DNA from: a virus | Taxonomy: Duplodnaviria; Caudoviricetes | Virus record (IMG/VR): IMGVR_UViG_3300021124_000016 | Span: 1-35,035 of that record | Strand: one strand, 5' to 3' | DNA length: 35,035 bases | In this document: positions 1 to 35,035 of the stretch, piece by piece | How positions within the stretch are numbered: the first letter of the stretch is position 1 | Layout: the number at the start of each line of letters is the position of its first letter | Position numbers and translations under genes: made by a program | The notes under the pieces: generated by a model | The model's input: the letters and a program-made list of their open reading frames with translations, nothing else | Databases searched by the model: none | Told to the model about the DNA's origin: nothing

Positions 1-131
1 CGAACATTTCCATACCTCCTAACATGATGGAGTTCTGCCGGAGTGCCTTCAAACCCATAGACTTCGGAGCATAGAATACATCCGAGTTCTGCAATCTTGT
101 TAAGACGCTTCTTTTCACTTTTAGTGGACAC
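1..131 (-). CDS. ref: Ref-family (recombination enhancement) HNH nuclease, 5' part only, truncated by window edge
   Basis: Manual translation from GTG at 131: MSTKSEKKRLNKIAELGCILCSEVYGFEGTPAELHHVRRYGNV. Basic N-terminus, CxxC and PAELHH match the P1 Ref pattern. Not in the ORF track. Confidence 0.75.
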   Translation of the reverse strand, partial: MSTKSEKKRLNKIAELGCILCSEVYGFEGTPAELHHVRRYGNV

Positions 132-285
132 TATTTTTACTAGCCCATGTTTCTAATTCTTGTGCTGTTTCTGTTATTTCACAAGCAATTAAATAGGCTT
201 CAGTATTACGATTTTTAAGAATGGAATGTAAGAACGATTTAGTAAGTCTGTTAAGTTTAAGTATGTGGTCTGCGTAATCGTTCAT
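121..285 (-). CDS. hypothetical protein, 54 aa
   Basis: Manual ORF MNDYADHILKLNRLTKSF...WASKNSVH*. ATGA overlap with the stop of 282..611; fills the operon gap. Confidence 0.7.
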   Translation of the reverse strand: MNDYADHILKLNRLTKSFLHSILKNRNTEAYLIACEITETAQELETWASKNSVH

Positions 286-611
286 CTAGTAACTCTTTCT
301 ATTTGTCTGTTGTTAGCTTGTTCTGTGCGCCAGGTTTCCCAACGCATTTCTGCACTTCTAATCTGCCATTTTAATGTTTCTGCTTGCTCTGTAGCTATTC
401 CTATAGCCTTACATAACTCTTGGTATTCAGGGCTACGGTATGCTTCCATTTCTTTAGCGGCAATGGATGCCCCATCCGCTTGCGCCATCTTGATTGCTTT
501 AAGACTATGCTTAAAGGCTTCGAGTTCCGCCAATTGACCCCTAGCCTTCGCATACTCAGGAGCTTTTTGATAGATAAATTCAATCGCATCATTAGGGTTA
601 TATTCTTTCAT
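282..611 (-). CDS. hypothetical helical/coiled-coil phage protein
   Basis: 109 aa ORF with GGAG RBS; ATG directly follows the stop of 612..1427. Confidence 0.8.
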   Translation of the reverse strand: MKEYNPNDAIEFIYQKAPEYAKARGQLAELEAFKHSLKAIKMAQADGASIAAKEMEAYRSPEYQELCKAIGIATEQAETLKWQIRSAEMRWETWRTEQANNRQIERVTR

Positions 612-1431
612 TTAACAATCTCCATGCTGTTGCTGCACAAAGTGGCACTTGTCCATTTCCAAGGGCTTTAAGTCTGTCCACCCTATCGGCCAACCCATCA
701 ACCACTCTACCCACGCTGGGTTCAAATTTCCAGAAGTCGGGTGAACTACCATACTGAGGGTAATTTGTTTGCCAATTTCTAATCTTCTTTGTATTGATGG
801 ATTGCTCATGTTTCCCCTGTTTTTCCAATCTTCCGCATTGGGTGTTGGAAATACTCTTTTTTTCAATGCTTTCCGACTGTTGCTGCCCCCATCTATTCCT
901 GTTGTGCATGGCGTGTGAAAGAAATCTAGATTGTTCGGTACTTTTTCCAACAATCCATATTCTGTCCCTTCTATGATTTGCTCCAACATCGGCTGCTGAA
1001 AGCACTCCCCATTCCGCATTGAACCCCAACGAGGCCAGGTCTGCAAGGACTCGTTCAAGTCCTCTAAAAGTGAGCATTGGACTGTTCTCAATGAATGTGT
1101 ATTTTGGTCGTACCTCGCCAATAATCCTTGCCATCTCTTTCCACATTCCTGATCGTTGTCCATCAAGTCCATCGCCTTTTCCTGCTGCGCTGATGTCTTG
1201 ACATGGAAATCCCCCAGATACAACGTCAACAATTCCTGCCCAAGGTTTTCCATCAAAGGTTTGAACGTCATCCCAAATTGGGAAAGTCGGGAGAAGTCCA
1301 TCATTTTGTCTGGCGCACAATACGCTTGCTGGATATGCTTCCCATTCAACGGCACAGACTGTTCGCCATCCAAGCAAATATCCCCCAAGTATTCCTCCAC
1401 CAGCGCCTGCGAAAAGAGCCAACTCATTCAT
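598..1431 (-). CDS. C5 cytosine DNA methyltransferase, alpha-type polypeptide (motifs I-VIII and X)
   Basis: LFAGAGG (I), VEW (II), DDV (III), GGFPCQDIS (IV), ENSP (VI), HRRDRIWIVG (VIII), LKALGNGQVP (X). No motif IX in this frame. Confidence 0.93.
   Translation of the reverse strand: MNELALFAGAGGGILGGYLLGWRTVCAVEWEAYPASVLCARQNDGLLPTFPIWDDVQTFDGKPWAGIVDVVSGGFPCQDISAAGKGDGLDGQRSGMWKEMARIIGEVRPKYTFIENSPMLTFRGLERVLADLASLGFNAEWGVLSAADVGANHRRDRIWIVGKSTEQSRFLSHAMHNRNRWGQQQSESIEKKSISNTQCGRLEKQGKHEQSINTKKIRNWQTNYPQYGSSPDFWKFEPSVGRVVDGLADRVDRLKALGNGQVPLCAATAWRLLNERI
612..1427 (-). CDS. overlapping +1-frame ORF; probable beta subunit of the C5 methyltransferase (TRD-like segments plus motif IX)
   Basis: 271 stop-free codons nested in the MTase gene. 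Contains FHTP/FPTPNAEDWK segments and LNPAWVEWLMGWPIGWT (motif IX-like). Starts at the second ATG of ATGAATG; stop abuts the next gene's ATG. Confidence 0.8.
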   Translation of the reverse strand: MSWLFSQALVEEYLGDICLDGEQSVPLNGKHIQQAYCAPDKMMDFSRLSQFGMTFKPLMENLGQELLTLYLGDFHVKTSAQQEKAMDLMDNDQECGKRWQGLLARYDQNTHSLRTVQCSLLEDLNESLQTWPRWGSMRNGECFQQPMLEQIIEGTEYGLLEKVPNNLDFFHTPCTTGIDGGSNSRKALKKRVFPTPNAEDWKNRGNMSNPSIQRRLEIGKQITLSMVVHPTSGNLNPAWVEWLMGWPIGWTDLKPLEMDKCHFVQQQHGDC

Positions 1432-1438
1432 ATAGCCC

Positions 1439-1585
1439 TCATTTAAGATTCATCCATAAACCAATTTGTGCGGCAGCATAACCAAGCCAAATAAAAGTAT
1501 TGCTTGGCGAACCTTTAATAAATTGCGTAAGGCCAACAATTAAATATCCAAGCCCTGTTGCTGCGACAATAATCCTCTCAAGCAT
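1439..1585 (-). CDS. small two-helix membrane protein, 48 aa
   Basis: Manual ORF MLERIIVAATGLGYLIVGLTQFIKGSPSNTFIWLGYAAAQIGLWMNLK*; purine-rich RBS upstream. Confidence 0.7.
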   Translation of the reverse strand: MLERIIVAATGLGYLIVGLTQFIKGSPSNTFIWLGYAAAQIGLWMNLK

Positions 1586-1752
1586 CCTTTTTCCCCTTTG
1601 TTTCCAGCTTTCCAAGCTGTATAAAAATCTTGCAATAATTTTTCGTCTAATTCATATTTACTTATATACAACCTAAACTTTTGCAATCCCCATTCGTGCC
1701 GCCATTTGCACAACTGTCTTACTGCACACTCATGTTTAACTTGCTCATACAT
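1540..1752 (-). CDS. hypothetical protein
   Basis: 70 aa ORF in operon orientation, overlapping both neighbours. Confidence 0.6.
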   Translation of the reverse strand: MYEQVKHECAVRQLCKWRHEWGLQKFRLYISKYELDEKLLQDFYTAWKAGNKGEKGCLRGLLSQQQGLDI

Positions 1753-2090
1753 TTCTTTTTAAGAGTTTCGTATGTATCGTAACCATTACCCAAGATACCA
1801 AGCTCTTTTGCTTTTGCAACAATTCCATCATTGCTAAACATCCATCTTTTATCAATCTTTTCTTTCTTGGGTTCTATGACCAATTCATCTTCCCAGCGTT
1901 CTTGATTAAGCCAAGTAGCTGCATGAGGTATAAATTCTAATGCAGTTTCTTTAGCTTTCCAATATTGACAATGGTTTGCAATTGCTTTAGCAGCTTGTAG
2001 TTGTTGTTCTTCTGTTAATCTTGCCCAAACTTTTTTTGCTGCTGCTTTTGCTACTTTTCTTGGATACATCATCCAAAATTCATCAAACAT
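1719..2090 (-). CDS. replication-initiator C-terminal-domain-like protein (no N-terminal HTH)
   Basis: FDEFWMMYPRKVAKAAAKKVW...FIPHAATWLNQERWEDE is the pattern of phage replisome-organiser C-terminal domains. RBS AGGGGGAA; located downstream of the Cro-like gene. Confidence 0.7.
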   Translation of the reverse strand: MFDEFWMMYPRKVAKAAAKKVWARLTEEQQLQAAKAIANHCQYWKAKETALEFIPHAATWLNQERWEDELVIEPKKEKIDKRWMFSNDGIVAKAKELGILGNGYDTYETLKKKCMSKLNMSVQ

Positions 2091-2129
2091 AAGTTCCCCC
2101 TTAGTTTTAATTAATACTGTAGTTACTTA

Positions 2130-2350
2130 TAACTTATAGCCTTTAAAAGCTATCCCAAACGGTTTAAGCAAACCTAGCCTACCTAGATTTGCCTTCATAC
2201 GCCACCCAGTACGGAATCGCATAACCCGACAGTCTTGCATGGTATAGGCACTATCTTCGCCACCTATATTGCGCTGTTTCAACCATTACCCCCAGTAGCG
2301 CTTTTAATCCTATTCCCTGGTATGTCGTTAGAGCCTCGAAATAGGAAAGT
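2130..2350 (-). ncRNA. candidate structured non-coding RNA (or ssDNA origin structure) between the Cro-like and initiator-like genes
   Basis: At least five stems (+ coordinates 2308-2316/2338-2346, 2271-2275/2297-2301, 2243-2250/2261-2268, 2168-2177/2183-2192, 2136-2142/2147-2153). Their imperfections are G-U pairs on the minus strand. No ORF of 60 aa or more. Confidence 0.65.
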
Positions 2351-2357
2351 GAGTTTA

Positions 2358-2597
2358 CTACTTTTTTTCTAACTCAGGCCAAATGATATGCCAAGAATTA
2401 GGAAATATGTCTTTTCGTGTAATTAAACCATGTGAATCACGCTCTAGCGTTGCTGCTAGGAATAAAAACTTATCTGCTGGAATGTTGTTTTTTCGCCACA
2501 TTGATACTGCGTTTGGGGTTACATCAGCTAATTTAGCCACTTTTGTAGTTCCCCCCAACAAATCAATGATTGCTGAATCTGTTAGTTTTAGCTTCAT
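2358..2597 (-). CDS. Cro/YdaS-like helix-turn-helix regulator, probably leaderless
   Basis: IIDLLGGTTKVAKLADVTPNAVSMWRKNNIP HTH and C-terminal DIFP..W..IWPEL. Start moved to ATG 2597, 7 nt after a -10 box. Confidence 0.85.
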   Translation of the reverse strand: MKLKLTDSAIIDLLGGTTKVAKLADVTPNAVSMWRKNNIPADKFLFLAATLERDSHGLITRKDIFPNSWHIIWPELEKK

Positions 2598-2612
2598 GTA
2601 AATAATCTTACA
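2597..2612. promoter_or_regulatory. palindromic operator 1 (TGTAA-N6-TTACA)
   Basis: TGTAAATAATCTTACA covers the leftward -10 box and start codon. Confidence 0.7.
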
Positions 2613-2633
2613 TTGTATGTTGCTAATTTGCAA
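2605..2633 (-). promoter_or_regulatory. leftward sigma70-type promoter
   Basis: Minus strand TTGCAA-17 bp-TAAGAT; predicted +1 at or next to ATG 2597. Confidence 0.65.
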
Positions 2634-2640
2634 ATACTTG

Positions 2641-2668
2641 TTGACACCTATGTAATTATGCTTACAAT
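2641..2668 (+). promoter_or_regulatory. rightward sigma70-type promoter
   Basis: TTGACA-16 bp-TACAAT upstream of the recombination operon. Confidence 0.7.
2651..2666. promoter_or_regulatory. palindromic operator 2 (TGTAA-N6-TTACA)
   Basis: TGTAATTATGCTTACA covers the rightward spacer and -10 box. Confidence 0.7.
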
Positions 2669-2710
2669 CAATCTTATAGCAATTTCGCTATGTATTTTCG
2701 GGGGAACGAA

Positions 2711-2923
2711 ATGGGTGAATTACACCAACTGATGTTAGAACATGAAGAATTTTTAGAGTCAGCACTTGATGACATGGAATTTGGCGGTGAACTTAGCCAA
2801 GAGCAAGTCGACTGCATTCGTCAAGCTTGTGGCAAACCACGCAACAGCCAAGTAAATCAAGTATTGCGTGATGTCATTAATGACTTTGGCACAATCTTTG
2901 GAGGTAAAAATGCCTCAATCTGA
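2711..2923 (+). CDS. hypothetical protein, first gene of the rightward operon
   Basis: RBS CGGGGGAA before ATG 2711 (MGELHQ...). Confidence 0.7.
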   Translation: MGELHQLMLEHEEFLESALDDMEFGGELSQEQVDCIRQACGKPRNSQVNQVLRDVINDFGTIFGGKNASI

Positions 2924-3356
2924 ATCTATAGCCAACTTAGCTAAAGCTCTATCAATCGTTCAAGGGGAACTAACTCATGCTAAAAAAGATTCTGCAAATC
3001 CGTTTTTCAAATCTAAGTATGCTGATTTGGAGTCTGTTTGGGATGCTTGTCGCAGTCTACTGGCTCGAAACGGTCTTAGTGTTATACAGATGCCTGGCAA
3101 TTACTTCGAAGGCCGTATGTGGCTCATAACACGCCTTTGCCATGCAAGTGGTGAATGGATTGAGCAAGAAATGTCAGTACCAGTAGCTAAAGCTGATCCA
3201 CAAGGCGCTGGTTCTGCACTTACCTATATGCGTAGATATGCTTTGGCTGCGTTTATAGGTGTCGTACAAGCTGATGATGATGGCAATGCTGCATCTAATC
3301 CAGTTCAAAGCAAATCAAGCACATCAATGAAGTCAATCGCCAAAGATATTTTATAA
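2910..3356 (+). CDS. erf: ERF-family single-strand annealing protein
   Basis: NPFFKSKYADLESV...HASGEWI...DPQGAGSALTYMRRYALAAFIGVVQADDDGN is the ERF signature. GGAGG RBS before ATG 2910. Confidence 0.93.
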   Translation: MPQSESIANLAKALSIVQGELTHAKKDSANPFFKSKYADLESVWDACRSLLARNGLSVIQMPGNYFEGRMWLITRLCHASGEWIEQEMSVPVAKADPQGAGSALTYMRRYALAAFIGVVQADDDGNAASNPVQSKSSTSMKSIAKDIL

Positions 3357-3366
3357 AGGACAAGAA

Positions 3367-3627
3367 ATGGCATATACACCAAAAGAAGGATCAGGGAGTT
3401 TATTTAAGAATGACCGTAAAACGACTGATAACCATCCTGATTATTCGGGCACAATTATGGTTAATGGTAAAGAACATTGGCTTTCGGGTTGGGTTAAAGA
3501 GGGTAAAAAGGGTAAATTTTTCAGTATTTCAATTGGTAAAGAAAAAATTCCTTTAGGTTTTAAAGCTGCTGGTTCAGATGAATTACCAAAGTCTGATCCA
3601 TTTATAGACGATTCTGTACCATTTTAG
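3367..3627 (+). CDS. putative ssDNA-binding protein (DUF736-like)
   Basis: GSLFKNDRK...HPDYSG...WLSGW and an acidic SSB-like tail (DDSVPF); adjacent to ERF. Confidence 0.7.
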   Translation: MAYTPKEGSGSLFKNDRKTTDNHPDYSGTIMVNGKEHWLSGWVKEGKKGKFFSISIGKEKIPLGFKAAGSDELPKSDPFIDDSVPF

Positions 3628-3635
3628 GAGCTATT

Positions 3636-3842
3636 ATGCAGAACCAAATTAAAGACATTATTGATACTAAATACACAGAAAAAGTGTGGCATGGAGTTGG
3701 AGTTGATGAAGAACAACAACTCATCAGCTTTTCACCAGAAGATTTAGCAGCAGTCATTAAAGCGGTTCTGCACGTTGCTGCGGATTTATGCGTATCTGAA
3801 CAAGATACGACAACAATCATTAATTACGCTAAAGGCATCTAA
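3636..3842 (+). CDS. hypothetical protein
   Basis: AGGAG RBS, 68 aa, coupled to the next gene. Confidence 0.7.
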   Translation: MQNQIKDIIDTKYTEKVWHGVGVDEEQQLISFSPEDLAAVIKAVLHVAADLCVSEQDTTTIINYAKGI

Positions 3843-4081
3843 TGACCTGTAAAGCCTGTAAGTTTTTTGTATTTAACCAAAACGATATGATGGGAGCTTG
3901 CAAGCTCAATCCTGTCGTAGTGAATAAATTGCCAAAAGATTGGTGCGGTCAAGAAATACCAGCAGAGTATGAGGCTACAGTTATTCCTGATGCGCCTGTA
4001 GTAGAAGTTGTATACGATATAAACACGGATGAAGTAAAACCAAAAAGGGGAAGAAAAAATGCTAATAAAGGACAACAGTAG
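3842..4081 (+). CDS. small four-Cys (metal-binding) protein
   Basis: CKAC...GAC...WCG; TAATG coupling. Confidence 0.7.
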   Translation: MTCKACKFFVFNQNDMMGACKLNPVVVNKLPKDWCGQEIPAEYEATVIPDAPVVEVVYDINTDEVKPKRGRKNANKGQQ

Positions 4082-4826
4082 TGAACAAGGTCACTGGTAT
4101 GACAAGGATGGCAATCCAGCCTACGAAATCATTGGCGCAAACGGCAAACAAAGGAACACAACCTTACGAGATGCTAAAAAACTCGGTTTATTGCCCTCCG
4201 TTACAACCATCTTGGGAGTCGCAGCTAAACCAGGACTTGACCGATGGAAACAAGAACAGGCCATACTCGCTGCACTTACATTACCTCGCTTAGAGGATGA
4301 AGAAGAATCTGCTTGGCTTAGTCGTGTTTTAAGCGATTCTAAGGCCCAAGGCAGAGAAGCAGCAGATCGAGGCACATTGATTCATGGAGTTCTGGAATTG
4401 TTCTTTGATGGCATTTTGCTTGAATCTGTGCCCGACTATTGCCGTAACGCAGAAAACGCCTTAAAAGCCACTTTTGGCAATCGCCTGTGGATTCCTGAGA
4501 AGTCAGCTAGTCATGAGCTAGGATTTGCTGGGAAAGTGGATTTACACGCTAAAGGCGATAAGGTTAAAGGCATACCTGGCGTGGTTTGCGATTTTAAGAC
4601 TAAAGAAATCCCCTTGGAAAAGGTCGTTCCATACGAGGATCATATCATGCAGATCGCTGCCTACCGTGAATTGCTAGGTTTGCCAGATGCTCGTTGCGCC
4701 ATTATGTTTGTCAACGGTTTGACAAATGAAGTAAAACTATGTGAGATTGAAGAAGCAGAGCTACAAAAAGGCCTTAAATGCTTTTTTCATCTTTTGCGTT
4801 TCTATCAACTCAAGTCTGGTCTATAA
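4059..4826 (+). CDS. PD-(D/E)XK exonuclease (Cas4/RecB-like phage recombination nuclease)
   Basis: PSVTTIL, RGTLIH, E...AGKVD...DFKT, QIAAY motifs; with ERF and SSB. Confidence 0.88.
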   Translation: MLIKDNSSEQGHWYDKDGNPAYEIIGANGKQRNTTLRDAKKLGLLPSVTTILGVAAKPGLDRWKQEQAILAALTLPRLEDEEESAWLSRVLSDSKAQGREAADRGTLIHGVLELFFDGILLESVPDYCRNAENALKATFGNRLWIPEKSASHELGFAGKVDLHAKGDKVKGIPGVVCDFKTKEIPLEKVVPYEDHIMQIAAYRELLGLPDARCAIMFVNGLTNEVKLCEIEEAELQKGLKCFFHLLRFYQLKSGL

Positions 4827-4832
4827 TATTCA

Positions 4833-4888
4833 TGGGGCTGGCTTGGTTTCCCCCGACCATCGCATCCTTCCGTGAGGAGTCAGCCCCA
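4833..4888 (+). ncRNA. candidate small RNA, three-way junction with C-rich anti-Shine-Dalgarno loop
   Basis: Outer stem TGGGGCTGGCT/AGTCAGCCCCA; inner hairpins TGGT-TTCCCCCG-ACCA and CCT-TCCGTG-AGG; perfect TATAAT at 4822-4827 just upstream. Confidence 0.6.
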
Positions 4889-4966
4889 CCCTAATGTTGC
4901 AAAAAAGATACATATTAGGGTTTCCCCTAGTTATACAGAACAAAAAACTTCAATAAATTACTTACA

Positions 4967-5041
4967 TCAGGTCACCGACACTATTCAGCTCTATGGCTCG
5001 TTGAGATTTCAGACTAAAAAGACTCTGACCTGACTTTTTTT
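4967..5041 (+). promoter_or_regulatory. structured leader or attenuator-like element
   Basis: TCAGGTCA (4967-4974)/TGACCTGA (5026-5033) inverted repeat enclosing 51 nt, followed by C then T7. Confidence 0.45.
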
Positions 5042-5056
5042 AACTTAGGGGGATTT

Positions 5057-5131
5057 ATGAAATACATTGAATGGATTGGCGTTTTACTGCTAGGTATGTT
5101 GTTAGGATCAATGTTCGGATGGGGGTTCTAA
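5057..5131 (+). CDS. 24-aa hydrophobic single-TM peptide
   Basis: MKYIEWIGVLLLGMLLGSMFGWGF*; RBS AGGGGGA; stop abuts ATG 5132. Confidence 0.7.
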   Translation: MKYIEWIGVLLLGMLLGSMFGWGF

Positions 5132-5380
5132 ATGGTTATGCCAACTGAATACGCAACACCAGAAACCAAGACTTATAAATGCTACAAGGTAGGCGAAGTT
5201 TTGTTTGTGCCTCACTACAATAATCCTGGCATTTATATTGGCCCAGCTACTAGGCAAGAAACTGGGTTTATCAAGGGTAAATACACAGCGCAATTGTTTT
5301 ATGCCCATGAGCTTTTAATGATGGGCGCTAGGGAAGTAACTGAACAACTTTGGGTAACATCAGGGAGGGATGCAAAATGA
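5132..5380 (+). CDS. hypothetical protein
   Basis: 82 aa, tightly coupled to both neighbours. Confidence 0.7.
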   Translation: MVMPTEYATPETKTYKCYKVGEVLFVPHYNNPGIYIGPATRQETGFIKGKYTAQLFYAHELLMMGAREVTEQLWVTSGRDAK

Positions 5381-5649
5381 ATTTATGGGATGAAGCAAAC
5401 GAATTAGATACCATTTCTAATCAGATTAGCTGCTTGGGTAATGTTTTAGAGTTAATAGCAGAAAAAATATCTTCTGATCCTGAAAGCGGCACTTTATGGT
5501 TATGTCGTGACGTATGCGATAACCTTGTAGATAAACTGCAAAAGCGTATGCAAAGCTTAATGTCTATGGATCGCCAGCAAAAAGACGATGAGTTTATTGC
5601 TGACTTTGTTAGAAATGCCAAAATCCGTGAACAGGCTGGTGAAGAATGA
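5377..5649 (+). CDS. hypothetical protein
   Basis: GGAGG RBS and ATGA overlap at 5377 (MNLWDEANEL...). Confidence 0.7.
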   Translation: MNLWDEANELDTISNQISCLGNVLELIAEKISSDPESGTLWLCRDVCDNLVDKLQKRMQSLMSMDRQQKDDEFIADFVRNAKIREQAGEE

Positions 5650-5867
5650 ACAATGAACCAGTAGCGTGGATGGATTACCTAGAGCATAGTGATGTTTACG
5701 ACCTTAATGTAAGTGGTCGTGGTATTCCACTCTACACCCATCCAGCAAAGACACTAACAGATGAGGAATTGCTAAACCAATGGCATTTAAAAGATGGCAT
5801 GGATATAGAAGATGAGGATTTAATTAGATTTGCTAGAGCAATACTAAGAAAGGCACAAGAGTTATGA
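5646..5867 (+). CDS. hypothetical small protein (EPVAW...PLYTHP...FARAILRKAQE type)
   Basis: ATGA coupling at both ends; mosaic small phage ORF style. Confidence 0.75.
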   Translation: MNNEPVAWMDYLEHSDVYDLNVSGRGIPLYTHPAKTLTDEELLNQWHLKDGMDIEDEDLIRFARAILRKAQEL

Positions 5868-6043
5868 ACGCAAATGAACTAGCTAACTTATTAGAAGTAG
5901 ATAGTTGGTACAAGCTGGTAACTAGAGAAGAAATAGCCACCATGCTACGCCAGCAACAAGCTGAAATTGAGGCGTTGAATCGCTTTATTGCAGAGCGAGG
6001 GGAAACGGGGCAACTGATTATATGGAAGGCACAAGAGAAATGA
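5864..6043 (+). CDS. hypothetical protein, 59 aa
   Basis: Manual ORF MNANELANLL...ATMLRQQQAEIEAL...WKAQEK*; ATGA overlaps at both ends. Confidence 0.75.
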   Translation: MNANELANLLEVDSWYKLVTREEIATMLRQQQAEIEALNRFIAERGETGQLIIWKAQEK

Positions 6044-6147
6044 TATATCTGCTAATTGGATTGCATATTGCATTTTTTGTTGTTGCAGGATTTTTGGCTG
6101 GATTATTGTATTCAATGTCAATACTAAGAAAGGCACAAGAGAAATGA
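6040..6147 (+). CDS. 35-aa single-TM peptide
   Basis: Manual ORF MIYLLIGLHIAFFVVAGFLAGLLYSMSILRKAQEK*; ATGA overlaps at both ends. Confidence 0.7.
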   Translation: MIYLLIGLHIAFFVVAGFLAGLLYSMSILRKAQEK

Positions 6148-6335
6148 GCACTAGATCATTAGGAATGATGGGCAAAACGTATAGGAGCGCTTCTGAGGCG
6201 TTTAAAGATGCTGACTATGCTATCGCCATAGAAAGACCCCAAGAAAGCAGCTATGATGGTTTTAGTGGCTTTTTAATGGCTATGGTGTTTGTAGGTATCT
6301 TCGCCTATGGTTTCTGGCGTTATGTCAGCTTATAA
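6144..6335 (+). CDS. hypothetical protein with C-terminal TM helix
   Basis: 63 aa; hydrophobic FLMAMVFVGIFAYGFW. Confidence 0.7.
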   Translation: MSTRSLGMMGKTYRSASEAFKDADYAIAIERPQESSYDGFSGFLMAMVFVGIFAYGFWRYVSL

Positions 6336-6759
6336 GCCGTTTAATCAGTATTTACACGATGTATATGATGCGCCAGCTCGTAAGGCCGTAGCGAGTTGGT
6401 GCAACATGAAATGGGGTTTTGATTGTAGGGATAACCCTAATAAGTATGGAGTTGATCTAATCGCTTTTCGATCAGATGTTCCAGTTGGTGCGCTTGAGGT
6501 AGAAGTTCGTCAAGCAGGCTTTGATCGACACGGTAGTATTCATATAGGGCAAAGGAAAGACAAACTATTTCTAAATAATCTGCCGACTCTATTTTTTGCC
6601 TTAACTCAGGACTTATCTCATGCTTATTGGGTGAAAGCAGACTTGATAAAAGGCTGTCCATTGATAGAGGTCAAGAATTTTTATGTTCCTAATGGGGAGC
6701 TTTTTTACGACTGCCCCATTAGTATGTTCAAACGTGTCGATCTTACCGACCCTTTTTAA
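6322..6759 (+). CDS. putative PD-(D/E)XK restriction-endonuclease-fold protein
   Basis: YGVDLI...LEVEVR resembles a D...ExE/K nuclease active-site pattern. Confidence 0.5.
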   Translation: MSAYKPFNQYLHDVYDAPARKAVASWCNMKWGFDCRDNPNKYGVDLIAFRSDVPVGALEVEVRQAGFDRHGSIHIGQRKDKLFLNNLPTLFFALTQDLSHAYWVKADLIKGCPLIEVKNFYVPNGELFYDCPISMFKRVDLTDPF

Positions 6760-6956
6760 TACTTTCTCATTGAAGGAAGTGGTGCTTCCTTTTGACTTTC
6801 AGCGTGATGCGCTTTTTCCATAGGCAAAGCAATATGCTTGTCTAGCTTCTTTTCTAAGCGCTCTACTTCTTTCTCAATGCGATGTGGCGATTCTTTAACA
6901 TAGTGACCTTTTGGTGACTTATGCTCTTTACCTTCAATTTTAAAATTAGTTGCCAT
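6756..6956 (-). CDS. hypothetical His/Lys-rich small protein, last gene of the late operon
   Basis: GGAG RBS before MATNFK; converges with the rightward operon. Confidence 0.6.
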   Translation of the reverse strand: MATNFKIEGKEHKSPKGHYVKESPHRIEKEVERLEKKLDKHIALPMEKAHHAESQKEAPLPSMRKY

Positions 6957-7497
6957 TTGCTTCTCCAATCATTTTCAATGCGTTAAATTTAACATCTTCC
7001 ACTCGTTTTAGCCAACCTTTGCCAAAGGTGGCAAAAGTAGCAAGACCCTCATAAAAGCTGGTTTTACGCTTGCTATACAAATCTACAATATCTTCAGGCT
7101 TCTTTTGGTCTATAAGTTGCATTGTGCGTGGGCCAATAGTCCCATCAGGAACACAGCCAAGACACTCTTGAAGTAGCTTTACAGCACGACCAACACCCAT
7201 ATTGATTGAGGCATCTAAAAGTAAATAATCAACACCTACAGGCAGTTGATTGGCGTATGATGCCATCCAATATTTAGCTTTATAAAAAGGGCTTACAGTT
7301 TCAGGTGTTAATGCTTTCATGTCGGCTGAAGACACTTTATGCCCTACAAACGCTTCCCAAGCTGCTTGAGTAACACCTAAATTGGTACATCCAAGCCGAC
7401 CATCCTCTAAATGATTGCCAGGATCTTTAGGGTTATCAGTAAAGCCACCTTCTGACTTTAATACCAAAGCTATACATTTATCAAAATTATTTTGCAT
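6946..7497 (-). CDS. endolysin, glycoside hydrolase family 108 with C-terminal peptidoglycan-binding domain
   Basis: SEGGFTDNPKDPG...TNLGVT; LQ...DGTIGPRT; FGKGWLKRV. Confidence 0.92.
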   Translation of the reverse strand: MQNNFDKCIALVLKSEGGFTDNPKDPGNHLEDGRLGCTNLGVTQAAWEAFVGHKVSSADMKALTPETVSPFYKAKYWMASYANQLPVGVDYLLLDASINMGVGRAVKLLQECLGCVPDGTIGPRTMQLIDQKKPEDIVDLYSKRKTSFYEGLATFATFGKGWLKRVEDVKFNALKMIGEANGN

Positions 7498-7915
7498 CTA
7501 AACCTACTTGTTGATTAATCCAATCTTGTAATGCTATTACTTGTTCTGTTGTGCTGGCGCATTGTTCGGCAATAGATAAAACGTAATAGGTTTGGCCATT
7601 AATAACGATGGTGGCGTTGGCATCGGAGGACATTGCACCGCTACTGGTGTTGAGCATCCCGTTATAAAAATTATGGATATTACTGAGATTAGCCTTGTAA
7701 GCATCTTCTACTCCTTTATTTACTAATTGTTGTTCTTTCTCTTTTGCCTTGTTTTCTGCAATCTGTTTTTCCGCAACAATCGCAACCTCATTTTTGAAAT
7801 CAGCAAAACGCAAATGCTCAACATAAAAGCCAGCGCTAAAACCGCCAAATACAAGAGCAATATAAATGTAAGTTTGTCCACCAATATTGCCTAACAGAGA
7901 AAATATAAAATTCAT
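7487..7915 (-). CDS. Rz: i-spanin (Rz-like)
   Basis: N-terminal TM helix, coiled-coil body, C-terminal ALQDWI; contains an embedded lipoprotein ORF. Confidence 0.8.
   Translation of the reverse strand: MNFIFSLLGNIGGQTYIYIALVFGGFSAGFYVEHLRFADFKNEVAIVAEKQIAENKAKEKEQQLVNKGVEDAYKANLSNIHNFYNGMLNTSSGAMSSDANATIVINGQTYYVLSIAEQCASTTEQVIALQDWINQQVGLDAK
7537..7704 (-). CDS. Rz1: o-spanin lipoprotein (Rz1-like), embedded in the +1 frame of Rz
   Basis: Manual ORF MLTRLISVISIIFITG|CSTPVAVQCPPMPTPPSLLMAKPITFYLLPNNAPAQQNK*: lipobox, Pro-rich, AAGGAG RBS. Confidence 0.85.
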   Translation of the reverse strand: MLTRLISVISIIFITGCSTPVAVQCPPMPTPPSLLMAKPITFYLLPNNAPAQQNK

Positions 7916-8148
7916 TGGGCATCAGGCTCTGCGCCTGCCATGTGTTTGCCTGCTACTGAAGCTGCGCCACTACCCGATACGATACCTAAAGCGCCAGCAA
8001 GCTCAGTTAAGCTAATCTCTTTACCAGAGTAGATTAAGTATATTGCTGCTGCGCCCACCAAAACAAAACCAAGCATCCACGCCCATTTTGCAATGTCGTG
8101 AGTCTGATTGTCTTTACCTGTCAATATGTGAGTAAATATTTCACCCAT
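7912..8148 (-). CDS. putative holin
   Basis: 78 aa, two hydrophobic segments, inside the lysis cassette. Confidence 0.6.
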   Translation of the reverse strand: MGEIFTHILTGKDNQTHDIAKWAWMLGFVLVGAAAIYLIYSGKEISLTELAGALGIVSGSGAASVAGKHMAGAEPDAQ

Positions 8149-8598
8149 TTAAATCACTCCTAAAACGAACTTTAACCATAATGTTACTATCAATGCTGCT
8201 ATCCAACACCATATTTTGACACGCTGTATTGCTTGTGCATCGTGCTGATATGCTTCATTTTCTTTACGCTCAAGATTTTCGATGTCTAGTTTTATCTTCA
8301 AAACTGCTTCCCATTCTTTAGCGCCATACTTCTTTACAAAATCTATCTTTAGTTGTGCTTCTTTTTCGCTAATTTGTTTCTTATGTTTCCAATCTTCTAG
8401 CGCTTTAATTAACGCTGTTTGCTTCTTTATTTCTGCTTCTTTTAACGCTCTACGCCTTTCTTGCGCTTTGCGTTGTGCTATATCTAATCCATCTTGTTGA
8501 ATGTCCTCTATGCTTTTCGTTAGGCTTTTAGTAGCTTTTTGAGTGGCATTAAGGCTTTCGCTAAGAGTTTTGACCCCTTGTGCGAATGGATCGGTCAT
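8149..8598 (-). CDS. coiled-coil protein with C-terminal TM anchor
   Basis: Charged helical body followed by IWCWIAALIVTLWLKFVLGVI. Confidence 0.7.
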   Translation of the reverse strand: MTDPFAQGVKTLSESLNATQKATKSLTKSIEDIQQDGLDIAQRKAQERRRALKEAEIKKQTALIKALEDWKHKKQISEKEAQLKIDFVKKYGAKEWEAVLKIKLDIENLERKENEAYQHDAQAIQRVKIWCWIAALIVTLWLKFVLGVI

Positions 8599-8601
8599 AT
8601 A

Positions 8602-8808
8602 TCATTTTGCGCTGAAATAATGAGCAATAAAGCCAATTAATGAACTGATGCCAGACACAACCATCATACCAACCCAAAAGCCACCACGACCTTTATTAGC
8701 CATAGCAAGCAATTCTTTGATATCGTGGCGCATTTCAGCAACTTCTTTTTCCATAGCCTCTACCTTTTGCCACATTACCCCTACTTTGATTGGATCAAAC
8801 TCAGTCAT
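8602..8808 (-). CDS. small coiled-coil plus TM protein (holin/antiholin-like)
   Basis: 68 aa; heptad N-terminal half and C-terminal TM; first gene of the lysis cassette. Confidence 0.6.
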   Translation of the reverse strand: MTEFDPIKVGVMWQKVEAMEKEVAEMRHDIKELLAMANKGRGGFWVGMMVVSGISSLIGFIAHYFSAK

Positions 8809-8810
8809 GA

Positions 8811-9359
8811 TTATGTCTTTTGTATATACGCTAACGCATAGTAAAGTGGTTTATTTGTAGCTCCTGAAGTCATTACACCAGAACTTGCAAAGCCGCCTGT
8901 ATTGCCTACTCCATAAGTATTACCAGCGCCTAAAACAAAAGAATCTTCTAAGTTAGGAGTTCCATTAGTGCCATCGCAAATGACATACCCACTTGGTATA
9001 GAACCGATTGATCCTGACCACATAATAATTCCACCGCTAGGCACGTTAGTAGAACTAGAAGTCCCAGCAGGGATACCATAGATATTGTCATAAGTTTGTA
9101 AAGTAGAACCTGTTGAATCAGTTAATACGAATTTATAAGATATGCCAGATGTAAGCCAAATTTCAAATGGGGGAATACCGTTTGTTCCTAATTGAATAGG
9201 ATTCGCATTAGGAATAGATCCGCTATTGTCTGTATAAGTAGTTAATGATGTAGATGATCCAGCTTGATAGGTATAAATATAACCACCTGACAACAGAACA
9301 CCGCTATTATTAAAGAATGGGGTAACTGAGTTACCTATTGGGGATAGTAATACGGTCAT
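8811..9359 (-). CDS. tailspike/fibre anchor protein (virion-binding N-domain plus short collar-like domain)
   Basis: FF..SG..LSGGYIYTYQAGSS...TYTD...NANPIQL N-domain; PSGGIIMWSG...PSGYVICDGTNGTPNL collar-like motif; sits at the P22 gene 9 position. Confidence 0.7.
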   Translation of the reverse strand: MTVLLSPIGNSVTPFFNNSGVLLSGGYIYTYQAGSSTSLTTYTDNSGSIPNANPIQLGTNGIPPFEIWLTSGISYKFVLTDSTGSTLQTYDNIYGIPAGTSSSTNVPSGGIIMWSGSIGSIPSGYVICDGTNGTPNLEDSFVLGAGNTYGVGNTGGFASSGVMTSGATNKPLYYALAYIQKT

Positions 9360-9361
9360 TA

Positions 9362-11959
9362 TTATTCCTTGTTAATTAATCCTGAATGTGGATGCACAGT
9401 TTCTGCAGCAAATTTACCTTTATTGACAAATTCTGCTGCTGATTTTAATGCTTGAACAGGCAAAATTGATGCGCCACCAGTTTTTGCCGCTAAAGCTGCT
9501 TCAGCTTTTGTTTGCATTCCTTGTTTTGCTAAAGCCCCAAACAATCCAGACAAACTATTTGAATGATTAAATACTCCTGCATCAGGTTTTGCAACTTTTG
9601 CGCCTAACACATTTATTTCCATTAAATCATTTAATGCTTCAGGCCCAAGTTTTTCAACTAATCCAGAGTTATTATTTACTAAATAATCATTTAGTTGTTT
9701 AGGTGTAAATTTACCCATATCACCTGTAAATCCTGCTTTTTTAATAATTTTTTCTAATTCTGCACCTTTTATTGCTTCAAGCGCTCTTGGGTTGTTAGCA
9801 AATTCTGCTTTAACACGCCTTAAATCACCAGTAGAAAGATTATTAATAAAATTGTTATAAAATTTATTTGCGCCTGTGCTACCCATTTGTTCTCCAGCTT
9901 CATTAACAAATGGCTTTGCTTCAACAGCAAATTTATAACCAGGAATTGTTTCTAATTTATCAAATCTTTGTTTTGCCAAATTTTTTGAAGCTATATATTG
10001 TGGCATTAATTCTTCCATGCCATCTTTTAATGGAATTTGCTCAAAAGCATTTCTAACTTGACCAGCAGCAGCAGACGCTTCTTTATCTGCGCCCCTTTGC
10101 ATTCTTGATAATTTTTTATCAAAAGCAATAAACTCTGGCAAAGTCATGCCATTTTTTTCAATCCGTGATAAATCTCCAATTAAACCTGATTTTTCAGCAG
10201 AATCCATTAAAAATTCGTCATGCAAATTGTTTTTAGCATGATTGACAAATGCTTGAGTATCTAACGGCATACCTGATTCAGCAGGAAAACCTCTTTCTGC
10301 TAACATTTCATTGTGACGTTGTTTTAAATCTCCATATGATTTTTGAATTGCTTTTACATGAGCAGCATCATTAAAAGCATATTCATCCATAAGGATTTGA
10401 CCAAAATCCTCACCTTTTGCATCACCCATTAATGGAGTATGACGTTCTTTAATGTTTTCTATTGCATTTTTAAATTGTTCTGGTTGATTACTAAATAAAT
10501 CTTGTATTCTTTGATCTGAATCTCTTTGATTCCATTCATCAGCGTATCTTCCTGTATTTTCTGTTCGCTGACCTTGACTCAATCTAATTCCATGTTTTTC
10601 TTCTAATGATTTTGTTTCTAAAGCTGGTAAATTTAATTTTTCTACAGAAGTTGATTTGATTAAATTTTGAGTTTCAGGGCTTAAATTAGGCAATATTGCA
10701 TTGACAGCGCTTTGTTTAGTTGTTTGTGCTGCCCCTACGTTTGGAGCGCCCATAACTTGAACAGATGCTTCAGGCTCATTAAATCTTTGTTTTGCTCTTT
10801 CAAAAGCTTCAGCCATTTGATTTTTTGCTTGTGATGTAGCAGATTGAATGTTTGCAACACGATTTGCAACAAAAGGCTCTCTCATAGCAGTTTCAGTTAC
10901 TGCACCTAAAACCTTATTTCCTCCAGCTATTAAAGGCTTTCCTACTGCGCTAATAGCTTGTGGAGCTATTAATTGTTCAGGATCATAAATAGTGCTTTTA
11001 ACTTGTTCACCTACTGCTGTGCCTGGATGCTCAATTAATTGTTTGCCTGCATTTATTACGTTTTGAGTAAAATCTTGCACAGGCATATTTGCTAGATTTT
11101 TTAAAGCCAATCCTACTGCGCTTATTTTTTTCCCAAGATTTGTTTGTGCTGCTGATCTTTCTTCTTCTGTAAAGCCTGGTATACCAAGGGATGCTGCAGC
11201 ATAGGTTGCAGCAGGAGCAAGTAAAGATTTATTTTTAAAGTCCTCAATTGACATTTCACCCAATGGTTTTTGAATGTCTTGAACAAATCTTCTACCTAAT
11301 TGTTTAATTGCTGGTGCGTTAGGCTCTAATTCAGTAGGTTGGTTATTGGAAATCGCAGAAATGTCTTTTACAGTTTTAGCAACTTGTTCTGTTTTTTGTC
11401 TAGGCTTAAATTCACCAATAAATGAAATGTCAGGATCGTACTCAGATTTTGCTTGAGCCAATATATTTTCTGCTTCAGGATTAAACTTGGGAATTTGCCC
11501 TGTTTTTAATCCAATAGTCGATCCTGGCAAACTTGCCCATTGATTTCTTGATAATTCATGCGCCTTTTCAAATTCTCCACTTTTAATATATGGTAATGCG
11601 CCTATATCTTTAAGAATGCCAACAGCAGCTTTTTGCTGATTTGGTAAAGTAAAATCTTTTAATTTTAATTTTTTCTTTTGCGTATCCCAAGTTGATCCTA
11701 AAAGTTGATATGCACCAGCAGCATCGCTAACATCGCCTTTATTATTAAAAACAATTTTTTGTCTTGGGTGATCAGATAAATCTGTAAAATTTTTATATCC
11801 AACACTTTGATTTTCTTTAGGTTTTCCCTCATAAGCATTTAAATAATTTAAATATGCTTGTACATTAGGATGTTTAATATCTTCATCCGTTAAAGGCACT
11901 TCTTTAGGCTTAAAGCTAGAAAGAAATGAAATGTCTGAATCTTGGGTATCTAAGCTCAT
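9362..11959 (-). CDS. DNA ejection protein (P22 gp16 position) with N-terminal lambda-R-like lysozyme domain
   Basis: 865 aa; EG...FTDLSDHPR...AAGAYQLLGSTW...DF...NQ...WASLPG; synteny. Confidence 0.8.
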   Translation of the reverse strand: MSLDTQDSDISFLSSFKPKEVPLTDEDIKHPNVQAYLNYLNAYEGKPKENQSVGYKNFTDLSDHPRQKIVFNNKGDVSDAAGAYQLLGSTWDTQKKKLKLKDFTLPNQQKAAVGILKDIGALPYIKSGEFEKAHELSRNQWASLPGSTIGLKTGQIPKFNPEAENILAQAKSEYDPDISFIGEFKPRQKTEQVAKTVKDISAISNNQPTELEPNAPAIKQLGRRFVQDIQKPLGEMSIEDFKNKSLLAPAATYAAASLGIPGFTEEERSAAQTNLGKKISAVGLALKNLANMPVQDFTQNVINAGKQLIEHPGTAVGEQVKSTIYDPEQLIAPQAISAVGKPLIAGGNKVLGAVTETAMREPFVANRVANIQSATSQAKNQMAEAFERAKQRFNEPEASVQVMGAPNVGAAQTTKQSAVNAILPNLSPETQNLIKSTSVEKLNLPALETKSLEEKHGIRLSQGQRTENTGRYADEWNQRDSDQRIQDLFSNQPEQFKNAIENIKERHTPLMGDAKGEDFGQILMDEYAFNDAAHVKAIQKSYGDLKQRHNEMLAERGFPAESGMPLDTQAFVNHAKNNLHDEFLMDSAEKSGLIGDLSRIEKNGMTLPEFIAFDKKLSRMQRGADKEASAAAGQVRNAFEQIPLKDGMEELMPQYIASKNLAKQRFDKLETIPGYKFAVEAKPFVNEAGEQMGSTGANKFYNNFINNLSTGDLRRVKAEFANNPRALEAIKGAELEKIIKKAGFTGDMGKFTPKQLNDYLVNNNSGLVEKLGPEALNDLMEINVLGAKVAKPDAGVFNHSNSLSGLFGALAKQGMQTKAEAALAAKTGGASILPVQALKSAAEFVNKGKFAAETVHPHSGLINKE

Positions 11960-13287
11960 TAATCACCTTGCTCCAAGCGTTTCATTGCTTTCATTTGTTT
12001 TTGCAATTCTTTAATTGTTTCTGGGCTTTCATTTGCTAAAAGCTCATCACGCATTAATGTTTTTTGTGCGGCAGACAATTCAGAATTACTGTTAATGTTG
12101 ATTAATTGATAAATCTTTCTATCTTTAGCATTTTCTGTCCATGCTTGTCTAAAATCAGGAGCATTTAATGGGCCACTAACTACACCACGTTTTTTGGCAA
12201 AATTTTGTATTCCGCTTGAATATTTGCTTGCAGCCAATAAATCGGCTTCTGCTGTATCAAGCAATCTTGCTAATGCTTTTTCACTAATATTACCGCCATC
12301 TCCTGTTGTTGCTGCTAATAAAGCTCTTGCAGCGTCAGTATTAGAATTTAATTGCCCTGCTGCATTTAATTGCAATTGTGCTGTAGATTTAATCAAACTG
12401 TCAAAATCAGGATTTTCTGCAATTAATTTTGCAACAGTTCTTGATCCTTGTCCTAATGCAGTACCGCTTGTTGATTTAATATACTTTCTTACATTTTTTA
12501 TGTCATTTAATTGTGTTTTTGCTGAATCACCCAATGTTCTAGCCTCAGACAATGTTTTTGTGCCTTCTTCAAATTTTGGTTTTTCAGTATCAGAAACATA
12601 AGGAGTATTAGCTCTATTAGGAAATGTTTCTTTAACAATTTTTTCAGGTTGTTCAAGTTGCGTTGGCGCATTTGTTCCGCCTGCTGTGCCACCTGTAGGC
12701 TGATTTTGACTGATATTTAATGGAGTAAATTGTTGAGTAGCAGGAGTAGCAAAACCAGGTACACCACCAACGCTTGTAAGCGTAGGATTTGCTTGTGTAA
12801 ATCTGCTTTCTTCTGTTCCACCTTTTTGAGTTAAGAAATTAATAAAATTTTCAGCTTTTTCAGGCCCTTGTGTGATAGCTTGTTTAAACTGTTCCATAGC
12901 ACCGCTAGGGTGTTTGGGAACACCTTGCGCTAAAAGAATTTGCTCAATCATGTCAGCATCATTTTTAAGAATATCTTGAGCCCCTTGCACAAAATTTCCA
13001 TCTTTATCTTTTAATTGTGAAATCTTTTTTTGCAATGCAGAAACAGCGCCTTGAGCATTTTTTTGATAAATATTTTGTAACTCAAATTGTGATTTTTCAG
13101 CTTCTGTTATTTTCTTTTTACTTTCAGCTTTGCCAGCTTCAATTTTAGGCTGTAATAATGCTTGTTTTTCTTGATAATCTAGCAAATTACTTAGCTGTGT
13201 CATGCCATCTTGCGGAGCATATTTATTGCCAGCAACAGGATTAACTTGGTAATTAGGTTGTTGAAATCCTTGAACATCAAAAGCCAT
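11959..13287 (-). CDS. DNA ejection protein (P22 gp20 position)
   Basis: 442 aa, helical and Gln-rich, between the gp7-like and gp16-like genes. Confidence 0.65.
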   Translation of the reverse strand: MAFDVQGFQQPNYQVNPVAGNKYAPQDGMTQLSNLLDYQEKQALLQPKIEAGKAESKKKITEAEKSQFELQNIYQKNAQGAVSALQKKISQLKDKDGNFVQGAQDILKNDADMIEQILLAQGVPKHPSGAMEQFKQAITQGPEKAENFINFLTQKGGTEESRFTQANPTLTSVGGVPGFATPATQQFTPLNISQNQPTGGTAGGTNAPTQLEQPEKIVKETFPNRANTPYVSDTEKPKFEEGTKTLSEARTLGDSAKTQLNDIKNVRKYIKSTSGTALGQGSRTVAKLIAENPDFDSLIKSTAQLQLNAAGQLNSNTDAARALLAATTGDGGNISEKALARLLDTAEADLLAASKYSSGIQNFAKKRGVVSGPLNAPDFRQAWTENAKDRKIYQLININSNSELSAAQKTLMRDELLANESPETIKELQKQMKAMKRLEQGD

Positions 13288-13289
13288 AA

Positions 13290-14174
13290 TTATTCTCCAG
13301 AATATTGAGTAAGGCTAGTATCTAAACCTGGCAACGATCTGTAAGAACTTGACACAGCAGGCAATACTCCCATGTTTACATTTGACATTGTTTGATTTGC
13401 TTGATCGGTACTATTAGGTTGTGCAAAATAATTACCAGCTAACTGTCCTAATGGAGTTCCTATGCCTGCATAAGTGCCACCCAAAGTATTTGCTGCGCCA
13501 GCAGTTCCTGCGCCTTGTGCAAAACCTTGCTGACCATAATTTCCAGCTAATGCACTACCCAAAGAAGTATTAAGGTTAGCCATTGAACCACCATAACCAG
13601 TAGCTATTCCAGCTAAATTATTTGTAGCAGTAAGCCCTTGATTAGATATATTTCCTAAATTGCCTAAAATAGCGTTTCTTTGATTTTGATAATTAGTAAA
13701 TGCGTTTTGATAAGCATTTCCAGCGTAGTTTTGGGTATATTGTTGTAAACCTTGCAAAGCATTACCACCCAACATACCACCTAAAGTATTATTTGCAGCA
13801 TTGGTAGTTTGCTGGCCTTGACCTAACTGAAACGCATAATTAGGGGCTAATTGAGCATTTAAGTCTTGGGCATTAAATTGATGTGATGCGTAACCGCTAT
13901 TGATTAAATCGCTTAAATTGTTGGCTGCGGCTGTTCCTGTGGCTGTATAAGGGTTATAAAGACCACTTGCAGTATTGTAGGCATTGGTTAAATATGGCCC
14001 AGCGTTTTGAAAGCCTGTTTGTAATGCCTGTGCGCCTTGCTGCAATCCAGCAACTTGTTGCCCTGCGCCTTGTCGTTGACCTTCAGCAGCAGTCGTGCCG
14101 CCTATGGCTTGACCAACTATGTTACCTACAATTGGCGCTGCTATTGAAGCAGCTAAAACTGAACCGATTGGCAT
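13290..14174 (-). CDS. DNA ejection protein (P22 gp7-like)
   Basis: Gly/Ala/Gln/Asn-rich; PY..TG..A and PNYAFQLGQG motifs; hydrophobic N-terminus. Confidence 0.75.
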   Translation of the reverse strand: MPIGSVLAASIAAPIVGNIVGQAIGGTTAAEGQRQGAGQQVAGLQQGAQALQTGFQNAGPYLTNAYNTASGLYNPYTATGTAAANNLSDLINSGYASHQFNAQDLNAQLAPNYAFQLGQGQQTTNAANNTLGGMLGGNALQGLQQYTQNYAGNAYQNAFTNYQNQRNAILGNLGNISNQGLTATNNLAGIATGYGGSMANLNTSLGSALAGNYGQQGFAQGAGTAGAANTLGGTYAGIGTPLGQLAGNYFAQPNSTDQANQTMSNVNMGVLPAVSSSYRSLPGLDTSLTQYSGE

Positions 14175-14175
14175 T

Positions 14176-14529
14176 TTATACCTCTTTAATCAATATTTTA
14201 TCTATTTTATCTGCATTTGTTTCATTTGTAGCATGAATACAGTACCAAACGCAGTCCTCTAACGCTAAAATTGCATGATTTACGCCAGCTTTAATCTCAA
14301 TACAAGCAGGGGAAACATATTTATTGGAGTCATTATCTGTAGTCACAAGCACAGAACCTTTAGCCAGTAGGCTTAAATGGCTGTAATGGTGCTGATGTGA
14401 CATAGCTGTATAGCCTTTAGGTATACGCATTTCTTTAGCGTATAAGCCATCAGAAAAATGATGGACTGTGCCTAAATCGACCTCAAATGTGCCGAGCGTT
14501 TTTTTAGCGAGTTCAGTAATACTAGACAT
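14176..14529 (-). CDS. cupin-fold protein
   Basis: HHFSDGLYAKEMRIPKG...HQHHYSHLSLLAKG...AGVNH; start placed at MSSITE. Confidence 0.75.
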   Translation of the reverse strand: MSSITELAKKTLGTFEVDLGTVHHFSDGLYAKEMRIPKGYTAMSHQHHYSHLSLLAKGSVLVTTDNDSNKYVSPACIEIKAGVNHAILALEDCVWYCIHATNETNADKIDKILIKEV

Positions 14530-14758
14530 TGTAGTAAGGCACTTTAAAAGGTTGACCATTAACAGATATGTTAATAAAGCCTACAGGATTAGCTGGTAAA
14601 GTAGCTGACCCTGTTGTTGCAGTAGTAGCAGACGTAAAGTTGACTAAATTAAGCAAATATTGCTGCCATGAGCGACTAGGGCGTTTTGTAGCCTCATCCA
14701 AGAACTCAGTCTGTGGATACGGATTGCCTTCGCCAGCACCAAAAATTACGTTAGCCAT
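14522..14758 (-). CDS. small virion protein at the P22 gp26 (needle/plug) position
   Basis: 78 aa directly after the gp10-like gene; P.T.FLD..T.RPSRSWQQYL N-terminus. Confidence 0.55.
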   Translation of the reverse strand: MANVIFGAGEGNPYPQTEFLDEATKRPSRSWQQYLLNLVNFTSATTATTGSATLPANPVGFINISVNGQPFKVPYYNV

Positions 14759-16746
14759 TAATTCTCACCCTCGCTACCTTTTAAGTTCGCAGATACGATT
14801 ACACATTTAACAGGATCTGTAACCACGACTTCGTAGATACGATCTCTAGCTGTGCCTAATCTGCGCCAAATTGCACGATTCTTGTATTTGCCTTGTTGAC
14901 CTAATTTTTGCCAATATTCTTTTGACCAAGTAGAACCACCATCATTTGACCATCTAAGCATAGCTTGTGGGTTAGTCAATGTTGGGTTTGCATTGTTAGA
15001 TGTGCCTAAAACGTCAATAACTTGATAAGGAATTGTCAAAGTAGCGTTAGCACCAATGGTATAAGGTGTGCCAATATAGTTATAAGGATCTATTGAAAAG
15101 CCACTTATGCCTACGCCAGGCTGAAACTGGATCTGCAATTCGTCAAAATACTGACGTTGTAAATCAGTCAAAATATGGGGTGCTCTACGCAATCTGCGTA
15201 TTTCATCGCCATTGTCTGTGTAATTATTAGGATCTAACTCGTACAAGTTACCATTTTGGTAATCGCCTACGATGACAACATCATTGAATACAGCAGCGCA
15301 GTTAGAGCGATGACGATGATAGACGTTATTAGAATCAACATATAACCATTTATGCCATAACTGAGTGGTTGCATCATAAGCCCAAGTTATATCAATTGTA
15401 GGGAAAGTAACTACATATACTTCGTGACCTTCTAGCTGATATGTATAAGCAATAGCATCGTCAATCTTTTGATTTACTAGGGTATTTTCTACGGCATGGG
15501 TAGAAATACGAGTAGGCATATAGCCATTCATAATCATAATTTGCCCTTGACCTCGAATATTGCGAGATACATAAGCAAATGAATTAGCTACCCTAGCTAC
15601 TGATTGTGCTGCTGCAATACCATGCTGACTTGACGAACCAGGAATACGTTGGAAAGCAAATGGGAATGTACCTTGATCTGCCCATACTTCGCTAGACTTT
15701 TCGCCTAATAAATATACTTGACCGTGATCTGCGATTAACGATACAAGATTATCAGGGGCAGTAAACTTAGCGGCAAAGCTTAATGGCTGGGTAATAGGTG
15801 ATAAAACACCTGATGCTGCCCATTGCTGAGAATTAGGATAATTATAAATAAAGTAGTTATCTACAATATCAACTACGTTTGCACCTGTAAATGCGCCATC
15901 AGTTGTAGGCAAAGTAGCAAAGTTAAGCGCATACATTGTTTCAGAACTAATGGTTTGAGCTACAGGGTTTAATGTATAAGTTCCTGTGCCTCCTGTGCCT
16001 GTGCCTAATGCAGTAATAATGCTATTAGCAGCTATGCCTACACCTTGAATAGTCTGACCTACATATAACGTGCCAGAGCTTACTGCGCTGACAGTTAAAG
16101 TAGTTACTAATGTGCTTCCAGAGCCTGTATAAGCGATTGAGCCTGTAAAAATAGCTCCAGCAGCGCTTGTATTCATTGCTGTGCTTGTAACGGTTTGAGA
16201 TAGGTTTACAGTCCAACTAAAGCCACTACCGCCTGTAATAACAGTTTCAGGTGTAACTCCTACGCCAAATACTTGTTGACCTACTGCGACTGTGCCTTGA
16301 CTTAACTGAGTAATATTTAGCGTTGTGCCGCTAATTGAACCTTGAAAGTTTGCAGTTGCAGGCGTACCGATTTTGTAAGAATAACGATTTGCGCCATCTA
16401 CAATGTATACATATACACCATTATCTGTAAGGCTAACTGGGCCTGTGCTGGTTTGCAATTGACCAATTACAGATGGTTTTAGCGCAGAGTTTAATGAATA
16501 GACATAAGGGCCACAAACCGCTATCAATTGACTGCCACCAGAAATAGTGCGTAATCCTCTTACGGCTGCCTGTGCAGGCAATACAGCTTGCAAAGTTAAA
16601 CCAGGCGTAGGGTAAAGCGCTACAACACCACGTTCGCCTTGACCTTTTGTAGGATCAACTTCAGGCCTCCAATTGATACACTCTTGTGCATCTTGTGTGA
16701 TAGATGGTGCTGTATACGATGCGCCTACAAAGCCAAAGTCTGCCAT
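14758..16746 (-). CDS. packaged-DNA stabilisation / tail hub protein (P22 gp10-like)
   Basis: [27 protein letters not shown]...WRRLG motifs; 662 aa including insertions. Confidence 0.9.
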
Positions 16747-17717
16747 TATCTAAAGAACCCCCCGCTCAAGATCCAGCCTGCGTCCTTTTGCCTACTTGAC
16801 AACATAGCATCAGCAAAACGAGCAGATTGAACAGGGCGCATATTAGTGCGTTTAATAGTCGCTTTAGCTTGTGCAGCATAAGCGTTAATCATTGAGATTT
16901 GAGTCTGTGAGGCTTTACCATACATCGGCATTAAGCGTTCTGCCAAACACCAGCGCATTGCCATGTTATAACCTTGTGGTAACGGAATATCGTCAGTCAA
17001 AGTTAAGAACGTGGTAAATACGGTGTCTGCAAACATGTGCATTTCACCTTGGGCTGGATTAGGCCATACATAAATGTTACCTAATACTTCTGATGGCTGG
17101 TAATACAACGCTTTAGGCCAAGGGCCATTTATCGTCTTTAAACCAATCATTTCGTAATCTTCTACATTCAAAATGGATACAGGATAGTCCAAACCACCAT
17201 TTACGATAGGTACGCCATTTGAATTGGTGTTAATGCGAACAAATGAAGAATAGATTGATAATGGGCGCTGATAATATAAAGTAATAGTAGTAGAGGCAAC
17301 AGTTTGTGGAAAGTTAACCTTATAAGTTCCTGCTTCATTAACATTATTGCCTGCTCCTGTTAAAAAGCCTGTAATCGTAGTGCCAGGTGTAATGCCTGTA
17401 CCACTTAGGGTTTGCCCTAATACAATAGCTCCTGAGTTTATCCCAGTTACAGTCAGAATATTGCCTGAAATTGATCCTGTGATGCTAGCGTTGATGTTGC
17501 CGCCTGGCCCAATCGTATATTGTGTTTGCCCTGCAACAATCGGAAATACAATCTCAGACTTATAAAATACCATCATGTCCTCGTTAGACCATTGATCTAA
17601 CAAGTCGTTAAGCATATCAAAAGCATCTTGAGCAGCTTCAGGAGTTGGGGTTTCTCCTGCCTCTAGCGCACCGATGTCTTTTAACGCTCTACTGATAATG
17701 TCTATGGGTTTTGCCAT
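16746..17717 (-). CDS. head-tail adaptor (P22 gp4-like)
   Basis: [11 protein letters not shown]...GETP...LNDLLDQW; [18 protein letters not shown]. Confidence 0.85.
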
Positions 17718-17724
17718 GTTTTAC

Positions 17725-18042
17725 TCAAATAGTTGGTTTAAAGACAGGTGGATTCCAAGGCAAATAAGACTTATTGCTGTTTTTTAAGCTTGCAATTTGC
17801 TTATCTAACCCTGATTTTATCGTGCTTACGCCATCTTGGATAGACTCTTTTTCAATCCATTGGGCAATATCTTGCTCTTGCACTTGGTCAAAAGGCTTTT
17901 TAACGATCTTATCTGAGAACCACCAATTACCCTCAGTTTCTACGCTGACATCTTCATCTGTGGCTGTGACGTGATATTTAGCGTGAAGAATAATGCCATC
18001 TTCAGCGCTAATTTCACTAATTTTCCATTGATAAACGGTCAT
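17725..18042 (-). CDS. fibre-associated hypothetical protein (possible chaperone)
   Basis: 105 aa directly after a fibre gene; ends LPW. Confidence 0.6.
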   Translation of the reverse strand: MTVYQWKISEISAEDGIILHAKYHVTATDEDVSVETEGNWWFSDKIVKKPFDQVQEQDIAQWIEKESIQDGVSTIKSGLDKQIASLKNSNKSYLPWNPPVFKPTI

Positions 18043-19154
18043 CCTGTGTAAGTTCCTGATGAAGTAAATTTCAAAATAGTATTAGATCCTGAAGTTGTGA
18101 TAGTTGGGCTTCCTGTATATGTTCCTGAATAACTTGCAGTAGGAATAGAAAGAACACAAAGACCTGAACCACCAGCGCCACCAGCAGAATTATTAAAACC
18201 ACCGCCCCCTCCACCGCCACCTGTATTAACAGTTCCAGCAGTTCCATTTGTGCCATTATCTCCAGCCGCACCACCGCCACCACTACCACCGCTTCCGTTT
18301 GTGCCACCTATACGGCTATCGCTTGCGCCACCGCCACCGCCAGCATAATAAAGAACTGATCCAGTAATTGAAGATGAATATCCTGCTCCACCATTACCAC
18401 CATTTGTTGTAGTAGAGTCTGAACCAACAGCGCCAGCACCACCACCACCACCCCCAACAGCATAAGAACCGCCAACAGAATATCCAGCGCCACCATTGTT
18501 TCCTTGACCGCCCGTTCCACTACCTCCAGGGCCACCACCGCCACCTCCACCGCCTGAACCTCCACTAGCAGAGCTTCCAGCGCCTGAACCAGCGCCACCA
18601 CCTATAGCAACAGCTATTCCTGAAATAGATGAATTAGCGCCTTGATTTCCGTTTGTTTGAGCATTTACAGCGCCACCAGCACCAATAGTAATTGTGTATA
18701 CAGTAGATGGAATCGCAGAATAAGTGGAGGCAATTAATCCTCCAGCTCCCGCACCGCCTCCTGAAGCAATATAACCACCACCAGAACCGCCACCAGCAAT
18801 TAATAAATAAGTAACCACATAATTTGTTTCAGTAGTGGTATTAAATTTAATCCATTGACCAGATTGATAACCTTCGTAAAAACCACCACCATCGGTGTTG
18901 TAACGAATTAAACCAGCAGTAGGACTTGCTGTTCTTTGTGCTGTATTTCCTACAGGAAGATAAGCTTGTCCTGTGCCACTAAAAGTAGGAGTTCCAGTTA
19001 CTGTTAAATTGGTAACAGATAAGTTATTAGATGTATCTTGAACTAAAAGTGTTCCATTAGTTGCAGGAACGCTTAAATTAATTGTGCTTGCAGTATTAGC
19101 CCCTGTAAGGGTAATTGTGCCGCCTGCGTTTGCTTGAAAGACTAATTGACTCAT
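18039..19154 (-). CDS. Gly-rich fibre / receptor-binding protein 2
   Basis: LPVGNTAQR...GLIRYN, then YLLIAGGG poly-Gly domain ending FTSSGTYTG; start at ATGA overlap 19154. Confidence 0.8.
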   Translation of the reverse strand: MSQLVFQANAGGTITLTGANTASTINLSVPATNGTLLVQDTSNNLSVTNLTVTGTPTFSGTGQAYLPVGNTAQRTASPTAGLIRYNTDGGGFYEGYQSGQWIKFNTTTETNYVVTYLLIAGGGSGGGYIASGGGAGAGGLIASTYSAIPSTVYTITIGAGGAVNAQTNGNQGANSSISGIAVAIGGGAGSGAGSSASGGSGGGGGGGGPGGSGTGGQGNNGGAGYSVGGSYAVGGGGGGAGAVGSDSTTTNGGNGGAGYSSSITGSVLYYAGGGGGASDSRIGGTNGSGGSGGGGAAGDNGTNGTAGTVNTGGGGGGGGFNNSAGGAGGSGLCVLSIPTASYSGTYTGSPTITTSGSNTILKFTSSGTYTG

Positions 19155-19492
19155 AGAGCTACCCAAGATTTAGTTGTTTCATCCCATCTGTAAGGCTTAT
19201 CTGTAGGCATAACTACAGGCGCTTCCCATGTCCAAGTGGATTGGTTTAATGTCCAACTAGGATATGGTTGTGGCGCATAGAAAACATCATTAGCTTGGTT
19301 ATATGTATAACCAATACCAGCATAGTTGCCACGCAAAGGTGTGCCGCCATTTGTATGTTGACCGCCAATAGTGTTATAGCTGGTTTGAATCCAAGAACCA
19401 GGGCTTGAATCAACAAATGTGTTAAAAAAATCGGCTTCAGCCACAATTACTTGCGTAACTTTGCCATCTACTACTTTTGCATAATGTGACAT
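19151..19492 (-). CDS. fibre-associated protein
   Basis: MSHYAKV...WIQTSYNT...RGNYAGIGYTY...WEAP; lies between the two Gly-rich fibre genes. Confidence 0.7.
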   Translation of the reverse strand: MSHYAKVVDGKVTQVIVAEADFFNTFVDSSPGSWIQTSYNTIGGQHTNGGTPLRGNYAGIGYTYNQANDVFYAPQPYPSWTLNQSTWTWEAPVVMPTDKPYRWDETTKSWVAL

Positions 19493-19505
19493 TTAAATCT
19501 CCGTT

Positions 19506-22500
19506 TTAAGCTGTATAAGTACCACTAGAAGTGAAAGTATGAATAAAATAACCACCGCCTGAAGTAACTGTTCCTCCAGTACCTTTTTGAGTGGCAGATA
19601 AATATCGAATAATGACGATACCAGAACCTCCAGAACCGTTACTTGTTCCTCCACCACCGCCACCGCCAGTATTAACTGTGCCTGATGTTCCAGCCGCTAT
19701 AGATCCACCAGCACCGCCACCTCCGTTACCGCCAGCCGCACCAGTTCCAGTATTTGAGCCACCACCACCACCACCAGCATAATAAACAGTTGAGCCAGAA
19801 TAAGCATTTGTAGCACCTACACCACCAGCACCACCAGAGTTTGTTGATGTTGATGAACCAACTGCACCAGCGCCACCACCACCGCCACCTGATGTATAAG
19901 CGCTAACGCCATCTCCACCAAAACCTCCATTATTTCCTTGACCGCTAGTTCCAGATCCTACTGTTCCACCATTGGCTGCTGAAAAACCAGTACCACCACC
20001 TGAACCACCATTTCCACCTGATTTTGAGCCTGTGTTTCCACCGCCACCGCCTGTTGCTGTAAATGAAAATCCAGTAGTATTATTTCCATTTGTTTGACTT
20101 CCGCCACCAGCGCCAATAACAATAGAATAAGCAGTTCCTGAGCTTACAGAAGTTGCGGCTTGAACCAACATTCCCCCTGCGCCACCACCAGCATAATTTC
20201 CACCGCCACCACCACCAGCTACAAGCAAAATATCAGCAGAATATGTTTGAGTTGTAATTTGTATCCAAGCAATCCCTGAATAAATTTCAGTTTGATTTAA
20301 AGTGCTGTTATAACGAATTTGTCCAGCTACAGGGCTTGCTGGTCTTTGTGCAGTAGTGCCAGTAGGTACAGTTAAAGCACCAGTTGCACCACTTAAATCT
20401 AATATTCCTAAACTAGGATTCCATTTAAGTTCTGTAGAACTTGTATAAATTGTTGATAAAGAGCCAGATGTTGTAGAAGTGAAATTAAGATAACGAGTTG
20501 CATTTGTTGTAGTGTCATCTGTAATGGTTACACCACCACTTGCTGATGCCGCCCAAGTTGGTACACCAGCAGCTAGGGTTAAAACATAACCGTTAGTACC
20601 AGCAGCAAGGAAAGTGGTTGCTCCTGATCCAGTTTGATAAGGAACGCTACCATTAGCACCGCCAGCCAAGTTTGTTGCTGTTGTGGCAGATGTCGCAGAA
20701 GTGGCTGAAGTCGCTGTTGCAGCATTACCGCCAATACTTAGACTTGATGCAGTTCCTGTTAACCCTGTGCCTGCTCCGCTAAACGAGGTAGACGTAAATA
20801 CGCCTGTGCTAGGGTTATATTGGAGCTTAGTAGAGCTTGTATATTCTGTCGATAAACTTCCACTTGTTTGATTAGCAAACAAAGGATAACGAGTTGCATT
20901 TGTAGTGGTGTCATCGGTTACGCTCGCATAACTTACAGGAGTTGTCCAAGTAGGTACGCTTGTACCGTTACTGGTTAAAACCTGACCTGTCGTGCCAGCA
21001 GCCGTAAATCCTGTTGTATTTGCAGCCGATTGCCAAGGAATTGCCCCTGCTACGCCACCAGCCAAATTAGTAGAAGTTGTTGCTGTGCTTGCAGAGCCTA
21101 CAGATAATGTGCTTTGAGCTACATATTGCGGTGCAGATGCGCCAGCAGTTAAAACATAGTTTGTAGTACCTAAACTGAGAAATGTTGTAGCGCCTGATCC
21201 TGATTGATACGCAATACCGCCAGCAGTACCGCCTGACAGATTAGTAGCTGTTGTAGCGCTAGTTACTGCGCCACTTACGATAGATCCTGAAATTGAAGTA
21301 ATCCAACTAGGATTTGAATAACTACCAGTTGTATATACACCGTTTGTGACCGTTCCAGCATTGCCTGTAACGCTGATGCCCCATGTGCCACTTGCACCTG
21401 TTCCTGTTGTGCTAGGAGCGCCTAAAGTGTTGTATGAAACAGTTAACGCAGATGCGCCATTAAAAGTTGACCCAGATGCTCCACCAGTACCACCATTATT
21501 AAATGTAAGACTGTTAGTTACAGATCCTGCGCTTGTAGCTGATGTTGCAGTTGCAGCATTTCCACCAATAGATAAACCACTTGCCGTGCCTGTTAAGCCA
21601 GTACCAGCACCACTAAATTGTGTTGTGGCAGTAATAGTAGTGCCAGAAATAGTAGAAGCAGCAGAAGCTCCAATAGTCGTACCATTAATTGATCCCCCTG
21701 TTATTGCTACGCTATTAGCGTTTTGTGTAGACATTGTGCCAAGACCACTAACTTGGGTATTGGCAATAGCAATAGATGTATTAGTAGCGCTAGTTATTTG
21801 GCCTTGTGCATTTACAGCGATTACAGGAACTGCGCTTGCAGAACCATAAGTAGATGCAGAAACACCTGTATTGGTAATGCTAAATTGATTAGCAGTTAGG
21901 GTTAACCCTGTGCCAGCAGTATATGCGCCAGCAGAGCCAAACTGAACAAAAGTAATAGGGGTGACATTTAATGTGCCGCCAGGATCGCTAGTGCAGACCC
22001 AAGATGTATCAGCCCAAGTTGTGCCTTGCATAACAAACATATAAGCAGATGGAACTTCTGCCCATGTATCCATATCAGGCGCTCTAGTCCATGCGCTTGC
22101 AGATGCTATGTAAATGCCGTTATATTGGCTTAAAGACTGGTTTTTAACGAGTATTCGATCACCAGCTAGGGTTGTATACCCATCAATCGTTTGAAGCCCT
22201 GAGAGCGTGATATTAGCCGTTGTAGCGGCAATTACAGCAGCTTTGGCGTTTAGACCTTGAACAAAGTTATCAACATATGATTTGTTGGTAATGTCTAATC
22301 CATTAACAGGAGTTGTGCTAATCGTTCCTGTAGTCGTTGTTAAGCTTGTAAATGTGCCTGCTGCTGGGGTTGTGCCGCCAATAACTGTGCTATCAACGGT
22401 GCTATTGGTAATGGTTAACCCTGATTGAACAGGATTAATTGAAGCATAAAAGGGCTTATTCTGGCCTATAAAGGTTTGAAAGTTCCCTTGTAGGTCAAAA

Positions 22501-22556
22501 TAAGCCTGTACAGGCAGTAAGTTTTGATCCTGCGTTAATGCTGGCCCAGTAGCCAT
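19506..22556 (-). CDS. long Ser/Thr/Gly-rich fibre protein 1
   Basis: 1016 aa; NKSYVD, ATTANITLSGLQTIDG...RILVKNQ module, internal repeats (TDDTTTNATRY x2; ATNL.GG), Gly-rich C-terminal domain. Confidence 0.85.
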   Translation of the reverse strand: MATGPALTQDQNLLPVQAYFDLQGNFQTFIGQNKPFYASINPVQSGLTITNSTVDSTVIGGTTPAAGTFTSLTTTTGTISTTPVNGLDITNKSYVDNFVQGLNAKAAVIAATTANITLSGLQTIDGYTTLAGDRILVKNQSLSQYNGIYIASASAWTRAPDMDTWAEVPSAYMFVMQGTTWADTSWVCTSDPGGTLNVTPITFVQFGSAGAYTAGTGLTLTANQFSITNTGVSASTYGSASAVPVIAVNAQGQITSATNTSIAIANTQVSGLGTMSTQNANSVAITGGSINGTTIGASAASTISGTTITATTQFSGAGTGLTGTASGLSIGGNAATATSATSAGSVTNSLTFNNGGTGGASGSTFNGASALTVSYNTLGAPSTTGTGASGTWGISVTGNAGTVTNGVYTTGSYSNPSWITSISGSIVSGAVTSATTATNLSGGTAGGIAYQSGSGATTFLSLGTTNYVLTAGASAPQYVAQSTLSVGSASTATTSTNLAGGVAGAIPWQSAANTTGFTAAGTTGQVLTSNGTSVPTWTTPVSYASVTDDTTTNATRYPLFANQTSGSLSTEYTSSTKLQYNPSTGVFTSTSFSGAGTGLTGTASSLSIGGNAATATSATSATSATTATNLAGGANGSVPYQTGSGATTFLAAGTNGYVLTLAAGVPTWAASASGGVTITDDTTTNATRYLNFTSTTSGSLSTIYTSSTELKWNPSLGILDLSGATGALTVPTGTTAQRPASPVAGQIRYNSTLNQTEIYSGIAWIQITTQTYSADILLVAGGGGGGNYAGGGAGGMLVQAATSVSSGTAYSIVIGAGGGSQTNGNNTTGFSFTATGGGGGNTGSKSGGNGGSGGGTGFSAANGGTVGSGTSGQGNNGGFGGDGVSAYTSGGGGGGAGAVGSSTSTNSGGAGGVGATNAYSGSTVYYAGGGGGGSNTGTGAAGGNGGGGAGGSIAAGTSGTVNTGGGGGGGTSNGSGGSGIVIIRYLSATQKGTGGTVTSGGGYFIHTFTSSGTYTA

Positions 22557-22565
22557 AATTTACCC

Positions 22566-23057
22566 TTAGTAGGCTATTGCATTAACTAGAATTACATCTC
22601 CAGCAGACATATTTGCAGCAGCACCAGTTGTTACAGAATAGCTAGTAAATGTTACTGAAGTTGTTGTGCTTCCTGTTAATTGCAAGAATAAAGTAGATCC
22701 GCTTGTAACATCTGCTGCAAAAGCTAACCATCCATTAGGAGCTGTAGGAAGCGTAATTGTTCCGTTTGCTGCACCACCTGTACCAACTACAATTTTGAAC
22801 ACAAATGTGCTAACTGCTGTAATTGTTGGGCCTGTGCCAAATCCAGAACCAATAGTAGGCAATGTATTAGAAGTAGCAATTAAATTGCCACCCATAGACA
22901 AAGTTGCTGGGTTTTCAGTATTGCCTGTTAATGGAGGTGAAAATACAACTCCACCAGGGCCAATTAAACCTGTGCATACACCAACAGAGTTAAATTGAGC
23001 CTGAACAGGAACTATATTAGTTGTCGAGGTTGATGCTACTGCATTGGTGTATGACAT
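22566..23057 (-). CDS. putative virion structural protein
   Basis: Thr/Gly-rich, beta-type composition; N-terminal motif shared with fibre 1. Confidence 0.65.
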   Translation of the reverse strand: MSYTNAVASTSTTNIVPVQAQFNSVGVCTGLIGPGGVVFSPPLTGNTENPATLSMGGNLIATSNTLPTIGSGFGTGPTITAVSTFVFKIVVGTGGAANGTITLPTAPNGWLAFAADVTSGSTLFLQLTGSTTTSVTFTSYSVTTGAAANMSAGDVILVNAIAY

Positions 23058-23065
23058 GATTTTCC

Positions 23066-23419
23066 TTAGTTTTGATCTACCATTGGCATAACATATAGCG
23101 TACCGCTTGTTCCAATTGCTGTAATTGCAAAGCTAGGAGGCACAGCAATCACAGTAGGTTGGGACATAGATACGCCCAATACAAAGCTTTGACTGCTTGA
23201 ACCGCCTGCTGGCAATACTGCGGCAGGAGCTGTTGTTGTCGTGCCTGCAATAGCAGGAGCAATCGTGATAGCTACAGGGTTAGCGCCAGTATTTAAAAAG
23301 CCACAAAAGTTAGGTTGGTCATTACCGTTAGGAGTAATTGTTACAGAAGTAGAAGATGTGCCACTAACAGTAATGGCTGTTGTAGGGCCTACAAAACGAT
23401 AAGCTGATACGTTAGCCAT
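23066..23419 (-). CDS. putative virion structural protein
   Basis: 117 aa, nearly uncharged, AAGGA RBS. Confidence 0.65.
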   Translation of the reverse strand: MANVSAYRFVGPTTAITVSGTSSTSVTITPNGNDQPNFCGFLNTGANPVAITIAPAIAGTTTTAPAAVLPAGGSSSQSFVLGVSMSQPTVIAVPPSFAITAIGTSGTLYVMPMVDQN

Positions 23420-23428
23420 GATTTATCC

Positions 23429-23755
23429 TTAAACAGCAGTAGTAGGTGCTGGGCCTTCTAAACGAGTAATTTGAATAGCGTATGCGCCAGAAGCAGGAGT
23501 AGCAGTAGCAGTTGCTACGTTAGCAAACTGAATTGACAATACGCCAGCAGTTAAGCAATCAGCTTCAGCAATTACGATACCAGCAGTTTGTGAGCCGTTA
23601 TAGCCTTGAACCAATACAAAATCGGTAGTTTGGAGGCCGCCAACGCTAAAAGTCTGTGCAGCAGATGTATTTGGAGCTACAGCAGCAGGGGTAATTGATG
23701 GGGCAATGTAAAAAGTTTCGTGGGAATTACCACGAGTAACAGTAGTGCTAGACAT
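23429..23755 (-). CDS. putative virion structural/decoration protein
   Basis: AAGGA RBS before MSSTTVTRGN; ITPAAVAPNTSAAQTFSVGGL. Confidence 0.65.
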   Translation of the reverse strand: MSSTTVTRGNSHETFYIAPSITPAAVAPNTSAAQTFSVGGLQTTDFVLVQGYNGSQTAGIVIAEADCLTAGVLSIQFANVATATATPASGAYAIQITRLEGPAPTTAV

Positions 23756-23794
23756 ATTTTTTCCTTTGCAAAGGGGTTTGTTGTAAATCTGCAA

Positions 23795-24475
23795 CTATTT
23801 TACATTGTTTTCTTGTTCTCTCAAGTGTTTTCCAACAGTTCCTACAAAAGATTTATAGCCAATATGACCCATCTCTATTTCAAAATCTGCCCATACTTGA
23901 CCGCCTATATCAATCCATCTTTGACAAAAGCTAAAGTCCTCACTTAAACGATTTCCATCAGGGGTTTGATATGGATCAAATAAAGGCCAAAACTGGGTAT
24001 TTTCGCTAACGCTACGCAATGTCTGACGAGGATATGCCTCAATCATCTTTTCAGCGCAATTACGGGTTACCTTCATAAAACCACCAGGCAAGCCAATCAC
24101 CTCCATTAGTCCCGTTTTGGGATCTACTCTATATTCGTCTTTAATGCCAATTTTGAAAGGCCATTCAAGCGGATCACGCTTCTTAGGGTAAATACCACCT
24201 ACGACATCAACAGGATGGTCAATTAACTTAATAAGTGAACCTGGAGTCCAAAATACATCATCATCAATAAATACAAGGGTATCGGCTTTAGAACGTACAA
24301 AAGCGCCAAATAAAGCTCCTCTCGAGCCTGCAATATCGCTATTTCCTATATCTTCGGCAATAGAAAACTTATCGCCACGCCCAATAATATTGATGGCATC
24401 GAGCAAAATAGCTCGCATAGTCGGAAAATGTACCTTTGCTGAATAGCAAGGCATTGCAATCATTACATTCTTCAT
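23795..24475 (-). CDS. GT-A fold (GT2-like) glycosyltransferase
   Basis: VMIAMPCY strand 1, FIDDDV DxD motif, GGFM, SEDFSFC, GHIG. Confidence 0.85.
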   Translation of the reverse strand: MKNVMIAMPCYSAKVHFPTMRAILLDAINIIGRGDKFSIAEDIGNSDIAGSRGALFGAFVRSKADTLVFIDDDVFWTPGSLIKLIDHPVDVVGGIYPKKRDPLEWPFKIGIKDEYRVDPKTGLMEVIGLPGGFMKVTRNCAEKMIEAYPRQTLRSVSENTQFWPLFDPYQTPDGNRLSEDFSFCQRWIDIGGQVWADFEIEMGHIGYKSFVGTVGKHLREQENNVK

Positions 24476-24493
24476 AAGATCCCCTTAGATGAT

Positions 24494-24520
24494 AAAAACC
24501 CACCCTTTTTAGGGGGTGGG
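24494..24520 (-). terminator. intrinsic terminator after the coat and decoration genes
   Basis: Minus strand CCCACCC-8 nt-GGGTGGG followed by TTTTT. Confidence 0.85.
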
Positions 24521-24538
24521 CTTCTATTTTACAACAGA

Positions 24539-24976
24539 TTACTGTGCTGACAAGTCGTAACCGTATACATAAACGTCAATCGTACCAGTTGCGGTAGATG
24601 AAGAAATGTTTACATACAAAGTTTGTGAACTTGTTGCACTAGCTGACAAGGTAGCAGGCTGCACAGAAGCGTTAGCAACAGTAGTGTTAGTTGCCAAAGC
24701 TGCCTTTGTGTAGATTGCTGTACCTGTAGCGCCTAAAGCCTGATACACACCTAGGTAAATGCTAGAAATGCCAGAAACTGCTGCACCAGCGTTATTAGCG
24801 TTAGCTGTAATAACTGAAACTGGAACGTAGTTAGTAACATCAATTACGTTTACTGCGGTATCACCTGAATTAGATAAGCTAACAGCTTGAGCAGTTGCGA
24901 TCAAACGCAATGCTTGGTTAGAACCTAATACTTGTGGGTGAATCGAGGTTGTGACTGCTGGTCCTGGATTAGACAT
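24539..24976 (-). CDS. putative capsid decoration protein
   Basis: Between coat gene and terminator; AAGGA RBS; Ala/Thr/Ser-rich. Confidence 0.7.
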   Translation of the reverse strand: MSNPGPAVTTSIHPQVLGSNQALRLIATAQAVSLSNSGDTAVNVIDVTNYVPVSVITANANNAGAAVSGISSIYLGVYQALGATGTAIYTKAALATNTTVANASVQPATLSASATSSQTLYVNISSSTATGTIDVYVYGYDLSAQ

Positions 24977-25002
24977 ATAGTTTCCTTTCGTTATCCGTTA
25001 AA

Positions 25003-26235
25003 TTAAGCTGCAACACGGCAAGCGAGTTCAGGATACAAGTTAGCCCAACCATACAGAACGTCTAAACGAGTAGGAATAGAGTCGTTGTTAATGGTGTATT
25101 GACGAACTACACGCATTGACAGACCGATTTCCTTGTCGCTTGCACGACCTGCAAAGTGAACACCCTCTGGCAACTCAAGGTCGGCTACTGCAAGAGTAAA
25201 CGCATTGCGGTGCATGATGATGTTTTGTGGGGAAACAGTACCAGATTGATTGAAGAAGTTAACAGCAGCACCAGACAACGCAGTAGGAATACTTACGTTT
25301 TGGAACTGACCAGCAGTAATAATAGCTGGAGATACGTTAACTTGGATTGTGCCGCCTGAACCGCTAACTGCTGTGTTTACAACAAAGTTACGCAACTTGT
25401 TAGAGCCATAAGCTTGACGATTTTGTGGGTTAACTGCATAAACGCCAGCGATTGTAAATGTATCGCCTTGGTTCAAAGAAACGCCAGAAGTCAATGTCAA
25501 AGTGATTGTGCTTGAAGAAGCCCAACCGCTTGTCAAGAAACCAGCAGAACCAGTAATAGCAGCAGAACCAGCAAAAGAACCGAATGTGTGTGCTACCACG
25601 TTCTGATCCATTTTCCAGTTCATACCAGCAGAGTCACGACCCATCAAGCCTTTACGATATTGTTCGCCAATTGCTTCCTGTGGAACGAACAAACCTTTCA
25701 AGCTGTCAACGATAGTTGCAGATGTGAATGGCTCAACGATACAGCTTCTACGACCATCACGAGGTGCGCCTTCAGAATCAAGGTAAGCAGCAGCAGTCAG
25801 GTAAGTAATCAAACCTGTTGGAGGAGTACCAGCAACACCAACGATATTGGCTGTGTTGTTAGCAGCTTGCAAAGTACCATCACGGTCAATCTTGTTGGCG
25901 ATAGCAGCTACAGCAGGCTTCAATACACGGTCAGAGAACATATCTAAAGACAATGCCAAATCTTGTGTTGTGAACTGTGTGTCAACGTGGAACTGTGTTG
26001 ACAATGTTACAGGTACTGAAGTTTCGTTGAAATCTTCTACGTTTAGAGCTGGGCCAGTTGTACCAATGAAACGACCAGGTTTACGTACGTTTACTGTGTT
26101 ACCAATCTTACCGCCAACTACAGCGAATTGGTCATCATAGTTACGATCTACTTCAGATGTGAATGTTAATTCGTTTTCTAAGACCATCAACGCTTCGTTA
26201 GTGATCTTGGAAATGGTTAGCAAATTATTTGCCAT
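25003..26235 (-). CDS. major capsid protein (P22 coat-like)
   Basis: MANNLLTISKITNEALMVLEN...KIGNTVNVRKP...RLDVLYGW; 410 aa; follows scaffold. Confidence 0.95.
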   Translation of the reverse strand: MANNLLTISKITNEALMVLENELTFTSEVDRNYDDQFAVVGGKIGNTVNVRKPGRFIGTTGPALNVEDFNETSVPVTLSTQFHVDTQFTTQDLALSLDMFSDRVLKPAVAAIANKIDRDGTLQAANNTANIVGVAGTPPTGLITYLTAAAYLDSEGAPRDGRRSCIVEPFTSATIVDSLKGLFVPQEAIGEQYRKGLMGRDSAGMNWKMDQNVVAHTFGSFAGSAAITGSAGFLTSGWASSSTITLTLTSGVSLNQGDTFTIAGVYAVNPQNRQAYGSNKLRNFVVNTAVSGSGGTIQVNVSPAIITAGQFQNVSIPTALSGAAVNFFNQSGTVSPQNIIMHRNAFTLAVADLELPEGVHFAGRASDKEIGLSMRVVRQYTINNDSIPTRLDVLYGWANLYPELACRVAA

Positions 26236-26267
26236 GATTTATTTCCTTTATGTATTTAAATGGGTTA

Positions 26268-27191
26268 TCAGCGTATACGTTTCGCTTGTCTTGCAGCTTT
26301 CCATTGTGCATAAGTACCGTGAAATGCTCCATTGCCATCAATGAGAACATCTGCTGTACCTTTGCCTGCTGTAAGAGGCTTAATAGGCGCTGGTGCTTTA
26401 CTTCTAGCAACAACTTCCTGCTTGGGTTCTACTTTTGGCGCATCCTTCGCCTCGAACCTCGCTTCTAACTTACCAATTTCTCTAAGAGCTTTGATCGGGG
26501 GCATTGCTGCGATCTTTTGAGCAATATCATCATCTGAAGCTAAGTGATATAGGATTTGAGGGCCTACATCAGACTCTAAAATAGCATCCCTTACAGCATC
26601 GCCTACTACTACGGTGCTAGAAGCTACCATTTCTTCAAAATCAGGCATTTCAGTTTTAGCTTTATTGACACGTTCAGTCCATGCTTGATTAAGTTTTGCA
26701 CGTTCTTCGTTTGCCCTGCGTTCTGCTTCTTGCTTATCTCGCTCAACTAAAGCCTTTTCTGCGCTCCATTCAGCTAATGCTTCTGCATATTCAAAAGCAT
26801 CTTGAAACTGACTAGCTTGAGGTTTTTCACCCAATACGTCAGGCTCTTGATACTGCTGTTGGGGTGCATTTTTGGCTTCAAGCTCTTGCAAACGACTTTC
26901 TAATGCTTGCTTATCTGCTTCAGCTTGTTTGGCACGATTAGTAAGCTCTCGAAAACGCTTTTCAATCTTGGGATTAGATTTGCGATCTTCTGTTGCTTTC
27001 GCTTCTTCTTCTGCTTCTGGTAAATTCTCGGCTTGGGCCTCGACTGATGGCTCTGACTCAGGAGTTTCCTCGACTGCTTCAGCCGCAACAGGGGCTTCTT
27101 CGCTGGCTAAACCAAGTTTTTCAGCATGGAAATCAGCTAAATTATCGGATGTGACTACGTTTGATGCTGTTCTTACAACTTCTTCTGACAT
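26268..27191 (-). CDS. scaffolding protein
   Basis: Acidic coiled-coil; EKRFRELT, GPQILYHLA, SKAPAPIKP; basic C-terminal helix; between portal and coat. Confidence 0.9.
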   Translation of the reverse strand: MSEEVVRTASNVVTSDNLADFHAEKLGLASEEAPVAAEAVEETPESEPSVEAQAENLPEAEEEAKATEDRKSNPKIEKRFRELTNRAKQAEADKQALESRLQELEAKNAPQQQYQEPDVLGEKPQASQFQDAFEYAEALAEWSAEKALVERDKQEAERRANEERAKLNQAWTERVNKAKTEMPDFEEMVASSTVVVGDAVRDAILESDVGPQILYHLASDDDIAQKIAAMPPIKALREIGKLEARFEAKDAPKVEPKQEVVARSKAPAPIKPLTAGKGTADVLIDGNGAFHGTYAQWKAARQAKRIR

Positions 27192-27258
27192 GAGTATTCC
27201 TCAAGAATTAACCCAATGAACCCATTGGTAGGTCATACAAATTCGTTTATATCATTAA

Positions 27259-27276
27259 TGTTGCTTTTTTACAACA
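27259..27276. promoter_or_regulatory. TGTTG-N8-CAACA palindrome overlapping the -35 box of a scaffold/coat promoter
   Basis: TGTTGCTTTTTTACAACA; minus strand TTGTAA-17-TATAAA. Confidence 0.6.
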
Positions 27277-27277
27277 A

Positions 27278-27682
27278 TTAATCTTTGTGTAAAAGTTCAG
27301 GATTCCATATTCTGTAATGTTTTGTTCCATCTTTATCTACAGAAAACTTTAATCCGTGATAACCCTTATCTATTAATTCATCTGTAAAATATTTATCGGC
27401 TTCTTCATGCCCACCCATTTTCATTTTATCTTCATCAATATATCTTTTTATTACTGCGCCTTTACCTGTTGCAGCAACTTCACCAATTTTAGGATTAGTT
27501 GTAAACCAAATTGAATTATCTGCACTATGACTTGTATCAAAGCCGTGTTTTTCTATTTTTTTGGCTGCTTCGTGTGAAGTGCCATGATAAATTGGTATTA
27601 AATTAGGTTTTTTATTTTTAATACCCATCTTTTTTTTATCATGTTCTGCTTTATTTGCAGAAGTTACAATTTCTCTAGCCAT
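27278..27682 (-). CDS. ADP-ribosyltransferase-like protein with N-terminal MAREIVTS leader
   Basis: IYHGTS...IEKHGF...IWFTT...GYHGL pattern of HGT/S-type ART folds. Confidence 0.65.
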   Translation of the reverse strand: MAREIVTSANKAEHDKKKMGIKNKKPNLIPIYHGTSHEAAKKIEKHGFDTSHSADNSIWFTTNPKIGEVAATGKGAVIKRYIDEDKMKMGGHEEADKYFTDELIDKGYHGLKFSVDKDGTKHYRIWNPELLHKD

Positions 27683-29757
27683 TATATTCCTCTTTCTATA
27701 GCTTCTTCTTCAGCCAATTTGCTTTCTCTAAGGTTCATTTTTGCTAAAACCAAAGCTAATTGAGCTTTCATCTGCTCAATTTCTTTCTGAGTTTCAGTCT
27801 TAATAATGGTGTCGTGCGCTGTCGTATCCGTACGCATTTGCGTATCTTCACGTTTAACTTGCAGGCGCATCTTCTCACGCTCTGTTTCAGCTTCTTGTAC
27901 CTGTTGCTGGACAGTTGCACGGTATTTCTTATCCATTTCTTCAGCTTGGATTTGTTGCTGGAGTTGCTGGATTTGTTTCTGAGCATTAGCCAGTTGCATT
28001 TGAACTTGTGGTGGCACAGGTGATTTTTCGTCAATTTGCGCCATAGGATTAAGTGCAGCAAGGCGATCAGCAATAACATCAGCGCCAGGGAAGTCTTGGT
28101 TTCTAAACCATAAGTCACCAATCTGTTGCATCAATGCAGGATCAGCAGCCAAGATAGTTGCCATAGAATCTGCTGCTTCTTGACGCTTAGAGTTGTAACC
28201 AGGGCCTGTATCCATCACAACGTCATATTCGCCTACAGTTACGTCATTTAATACCTTAGACACGCCTTCTTCGTCTTGACCTTGCTGATTGATGGTAATC
28301 ATCTCAGGTTTGCCATCATCGCCAATAATCCGCATGACACGCTCACGGTCATAAATCTTAGGGATCAGATCAAGAATAATGCGCCCTGTGTGACGAATAC
28401 TACGAGTCAAATTGTCGTAGTAGTGGAAGTTAGTCATATCAGTTTGTTGCTGCTGACCTTGTAAGGCTTTGCCTGACATCATGCCTTGTGGCAGTTGGCT
28501 AGGATCAAAGATACCTACAACTGCTTGTAAATCTTGGTTCATGCCTTGTAATGCTGACATTACGCCTGCTGGAGGTGGCTCTGGCTGTATTCTTTGTGGC
28601 ATTTGTGCAATTCTGCCTTCAGAATCAGTCTGCTTATAACGCAAAATAGGCATAGCTTTAATGTTAGCCATTGCCCATTCGTTCTCATGCCCTTCATCTT
28701 GGCCTTCTGCCAATAGCCACTTAGCTTTAGGAGCTAATGCTACAGTTTCAGTCAATGCTGTTGACCAATAGTTATACATACGCTGTGGATCTTTTGCCAT
28801 GCGTACTAGACCAAATTTCTTGTGCTTATCGTCAACTCGTACTTCTTGACCATAAGTAGGCACAATAGGGATGAATTTACCAGCCCATTCGCCTTCTTCA
28901 AGGATTTGCATAGCAGTTAGCTTGCAATACTTAATCTTTTTGCGCCATACATCACGTTTAGAAATAACAGTAATGCCAGCAGCTTCTAATACGTCTTTCT
29001 TAGGAATCTCTGTGGAATAGCCTGTAGTGCCATCAGATAGCTCTAAAAGCATATCTTTGTAGCGTTCTGTATAGAAATACTCAGCTATGCGTATATCTTC
29101 CTTAGTGACCCATTCGCTTTCCGTATCGCCTGTTCCTCTGCTGGAAAACCCTTGGTCATACTCTGCATCGGGGTACATTTTCCTAAATACGTCTTTAGAA
29201 ATAACCGTTGTAATGAGCACTCTCTCGGCATCTGATCCATCTGGTTCAACGCTATTAGGATCAAAATAAACGGTAAAGGGGTTTTCAATACGTTTAATGT
29301 AGATTTCTTGGTCAAAGCTGTCATCCCTTACATAATCTGTAGTAATGCGCCAGTAACCCCAGCCCATCTTGACTGCATATTCAAATGCGTGATCGTAAGC
29401 TTGGTCAGCATCGGATTGATTCTCAATGTGTCTAGTAATGCCTGTAATGATCTCTGCGACCTTCTCATCAGCCTCATTGTTCATGCCATGCACTTTAATG
29501 CGTGGGCGCTGTTGACGTTGCTGATTACAGATTTGACGAATATACGCATCAACTTTATTGATGGTCAGGCAAGGTCTAGCTTCTAAAACACGGCTATTTT
29601 GCACATCTACAGGCCATTGATCGCCTGCTGCAAATCTCACATCATCTAAGGCTTCAGCACGATTATTGCTGTCTGAATCGTTACAAAGTCTTAAAAAATC
29701 TTTAGCTTCTTGGATTCTTCCATCGGATTGTGAGTCTGCAACGCTATCGTATGCCAT
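27682..29757 (-). CDS. portal protein (P22-like)
   Basis: GDQW...RPCLTINK, KDPQRMYNYW, SGKAL, GEYDV...GP.Y.SKRQE; C-terminal coiled-coil barrel; 691 aa. Confidence 0.95.
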   Translation of the reverse strand: MAYDSVADSQSDGRIQEAKDFLRLCNDSDSNNRAEALDDVRFAAGDQWPVDVQNSRVLEARPCLTINKVDAYIRQICNQQRQQRPRIKVHGMNNEADEKVAEIITGITRHIENQSDADQAYDHAFEYAVKMGWGYWRITTDYVRDDSFDQEIYIKRIENPFTVYFDPNSVEPDGSDAERVLITTVISKDVFRKMYPDAEYDQGFSSRGTGDTESEWVTKEDIRIAEYFYTERYKDMLLELSDGTTGYSTEIPKKDVLEAAGITVISKRDVWRKKIKYCKLTAMQILEEGEWAGKFIPIVPTYGQEVRVDDKHKKFGLVRMAKDPQRMYNYWSTALTETVALAPKAKWLLAEGQDEGHENEWAMANIKAMPILRYKQTDSEGRIAQMPQRIQPEPPPAGVMSALQGMNQDLQAVVGIFDPSQLPQGMMSGKALQGQQQQTDMTNFHYYDNLTRSIRHTGRIILDLIPKIYDRERVMRIIGDDGKPEMITINQQGQDEEGVSKVLNDVTVGEYDVVMDTGPGYNSKRQEAADSMATILAADPALMQQIGDLWFRNQDFPGADVIADRLAALNPMAQIDEKSPVPPQVQMQLANAQKQIQQLQQQIQAEEMDKKYRATVQQQVQEAETEREKMRLQVKREDTQMRTDTTAHDTIIKTETQKEIEQMKAQLALVLAKMNLRESKLAEEEAIERGI

Positions 29758-29759
29758 GC

Positions 29760-30179
29760 TTATTCCTTGTCTGACTTAACTGGGTGGCGATACATTGAAT
29801 GACTAATTGAAAAGTCTTTATGTTTGCCTTTGTTTTCAACAAATCCATGTTTTTTGTAAAAAGCCTTTAATCTATCTACAGAAGATGCGCCAAAATCTTT
29901 AGATGGGCTTAAATCTATGCGCTTTCCATGTTTATCTGCATGAGCAGTTAAATCAGACATAAATTGAGAACCAATCCCTTCGCCTCTTTTTTCTTTTGGA
30001 ACAACAATACGGCTTAATTCAATAGCATTTTTTCCGCTATAAACATCTGAAATAACGCCATGCTCTTTATATTTTTCAGATATATGTTTTACATCTTTTG
30101 GCTCTTTATCAGCATTTGGATTCATCTTTTTATTGATGTAATCTTCACGGTTTTCTGAGGTAACAATTTCTCTAGCCAT
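29760..30179 (-). CDS. GNAT-family acetyltransferase with N-terminal MAREIVTS leader
   Basis: LSRIVVPKEKRGEGIGSQFM (motif A); RLKAFYKKHGF (motif B). Confidence 0.85.
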   Translation of the reverse strand: MAREIVTSENREDYINKKMNPNADKEPKDVKHISEKYKEHGVISDVYSGKNAIELSRIVVPKEKRGEGIGSQFMSDLTAHADKHGKRIDLSPSKDFGASSVDRLKAFYKKHGFVENKGKHKDFSISHSMYRHPVKSDKE

Positions 30180-30214
30180 ACAATCCCTTAATCTTTGCCC
30201 GATTTTAAGACATT

Positions 30215-30232
30215 TGTTGTGTTTTTACTACA
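30215..30232. promoter_or_regulatory. TGTTG-N8-CTACA site overlapping the -35 box of a promoter before the GNAT/portal genes
   Basis: Minus strand TAGTAA-17-TAAAAT, same register as the sites at 27259 and 2618. Confidence 0.5.
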
Positions 30233-30236
30233 CATT

Positions 30237-31526
30237 TTAGCCCATCCAGCTTGCTGGCAGTTGATAATTAGCTTTCTGTTTTGGCGCTTTTCTAGGCTCA
30301 TTGACCATTAGCCCGATGTATCTAAAAGCATCCGCTCCGTGGCTGTAATTGTTGTGCAAGGGCTTTTGACTAAATTGCTTGGTGTCAGGATCTACGTCAT
30401 AACGATAATGGCGCAGGCATTGCAAGCCATCGTAACAGTTATTGCGATCAAACCAGCACTTATTAAAGATCATCCTAGCAGCATTGATTGAATCTACTAT
30501 TGGCGTACGTTCAATGACTCTAGTGTTATATCCCGCAGCTCTAACAATTTCTTCGATACTTCTGCCATTAGAAGATAATGTTTTATTCCCTGCATCATGA
30601 GGCAACCAAAGAGTGTCGATAACGTATCCATATTCTTGTATTTTAGCAAGATAGTGGGCTATTGTCTGCTGGGTGTTCTCGTAATACCGTATTAGTCTTG
30701 TTTCCATGCCAATAAACTGAACAAACCAAATAGCAGTAGCATCTGCCCAGCCCAAATCAAATACAGCGTGAACAGGCTTAATTGGATCGTAGGGTACATT
30801 AGTTATCCTTCCATCTAGTTCTGCTAGATTCATCTCTTTAGCAAATATAGCACCATCTACTGTTTGGCGGCATAAACCTTCCCAAACTGTATTGTAAGCA
30901 TCCCTATCCCTGCTAAATAGGGCATCTTTTTCTAATTTGAGCGTATCAGGAAACCAGGGATTGTCTGACCAATTAACTTTGACAGTCTTGCAGTTTTGAG
31001 GCGGATTAACCACAAACCTCTGATACGTTTCATCGCTTTCGAGTTCTGGGTTAAATGTGACCCAAATTTCAGAGCCTTCTTTTCGGATCGTAGGTATGAG
31101 AATGTTCCATGAATTACGGCTGATTGAGGCACTTTCCTCTGTCCAACAAATGTCGACCCCTTCGTATGATTTGATGTTTGCCGTATTGTTCTTAAGCCCA
31201 ACGAACGCAAACTCCGTTCCATTCTTCCCTCGGATGGATGTTTGAGTAACTTCATAAAAACTTTCTAACTTTAATTCTACGATTTGATCTGCTAATAGTT
31301 TATGAACAGATTGGCCTATCGAGTTTTGAAACTCACGGGCGCAGAGAACCCTAGTAGGTTTTTTAACACCAAGCACAAGTAATGCCCTAGCGACACCCCA
31401 AGATTTAGCGCCTCCACGACCACCATAAAGCACCTTATAGCGCATTGAATCAAACAAAAATGCAAGCTTATGTGGGAATTCAACGGCAGATAACGATTCC
31501 CGAATCTCTGATGTGATTTCACTCAC
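30237..31526 (-). CDS. terL: terminase large subunit (PBSX/Terminase_3-like)
   Basis: YGGRGGAKS Walker A, CAREFQNSI, WTEES Walker B, TFNP; nuclease DLG..D and HGADAFRY. Confidence 0.96.
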   Translation of the reverse strand: MSEITSEIRESLSAVEFPHKLAFLFDSMRYKVLYGGRGGAKSWGVARALLVLGVKKPTRVLCAREFQNSIGQSVHKLLADQIVELKLESFYEVTQTSIRGKNGTEFAFVGLKNNTANIKSYEGVDICWTEESASISRNSWNILIPTIRKEGSEIWVTFNPELESDETYQRFVVNPPQNCKTVKVNWSDNPWFPDTLKLEKDALFSRDRDAYNTVWEGLCRQTVDGAIFAKEMNLAELDGRITNVPYDPIKPVHAVFDLGWADATAIWFVQFIGMETRLIRYYENTQQTIAHYLAKIQEYGYVIDTLWLPHDAGNKTLSSNGRSIEEIVRAAGYNTRVIERTPIVDSINAARMIFNKCWFDRNNCYDGLQCLRHYRYDVDPDTKQFSQKPLHNNYSHGADAFRYIGLMVNEPRKAPKQKANYQLPASWMG

Positions 31527-31809
31527 TTGGCTTTACAAACCTGACTTCAATAGCATTAATGATGGAATTACCATCAGCATCTTCTAAGCTTGTAGATTGA
31601 TGTGATTTACCATCTAAACGATCAGCTATCTCTTTAACTGCCCATGCTTCACCAGCTTCAGCCAGATCAAGCACCTTGTCAGCAGCGTTGCGTAATTTCT
31701 GTGGGTTCTGTGCAATAGCTCGTCTAAGCGCATCCTGAAAGGGTTTACCTTTACGATGATTGTCGTTCCCTAAAGGAGCGCCTACACGATTAATTGACTT
31801 TTCTTCCAT
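31519..31809 (-). CDS. terS: terminase small subunit
   Basis: GAPLGNDN...A..GEAWAVKEIADRLDGK; overlaps the terL start. Confidence 0.8.
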   Translation of the reverse strand: MEEKSINRVGAPLGNDNHRKGKPFQDALRRAIAQNPQKLRNAADKVLDLAEAGEAWAVKEIADRLDGKSHQSTSLEDADGNSIINAIEVRFVKPSE

Positions 31810-31820
31810 CTTTTTGATTT

Positions 31821-31838
31821 TGTTGTTTTTTTACAACA
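31821..31838. promoter_or_regulatory. perfect TGTTG-N8-CAACA palindrome upstream of terS
   Basis: TGTTGTTTTTTTACAACA in a 30-bp intergenic gap. Confidence 0.55.
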
Positions 31839-31839
31839 C

Positions 31840-32040
31840 TTACGATAGTGAAATATCAGGCTCTTTAGGAGCTTCATCTTTCTGTTCTGTAGGAGGATTA
31901 GATGCTTGGATTTGAGCTACTTGTGGTGCTGCTTGCCCATGAATCTTTGCGATCAATCCTGCTACATCTGCATAAGCTTGCTGACTAATGTGCTTTAACG
32001 CTGCTTCTACTTCAGCAATTTCTAAATATAGATTAATCAT
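31840..32040 (-). CDS. hypothetical protein
   Basis: 66 aa, ATGA-coupled. Confidence 0.7.
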   Translation of the reverse strand: MINLYLEIAEVEAALKHISQQAYADVAGLIAKIHGQAAPQVAQIQASNPPTEQKDEAPKEPDISLS

Positions 32041-32180
32041 TTCTTTTTACCTTTCTTGGCTGCTTCATTCTTAACTGCGTAGCTAATCGCAACAGCTTGC
32101 TTTACTGGCTTACCAGCTTTTACTTCAGTCTTGATGTTTTCTTTAAACGCTTTGGCGCTTGTGGATTTCTTTAGTGGCAT
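32037..32180 (-). CDS. small Lys-rich protein, 47 aa
   Basis: Manual ORF MPLKKSTSAKAFKENIKTEVKAGKPVKQAVAISYAVKNEAAKKGKKK*; coupled at both ends. Confidence 0.8.
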   Translation of the reverse strand: MPLKKSTSAKAFKENIKTEVKAGKPVKQAVAISYAVKNEAAKKGKKK

Positions 32181-32455
32181 TAGCAGTTCCAGTTCTTTAG
32201 TGATGCCTTGGCTCGTTCTGCTGGGCCTTTGGCTTTTTTAACAACGCCTTCCATCCTTGCACAAAAAGATGCTTTACGACCTTTATCTTTTTCTGTCTTA
32301 GGATTTGGGGCAGGGGCTTTTAAATGACTTTTGTTCTTGGCATTGTATTCAGCACGACCTTTGGCAGTCATACCAGCGCCTTTTTCCGTAGGGTTGTATG
32401 TCTTACCCTTACCAGTAGTCTTATGGGCAATAGATTTATCGTGCTTTGTAGCCAT
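32180..32455 (-). CDS. small basic phage protein (DUF6321-like)
   Basis: GMTAKGRAEYN...LKAP...RKASFCARM...SLKNWNC. Confidence 0.75.
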   Translation of the reverse strand: MATKHDKSIAHKTTGKGKTYNPTEKGAGMTAKGRAEYNAKNKSHLKAPAPNPKTEKDKGRKASFCARMEGVVKKAKGPAERAKASLKNWNC

Positions 32456-32781
32456 TATTTCTTCGCAGTCTTAGCAGATTCTTTAAATGCTTTAGCTGTA
32501 GGAGCACCTTTAGTGCCAGGTTTACGCATCTTCTCTACAGGCTTGCCTTCTGCCTTTTCTTTCTTAATGCGTTCTTGTTTAGCATGAATATTGGCATATA
32601 AGCCAGGTTTAGTAGCCACGGTTTTTTCCTTTCGGGTGGTTGCTTTCTTAAGTTGTGGTTTTTTTACAACATCTTTAAGTTGTTGCTTATTTACAACAAA
32701 TTGTTTTGGGGCTGGAAAAGGCCAAGGTAATTCTGCTTTAGGCTTTTCTTTTGCAAATAAGCGCTTAATCCATTTAATCAT
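32455..32781 (-). CDS. Lys-rich protein; possible second in-frame start at GTG 32619
   Basis: C-terminal half KPGLYANIHAK...MRKPGTKGAPTAKAFKESAKTAKK has its own AAGGA RBS. Confidence 0.7.
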   Translation of the reverse strand: MIKWIKRLFAKEKPKAELPWPFPAPKQFVVNKQQLKDVVKKPQLKKATTRKEKTVATKPGLYANIHAKQERIKKEKAEGKPVEKMRKPGTKGAPTAKAFKESAKTAKK

Positions 32782-32782
32782 A

Positions 32783-33103
32783 TTATTCCCCATCTACCCA
32801 GCAAACGTCTTGCCAGCTCATTAAAAGACACTTTTCACCATTATGGTTAATAGGTGTGAATTTCAAATATTCCTCTTTGGGATCGTCATTCATAGTGCCA
32901 AAACGCACCCGTTGACCTACTTCAACAGGCATTGCTTCTCGTCTTGTGGTTGACAATCTCTTGCCAGGCCCTACTGCGACTACTGTTCCCATATTCTCTG
33001 CTTCTTTATTGTTTACAAGAATTACAGAACTTAAAACACGAACATCTGGGCGGACTATTATCTTGTCCCCCAGAGGTTTAAAAGTTACAATTTCATCAGC
33101 CAT
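32783..33103 (-). CDS. groES: co-chaperonin GroES (Cpn10) homologue
   Basis: FKPLGDKIIV...GTVVAVGPG...VEVGQRVRF. Confidence 0.9.
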   Translation of the reverse strand: MADEIVTFKPLGDKIIVRPDVRVLSSVILVNNKEAENMGTVVAVGPGKRLSTTRREAMPVEVGQRVRFGTMNDDPKEEYLKFTPINHNGEKCLLMSWQDVCWVDGE

Positions 33104-33130
33104 CTCAATATTACCCTATTGTTGTGGTTA

Positions 33131-33173
33131 TACAGCCTGTAGCCCTTTACCGAGGACTATGGGCTGTAGTTTT
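33131..33173 (+). terminator. long hairpin with T-tract, oriented antisense to the late operon
   Basis: TACAGCCTGTAG/CTATGGGCTGTA plus CCT/AGG; G-U pairs only on the + strand; followed by GTTTT. Confidence 0.45.
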
Positions 33174-33174
33174 A

Positions 33175-33441
33175 TTAGCAGCCGTCTTGTGCGTGTGCAG
33201 TACGGACATGTGAATAAACTTCACGCTCACCCATATTGCCATCGTTCAATTCGCCTAACTTGCCTTCAAAGTTACCAGCGTGAGATAAAGGGCGTGAACC
33301 CATTGCATCCATTTTGCCCATAGCAACGCCACCAACTAGCTTTTGTTTGCGCTCGCCAGACATATCAGAAGCAGTAGCGCCTTTAGGTAATTTCTCACCA
33401 GTTGCGCCTTTAGTACCCTTCATTGAATCCATTTTGCCCAT
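33175..33441 (-). CDS. hypothetical Gly/Met/Lys-rich protein
   Basis: AAGGA RBS; internal repeat MGKMD(S/A)M. Confidence 0.75.
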   Translation of the reverse strand: MGKMDSMKGTKGATGEKLPKGATASDMSGERKQKLVGGVAMGKMDAMGSRPLSHAGNFEGKLGELNDGNMGEREVYSHVRTAHAQDGC

Positions 33442-33490
33442 GATTTTTCCTTTAAGATGGGGTTAATACACTACGAATAATAATACTATT

Positions 33491-35035: not shown

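Follow-up and report, generated by a model that had tools for sequence, protein, structure and literature searches.

The window, a virus record of 35,035 bases rated complete, carries on its minus strand an element located between a cro-like gene and a gene for a 123-aa initiator-like protein. Comparative sequence analysis identifies this element as a triple-pseudoknotted non-coding RNA of about 195 bases belonging to the Rfam family RF02932 (Betaproteobacteria-1). A short word from within the element is repeated just behind its end, so that the RNA is likely to pair with the very DNA that encodes it, and on balance we lean towards a self-guided R-loop origin RNA that would act in cis in the manner of ColE1 and T4. 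RF02932 is a catalogued phage RNA family of as yet unexplained function; with this reading the orphan family would gain a function that is precise and cheap to test.

The window encodes an endolysin, Erf, SSB, an exonuclease, Cro and a methylase. The upstream neighbour of the element is the cro-like gene (2358-2597, minus strand; Pfam P22_Cro, E 2e-8). Downstream lies the 123-aa gene (1719-2090, minus strand), whose product has no Pfam match and resembles phage replication initiators in their C-terminal part only (phrog_270, E 2e-18 over profile positions 179-258 of 383). By the standard of a lambda O-type initiator, a profile match limited to these positions leaves the protein without an N-terminal DNA-binding domain, and in the short-gene loci examined the initiator-family domain begins at residue 1-30. 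The predicted structure of the protein is of low confidence (pLDDT 69, pTM 0.43), and a search with this model for fold similarity, with a DnaT/DnaD-like ssDNA-binding domain as the candidate, gave no significant match. Cumulative GC skew has its extremes at 33720 and 6699 and none at the element; skew was therefore rejected as support for an origin at this place.

The match to RF02932 extends from 2224 to 2347 on the minus strand and spans the full model (positions 1-120) with 95.5 bits at a gathering threshold of 49.4 bits (E 7e-17). A sequence-only reading of the window had described a structured element whose novelty would be lost on a strong match to a characterised Rfam family; the match is strong, and the motif itself is known. 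Rfam types the family as Gene; sRNA. We take Betaproteobacteria-1 to be the motif from Weinberg et al. 2017, and its original description reportedly mentions pseudoknots. A literature search for a function or a replication link of Betaproteobacteria-1 or RF02932 returned none. The main text of PMC5737381 does not name Betaproteobacteria-1, and the main text of PMC10690425 makes no mention of Betaproteobacteria, primase or helicase. No literature match was found for the 3' domain, the self-matching word, the mismatch asymmetry and the three-way slot described below; the supplement of PMC5737381 may already describe the pseudoknots and the gene context. Conservation runs about 70 nt past the end of the Rfam model at 2224, which gives a conserved element of about 195 nt (2153-2347) followed by a non-conserved AT-rich patch. 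P1, P2 and P4 of the window element are also present in the structure line of the model, which does not reach P5, P6 or the covarying repeat, and the Rfam scan output displays no pseudoknots where the window element has three.

Homologues were collected in several ways. With the element itself as query, blastn against 50,697 GenBank phages gave no match; a GC-rich homologue as query led to one Burkholderia plasmid and to one carrier in culture, Acidovorax phage AP1 (OM049504.1), in which the RNA comes immediately behind the primase gene. The 1.5-Mb Burkholderia replicon NZ_AP022319.1 matches the RNA in two places, one of which was read. Among 80 loci collected through the 123-aa protein, 51 contain the element. 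Scanning viral, metagenome and genome contigs with sequence patterns yielded 411 core loci, 244 of them distinct with flanks, from which 118 representatives were taken. Some letters of the core were preset in these patterns, and information therefore comes from the free positions alone. A pattern scan of GTDB gave 23 matches, and 4 of the 18 that were scanned with Rfam passed. A search of sequencing runs listed 24 runs, each sharing 0.05-0.06 of the words; the four runs examined, two of them RNA runs, contain only contigs of relatives. One 223-nt contig from an RNA run spans 2161-2358, though such contigs show neither ends nor strand. Two copies (L318 and L083) are without the P5-P6 part, possibly deleted or misassembled, and L318 retains the terminal word.

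The stems noticed from the sequence alone were all found in place on the minus strand, and by hand check the five imperfect positions of the main stems are indeed G-U pairs on that strand. Folding energy was modestly better than that of shuffled sequences on the minus strand (z -1.94, 7/200) and hardly so on the plus strand (z -0.73); for 2153-2347 z was -1.86. Single-sequence folding energy is weak evidence for structure and covariation decides. We assessed six helices, namely P2, P3, P4, P5, the L1/L2 kiss and the AUGG/CCAU pairing, in 45 sequences chosen by hand from 115 candidates. Paired cells amounted to 92% compared with 72.5% after shuffling, and 234 two-sided changes, spread over 23 of the 29 pairs, were counted compared with 64; none of 500 shuffles reached the observed value.

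P1 (2346-2338 with 2316-2308) was assessed by a script and has at least 5 bp in 111 of the 118 representatives. Its loop kisses that of P2 through CCAG (2320-2317) and CUGG (2295-2292), a contact missed by the sequence-only reading; this helix is 96% paired and changes on both sides in 3 of 4 pairs. P2 (2301-2297 with 2275-2271) covaries, as does the pseudoknot between AUGG in its loop (2286-2283) and CCAU (2242-2239), which bears out the tertiary pair ATGGT/ACCAT suggested before; a 5-nt complement is present here in 89 of 118 representatives compared with 10 after shuffling. The third pseudoknot lies within 2228-2268, where P3 (2268-2263 with 2248-2243) crosses P4 (2255-2250 with 2233-2228), both supported by covariation. 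P3 is 6 bp long and not 8 as first drawn. P4 (GAUAGU/ACUGUC) had escaped that reading; one free pair is paired in 117 of 118 representatives with four pair types. Outside the Rfam model follow P5 (2195-2224), which covaries and encloses the internal repeat copy, and the P6 hairpin (2192-2183 with 2177-2168), located between conserved GAAGG and GGCUAGG and present in 91 of 111 representatives. Three earlier proposals did not survive the comparison. The tertiary pair CGACA/UGUCG is paired no more often than in shuffles (52% and 52%; 7 of 118 with 10 expected), the hairpin with loop TGTCGG falls because UGUCG is the 3' strand of P4, and the last hairpin, ATAGCTT/AGGCTAT, is private, being found in 1 of 43 members of the window's subfamily. 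There is no conserved protein-coding frame, any frame being open in at most 24 of 118 representatives, and a hidden ORF was rejected on this count. Covariation, frames and gene context together uphold the central point of that reading, a structured, pseudoknotted, non-coding element at a replication locus.

The 3' domain contains a variable word of 6-10 nt inside P5 that recurs just past the last stem, the two copies changing in step. In the window the internal copy (CCGU..UGGG, 2204-2214, minus strand), our proposed guide, is located within P5, and the terminal copy (CCGU.UGGG, 2153-2162, minus strand), the proposed target, marks the 3' limit of conservation. In the 111 of 118 representatives that could be parsed (7 unparsed), the longest word shared by the two copies averages 6.6 nt compared with 4.1 nt for mismatched pairs of copies, and none of 10,000 permutations rose above 4.47. 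The words are purine-rich and diverse (71 distinct among 87), and the terminal word starts 11-15 nt after GGCURGG in 79 of 87. The window's own repeat is gapped and short, with a longest exact word of 4. Within its subfamily, the two letters after CC agree between the copies in 42 of 43 members: the window reads GT in both copies, 31 of the 43 read TC in both. Predicted exposure is no greater for the internal copy than for the terminal one (unpaired 0.47 and 0.55), and display in a loop was rejected as a general property of the internal copy, being found only in a subset closed by CGAC/GUCG. A search within the element for the complement of the repeat word gave none beyond chance (4.52 and 4.52); an intramolecular switch was accordingly rejected for want of a complementary partner.

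Mismatches between the two copies are strongly asymmetric. In 107 elements (the 111 parsed minus 4 that were mis-parsed), an internal G faces a terminal A 71 times, and an internal A faces a terminal G 7 times. Per internal base the A/G rate is 0.026 compared with 0.142 in permuted pairs (permuted minimum 0.10), a cut of about five-fold, whereas the G/A rate of 0.171 is unchanged from the permuted 0.186. Isolated mismatches show the same direction, with 12 of 35 being G/A (permuted maximum 24%) and 2 of 35 A/G. Much of the G/A excess lies within 1-4 nt after the conserved CC, and the representatives are phylogenetically non-independent. The U-G wobble class shows no asymmetry (U/C 5, C/U 5). 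Outside the set of elements compared, phage AP1 and the Burkholderia plasmid also have the repeat with a G/A difference. The asymmetry fits a pairing in which an rG-dT wobble would be tolerated and rA-dC excluded. A purge of A/G with tolerance of G/A is to be expected if the internal copy pairs with the complement of the terminal copy, a complement available only on the opposite strand, either in the template DNA or in an antisense RNA.

Upstream of the element, a predicted sigma70 -10 hexamer (TAAACT, 2352-2357, minus strand) lies 5 nt before P1 and is abutted by the stop codon of the cro-like gene. The window's -35 region is poor, and a consensus promoter scan did not list this site; the same scan listed no antisense promoter inside the element. 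A TAnnnT word is found at the -10 place behind different upstream genes, 5-7 nt before P1. Among short-initiator loci 15 of 17 have it, compared with 8 of 17 for a control position; among primase loci the count is just 1 of 44, and there the RNA mostly begins right behind the stop codon. Behind the element an AT-rich patch (2095-2152, minus strand) is a candidate unwinding element; its A+T content of 72% compares with 59% for the window and places it in the top 5% of 58-nt windows, while its sequence is not conserved. Across 111 representatives A+T rises from 0.42 to 0.56 over the 100 nt behind the element, a rise that may simply reflect intergenic DNA.

The transcription, hybrid and replication steps that we infer would run as follows. 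Transcription would start from the -10 box at 2352-2357 or reach the element by read-through, from cro in the window and from the primase gene elsewhere, and the 5' domain, P5 and P6 would fold while emerging. Once RNA polymerase passes 2162-2153, the internal copy would invade the template strand, its word pairing with the template at the identical downstream word and nucleating a persistent R-loop. The hybrid could keep the AT-rich patch open and/or give a primer after RNase H cleavage, and host or phage helicase/primase would be loaded there, in the window phage probably together with the 123-aa protein. The RNA would in effect replace the DNA-binding half and the iterons of an ordinary initiator. 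A hybrid of 6-10 bp is weak without help. A replication primer or R-loop had been among the options named earlier for this element; repeat covariation, mismatch asymmetry and slot exclusivity give it a real but indirect gain.

The gene context was analyzed in 87 diverse flanked representatives, 66 of which adjoin a replication gene. The RNA is found at replication loci of several unrelated types: 44 representatives come after a Toprim primase, which SF2 helicase and ParB-like genes mostly accompany; 17 adjoin the window's initiator family, 4 precede a primase-helicase and 1 a helicase. For 21 of the 87 no recognised replication gene was found within about 3-4 kb. The short initiator gene is present in 60 of 66 RNA-first loci with at least 2 kb downstream, by a hand count that includes redundant contigs. 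An RNA partner of the truncated initiator, another of the earlier suggestions, is weakened by these numbers, with 17 of 87 beside that gene and 44 behind a helicase-primase, and by two distant short initiator homologues that have no RF02932 in the surrounding 3 kb; a strict partnership of RNA and short initiator was rejected on these grounds. RF02932 is likewise absent from four Pseudomonas phage regions in which longer genes contain the domain. One of the 17 loci (L419), in which a 239-aa member of the initiator family lies beside the RNA on its upstream side, counts against the origin-RNA reading. A primer would not be needed in the half of the carriers that have a primase of their own, whereas opening could be. 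On a 7-kb island beside serS (L097/L522), the RNA is accompanied by genes for an integrase, AlpA and a winged-helix protein, and the 12 ORFs scanned there include neither a primase nor a helicase. In integrase-AlpA-winged-helix islands of this kind (L522:8400-15400, L448, L469) the RNA directly follows the winged-helix gene.

In 61 distinct gaps between cro and the short initiator gene we found RF02932 (element A) 45 times, a second element (B) 8 times and a third (C) 8 times, none of the gaps being empty or doubly occupied. None of 28 distinct loci with the same cro and a DUF1376-like full-length initiator carries A, B or C; these sisters were assigned by Pfam in two cases and by a motif match at the 28 distinct loci. 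B (L017:744-960, L002:2807-3000; 92 loci collected) and C (L065:14-250, L012:992-1230; 44 loci collected) are structured, about 200-230 nt long and have covarying stems by eye. Neither had an Rfam match at gathering level in the loci scanned, neither shows by eye a covarying repeat comparable to that of A, and their comparison with A for homology is by nhmmer only. Long hairpin leaders ending in a T run (D, L004:2676-2806; E, L017:584-755) follow a -10 box and precede B, C and sometimes A; they are possible attenuators or antisense control elements. In L230 and L283 the DUF1376 gene is immediately preceded by a short hairpin leader, which itself follows the same GTAGTAAA(A/C)T promoter-like word. 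The leader of the DUF1376 sisters, present in 25 of 28 distinct loci, has the letters AGGCUAGG in common with P6.

The self-guided origin RNA would work in a way comparable to ColE1 RNA II. Masukata and Tomizawa (1990) are said to have found that a G-rich segment of RNA II pairs with a dC stretch of the template. RNA II is a structured cis transcript with a persistent hybrid at its 3' end (PMC5043065) that opens and primes the origin via an R-loop (PMC5043065, PMC4555960). By analogy, the element would be a structured cis-acting transcript with a hybrid at its 3' end, and it has, as a signature in its letters, an upstream stretch of RNA that could pair with the template near the origin. It differs in length (about 195 nt, RNA II about 550 nt), in its variable mixed-sequence word, and in its phage and island context, often beside a primase. 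The window has no Rfam match to RNA II or RNA I and no sequence relation to ColE1, and the promoter scan gave no antisense promoter inside the element for an equivalent of RNA I. The T4 origins oriF (uvsY) and oriG consist of a promoter followed by an AT-rich unwinding element, and T4 uses its R-loop origin despite having its own primase (PMC3016281). Our element also precedes an AT-rich patch, a likeness of composition only. Unlike the element, T4 R-loops are described as sequence-independent, about 100 bp being sufficient, and involve no conserved folded RNA or repeat.

A cis-regulatory RNA of the early operon, whose fold, perhaps with a self-hybrid, would pause, terminate or antiterminate RNA polymerase in the manner of put, is in our estimate doubtful. 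Its position in the early operon, behind the -10 box or in some loci behind T-run hairpins, is what such a regulator would occupy, and pairing of the RNA with its template could equally serve termination. However, different lineages have unrelated genes downstream, and the replication genes lie upstream of the RNA in 44 of 87 representatives. No terminator-like site was found in window 1700-2800, and a regulator leaves the absence from the 28 full-length-initiator sisters unexplained.

An origin acting at the DNA level, with the structure forming on a displaced single strand for priming or helicase loading and the repeats serving as protein sites or for DNA-DNA pairing, seems to us unlikely. 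DNA hairpins, too, favour G-T pairs, and the strand bias of the imperfect pairs hence cannot separate RNA from ssDNA; the replication-gene context also fits this reading. Weinberg et al. (PMC5737381) allow that replication-linked motifs may act as ssDNA; they describe ARRPOF, GEBRO and PAGEV, conserved structures 223-349 nt in length that are associated with replication regions, as RNA or ssDNA. These three are plasmid-borne and belong to different Rfam families, none of which matched the window. Three pseudoknots and a near-invariant U-G pair (94 of 118) suit RNA, as does the -10 box 5-7 nt before P1 behind several upstream genes, and two protein sites would purge G/A and A/G equally, which was not observed. 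The antiterminator and ssDNA-signal options, both raised by the sequence-only reading, explain less than the R-loop reading.

The mismatch asymmetry would also arise if the variable word paired with an antisense RNA, as in a trans-acting sRNA or RNP subunit serving immunity, incompatibility or a short initiator or host protein. The Rfam type sRNA, the element's own promoter in the freshwater group and the resemblance of three mutually exclusive elements to incompatibility types agree with this. We nonetheless regard it as improbable: 43 of 44 primase loci are without an own promoter, the fixed spacing of the terminal copy points to cis action, and no single protein family accompanies the RNA. 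The compact knotted core with its invariant GGUGGCGAA (partly fixed by the search pattern) would suit a catalytic or selfish RNA, such as a ribozyme processing the early transcript with the repeat as a by-product. This reading is very improbable, since the element matches no Rfam ribozyme family and occurs as a single copy at a fixed locus with no linked RT or nuclease.

Returning to the self-guided R-loop reading, its widest form is one that we advance tentatively, as possible rather than probable. RF02932 would then make up the 5' half of a self-guided origin RNA of wide distribution. Its compact pseudoknotted fold would be the scaffold for a reprogrammable guide of 6-10 nt that invades the DNA template of the RNA itself, and the RNA would stand in for the DNA-binding half and the iterons of protein initiators. 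Tailed phages and small islands would possess at least three such RNA origin cassettes (A, B and C), each interchangeable with the others. If true, RNA-directed opening of origins, of which ColE1 and T4 are the cases known in detail, would be common in tailed phages and satellites, phages whose initiator has no DNA-binding half would be explained, and a small natural RNA would target DNA through a variable guide.

Some further features of the window were noticed during the analysis. A C5 methyltransferase gene (598-1431, minus strand) is fully overlapped by a second frame of 271 aa (612-1427, minus strand) with a start 4 nt away. A tmRNA-model match at 4834-4891 (plus strand; 14.5 bits, far under the cut-off) reflects only a GC-rich hairpin after the exonuclease gene. 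Overlapping divergent promoter-like sites at 2641-2668 (plus strand, 11/12) and 2655-2682 (minus strand, 9/12) separate cro from the rightward recombination operon, with no cI gene at this place.

Follow-up and report, generated by a model that had tools for sequence, protein, structure and literature searches.

A phage RNA with a C-run loop that co-varies with early-gene ribosome-binding sites: a putative trans-acting repressor

In phages P1 and P7, the loops of the c4 RNA pair at ribosome-binding sites (RBSs) and block translation, and sequence differences give rise to specificity groups, as described in the c4 passages of PMC12197685. Both c4 and the CI RNA of P4 are RNase P substrates (excerpt of PMC5499578), and the P4 CI RNA shuts off the phage's own replication genes via short complementary sites (excerpt of PMC4825925). 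Each of these known phage antisense repressors addresses one operon. C-rich loops are a feature of bacterial sRNAs that include RNAIII, RsaE, and the cuckoo RNAs. In another, 6C of mycobacteria, the C-rich loops bind several mRNAs by G-C pairs without RNA chaperones (in the relevant sections of PMC6486639). Finally, cluster K mycobacteriophages repeat a motif termed SAS at the RBSs of a subset of genes, and the authors left open whether its binder is a host or phage RNA or a protein (in the part of PMC3203893 that treats the motif).

In the window, by which we mean the complete virus record of 35,035 nt that was analyzed, we observe a conserved structured RNA that is likely expressed, that carries a run of C residues in one loop, and that, judging from sequence comparisons, probably represses, in trans, the translation of early genes of its own phage. 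Like c4, it is a short structured phage RNA with a loop complementary to RBSs of its own phage, which here co-vary with the loop, and its anatomy (a long terminal stem that opens with G+1 and leaves ACC unpaired at the 3′ end) resembles that of an RNase P substrate and would be compatible with one. Unlike c4, which targets a single mRNA, that of the antirepressor gene ant, the loop is matched by the Shine–Dalgarno (SD) sequences of 3–9 early genes on two transcripts; the code here is one of run length, and no CI, antirepressor, or integrase is evident. Neither for the window's copy nor for those of 30 related loci does any Rfam family, C4 included, reach its gathering score, and none of the matches with E ≤ 10 at 4600–5200 is to C4. 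Nor do we find an antirepressor-operon target together with a CI-type repressor (22 genomes; 58 ORFs of the window), or a target for the second loop. By analogy with P4 CI, this would be a short phage RNA acting on genes of its own phage through short complementary sites. The CI RNA, however, causes premature transcription termination in the lysogen at seqA and seqC, which flank its own gene, whereas here the complementary sites are the SD sequences of genes scattered over the two strands, and there is no sign of lysogeny. With the bacterial sRNAs, it shares an exposed C-rich loop complementary to the G-rich SD regions of several mRNAs, but those are chromosomal regulators of host genes, whereas this RNA is phage-encoded and its RBS class is private and changes with the loop. 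There is no Rfam match to 6C, an actinobacterial RNA with two six-C loops, and we usually observe one loop of 3–5 C. As with SAS, a phage-specific RBS motif is repeated before a subset of genes, but the 13-bp SAS is unrelated and has no partner known from PMC3203893, whereas here a candidate RNA partner co-varies with the motif.

By ORF annotation, the window combines a lambdoid early region with P22-like head and ejection genes. The operon downstream of the rightward promoter consists of a small gene, Erf, SSB, and the exonuclease, with the RNA at its end, while the leftward transcript runs through the Cro-like gene, a Betaproteobacteria-1 RNA, the initiator-like gene, and a methyltransferase (Table 1). 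No second repressor gene lies beside the Cro-like gene between the divergent promoters of the window. The presumed ATG of the Cro-like gene sits 7 nt past the −10 element TAAGAT, and because the gene is thus apparently leaderless, it would offer the loop no RBS to block. The core pattern of the Betaproteobacteria-1 RNA matches an estimated ~660 viral stretches, and the family appears from its sequence context to be an element of phage leftward early operons; taken alone, this RNA hints at a betaproteobacterial host. The methyltransferase ORF (598–1431, minus strand) is overlapped along its full length by a second frame on the same strand (612–1427, 271 aa), and a GroES-like co-chaperonin is phage-encoded at 32783–33103 (minus strand; PHROG 3188, E = 6e-11).

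Table 1. Features of the window referred to in the text, with positions, strands, and supporting evidence.
Feature	Position	Strand	Evidence or remark
G4 RBS of 48-aa leftward gene (1439-1585)	1593..1596	-	predicted secondary target
Replication-initiator-like gene	1719-2090	-	PHROG 270, E 2e-18
G5 RBS (GGGGGAA) of initiator-like gene	2094..2100	-	on the opposite transcript
Betaproteobacteria-1 RNA (RF02932)	2347-2224	-	Rfam, 95.5 bits
Cro-like HTH gene	2358-2597 (ATG 2597)	-	PHROG 35 transcriptional repressor, E 1e-9
Leftward promoter	TTGCAA 2633-2628, 17 nt, TAAGAT 2610-2605	-	sequence
Rightward early promoter, TTGACA-16-TACAAT	2641..2668	+	11/12 match to consensus
RBS of first rightward early gene (ORF 2711-2923)	2698..2706	+	best predicted loop-1 target
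G4 run, RBS of exonuclease gene	4047-4050	+	
Exonuclease gene, immediately 5′ of the RNA	4059..4826	+	PHROG 298 exonuclease, E 4e-17
-10-like hexamer TATAAT	4822..4827	+	likely promoter element; no conserved -35
Predicted small RNA, ~55 nt	4834..4891	+	terminal stem P1, two hairpins, unpaired 3′ ACC
P1, long terminal stem	4834-4843 with 4878-4887	+	
Loop 1, UCCCCC	4849..4854	+	exposed address loop; unpaired probability 0.91-0.99
Hairpin 2, CCUUCCGUGAGG	4866..4877	+	
Unpaired 3′ ACC of the RNA	4888-4890	+	
Stem TCAGGTCA ... TGACCTGA, then U-tract	4966-5042	+	just before RBS of 24-aa peptide
G5 RBS (GGGGGA) of 24-aa peptide (ORF 5057-5131)	5048..5053	+	
G5 run before ORF 5132-5380	5121..5125	+	weaker predicted target

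An earlier note on this DNA had placed a three-way junction on the plus strand shortly after a perfect TATAAT, and both details hold: the fold scores z = −3.23, and 6 nt separate the hexamer from G4834. Against shuffles, z is −2.83 on the plus strand and +0.25 on the minus strand. The note had also described a 9-nt loop antisense to an RBS. We confirm that TTCCCCCGA at 4848–4856 is the exact 9-nt complement of TCGGGGGAA, which occurs once on the plus strand, at 2698–2706, and nowhere else in the window, but only the 6 nt from U4849 to C4854 are predicted to be unpaired. The exposed loop is thus 6 nt rather than 9, because U4848, G4855, and A4856 are predicted to lie mostly in the P2 stem. From composition alone, the chance of such a 9-mer is ~0.13 genome-wide and ~8e-4 within an RBS interval, the latter value being too low because RBSs are G-rich. 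Hairpin 2 is near-invariant in clade 1, takes on different loop types in other clades, and has no conserved phage RBS target in 15 genomes. Two of its loop variants, UCCGUG and CACGGA (the window at 4866–4877 versus clade 3/4 loci), are mutual reverse complements.

Several other identities were considered for this element. A tRNA or tmRNA gene or fragment was rejected, as ARAGORN finds 0 genes in the window and the weak match to the tmRNA model covers an acceptor-like stem only (14.5 bits against a cut-off of 47). An attP site was set aside given that no tyrosine integrase was found, and an HDV-like or theta ribozyme was dismissed by eye from its topology, in that the 3′ strand of P1 does not follow the first hairpin.

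The RNA is present in 63 of 69 viral loci selected by exonuclease protein search (62 fitting the strict pattern and one with a variant loop 2), while the remaining six are cut by contig ends and stop too early. The carriers form a family of ~35-kb freshwater phages in which the RNA is placed after the exonuclease gene. Wider searches with an exonuclease alignment, two distant exonucleases, the Betaproteobacteria-1 pattern, and RNA patterns yielded 53 distinct RNA sequences sharing one plan: a purine start (usually G), a terminal stem of 7–15 bp, a pyrimidine-loop hairpin, a second hairpin or bulge, and then an unpaired ACC (UCC in clade 5). Among 23 distinct P1 stems, positions 1–7 each display 2–5 pair types, such that the sequence varies while pairing is kept; as these stems were chosen by pairing, only the variation counts, and seven loci gave no stem. 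The 3′ end is ACC in 18 of the 23 and UCC in five, the search having required one of the two. The P2 stem has been rebuilt with different sequence around the retained pyrimidine loop. In a 14-row alignment of clade 1, all 168 of 168 cells pair, with two-sided change in one pair only. We found no description of this RNA in the literature, where the supplements of large screens (PMC10690425, PMC5737381) were covered in part, and its motifs are absent from the searchable supplements of Fremin 2023 (PMC10690425). The element is real and apparently undescribed, and it may possibly be listed as an unnamed candidate in large RNA-motif screens.

The neighborhood of the RNA varies among relatives. An insertion of ~480 nt separates the exonuclease from the RNA in L038, L041–L043, L146, L177, L196, and L757; where an HNH gene has inserted after the exonuclease, the RNA stands 3′ of the HNH gene. 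The L038 insertion holds a 159-aa ORF that we take to be HNH-like. L477 has three G4 RBSs and, ~6 kb from a Betaproteobacteria-1 motif, a comparable three-way junction whose loop is C4. The RNA is therefore not tied to the exonuclease, as L477 carries it without a detectable homolog of the nuclease.

The region past the exonuclease holds further RNA modules. A second conserved one, GGGCGTTAAGCCGCC ... GCGGCTTT ... GCCC, lies 60–250 nt past the exonuclease stop, forms an apparent pseudoknot, and is very common in clades 2–4 (L243–L319, L469–L533, L735–L759); Rfam returns no match to it in the loci scanned. Small hairpins past the stop in L243–L294 and L026–L029 have loop-E-like GAAA/RAGUA internal loops along with variable inserts and ACC or AAC ends, and a UCCUUCACGGGA hairpin occurs in the same region. 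Together these post-exonuclease hairpins make up a cassette-like small-RNA island, which contains several further modules without an Rfam match as well as Rfam-detected tRNA genes (L026 5893–5965, L037 5832–5904, L295 5843–5915, L311 5750–5822) whose anticodon, read by eye, is GTT (Asn). In the window, the stem before the RBS of the 24-aa peptide has an outer part that is conserved and an interior that is variable in relatives, with a fold z that is not significant; it could be a regulated terminator or another small RNA.

How the RNA might be produced is suggested by the hexamer, which overlaps the last sense codon of the exonuclease and its TAA stop. Of the 89 distinct upstream sequences compared, 70 have a TAnnnT that precedes G+1 by 5–8 nt, and no −35 element is conserved. 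Its spacing to G+1 holds while the offset of the stop codon shifts between −4, −5, −7, and −8, and we therefore reject the hexamer as a pure stop-codon artefact. The hexamer is nevertheless missing in 19 of the 89 sequences and, after the HNH insertion in L038, again overlaps a stop, with a −10-like hexamer found on both sides of that insertion. The RNA may thus be made from a −10-type promoter in the stop region of the exonuclease, excised from the early operon, or both; the hexamer suggests a primary 5′ end rather than RNase P processing.

Within the window, the predicted loop duplex at the RBS of the first rightward gene (−17.1 kcal/mol) is the strongest among 56 called starts, with a net energy of −8.4 after opening costs. 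The G5 sites that had been pointed out before the initiator-like gene and the 24-aa ORF are likewise present (Table 1), with computed loop duplexes of −14.0 and −13.2. At all three sites, the duplex with the 16S tail is weaker (−8.6 for the first gene, −10.2 for the initiator, and −9.3 for the peptide), while at most late genes, the 16S duplex exceeds that of the loop. In the scan of the window, 12 of the 56 starts fall below −3 kcal/mol, among them three late or middle genes and two starts that are probably mis-called, and the site with the best net energy, at ORF 5377, is reached via another part of the RNA (4862–4870). G4 or G5 runs also occur at a few late or middle genes (14758, 23795, 32455), and GGGGGAA occurs within three coding regions (2555 on the minus, 9169 on the plus, and 20177 on the minus strand). 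The 24-aa peptide belongs to a conserved family (60 clade-1 ORFs). The first rightward gene, which the earlier note had taken as the defining target, does not hold up in that role: although all of these loci have a C5 loop, its RBS is G5 in only 26 of 58 clade-1 and 0 of 35 clade-2 loci, some starts in this count being mis-called. Complementarity over 9 nt to the first gene is a lineage-specific feature.

What is shared across lineages is instead a correspondence of run lengths, which bears out the covariation of loop and target RBS that had been proposed as a check. C5 loops are found in clades 1 and 2 and in L474; C4 loops in clade 4 and in L665, L667, L675, and L695; C3 loops in most of clade 5; and a C6 loop in L527. 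Loops of this kind are missing from clades 3 and 6 and from L295/L311. Among distinct early RBSs of C5 loci, G5A, AG4A, and AG3A number 104, 5, and 3 of 267 in clade 2 and 91, 42, and 35 of 579 in clade 1. The corresponding counts with a C4 loop are 6, 70, and 7 of 268 in clade 4 and 0, 9, and 4 of 47 in clade 5, whereas the C3 loci of clade 5 give 0, 10, and 24 of 117. The loop-less clades have few of any kind (4, 8, and 17 of 853 in clade 3; 3, 2, and 0 of 83 in clade 6). Gene starts in these counts come from a custom script that favors SD-like sequence, and the RBS classes were refined post hoc; 13 distant loci were excluded beforehand (12 with a gene directly after the exonuclease, plus L466, which does not fit and is treated below). 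For clade 4, the G4 prediction was set down from the loop before tabulation, at which point one G4 site was already visible.

At the level of loci, the modal G-run of early RBSs equals the C-run of the loop in 36 of 42 non-redundant C3–C5 loci, with four ties and two misses, while among the loop-less loci, 27 of 32 show a single G-run RBS or none. These belong to 75 non-redundant loci drawn from 221 with at least eight called genes, and L527 (C6) stands outside the 42-locus count. At the level of lineages, the match holds in 7 of the 8 that bear a loop (permutation p = 0.006) and in 10 of 11 when loop-less lineages are included (p = 2.5e-5). The lineages were delimited by eye on a FastTree tree of the exonuclease gene alone, in genomes that are mosaic, and L474, L667, and L096, being ties or variants, did not enter the count. 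The sample holds ~8 independent loop-bearing lineages. The exonuclease RBS alone follows the code in three groups (G4 in 21/21 clade-4, G5 in 34/36 clade-2, and G3 in 9/10 C3 loci), but in clade 1 it is off code, with G4 in 59 of 68 C5 loci. Loop and RBS switch within clade 5 (L675, L665), and L482, whose scaffold is nearly that of the window, has the loop CCCCUU with three G4 and no G5 RBSs. There are also exceptions: L527 pairs a C6 loop with five G4 and no G5 RBSs, L083 and L096 are misses, and L474, L667, L189, and L025 are weak or tied. Covariation of the flanking bases among C5 loops is weak, and the match available to an exposed loop is short, at 6–8 nt. In L466 (MW202674.1), we observe a repeated AUAGGUGA RBS before several early genes on both strands; its own C-rich-loop RNA fails to match AUAGGUGA, and no matching loop was found in the 6.5 kb examined.

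The correspondence is confined to early genes. The cognate RBS class precedes 36 of 129 early and 1 of 209 late genes in seven C5 genomes, 18 of 77 and 0 of 117 in four C4 genomes, and 4 of 18 and 0 of 32 in one C3 genome, whereas in loop-less genomes, all three classes pooled amount to 8 of 136 early and 7 of 192 late genes (20 genomes in all, with G011 excluded for a terminal duplication and G020 for want of a terminase marker). Late genes mostly have ordinary SD sequences, as had been noted, with AGGA, GGAG, or GAGG in 64 of 122 cases in four clade-1 genomes. A difference between hosts in SD preference does not explain the pattern because late-gene AGGA rates are alike in all groups (C5 79/209, C4 39/117, C3 13/32, loop-less 78/192). 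The code extends to leftward genes on the opposite strand (G3 5/18, G4 30/123, G5 65/251; loop-less 13/366), which rules out a hairpin acting in cis on the rightward mRNA; as matching RBSs include opposite-strand genes, any action would be in trans.

The comparisons speak with unusual clarity for an address code that links loop and RBS, and trans-acting repression of early genes is the reading we consider probable. A G-run would remain usable as an SD sequence, since G-U wobble allows the 16S tail to pair with it. The C-run loop would bind the same run by full G-C pairs, more tightly than the 16S tail, and would mismatch the AGGA/GGAG of late genes and presumably also of host genes. By covering G-run RBSs in trans, the loop would block translation initiation, such that accumulation of the RNA would lower the output of the leading early-operon genes (the recombination module, the initiator, and small membrane peptides), while the leaderless Cro-like gene and late genes would be spared. 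The outcome would be negative feedback or an early-to-late timer in a phage that shows neither integrase nor CI, and given that the early operon ends with the RNA, feedback shut-off or timing is the simplest role. As a side effect, superinfecting phages that share the same code would be silenced, which could explain why the code has diverged.

The same pairing could alternatively serve immunity as its main role, with the RNA keeping a non-integrated prophage or carrier silent, excluding phages of the same code, and standing in for CI. This reading, which extends the earlier suggestion that the RNA replaces a missing CI, accords with a lambdoid early region whose divergent promoters flank a Cro-like gene and no CI gene, and with discrete code classes of the kind expected of immunity groups; c4 also underlies P1/P7 heteroimmunity, binding around the ant RBS (in the c4 passages of PMC12197685). 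Yet no tyrosine integrase is found in any of 22 genomes, comprising the window and 21 near-complete relatives (controls positive in 14/14), and no S24-type repressor in the same 22 (controls positive in 9/14). As these include seven genomes without a C-run loop, the lack of CI is family-wide, with or without the RNA. No serine integrase, partition gene, or antirepressor is annotated among the 58 window ORFs scanned, and when species-representative genomes are searched with the exonuclease, the closest matches fall on short contigs of MAGs from mixed taxa and not inside host chromosomes. Nothing indicates a lysogenic state in these phages, and because loop-less relatives lack CI as well, we regard immunity in place of CI as unlikely. 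Of the original proposal, then, a small structured RNA that addresses a class of early RBSs is supported by covariation and by the early-only distribution, while the replacement of CI is not.

Complementarity gives pairing and not the sign of its effect, and the RNA could in principle help rather than repress, by stabilizing early mRNAs or by serving as an adaptor (loop 1 to the mRNA, loop 2 to the ribosome or a protein) that favors phage messages. Loop 2 is indeed conserved yet lacks a phage RBS target, and the site is borne by essential genes such as the initiator. The paired site, however, is the SD sequence, 4–9 nt from the start codon. An RNA bound at the SD itself should obstruct the 30S subunit, and such obstruction is expected here because that is where the pairing falls. 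Highly expressed late genes moreover avoid the site, and the C-rich loops of 6C bind mRNA targets (in the relevant sections of PMC6486639), and we consider a helper role rather improbable.

Slightly more doubtful still is that the RNA has no function in trans and is a terminator or 3′ stabilizer of the exonuclease mRNA, its match to RBSs stemming from shared ancestry or from DNA-level copying of G/C runs. The RNA is invariably preceded by a stop codon where the recombination operon ends, the independent loop-bearing lineages in the sample number only about 8, and RBS style is inherited within clades. But the stem is not called by a terminator scan and has no U-tract directly 3′ of it, the −10-like hexamer keeps its spacing in most upstream sequences, and the loop is the complement of the RBSs rather than a copy. 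The switches inside clade 5, and leftward genes that obey the code from 3–4 kb away, also speak against it. It is highly improbable that the RNA is aimed chiefly at host mRNAs, or at competing phages whose RBSs have G-runs, with the phage's own early RBSs as secondary targets: bacterial C-rich-loop sRNAs do have multiple targets (PMC6486639, in the sections concerned), but this would leave the lockstep change of the phage's own early RBSs and loop unexplained.

If repression through the RBS is correct, one RNA would seem to reach an entire class of genes by way of their SD sequences. It is possible, and we put this forward tentatively, that these phages use a private SD dialect of G3, G4, or G5 runs in which one 55-nt RNA is an RNA-only master switch and phage groups are mutually blind. 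The dialect would still be read by the host ribosome, while the RNA would read it across the whole early regulon, and joint changes of run length in loop and site would amount to an address code that can evolve and that serves both self-shutoff and the exclusion of superinfecting phages, without CI. The natural loop variants are a ready-made 3 × 3 specificity matrix and suggest a minimal collection of mutually orthogonal switches for translation. The RNA is also a candidate explanation for the repetition, in some phages, of an unusual RBS ahead of part of their genes, as posed by the mycobacteriophage SAS, and, if true, would represent a new means by which lambdoid-type phages that lack CI and integrase control the timing or extent of early expression.

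Follow-up and report, generated by a model that had tools for sequence, protein, structure and literature searches.

In a 35,035-nt window of viral DNA (Caudoviricetes; IMG/VR record IMGVR_UViG_3300021124_000016), two small genes that flank the portal gene begin alike, and their common beginning resembles the N-terminus of the head scaffolding protein. This raises the question of whether a short peptide, borrowed from the scaffold, serves as an address that brings otherwise unrelated proteins into the phage head. Below, tagged proteins other than scaffolds are referred to as candidate cargo, or cargo for short.

Results

One peptide in three proteins of the head module

The GNAT and ART-fold genes (Table 1) open with 17 identical nt and agree at 41 of their first 57 nt; in the 30 nt upstream of the two genes, just 13 positions match. 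As had been read from the sequence in the original prediction, the codon changes at V, T, S and N are synonymous (gtt/gta, acc/act, tca/tct, aac/aat). Past the tag the two proteins are indeed unrelated: BLASTP aligned residues 1-14 only (9/14 identical, E 0.001), and the next segment had an E value of 9. The shared leader therefore stands, but its proposed length of ~19 aa had to be corrected, as the conserved unit comprises residues 5-20 and the MARE start is optional.

Table 1. Head-module genes and tag sites in the window
Feature	Coordinates	Strand	Remarks
P22-type coat protein, 410 aa	25003..26235	(-)	Pfam P22_CoatProtein E 3e-37; candidate docking partner
Head scaffolding protein, 307 aa, P22 gp8 homologue	26268..27191	(-)	phrog_8865 E 4e-42
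Tag in scaffold, residues 12-27, VVTSDNLADFHAEKLG	27111..27158	(-)	acidic low-confidence linker next
ART-fold protein, 134 aa, tagged candidate cargo gene 2	27278..27682	(-)	start overlaps portal stop codon
Tag in ART-fold gene, residues 5-20, IVTSANKAEHDKKKMG	27623..27670	(-)	divergent form
P22-like portal protein, 691 aa, untagged	27682..29757	(-)	Pfam P22_portal E 2.9e-181
GNAT-family acetyltransferase, 139 aa, tagged candidate cargo gene 1	29760..30179	(-)	between TerL and portal
Tag in GNAT gene, residues 5-20, IVTSENREDYINKKMN	30120..30167	(-)	
Terminase large subunit (TerL)	30237..31526	(-)	Pfam Terminase_3 E 2e-37; upstream boundary of first insertion site

The proposed kinship of the tag to the scaffold N-terminus was also confirmed. 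Residues 12-27 of the scaffold (VVTSDNLADFHAEKLG) scored a mean BLOSUM of 30.5 against the cargo tags; across all windows of the scaffold the mean was -9.9 (sd 6.7), and the second-best window reached 6.1. When the six frames of the window were searched with a profile free of scaffold sequences, the GNAT (29.9 bits), ART (26.7 bits) and scaffold (10.7 bits) sites were the top three, the next scoring 4.5, and no other late or early protein of the window was found to carry the tag. The best tag-like stretch of the portal scored 10.2. Coat residues 267-282, which are weakly tag-like (17.7), were treated as a chance match, and DUF6321 was rejected as a tag carrier at only 1.8 bits. The tag consensus, xVTSENxxE[FYW]xxx[LM], recurs as the conserved island at the N-terminus of the P22-type scaffold.

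The window scaffold shows homology to the column and base of gp8, and its gene lies between portal and coat. Its profile matched the P22 scaffold (9kyw/8i1v, E 1.4e-5, residues 82-278), and the top six Foldseek rows were all P22 scaffold chains. Among 16 scaffolds sharing 49-75% identity, V12, T14, N17, L26, G27 and L28 are invariant. The structural model predicts a helix at residues 18-25 and has pLDDT <50 over residues 32-70; the 30 residues after the tag carry a net charge of -9. The exact cargo form, VTSENRA[ED]FM, is found at the start of eight metagenome scaffolds, and scaffold and cargo profiles retrieve each other. In P22, the scaffold N-loop has been tied to release of the scaffold and to the loading of gp16 (excerpts of PMC12005531), and the N-terminus has also been linked to translational autoregulation and exit (10.1101/2022.12.13.520362). 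P22's own N-loop failed to align with the motif in profile comparison, so P22 genetics transfer by position only. Profile, Foldseek and VIA comparisons found no solved structure that includes the tag.

Spread, position and selection of the tag

A search of 1.84 billion representatives with the tag profile gave 146 matches at E<=1e-3, which a script plus inspection divided into scaffold N-termini (29) and small proteins other than scaffolds (117); ten rows of these matches, and one row of the body clustering, were reassigned between scaffold and cargo by eye. The 102 cargoes of at least 60 aa fell into 46-49 unrelated body clusters. The leader search that had been proposed as a check on viral proteomes thus returned many different bodies near portal and scaffold genes, and the 117 non-scaffold carriers exclude the case in which the tag belongs to two genes only. 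Tagged proteins span 56-394 aa, and the cargo has a median pI of 9.2.

The exact DNA pattern was matched in 76 viral loci, and in all 76 every tagged ORF lay on the same strand as the portal or scaffold gene and within 600 nt of it. The metagenome scan yielded 24 loci out of 97 with no head-gene anchor; some of these are short tagged fragments, and several unanchored matches were discarded as chance, lying inside unrelated proteins. Three matches in genome contigs, considered as prophage or host carriers, included no tagged ORF in a head module and were likewise judged to be chance. PBR31, the nearest named phage, has 35% scaffold identity, an eroded motif and no insert, and close relatives are all uncultured; in DSL-LC05, P26218 and three Manatee Spring records, the scaffold is without the motif and no tagged inserts were found. 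With the motif eroded or missing in cultured and more distant relatives, the system looks clade-limited.

The tag had been described as N-terminal, and this holds for 144 of 164 copies, though not strictly: ten are internal and ten C-terminal. A second set of 118 tagged proteins contained four C-terminal and eight internal copies. Selection at the protein level was borne out by pS 0.68 versus pN 0.16 over VTSEN in 13 unrelated bodies, and the tag serine is encoded by both TCN and AGY. For the selection and position analysis, 28 of 33 clusters were kept; the five left out comprised three truncated fragments, a scaffold and a chance match. Because the residues are conserved as protein and the tag position varies, a reused translation start is excluded.

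At loci selected by their scaffold, 36 of 91 distinct junctions were empty; of 65 inserted genes, 54 carried the tag. The 11 inserts under the tag threshold include two ART/ParB-labelled enzyme-like genes (phrog_2579). Inserts are optional and are exchanged between near-identical phages. The expected co-variation of tag and cognate scaffold was absent (own 29.2 versus shuffled 30.1; 107 pairs, p 0.97).

Cargo bodies and composition

The GNAT gene product, a putative acetyltransferase, matched Pfam Acetyltransf_7 at 33.6 bits, above the curated cut-off of 27. Its body is 47-67% identical to domains of 28 longer proteins, ten of which also contain ART-PolyVal. The ART-fold protein itself stayed under the curated ART-PolyVal (PF18760) cut-off of 31.2 (19.9 bits, E 0.0013), which three other tagged proteins exceed. 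Its best Foldseek and VIA matches are ART-class folds (Foldseek E>=0.006; Z up to 7.4). H33-G-T is invariant across 34 homologues; the third catalytic residue was not found. Bodies homologous to this protein bear the canonical form of the tag. The ESM Atlas returned only unnamed viral clusters at 0.90-0.91 plus an ART-PolyVal lead at 0.89.

The description of the cargo as protein-modifying effectors fits a minority, since only 15 of the 87 cargoes tested matched a Pfam family (8 GNAT, 6 ART-PolyVal and 1 VapB-like) and 72 matched none. Enzymatic bodies beside the portal vary among GNAT, ART-PolyVal, GP88 and ParB-like; GNAT and ART domains of similar kind recur in virion-packaged polyvalent proteins (excerpts of PMC5512222).

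Histidine made up 6.3% of tagged versus 2.1% of untagged ART domains (14 versus 22 sequences) and 4.9% of tagged versus 1.1% of untagged GNAT domains (7 versus 24 sequences), and lysine was likewise higher in the tagged domains; these comparisons draw on related sequences, which do not count as independent samples. Net charge after the tag had a median of -7.5 in scaffolds (negative in 22 of 24) and of +2 in cargo (positive in 66 and negative in 24 of 106), the window GNAT being neutral.

A candidate procapsid-loading label

One motif is common to scaffold and cargo, free in its chain position, confined to the portal-scaffold interval, selected as protein, and carried by optional, exchangeable genes. 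On the evidence of profile matches, loci and selection, the central idea of the original prediction, a portable peptide akin to the scaffold N-terminus and attached to many interchangeable portal-adjacent domains, is upheld. From these sequence data, we consider it probable (about 0.68) that in a large group of uncultured P22-like phages the 16-residue peptide was copied from the scaffold and acts as a label for loading into the procapsid.

If so, the tag on a cargo would dock at the procapsid site used by the scaffold's own copy and would bring any domain fused to it into the head during assembly. The docking partner would presumably be a conserved head protein or the scaffold lattice; coat or portal is likelier than the fast-changing ejection proteins, which are disfavoured by their divergence (beyond detection, or to ~39% identity in comparisons that give 78-92% for coat and 68-72% for portal). 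On DNA entry, the acidic scaffold would exit uncleaved, as in P22, and the Lys/His-rich cargo would stay with the DNA. Cargo such as the GNAT/ART-fold pair might then be released into the next host for early host takeover or counter-defence, and short helical cargoes might serve as internal DNA-associated proteins; these roles are the least certain part of the scheme, at about even odds. A more specific version is tentative, and we put it at somewhat below an even chance: protease-free, position-independent capsid import through a 16-residue docking helix taken from the phages' own scaffold, in which the flanking charge would set the fate, acidic scaffold being released and basic cargo kept and injected, for at least 46 mostly unfamiliar cargo families. 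Several points count against loading: small proteins could exit via the same holes as the scaffold; the phrog_2579 enzyme-like inserts, expected to be tagged, score under the tag threshold; tags do not follow the motif of their own scaffold; and part of the cargo, 24 of 106, is net negative after the tag.

Exit with the scaffold is part of an alternative that we regard as unlikely, in which the tag attaches its carriers to the assembly machinery and these proteins act in the producing cell, with no injection. By competing with the scaffold N-terminus they might adjust head assembly, or they might place enzymes at procapsids to counter host defences triggered by portal, terminase or coat. Scaffold mimicry without delivery has a precedent in SaPI CpmB (excerpts of PMC5644958), and action in the producing cell is named as an alternative for head-region ARTs (excerpts of PMC9503650). 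One clade points the same way: a 58-aa protein, barely more than tag and helix, is present in every one of 39 rows, and the scaffold core motif is intact in 7 of 18 variants there versus 39 of 43 elsewhere, as if the small protein supplied an assembly function in trans, although this amounts to one evolutionary event. The many unrelated bodies, their rapid exchange and the empty junctions, however, suit accessory cargo better, and the His/Lys enrichment suits contact with packed DNA.

It is improbable that the peptide binds outside the head, to a host chaperone or protease or to late mRNA, and in this way coordinates the abundance or stability of late proteins. The autoregulation attributed to the P22 scaffold N-terminus (10.1101/2022.12.13.520362) and the absent co-variation, which is compatible with a host partner, speak for such binding; against it, no further late or early window protein is tagged, carriers are restricted to the portal-scaffold interval, and the tag is found at either end or mid-chain. 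Hardly credible is a DNA-level relic, either a recombination boundary or a translation start reused at two insertion sites: the 17 identical nt and the inserts that use the portal start region or overlap the portal stop would suit it, and common tag DNA may well aid cassette swapping, but the residues persist with synonymous sites near saturation and serine drawn from both codon blocks, several families have C-terminal and internal copies, and the conserved scaffold island has the same motif.

Discussion

The tag bears on the loading of internal proteins by P22-type scaffolds and on the binding partner of their N-terminal loop. In these phages, evolution has set the motif of that loop apart and placed it on dozens of proteins, so that one peptide pull-down or fusion could locate the binding site. 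If the loading-label reading holds, the tag marks more than 100 candidate virion-delivered proteins from sequence alone, most without a known family, and would provide P22-type particles with a minimal loading tag that needs no cleavage; if charge also sets fate on import, these would form a ready list of virion-delivered counter-defence proteins.

Phage T4 loads diverse basic proteins through a common peptide (excerpts of PMC9026906). Like the tag, the T4 CTS of IPI-III is a short peptide common to small, basic and highly diverse proteins, and the T4 internal proteins, to which tagged cargo can be likened, are dispensable and a proposed route for loading counter-defence proteins (excerpts of PMC9026906 and PMC3012670). 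The CTS, as excerpted there, is an N-terminal propeptide cleaved by the protease gp21, whereas the present tag is position-free, belongs to a P22-type podophage and equals the scaffold's N-terminal motif; no prohead protease family was detected among the 51 window ORFs scanned. MuF/SPP1 gp7 fusions and polyvalent proteins are similarly portal-adjacent and join a constant targeting part to variable ART, GNAT or other domains, a repertoire that overlaps that of the tagged cargo; their MuF part is a folded portal-binding domain in place of a 16-residue peptide (excerpts of PMC6316719, PMC5512222 and PMC9503650), and Phage_Mu_F was absent from the 51 window ORFs, 30 locus cargoes and 87 representatives.

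The P22 gp8 N-loop (residues 1-57) occupies the same place in a homologous scaffold and is acidic and unresolved; unlike here, the excerpted text of PMC12005531 reports no P22 accessory protein copying it. As with SaPI1 CpmB, a second protein reuses a scaffold motif, here of 16 residues, and presumably reaches the scaffold's binding site. CpmB, as described in excerpts of PMC5644958, is a single parasite protein that copies the C-terminal coat-binding helix-and-hook of the 80alpha scaffold and redirects capsid size; in the present phages, by contrast, dozens of bodies encoded by the phage itself carry a copy of the N-terminal motif, and not of the C-terminal hook.

A shared tag in the head module

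The phage studied here is a P22-like podophage (see table), whose scaffold matched P22 gp8 across residues 82-278 (E 1.4e-5) and retrieved only P22 scaffold chains in the top six Foldseek rows. As the original prediction stated, the GNAT and ART-like genes begin with 17 identical nt, after which V, T, S and N are kept by synonymous changes; the DNA upstream is unrelated, and the two proteins align over residues 1-14 only. All six frames of the window were scanned with a profile built from non-scaffold tags, which detected the GNAT (29.9 bits), ART-like (26.7) and scaffold (10.7) proteins and nothing else above 4.5. In the scaffold, the motif is a conserved island followed by an acidic linker (16 scaffolds, 49-75% identity), and is predicted to form a short helix followed by disorder.

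Features of the window discussed in the text
Feature	Position	Strand	Remarks
GroES-like co-chaperonin	32783-33103	-	Pfam Cpn10, E 4e-10; upstream of terminase
Two small basic proteins	32180-32455; 32455-32793	-	DUF6321; phrog_16028; upstream of terminase
TerL	30237-31526	-	head module
GNAT	29760-30179	-	between TerL and portal
Portal	27682-29757	-	head module
ART-like gene	27278-27682	-	between portal and scaffold
Scaffold-gene leader	27192-27260	-	80-86 nt across loci
Scaffold	26268-27191	-	homologous to P22 gp8
Coat	25003-26235	-	head module, after scaffold
Betaproteobacteria-1 RNA	2224-2347	-	Rfam, 95.5 bits (cut-off 49.4); phage-borne copy

The Betaproteobacteria-1 RNA hints at a betaproteobacterial host. 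The co-chaperonin gene also lies upstream of the terminase in PBR31, DSL-LC05 and MW202674. The DUF6321 and phrog_16028 domains are also found at the C-termini of far longer phage proteins; in DSL-LC05 and MW202483 they reappear ahead of the portal or terminase, possibly as a second portable head-associated module. In several relatives (L081:4874-6629, L118, L089, L155 and MW202674, L328:16569-18084), the coat gene is broken near codons 53 and 109 by insertions of ~200-250 nt that look like self-splicing introns; an Rfam scan of L081 and L328 gave no match at the gathering score.

The tag as a protein signal

The tag was N-terminal in 144 of 164 distinct tagged proteins, C-terminal in 10 and internal in 10; two of the internal rows are a chance match and a piece of a scaffold. 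Comparing 13 unrelated bodies (the protein outside the tag) from scaffold-selected loci with one another gave a pS of 0.68 against a pN of 0.16 over VTSEN and 0.33 over all 16 codons, and the tag serine is encoded by both TCN and AGY codons. The consensus was [IT]V94 T99 S94 E77 N98 R76 x E83 [FY]90 x x K K [LM]99 in cargo, the small tagged non-scaffold proteins, and V V T100 S96 E85 N100 [LR] A E [FW]99 x A x [KR] L in scaffolds. Judged by its sequences, the tag is a protein signal.

Distribution and exchange

We selected 143 loci by scaffold similarity alone, giving 91 distinct portal-scaffold junctions. Thirty-six were empty and 55 held inserts, comprising 11 sub-threshold genes and 54 tagged ones, the latter not an independent count because some of these sequences had gone into training the profile. 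By inspection, six of the sub-threshold genes retain the tag's helix half, two look like HNH endonucleases from a motif, two are of the phrog_2579 type (one of them tested), and one has no family assignment. Untagged HNH-like genes, assigned by eye, occupy the same site (L190:4537-4929, L213:3418-3906) and are a natural negative control. Phages with scaffolds 94-98% identical to that of the window carry different inserts or none. Whether a locus is filled or empty, the scaffold-gene leader is nearly identical; short hairpins can form in it upstream of the ribosome-binding site, and it is a candidate autoregulation site.

A search of 2.9 million viral contigs with an exact DNA pattern yielded 76 loci, and at all 76 every tagged ORF had a portal or scaffold gene on its own strand no more than 600 nt away. 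A looser pattern found 97 loci in metagenomes, of which 73 had a head-gene anchor; at eight (one assigned by eye) the match was the scaffold itself, beginning VTSENRA[ED]FM as in cargo. Searching 1.84 billion representatives with a 32-column profile returned 146 proteins at E<=1e-3. Scaffold N-termini made up 29 of them and non-scaffold proteins the other 117, and carriers of a third kind were not seen. With the tag masked, the 102 non-scaffold proteins that are 60 aa or longer fell into 46-49 clusters. The system was not found in more distant named phages.

Diversity of the cargo

Pfam analysis of 87 of the 117 representatives identified eight GNAT, six ART-PolyVal (three above cut-off) and one VapB-like protein, and no domain in 72. 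A GP88 domain and bodies labelled ParB-like, partly by their motifs, also occur in the loci. The window GNAT exceeded the Pfam cut-off. Twenty-eight longer proteins contain a domain 47-67% identical to its body, and 10 of these also carry ART-PolyVal. The ART-like protein fell below the cut-off; the top rows for its model were all ART-class folds with modest scores, and a cyanophage A4 pre-ejectosome domain was among its fold matches (Z 5.8). In 33 homologues, the ART-fold body follows the tag 11 times and other leaders 22 times. In other phage proteins (P0040-P0061), this body sits behind several recurring N-terminal leaders of other kinds, which suggests further addressing modules. Tagged GNAT and ART domains contain 3-4 times more His than untagged ones, and more Lys, in a comparison of related sequences whose p-values overstate the significance. 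Downstream of the tag, the median net charge is -7.5 in scaffolds, which are acidic, and +2 in cargo, which is mostly basic.

A proposed loading mechanism

The sharing, portability, selection, location and exchange of the motif are read directly from sequence. We propose that the motif would be a helix that docks at a procapsid site, and that cargo would co-assemble by occupying the docking site of the scaffold motif. On DNA entry, the acidic scaffold would be released and the basic cargo would stay. This last step is proposed because of two precedents: in P22, the acidic N-loop of gp8 is implicated in the loading of gp16 and in the exit of the scaffold (PMC12005531; 10.1101/2022.12.13.520362), and T4 internal proteins are basic and loaded via a shared peptide (PMC9026906; PMC3012670). 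In two motif-keeping phages, coat (78-92% identical) and portal (68-72%) are conserved while putative ejection proteins match only in part, at ~39%, or not at all; this makes coat or portal the favoured candidate partner.

Several results point elsewhere. The test set by the original prediction, co-variation of tags with their cognate scaffolds, failed: across 107 pairs, tags matched their own scaffold no better than a shuffled one (29.2 vs 30.1 +/- 0.46, p 0.97), as would suit either a single tolerant site or a partner in the host. The P22 N-loop did not align with the motif, and some enzyme-like inserts lack the tag. A 58-aa tag-plus-helix protein is fixed in one clade (39/39 rows, SH-aLRT 100). 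There, 7/18 variants retain an intact scaffold core motif, versus 39/43 elsewhere; this one event suggests that some carriers at least function in assembly. Across the clade this protein, in which the helix is basic, is 56-63 aa long and is encoded immediately ahead of the scaffold gene (L181:4758-4934 and 38 further tree rows). We put the probability of procapsid loading by the tag at roughly two in three; delivery of cargo into the host is an even bet, injection being the weakest step.

Comparison with known systems

The literature searched, few of it subscription papers and including PMC8402733, PMC11690488 and PMC12002296, gave no account of the motif or of scaffold N-terminal copying in P22-like phages. 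The scaffold-derived tag is real and widespread, and apparently undescribed so far. It would work similarly to the T4 capsid targeting sequence, but that is a strictly N-terminal propeptide, so the tag is not a member. It would also work like MuF fusions (PMC6316719, PMC5512222, PMC9503650), although the cargo scanned held no MuF domain and does not belong there. CpmB, the SaPI1 mimic of the 80alpha scaffold (PMC5644958), likewise copies a scaffold motif, but from the opposite end of the scaffold to the N-terminal motif found in the tag.
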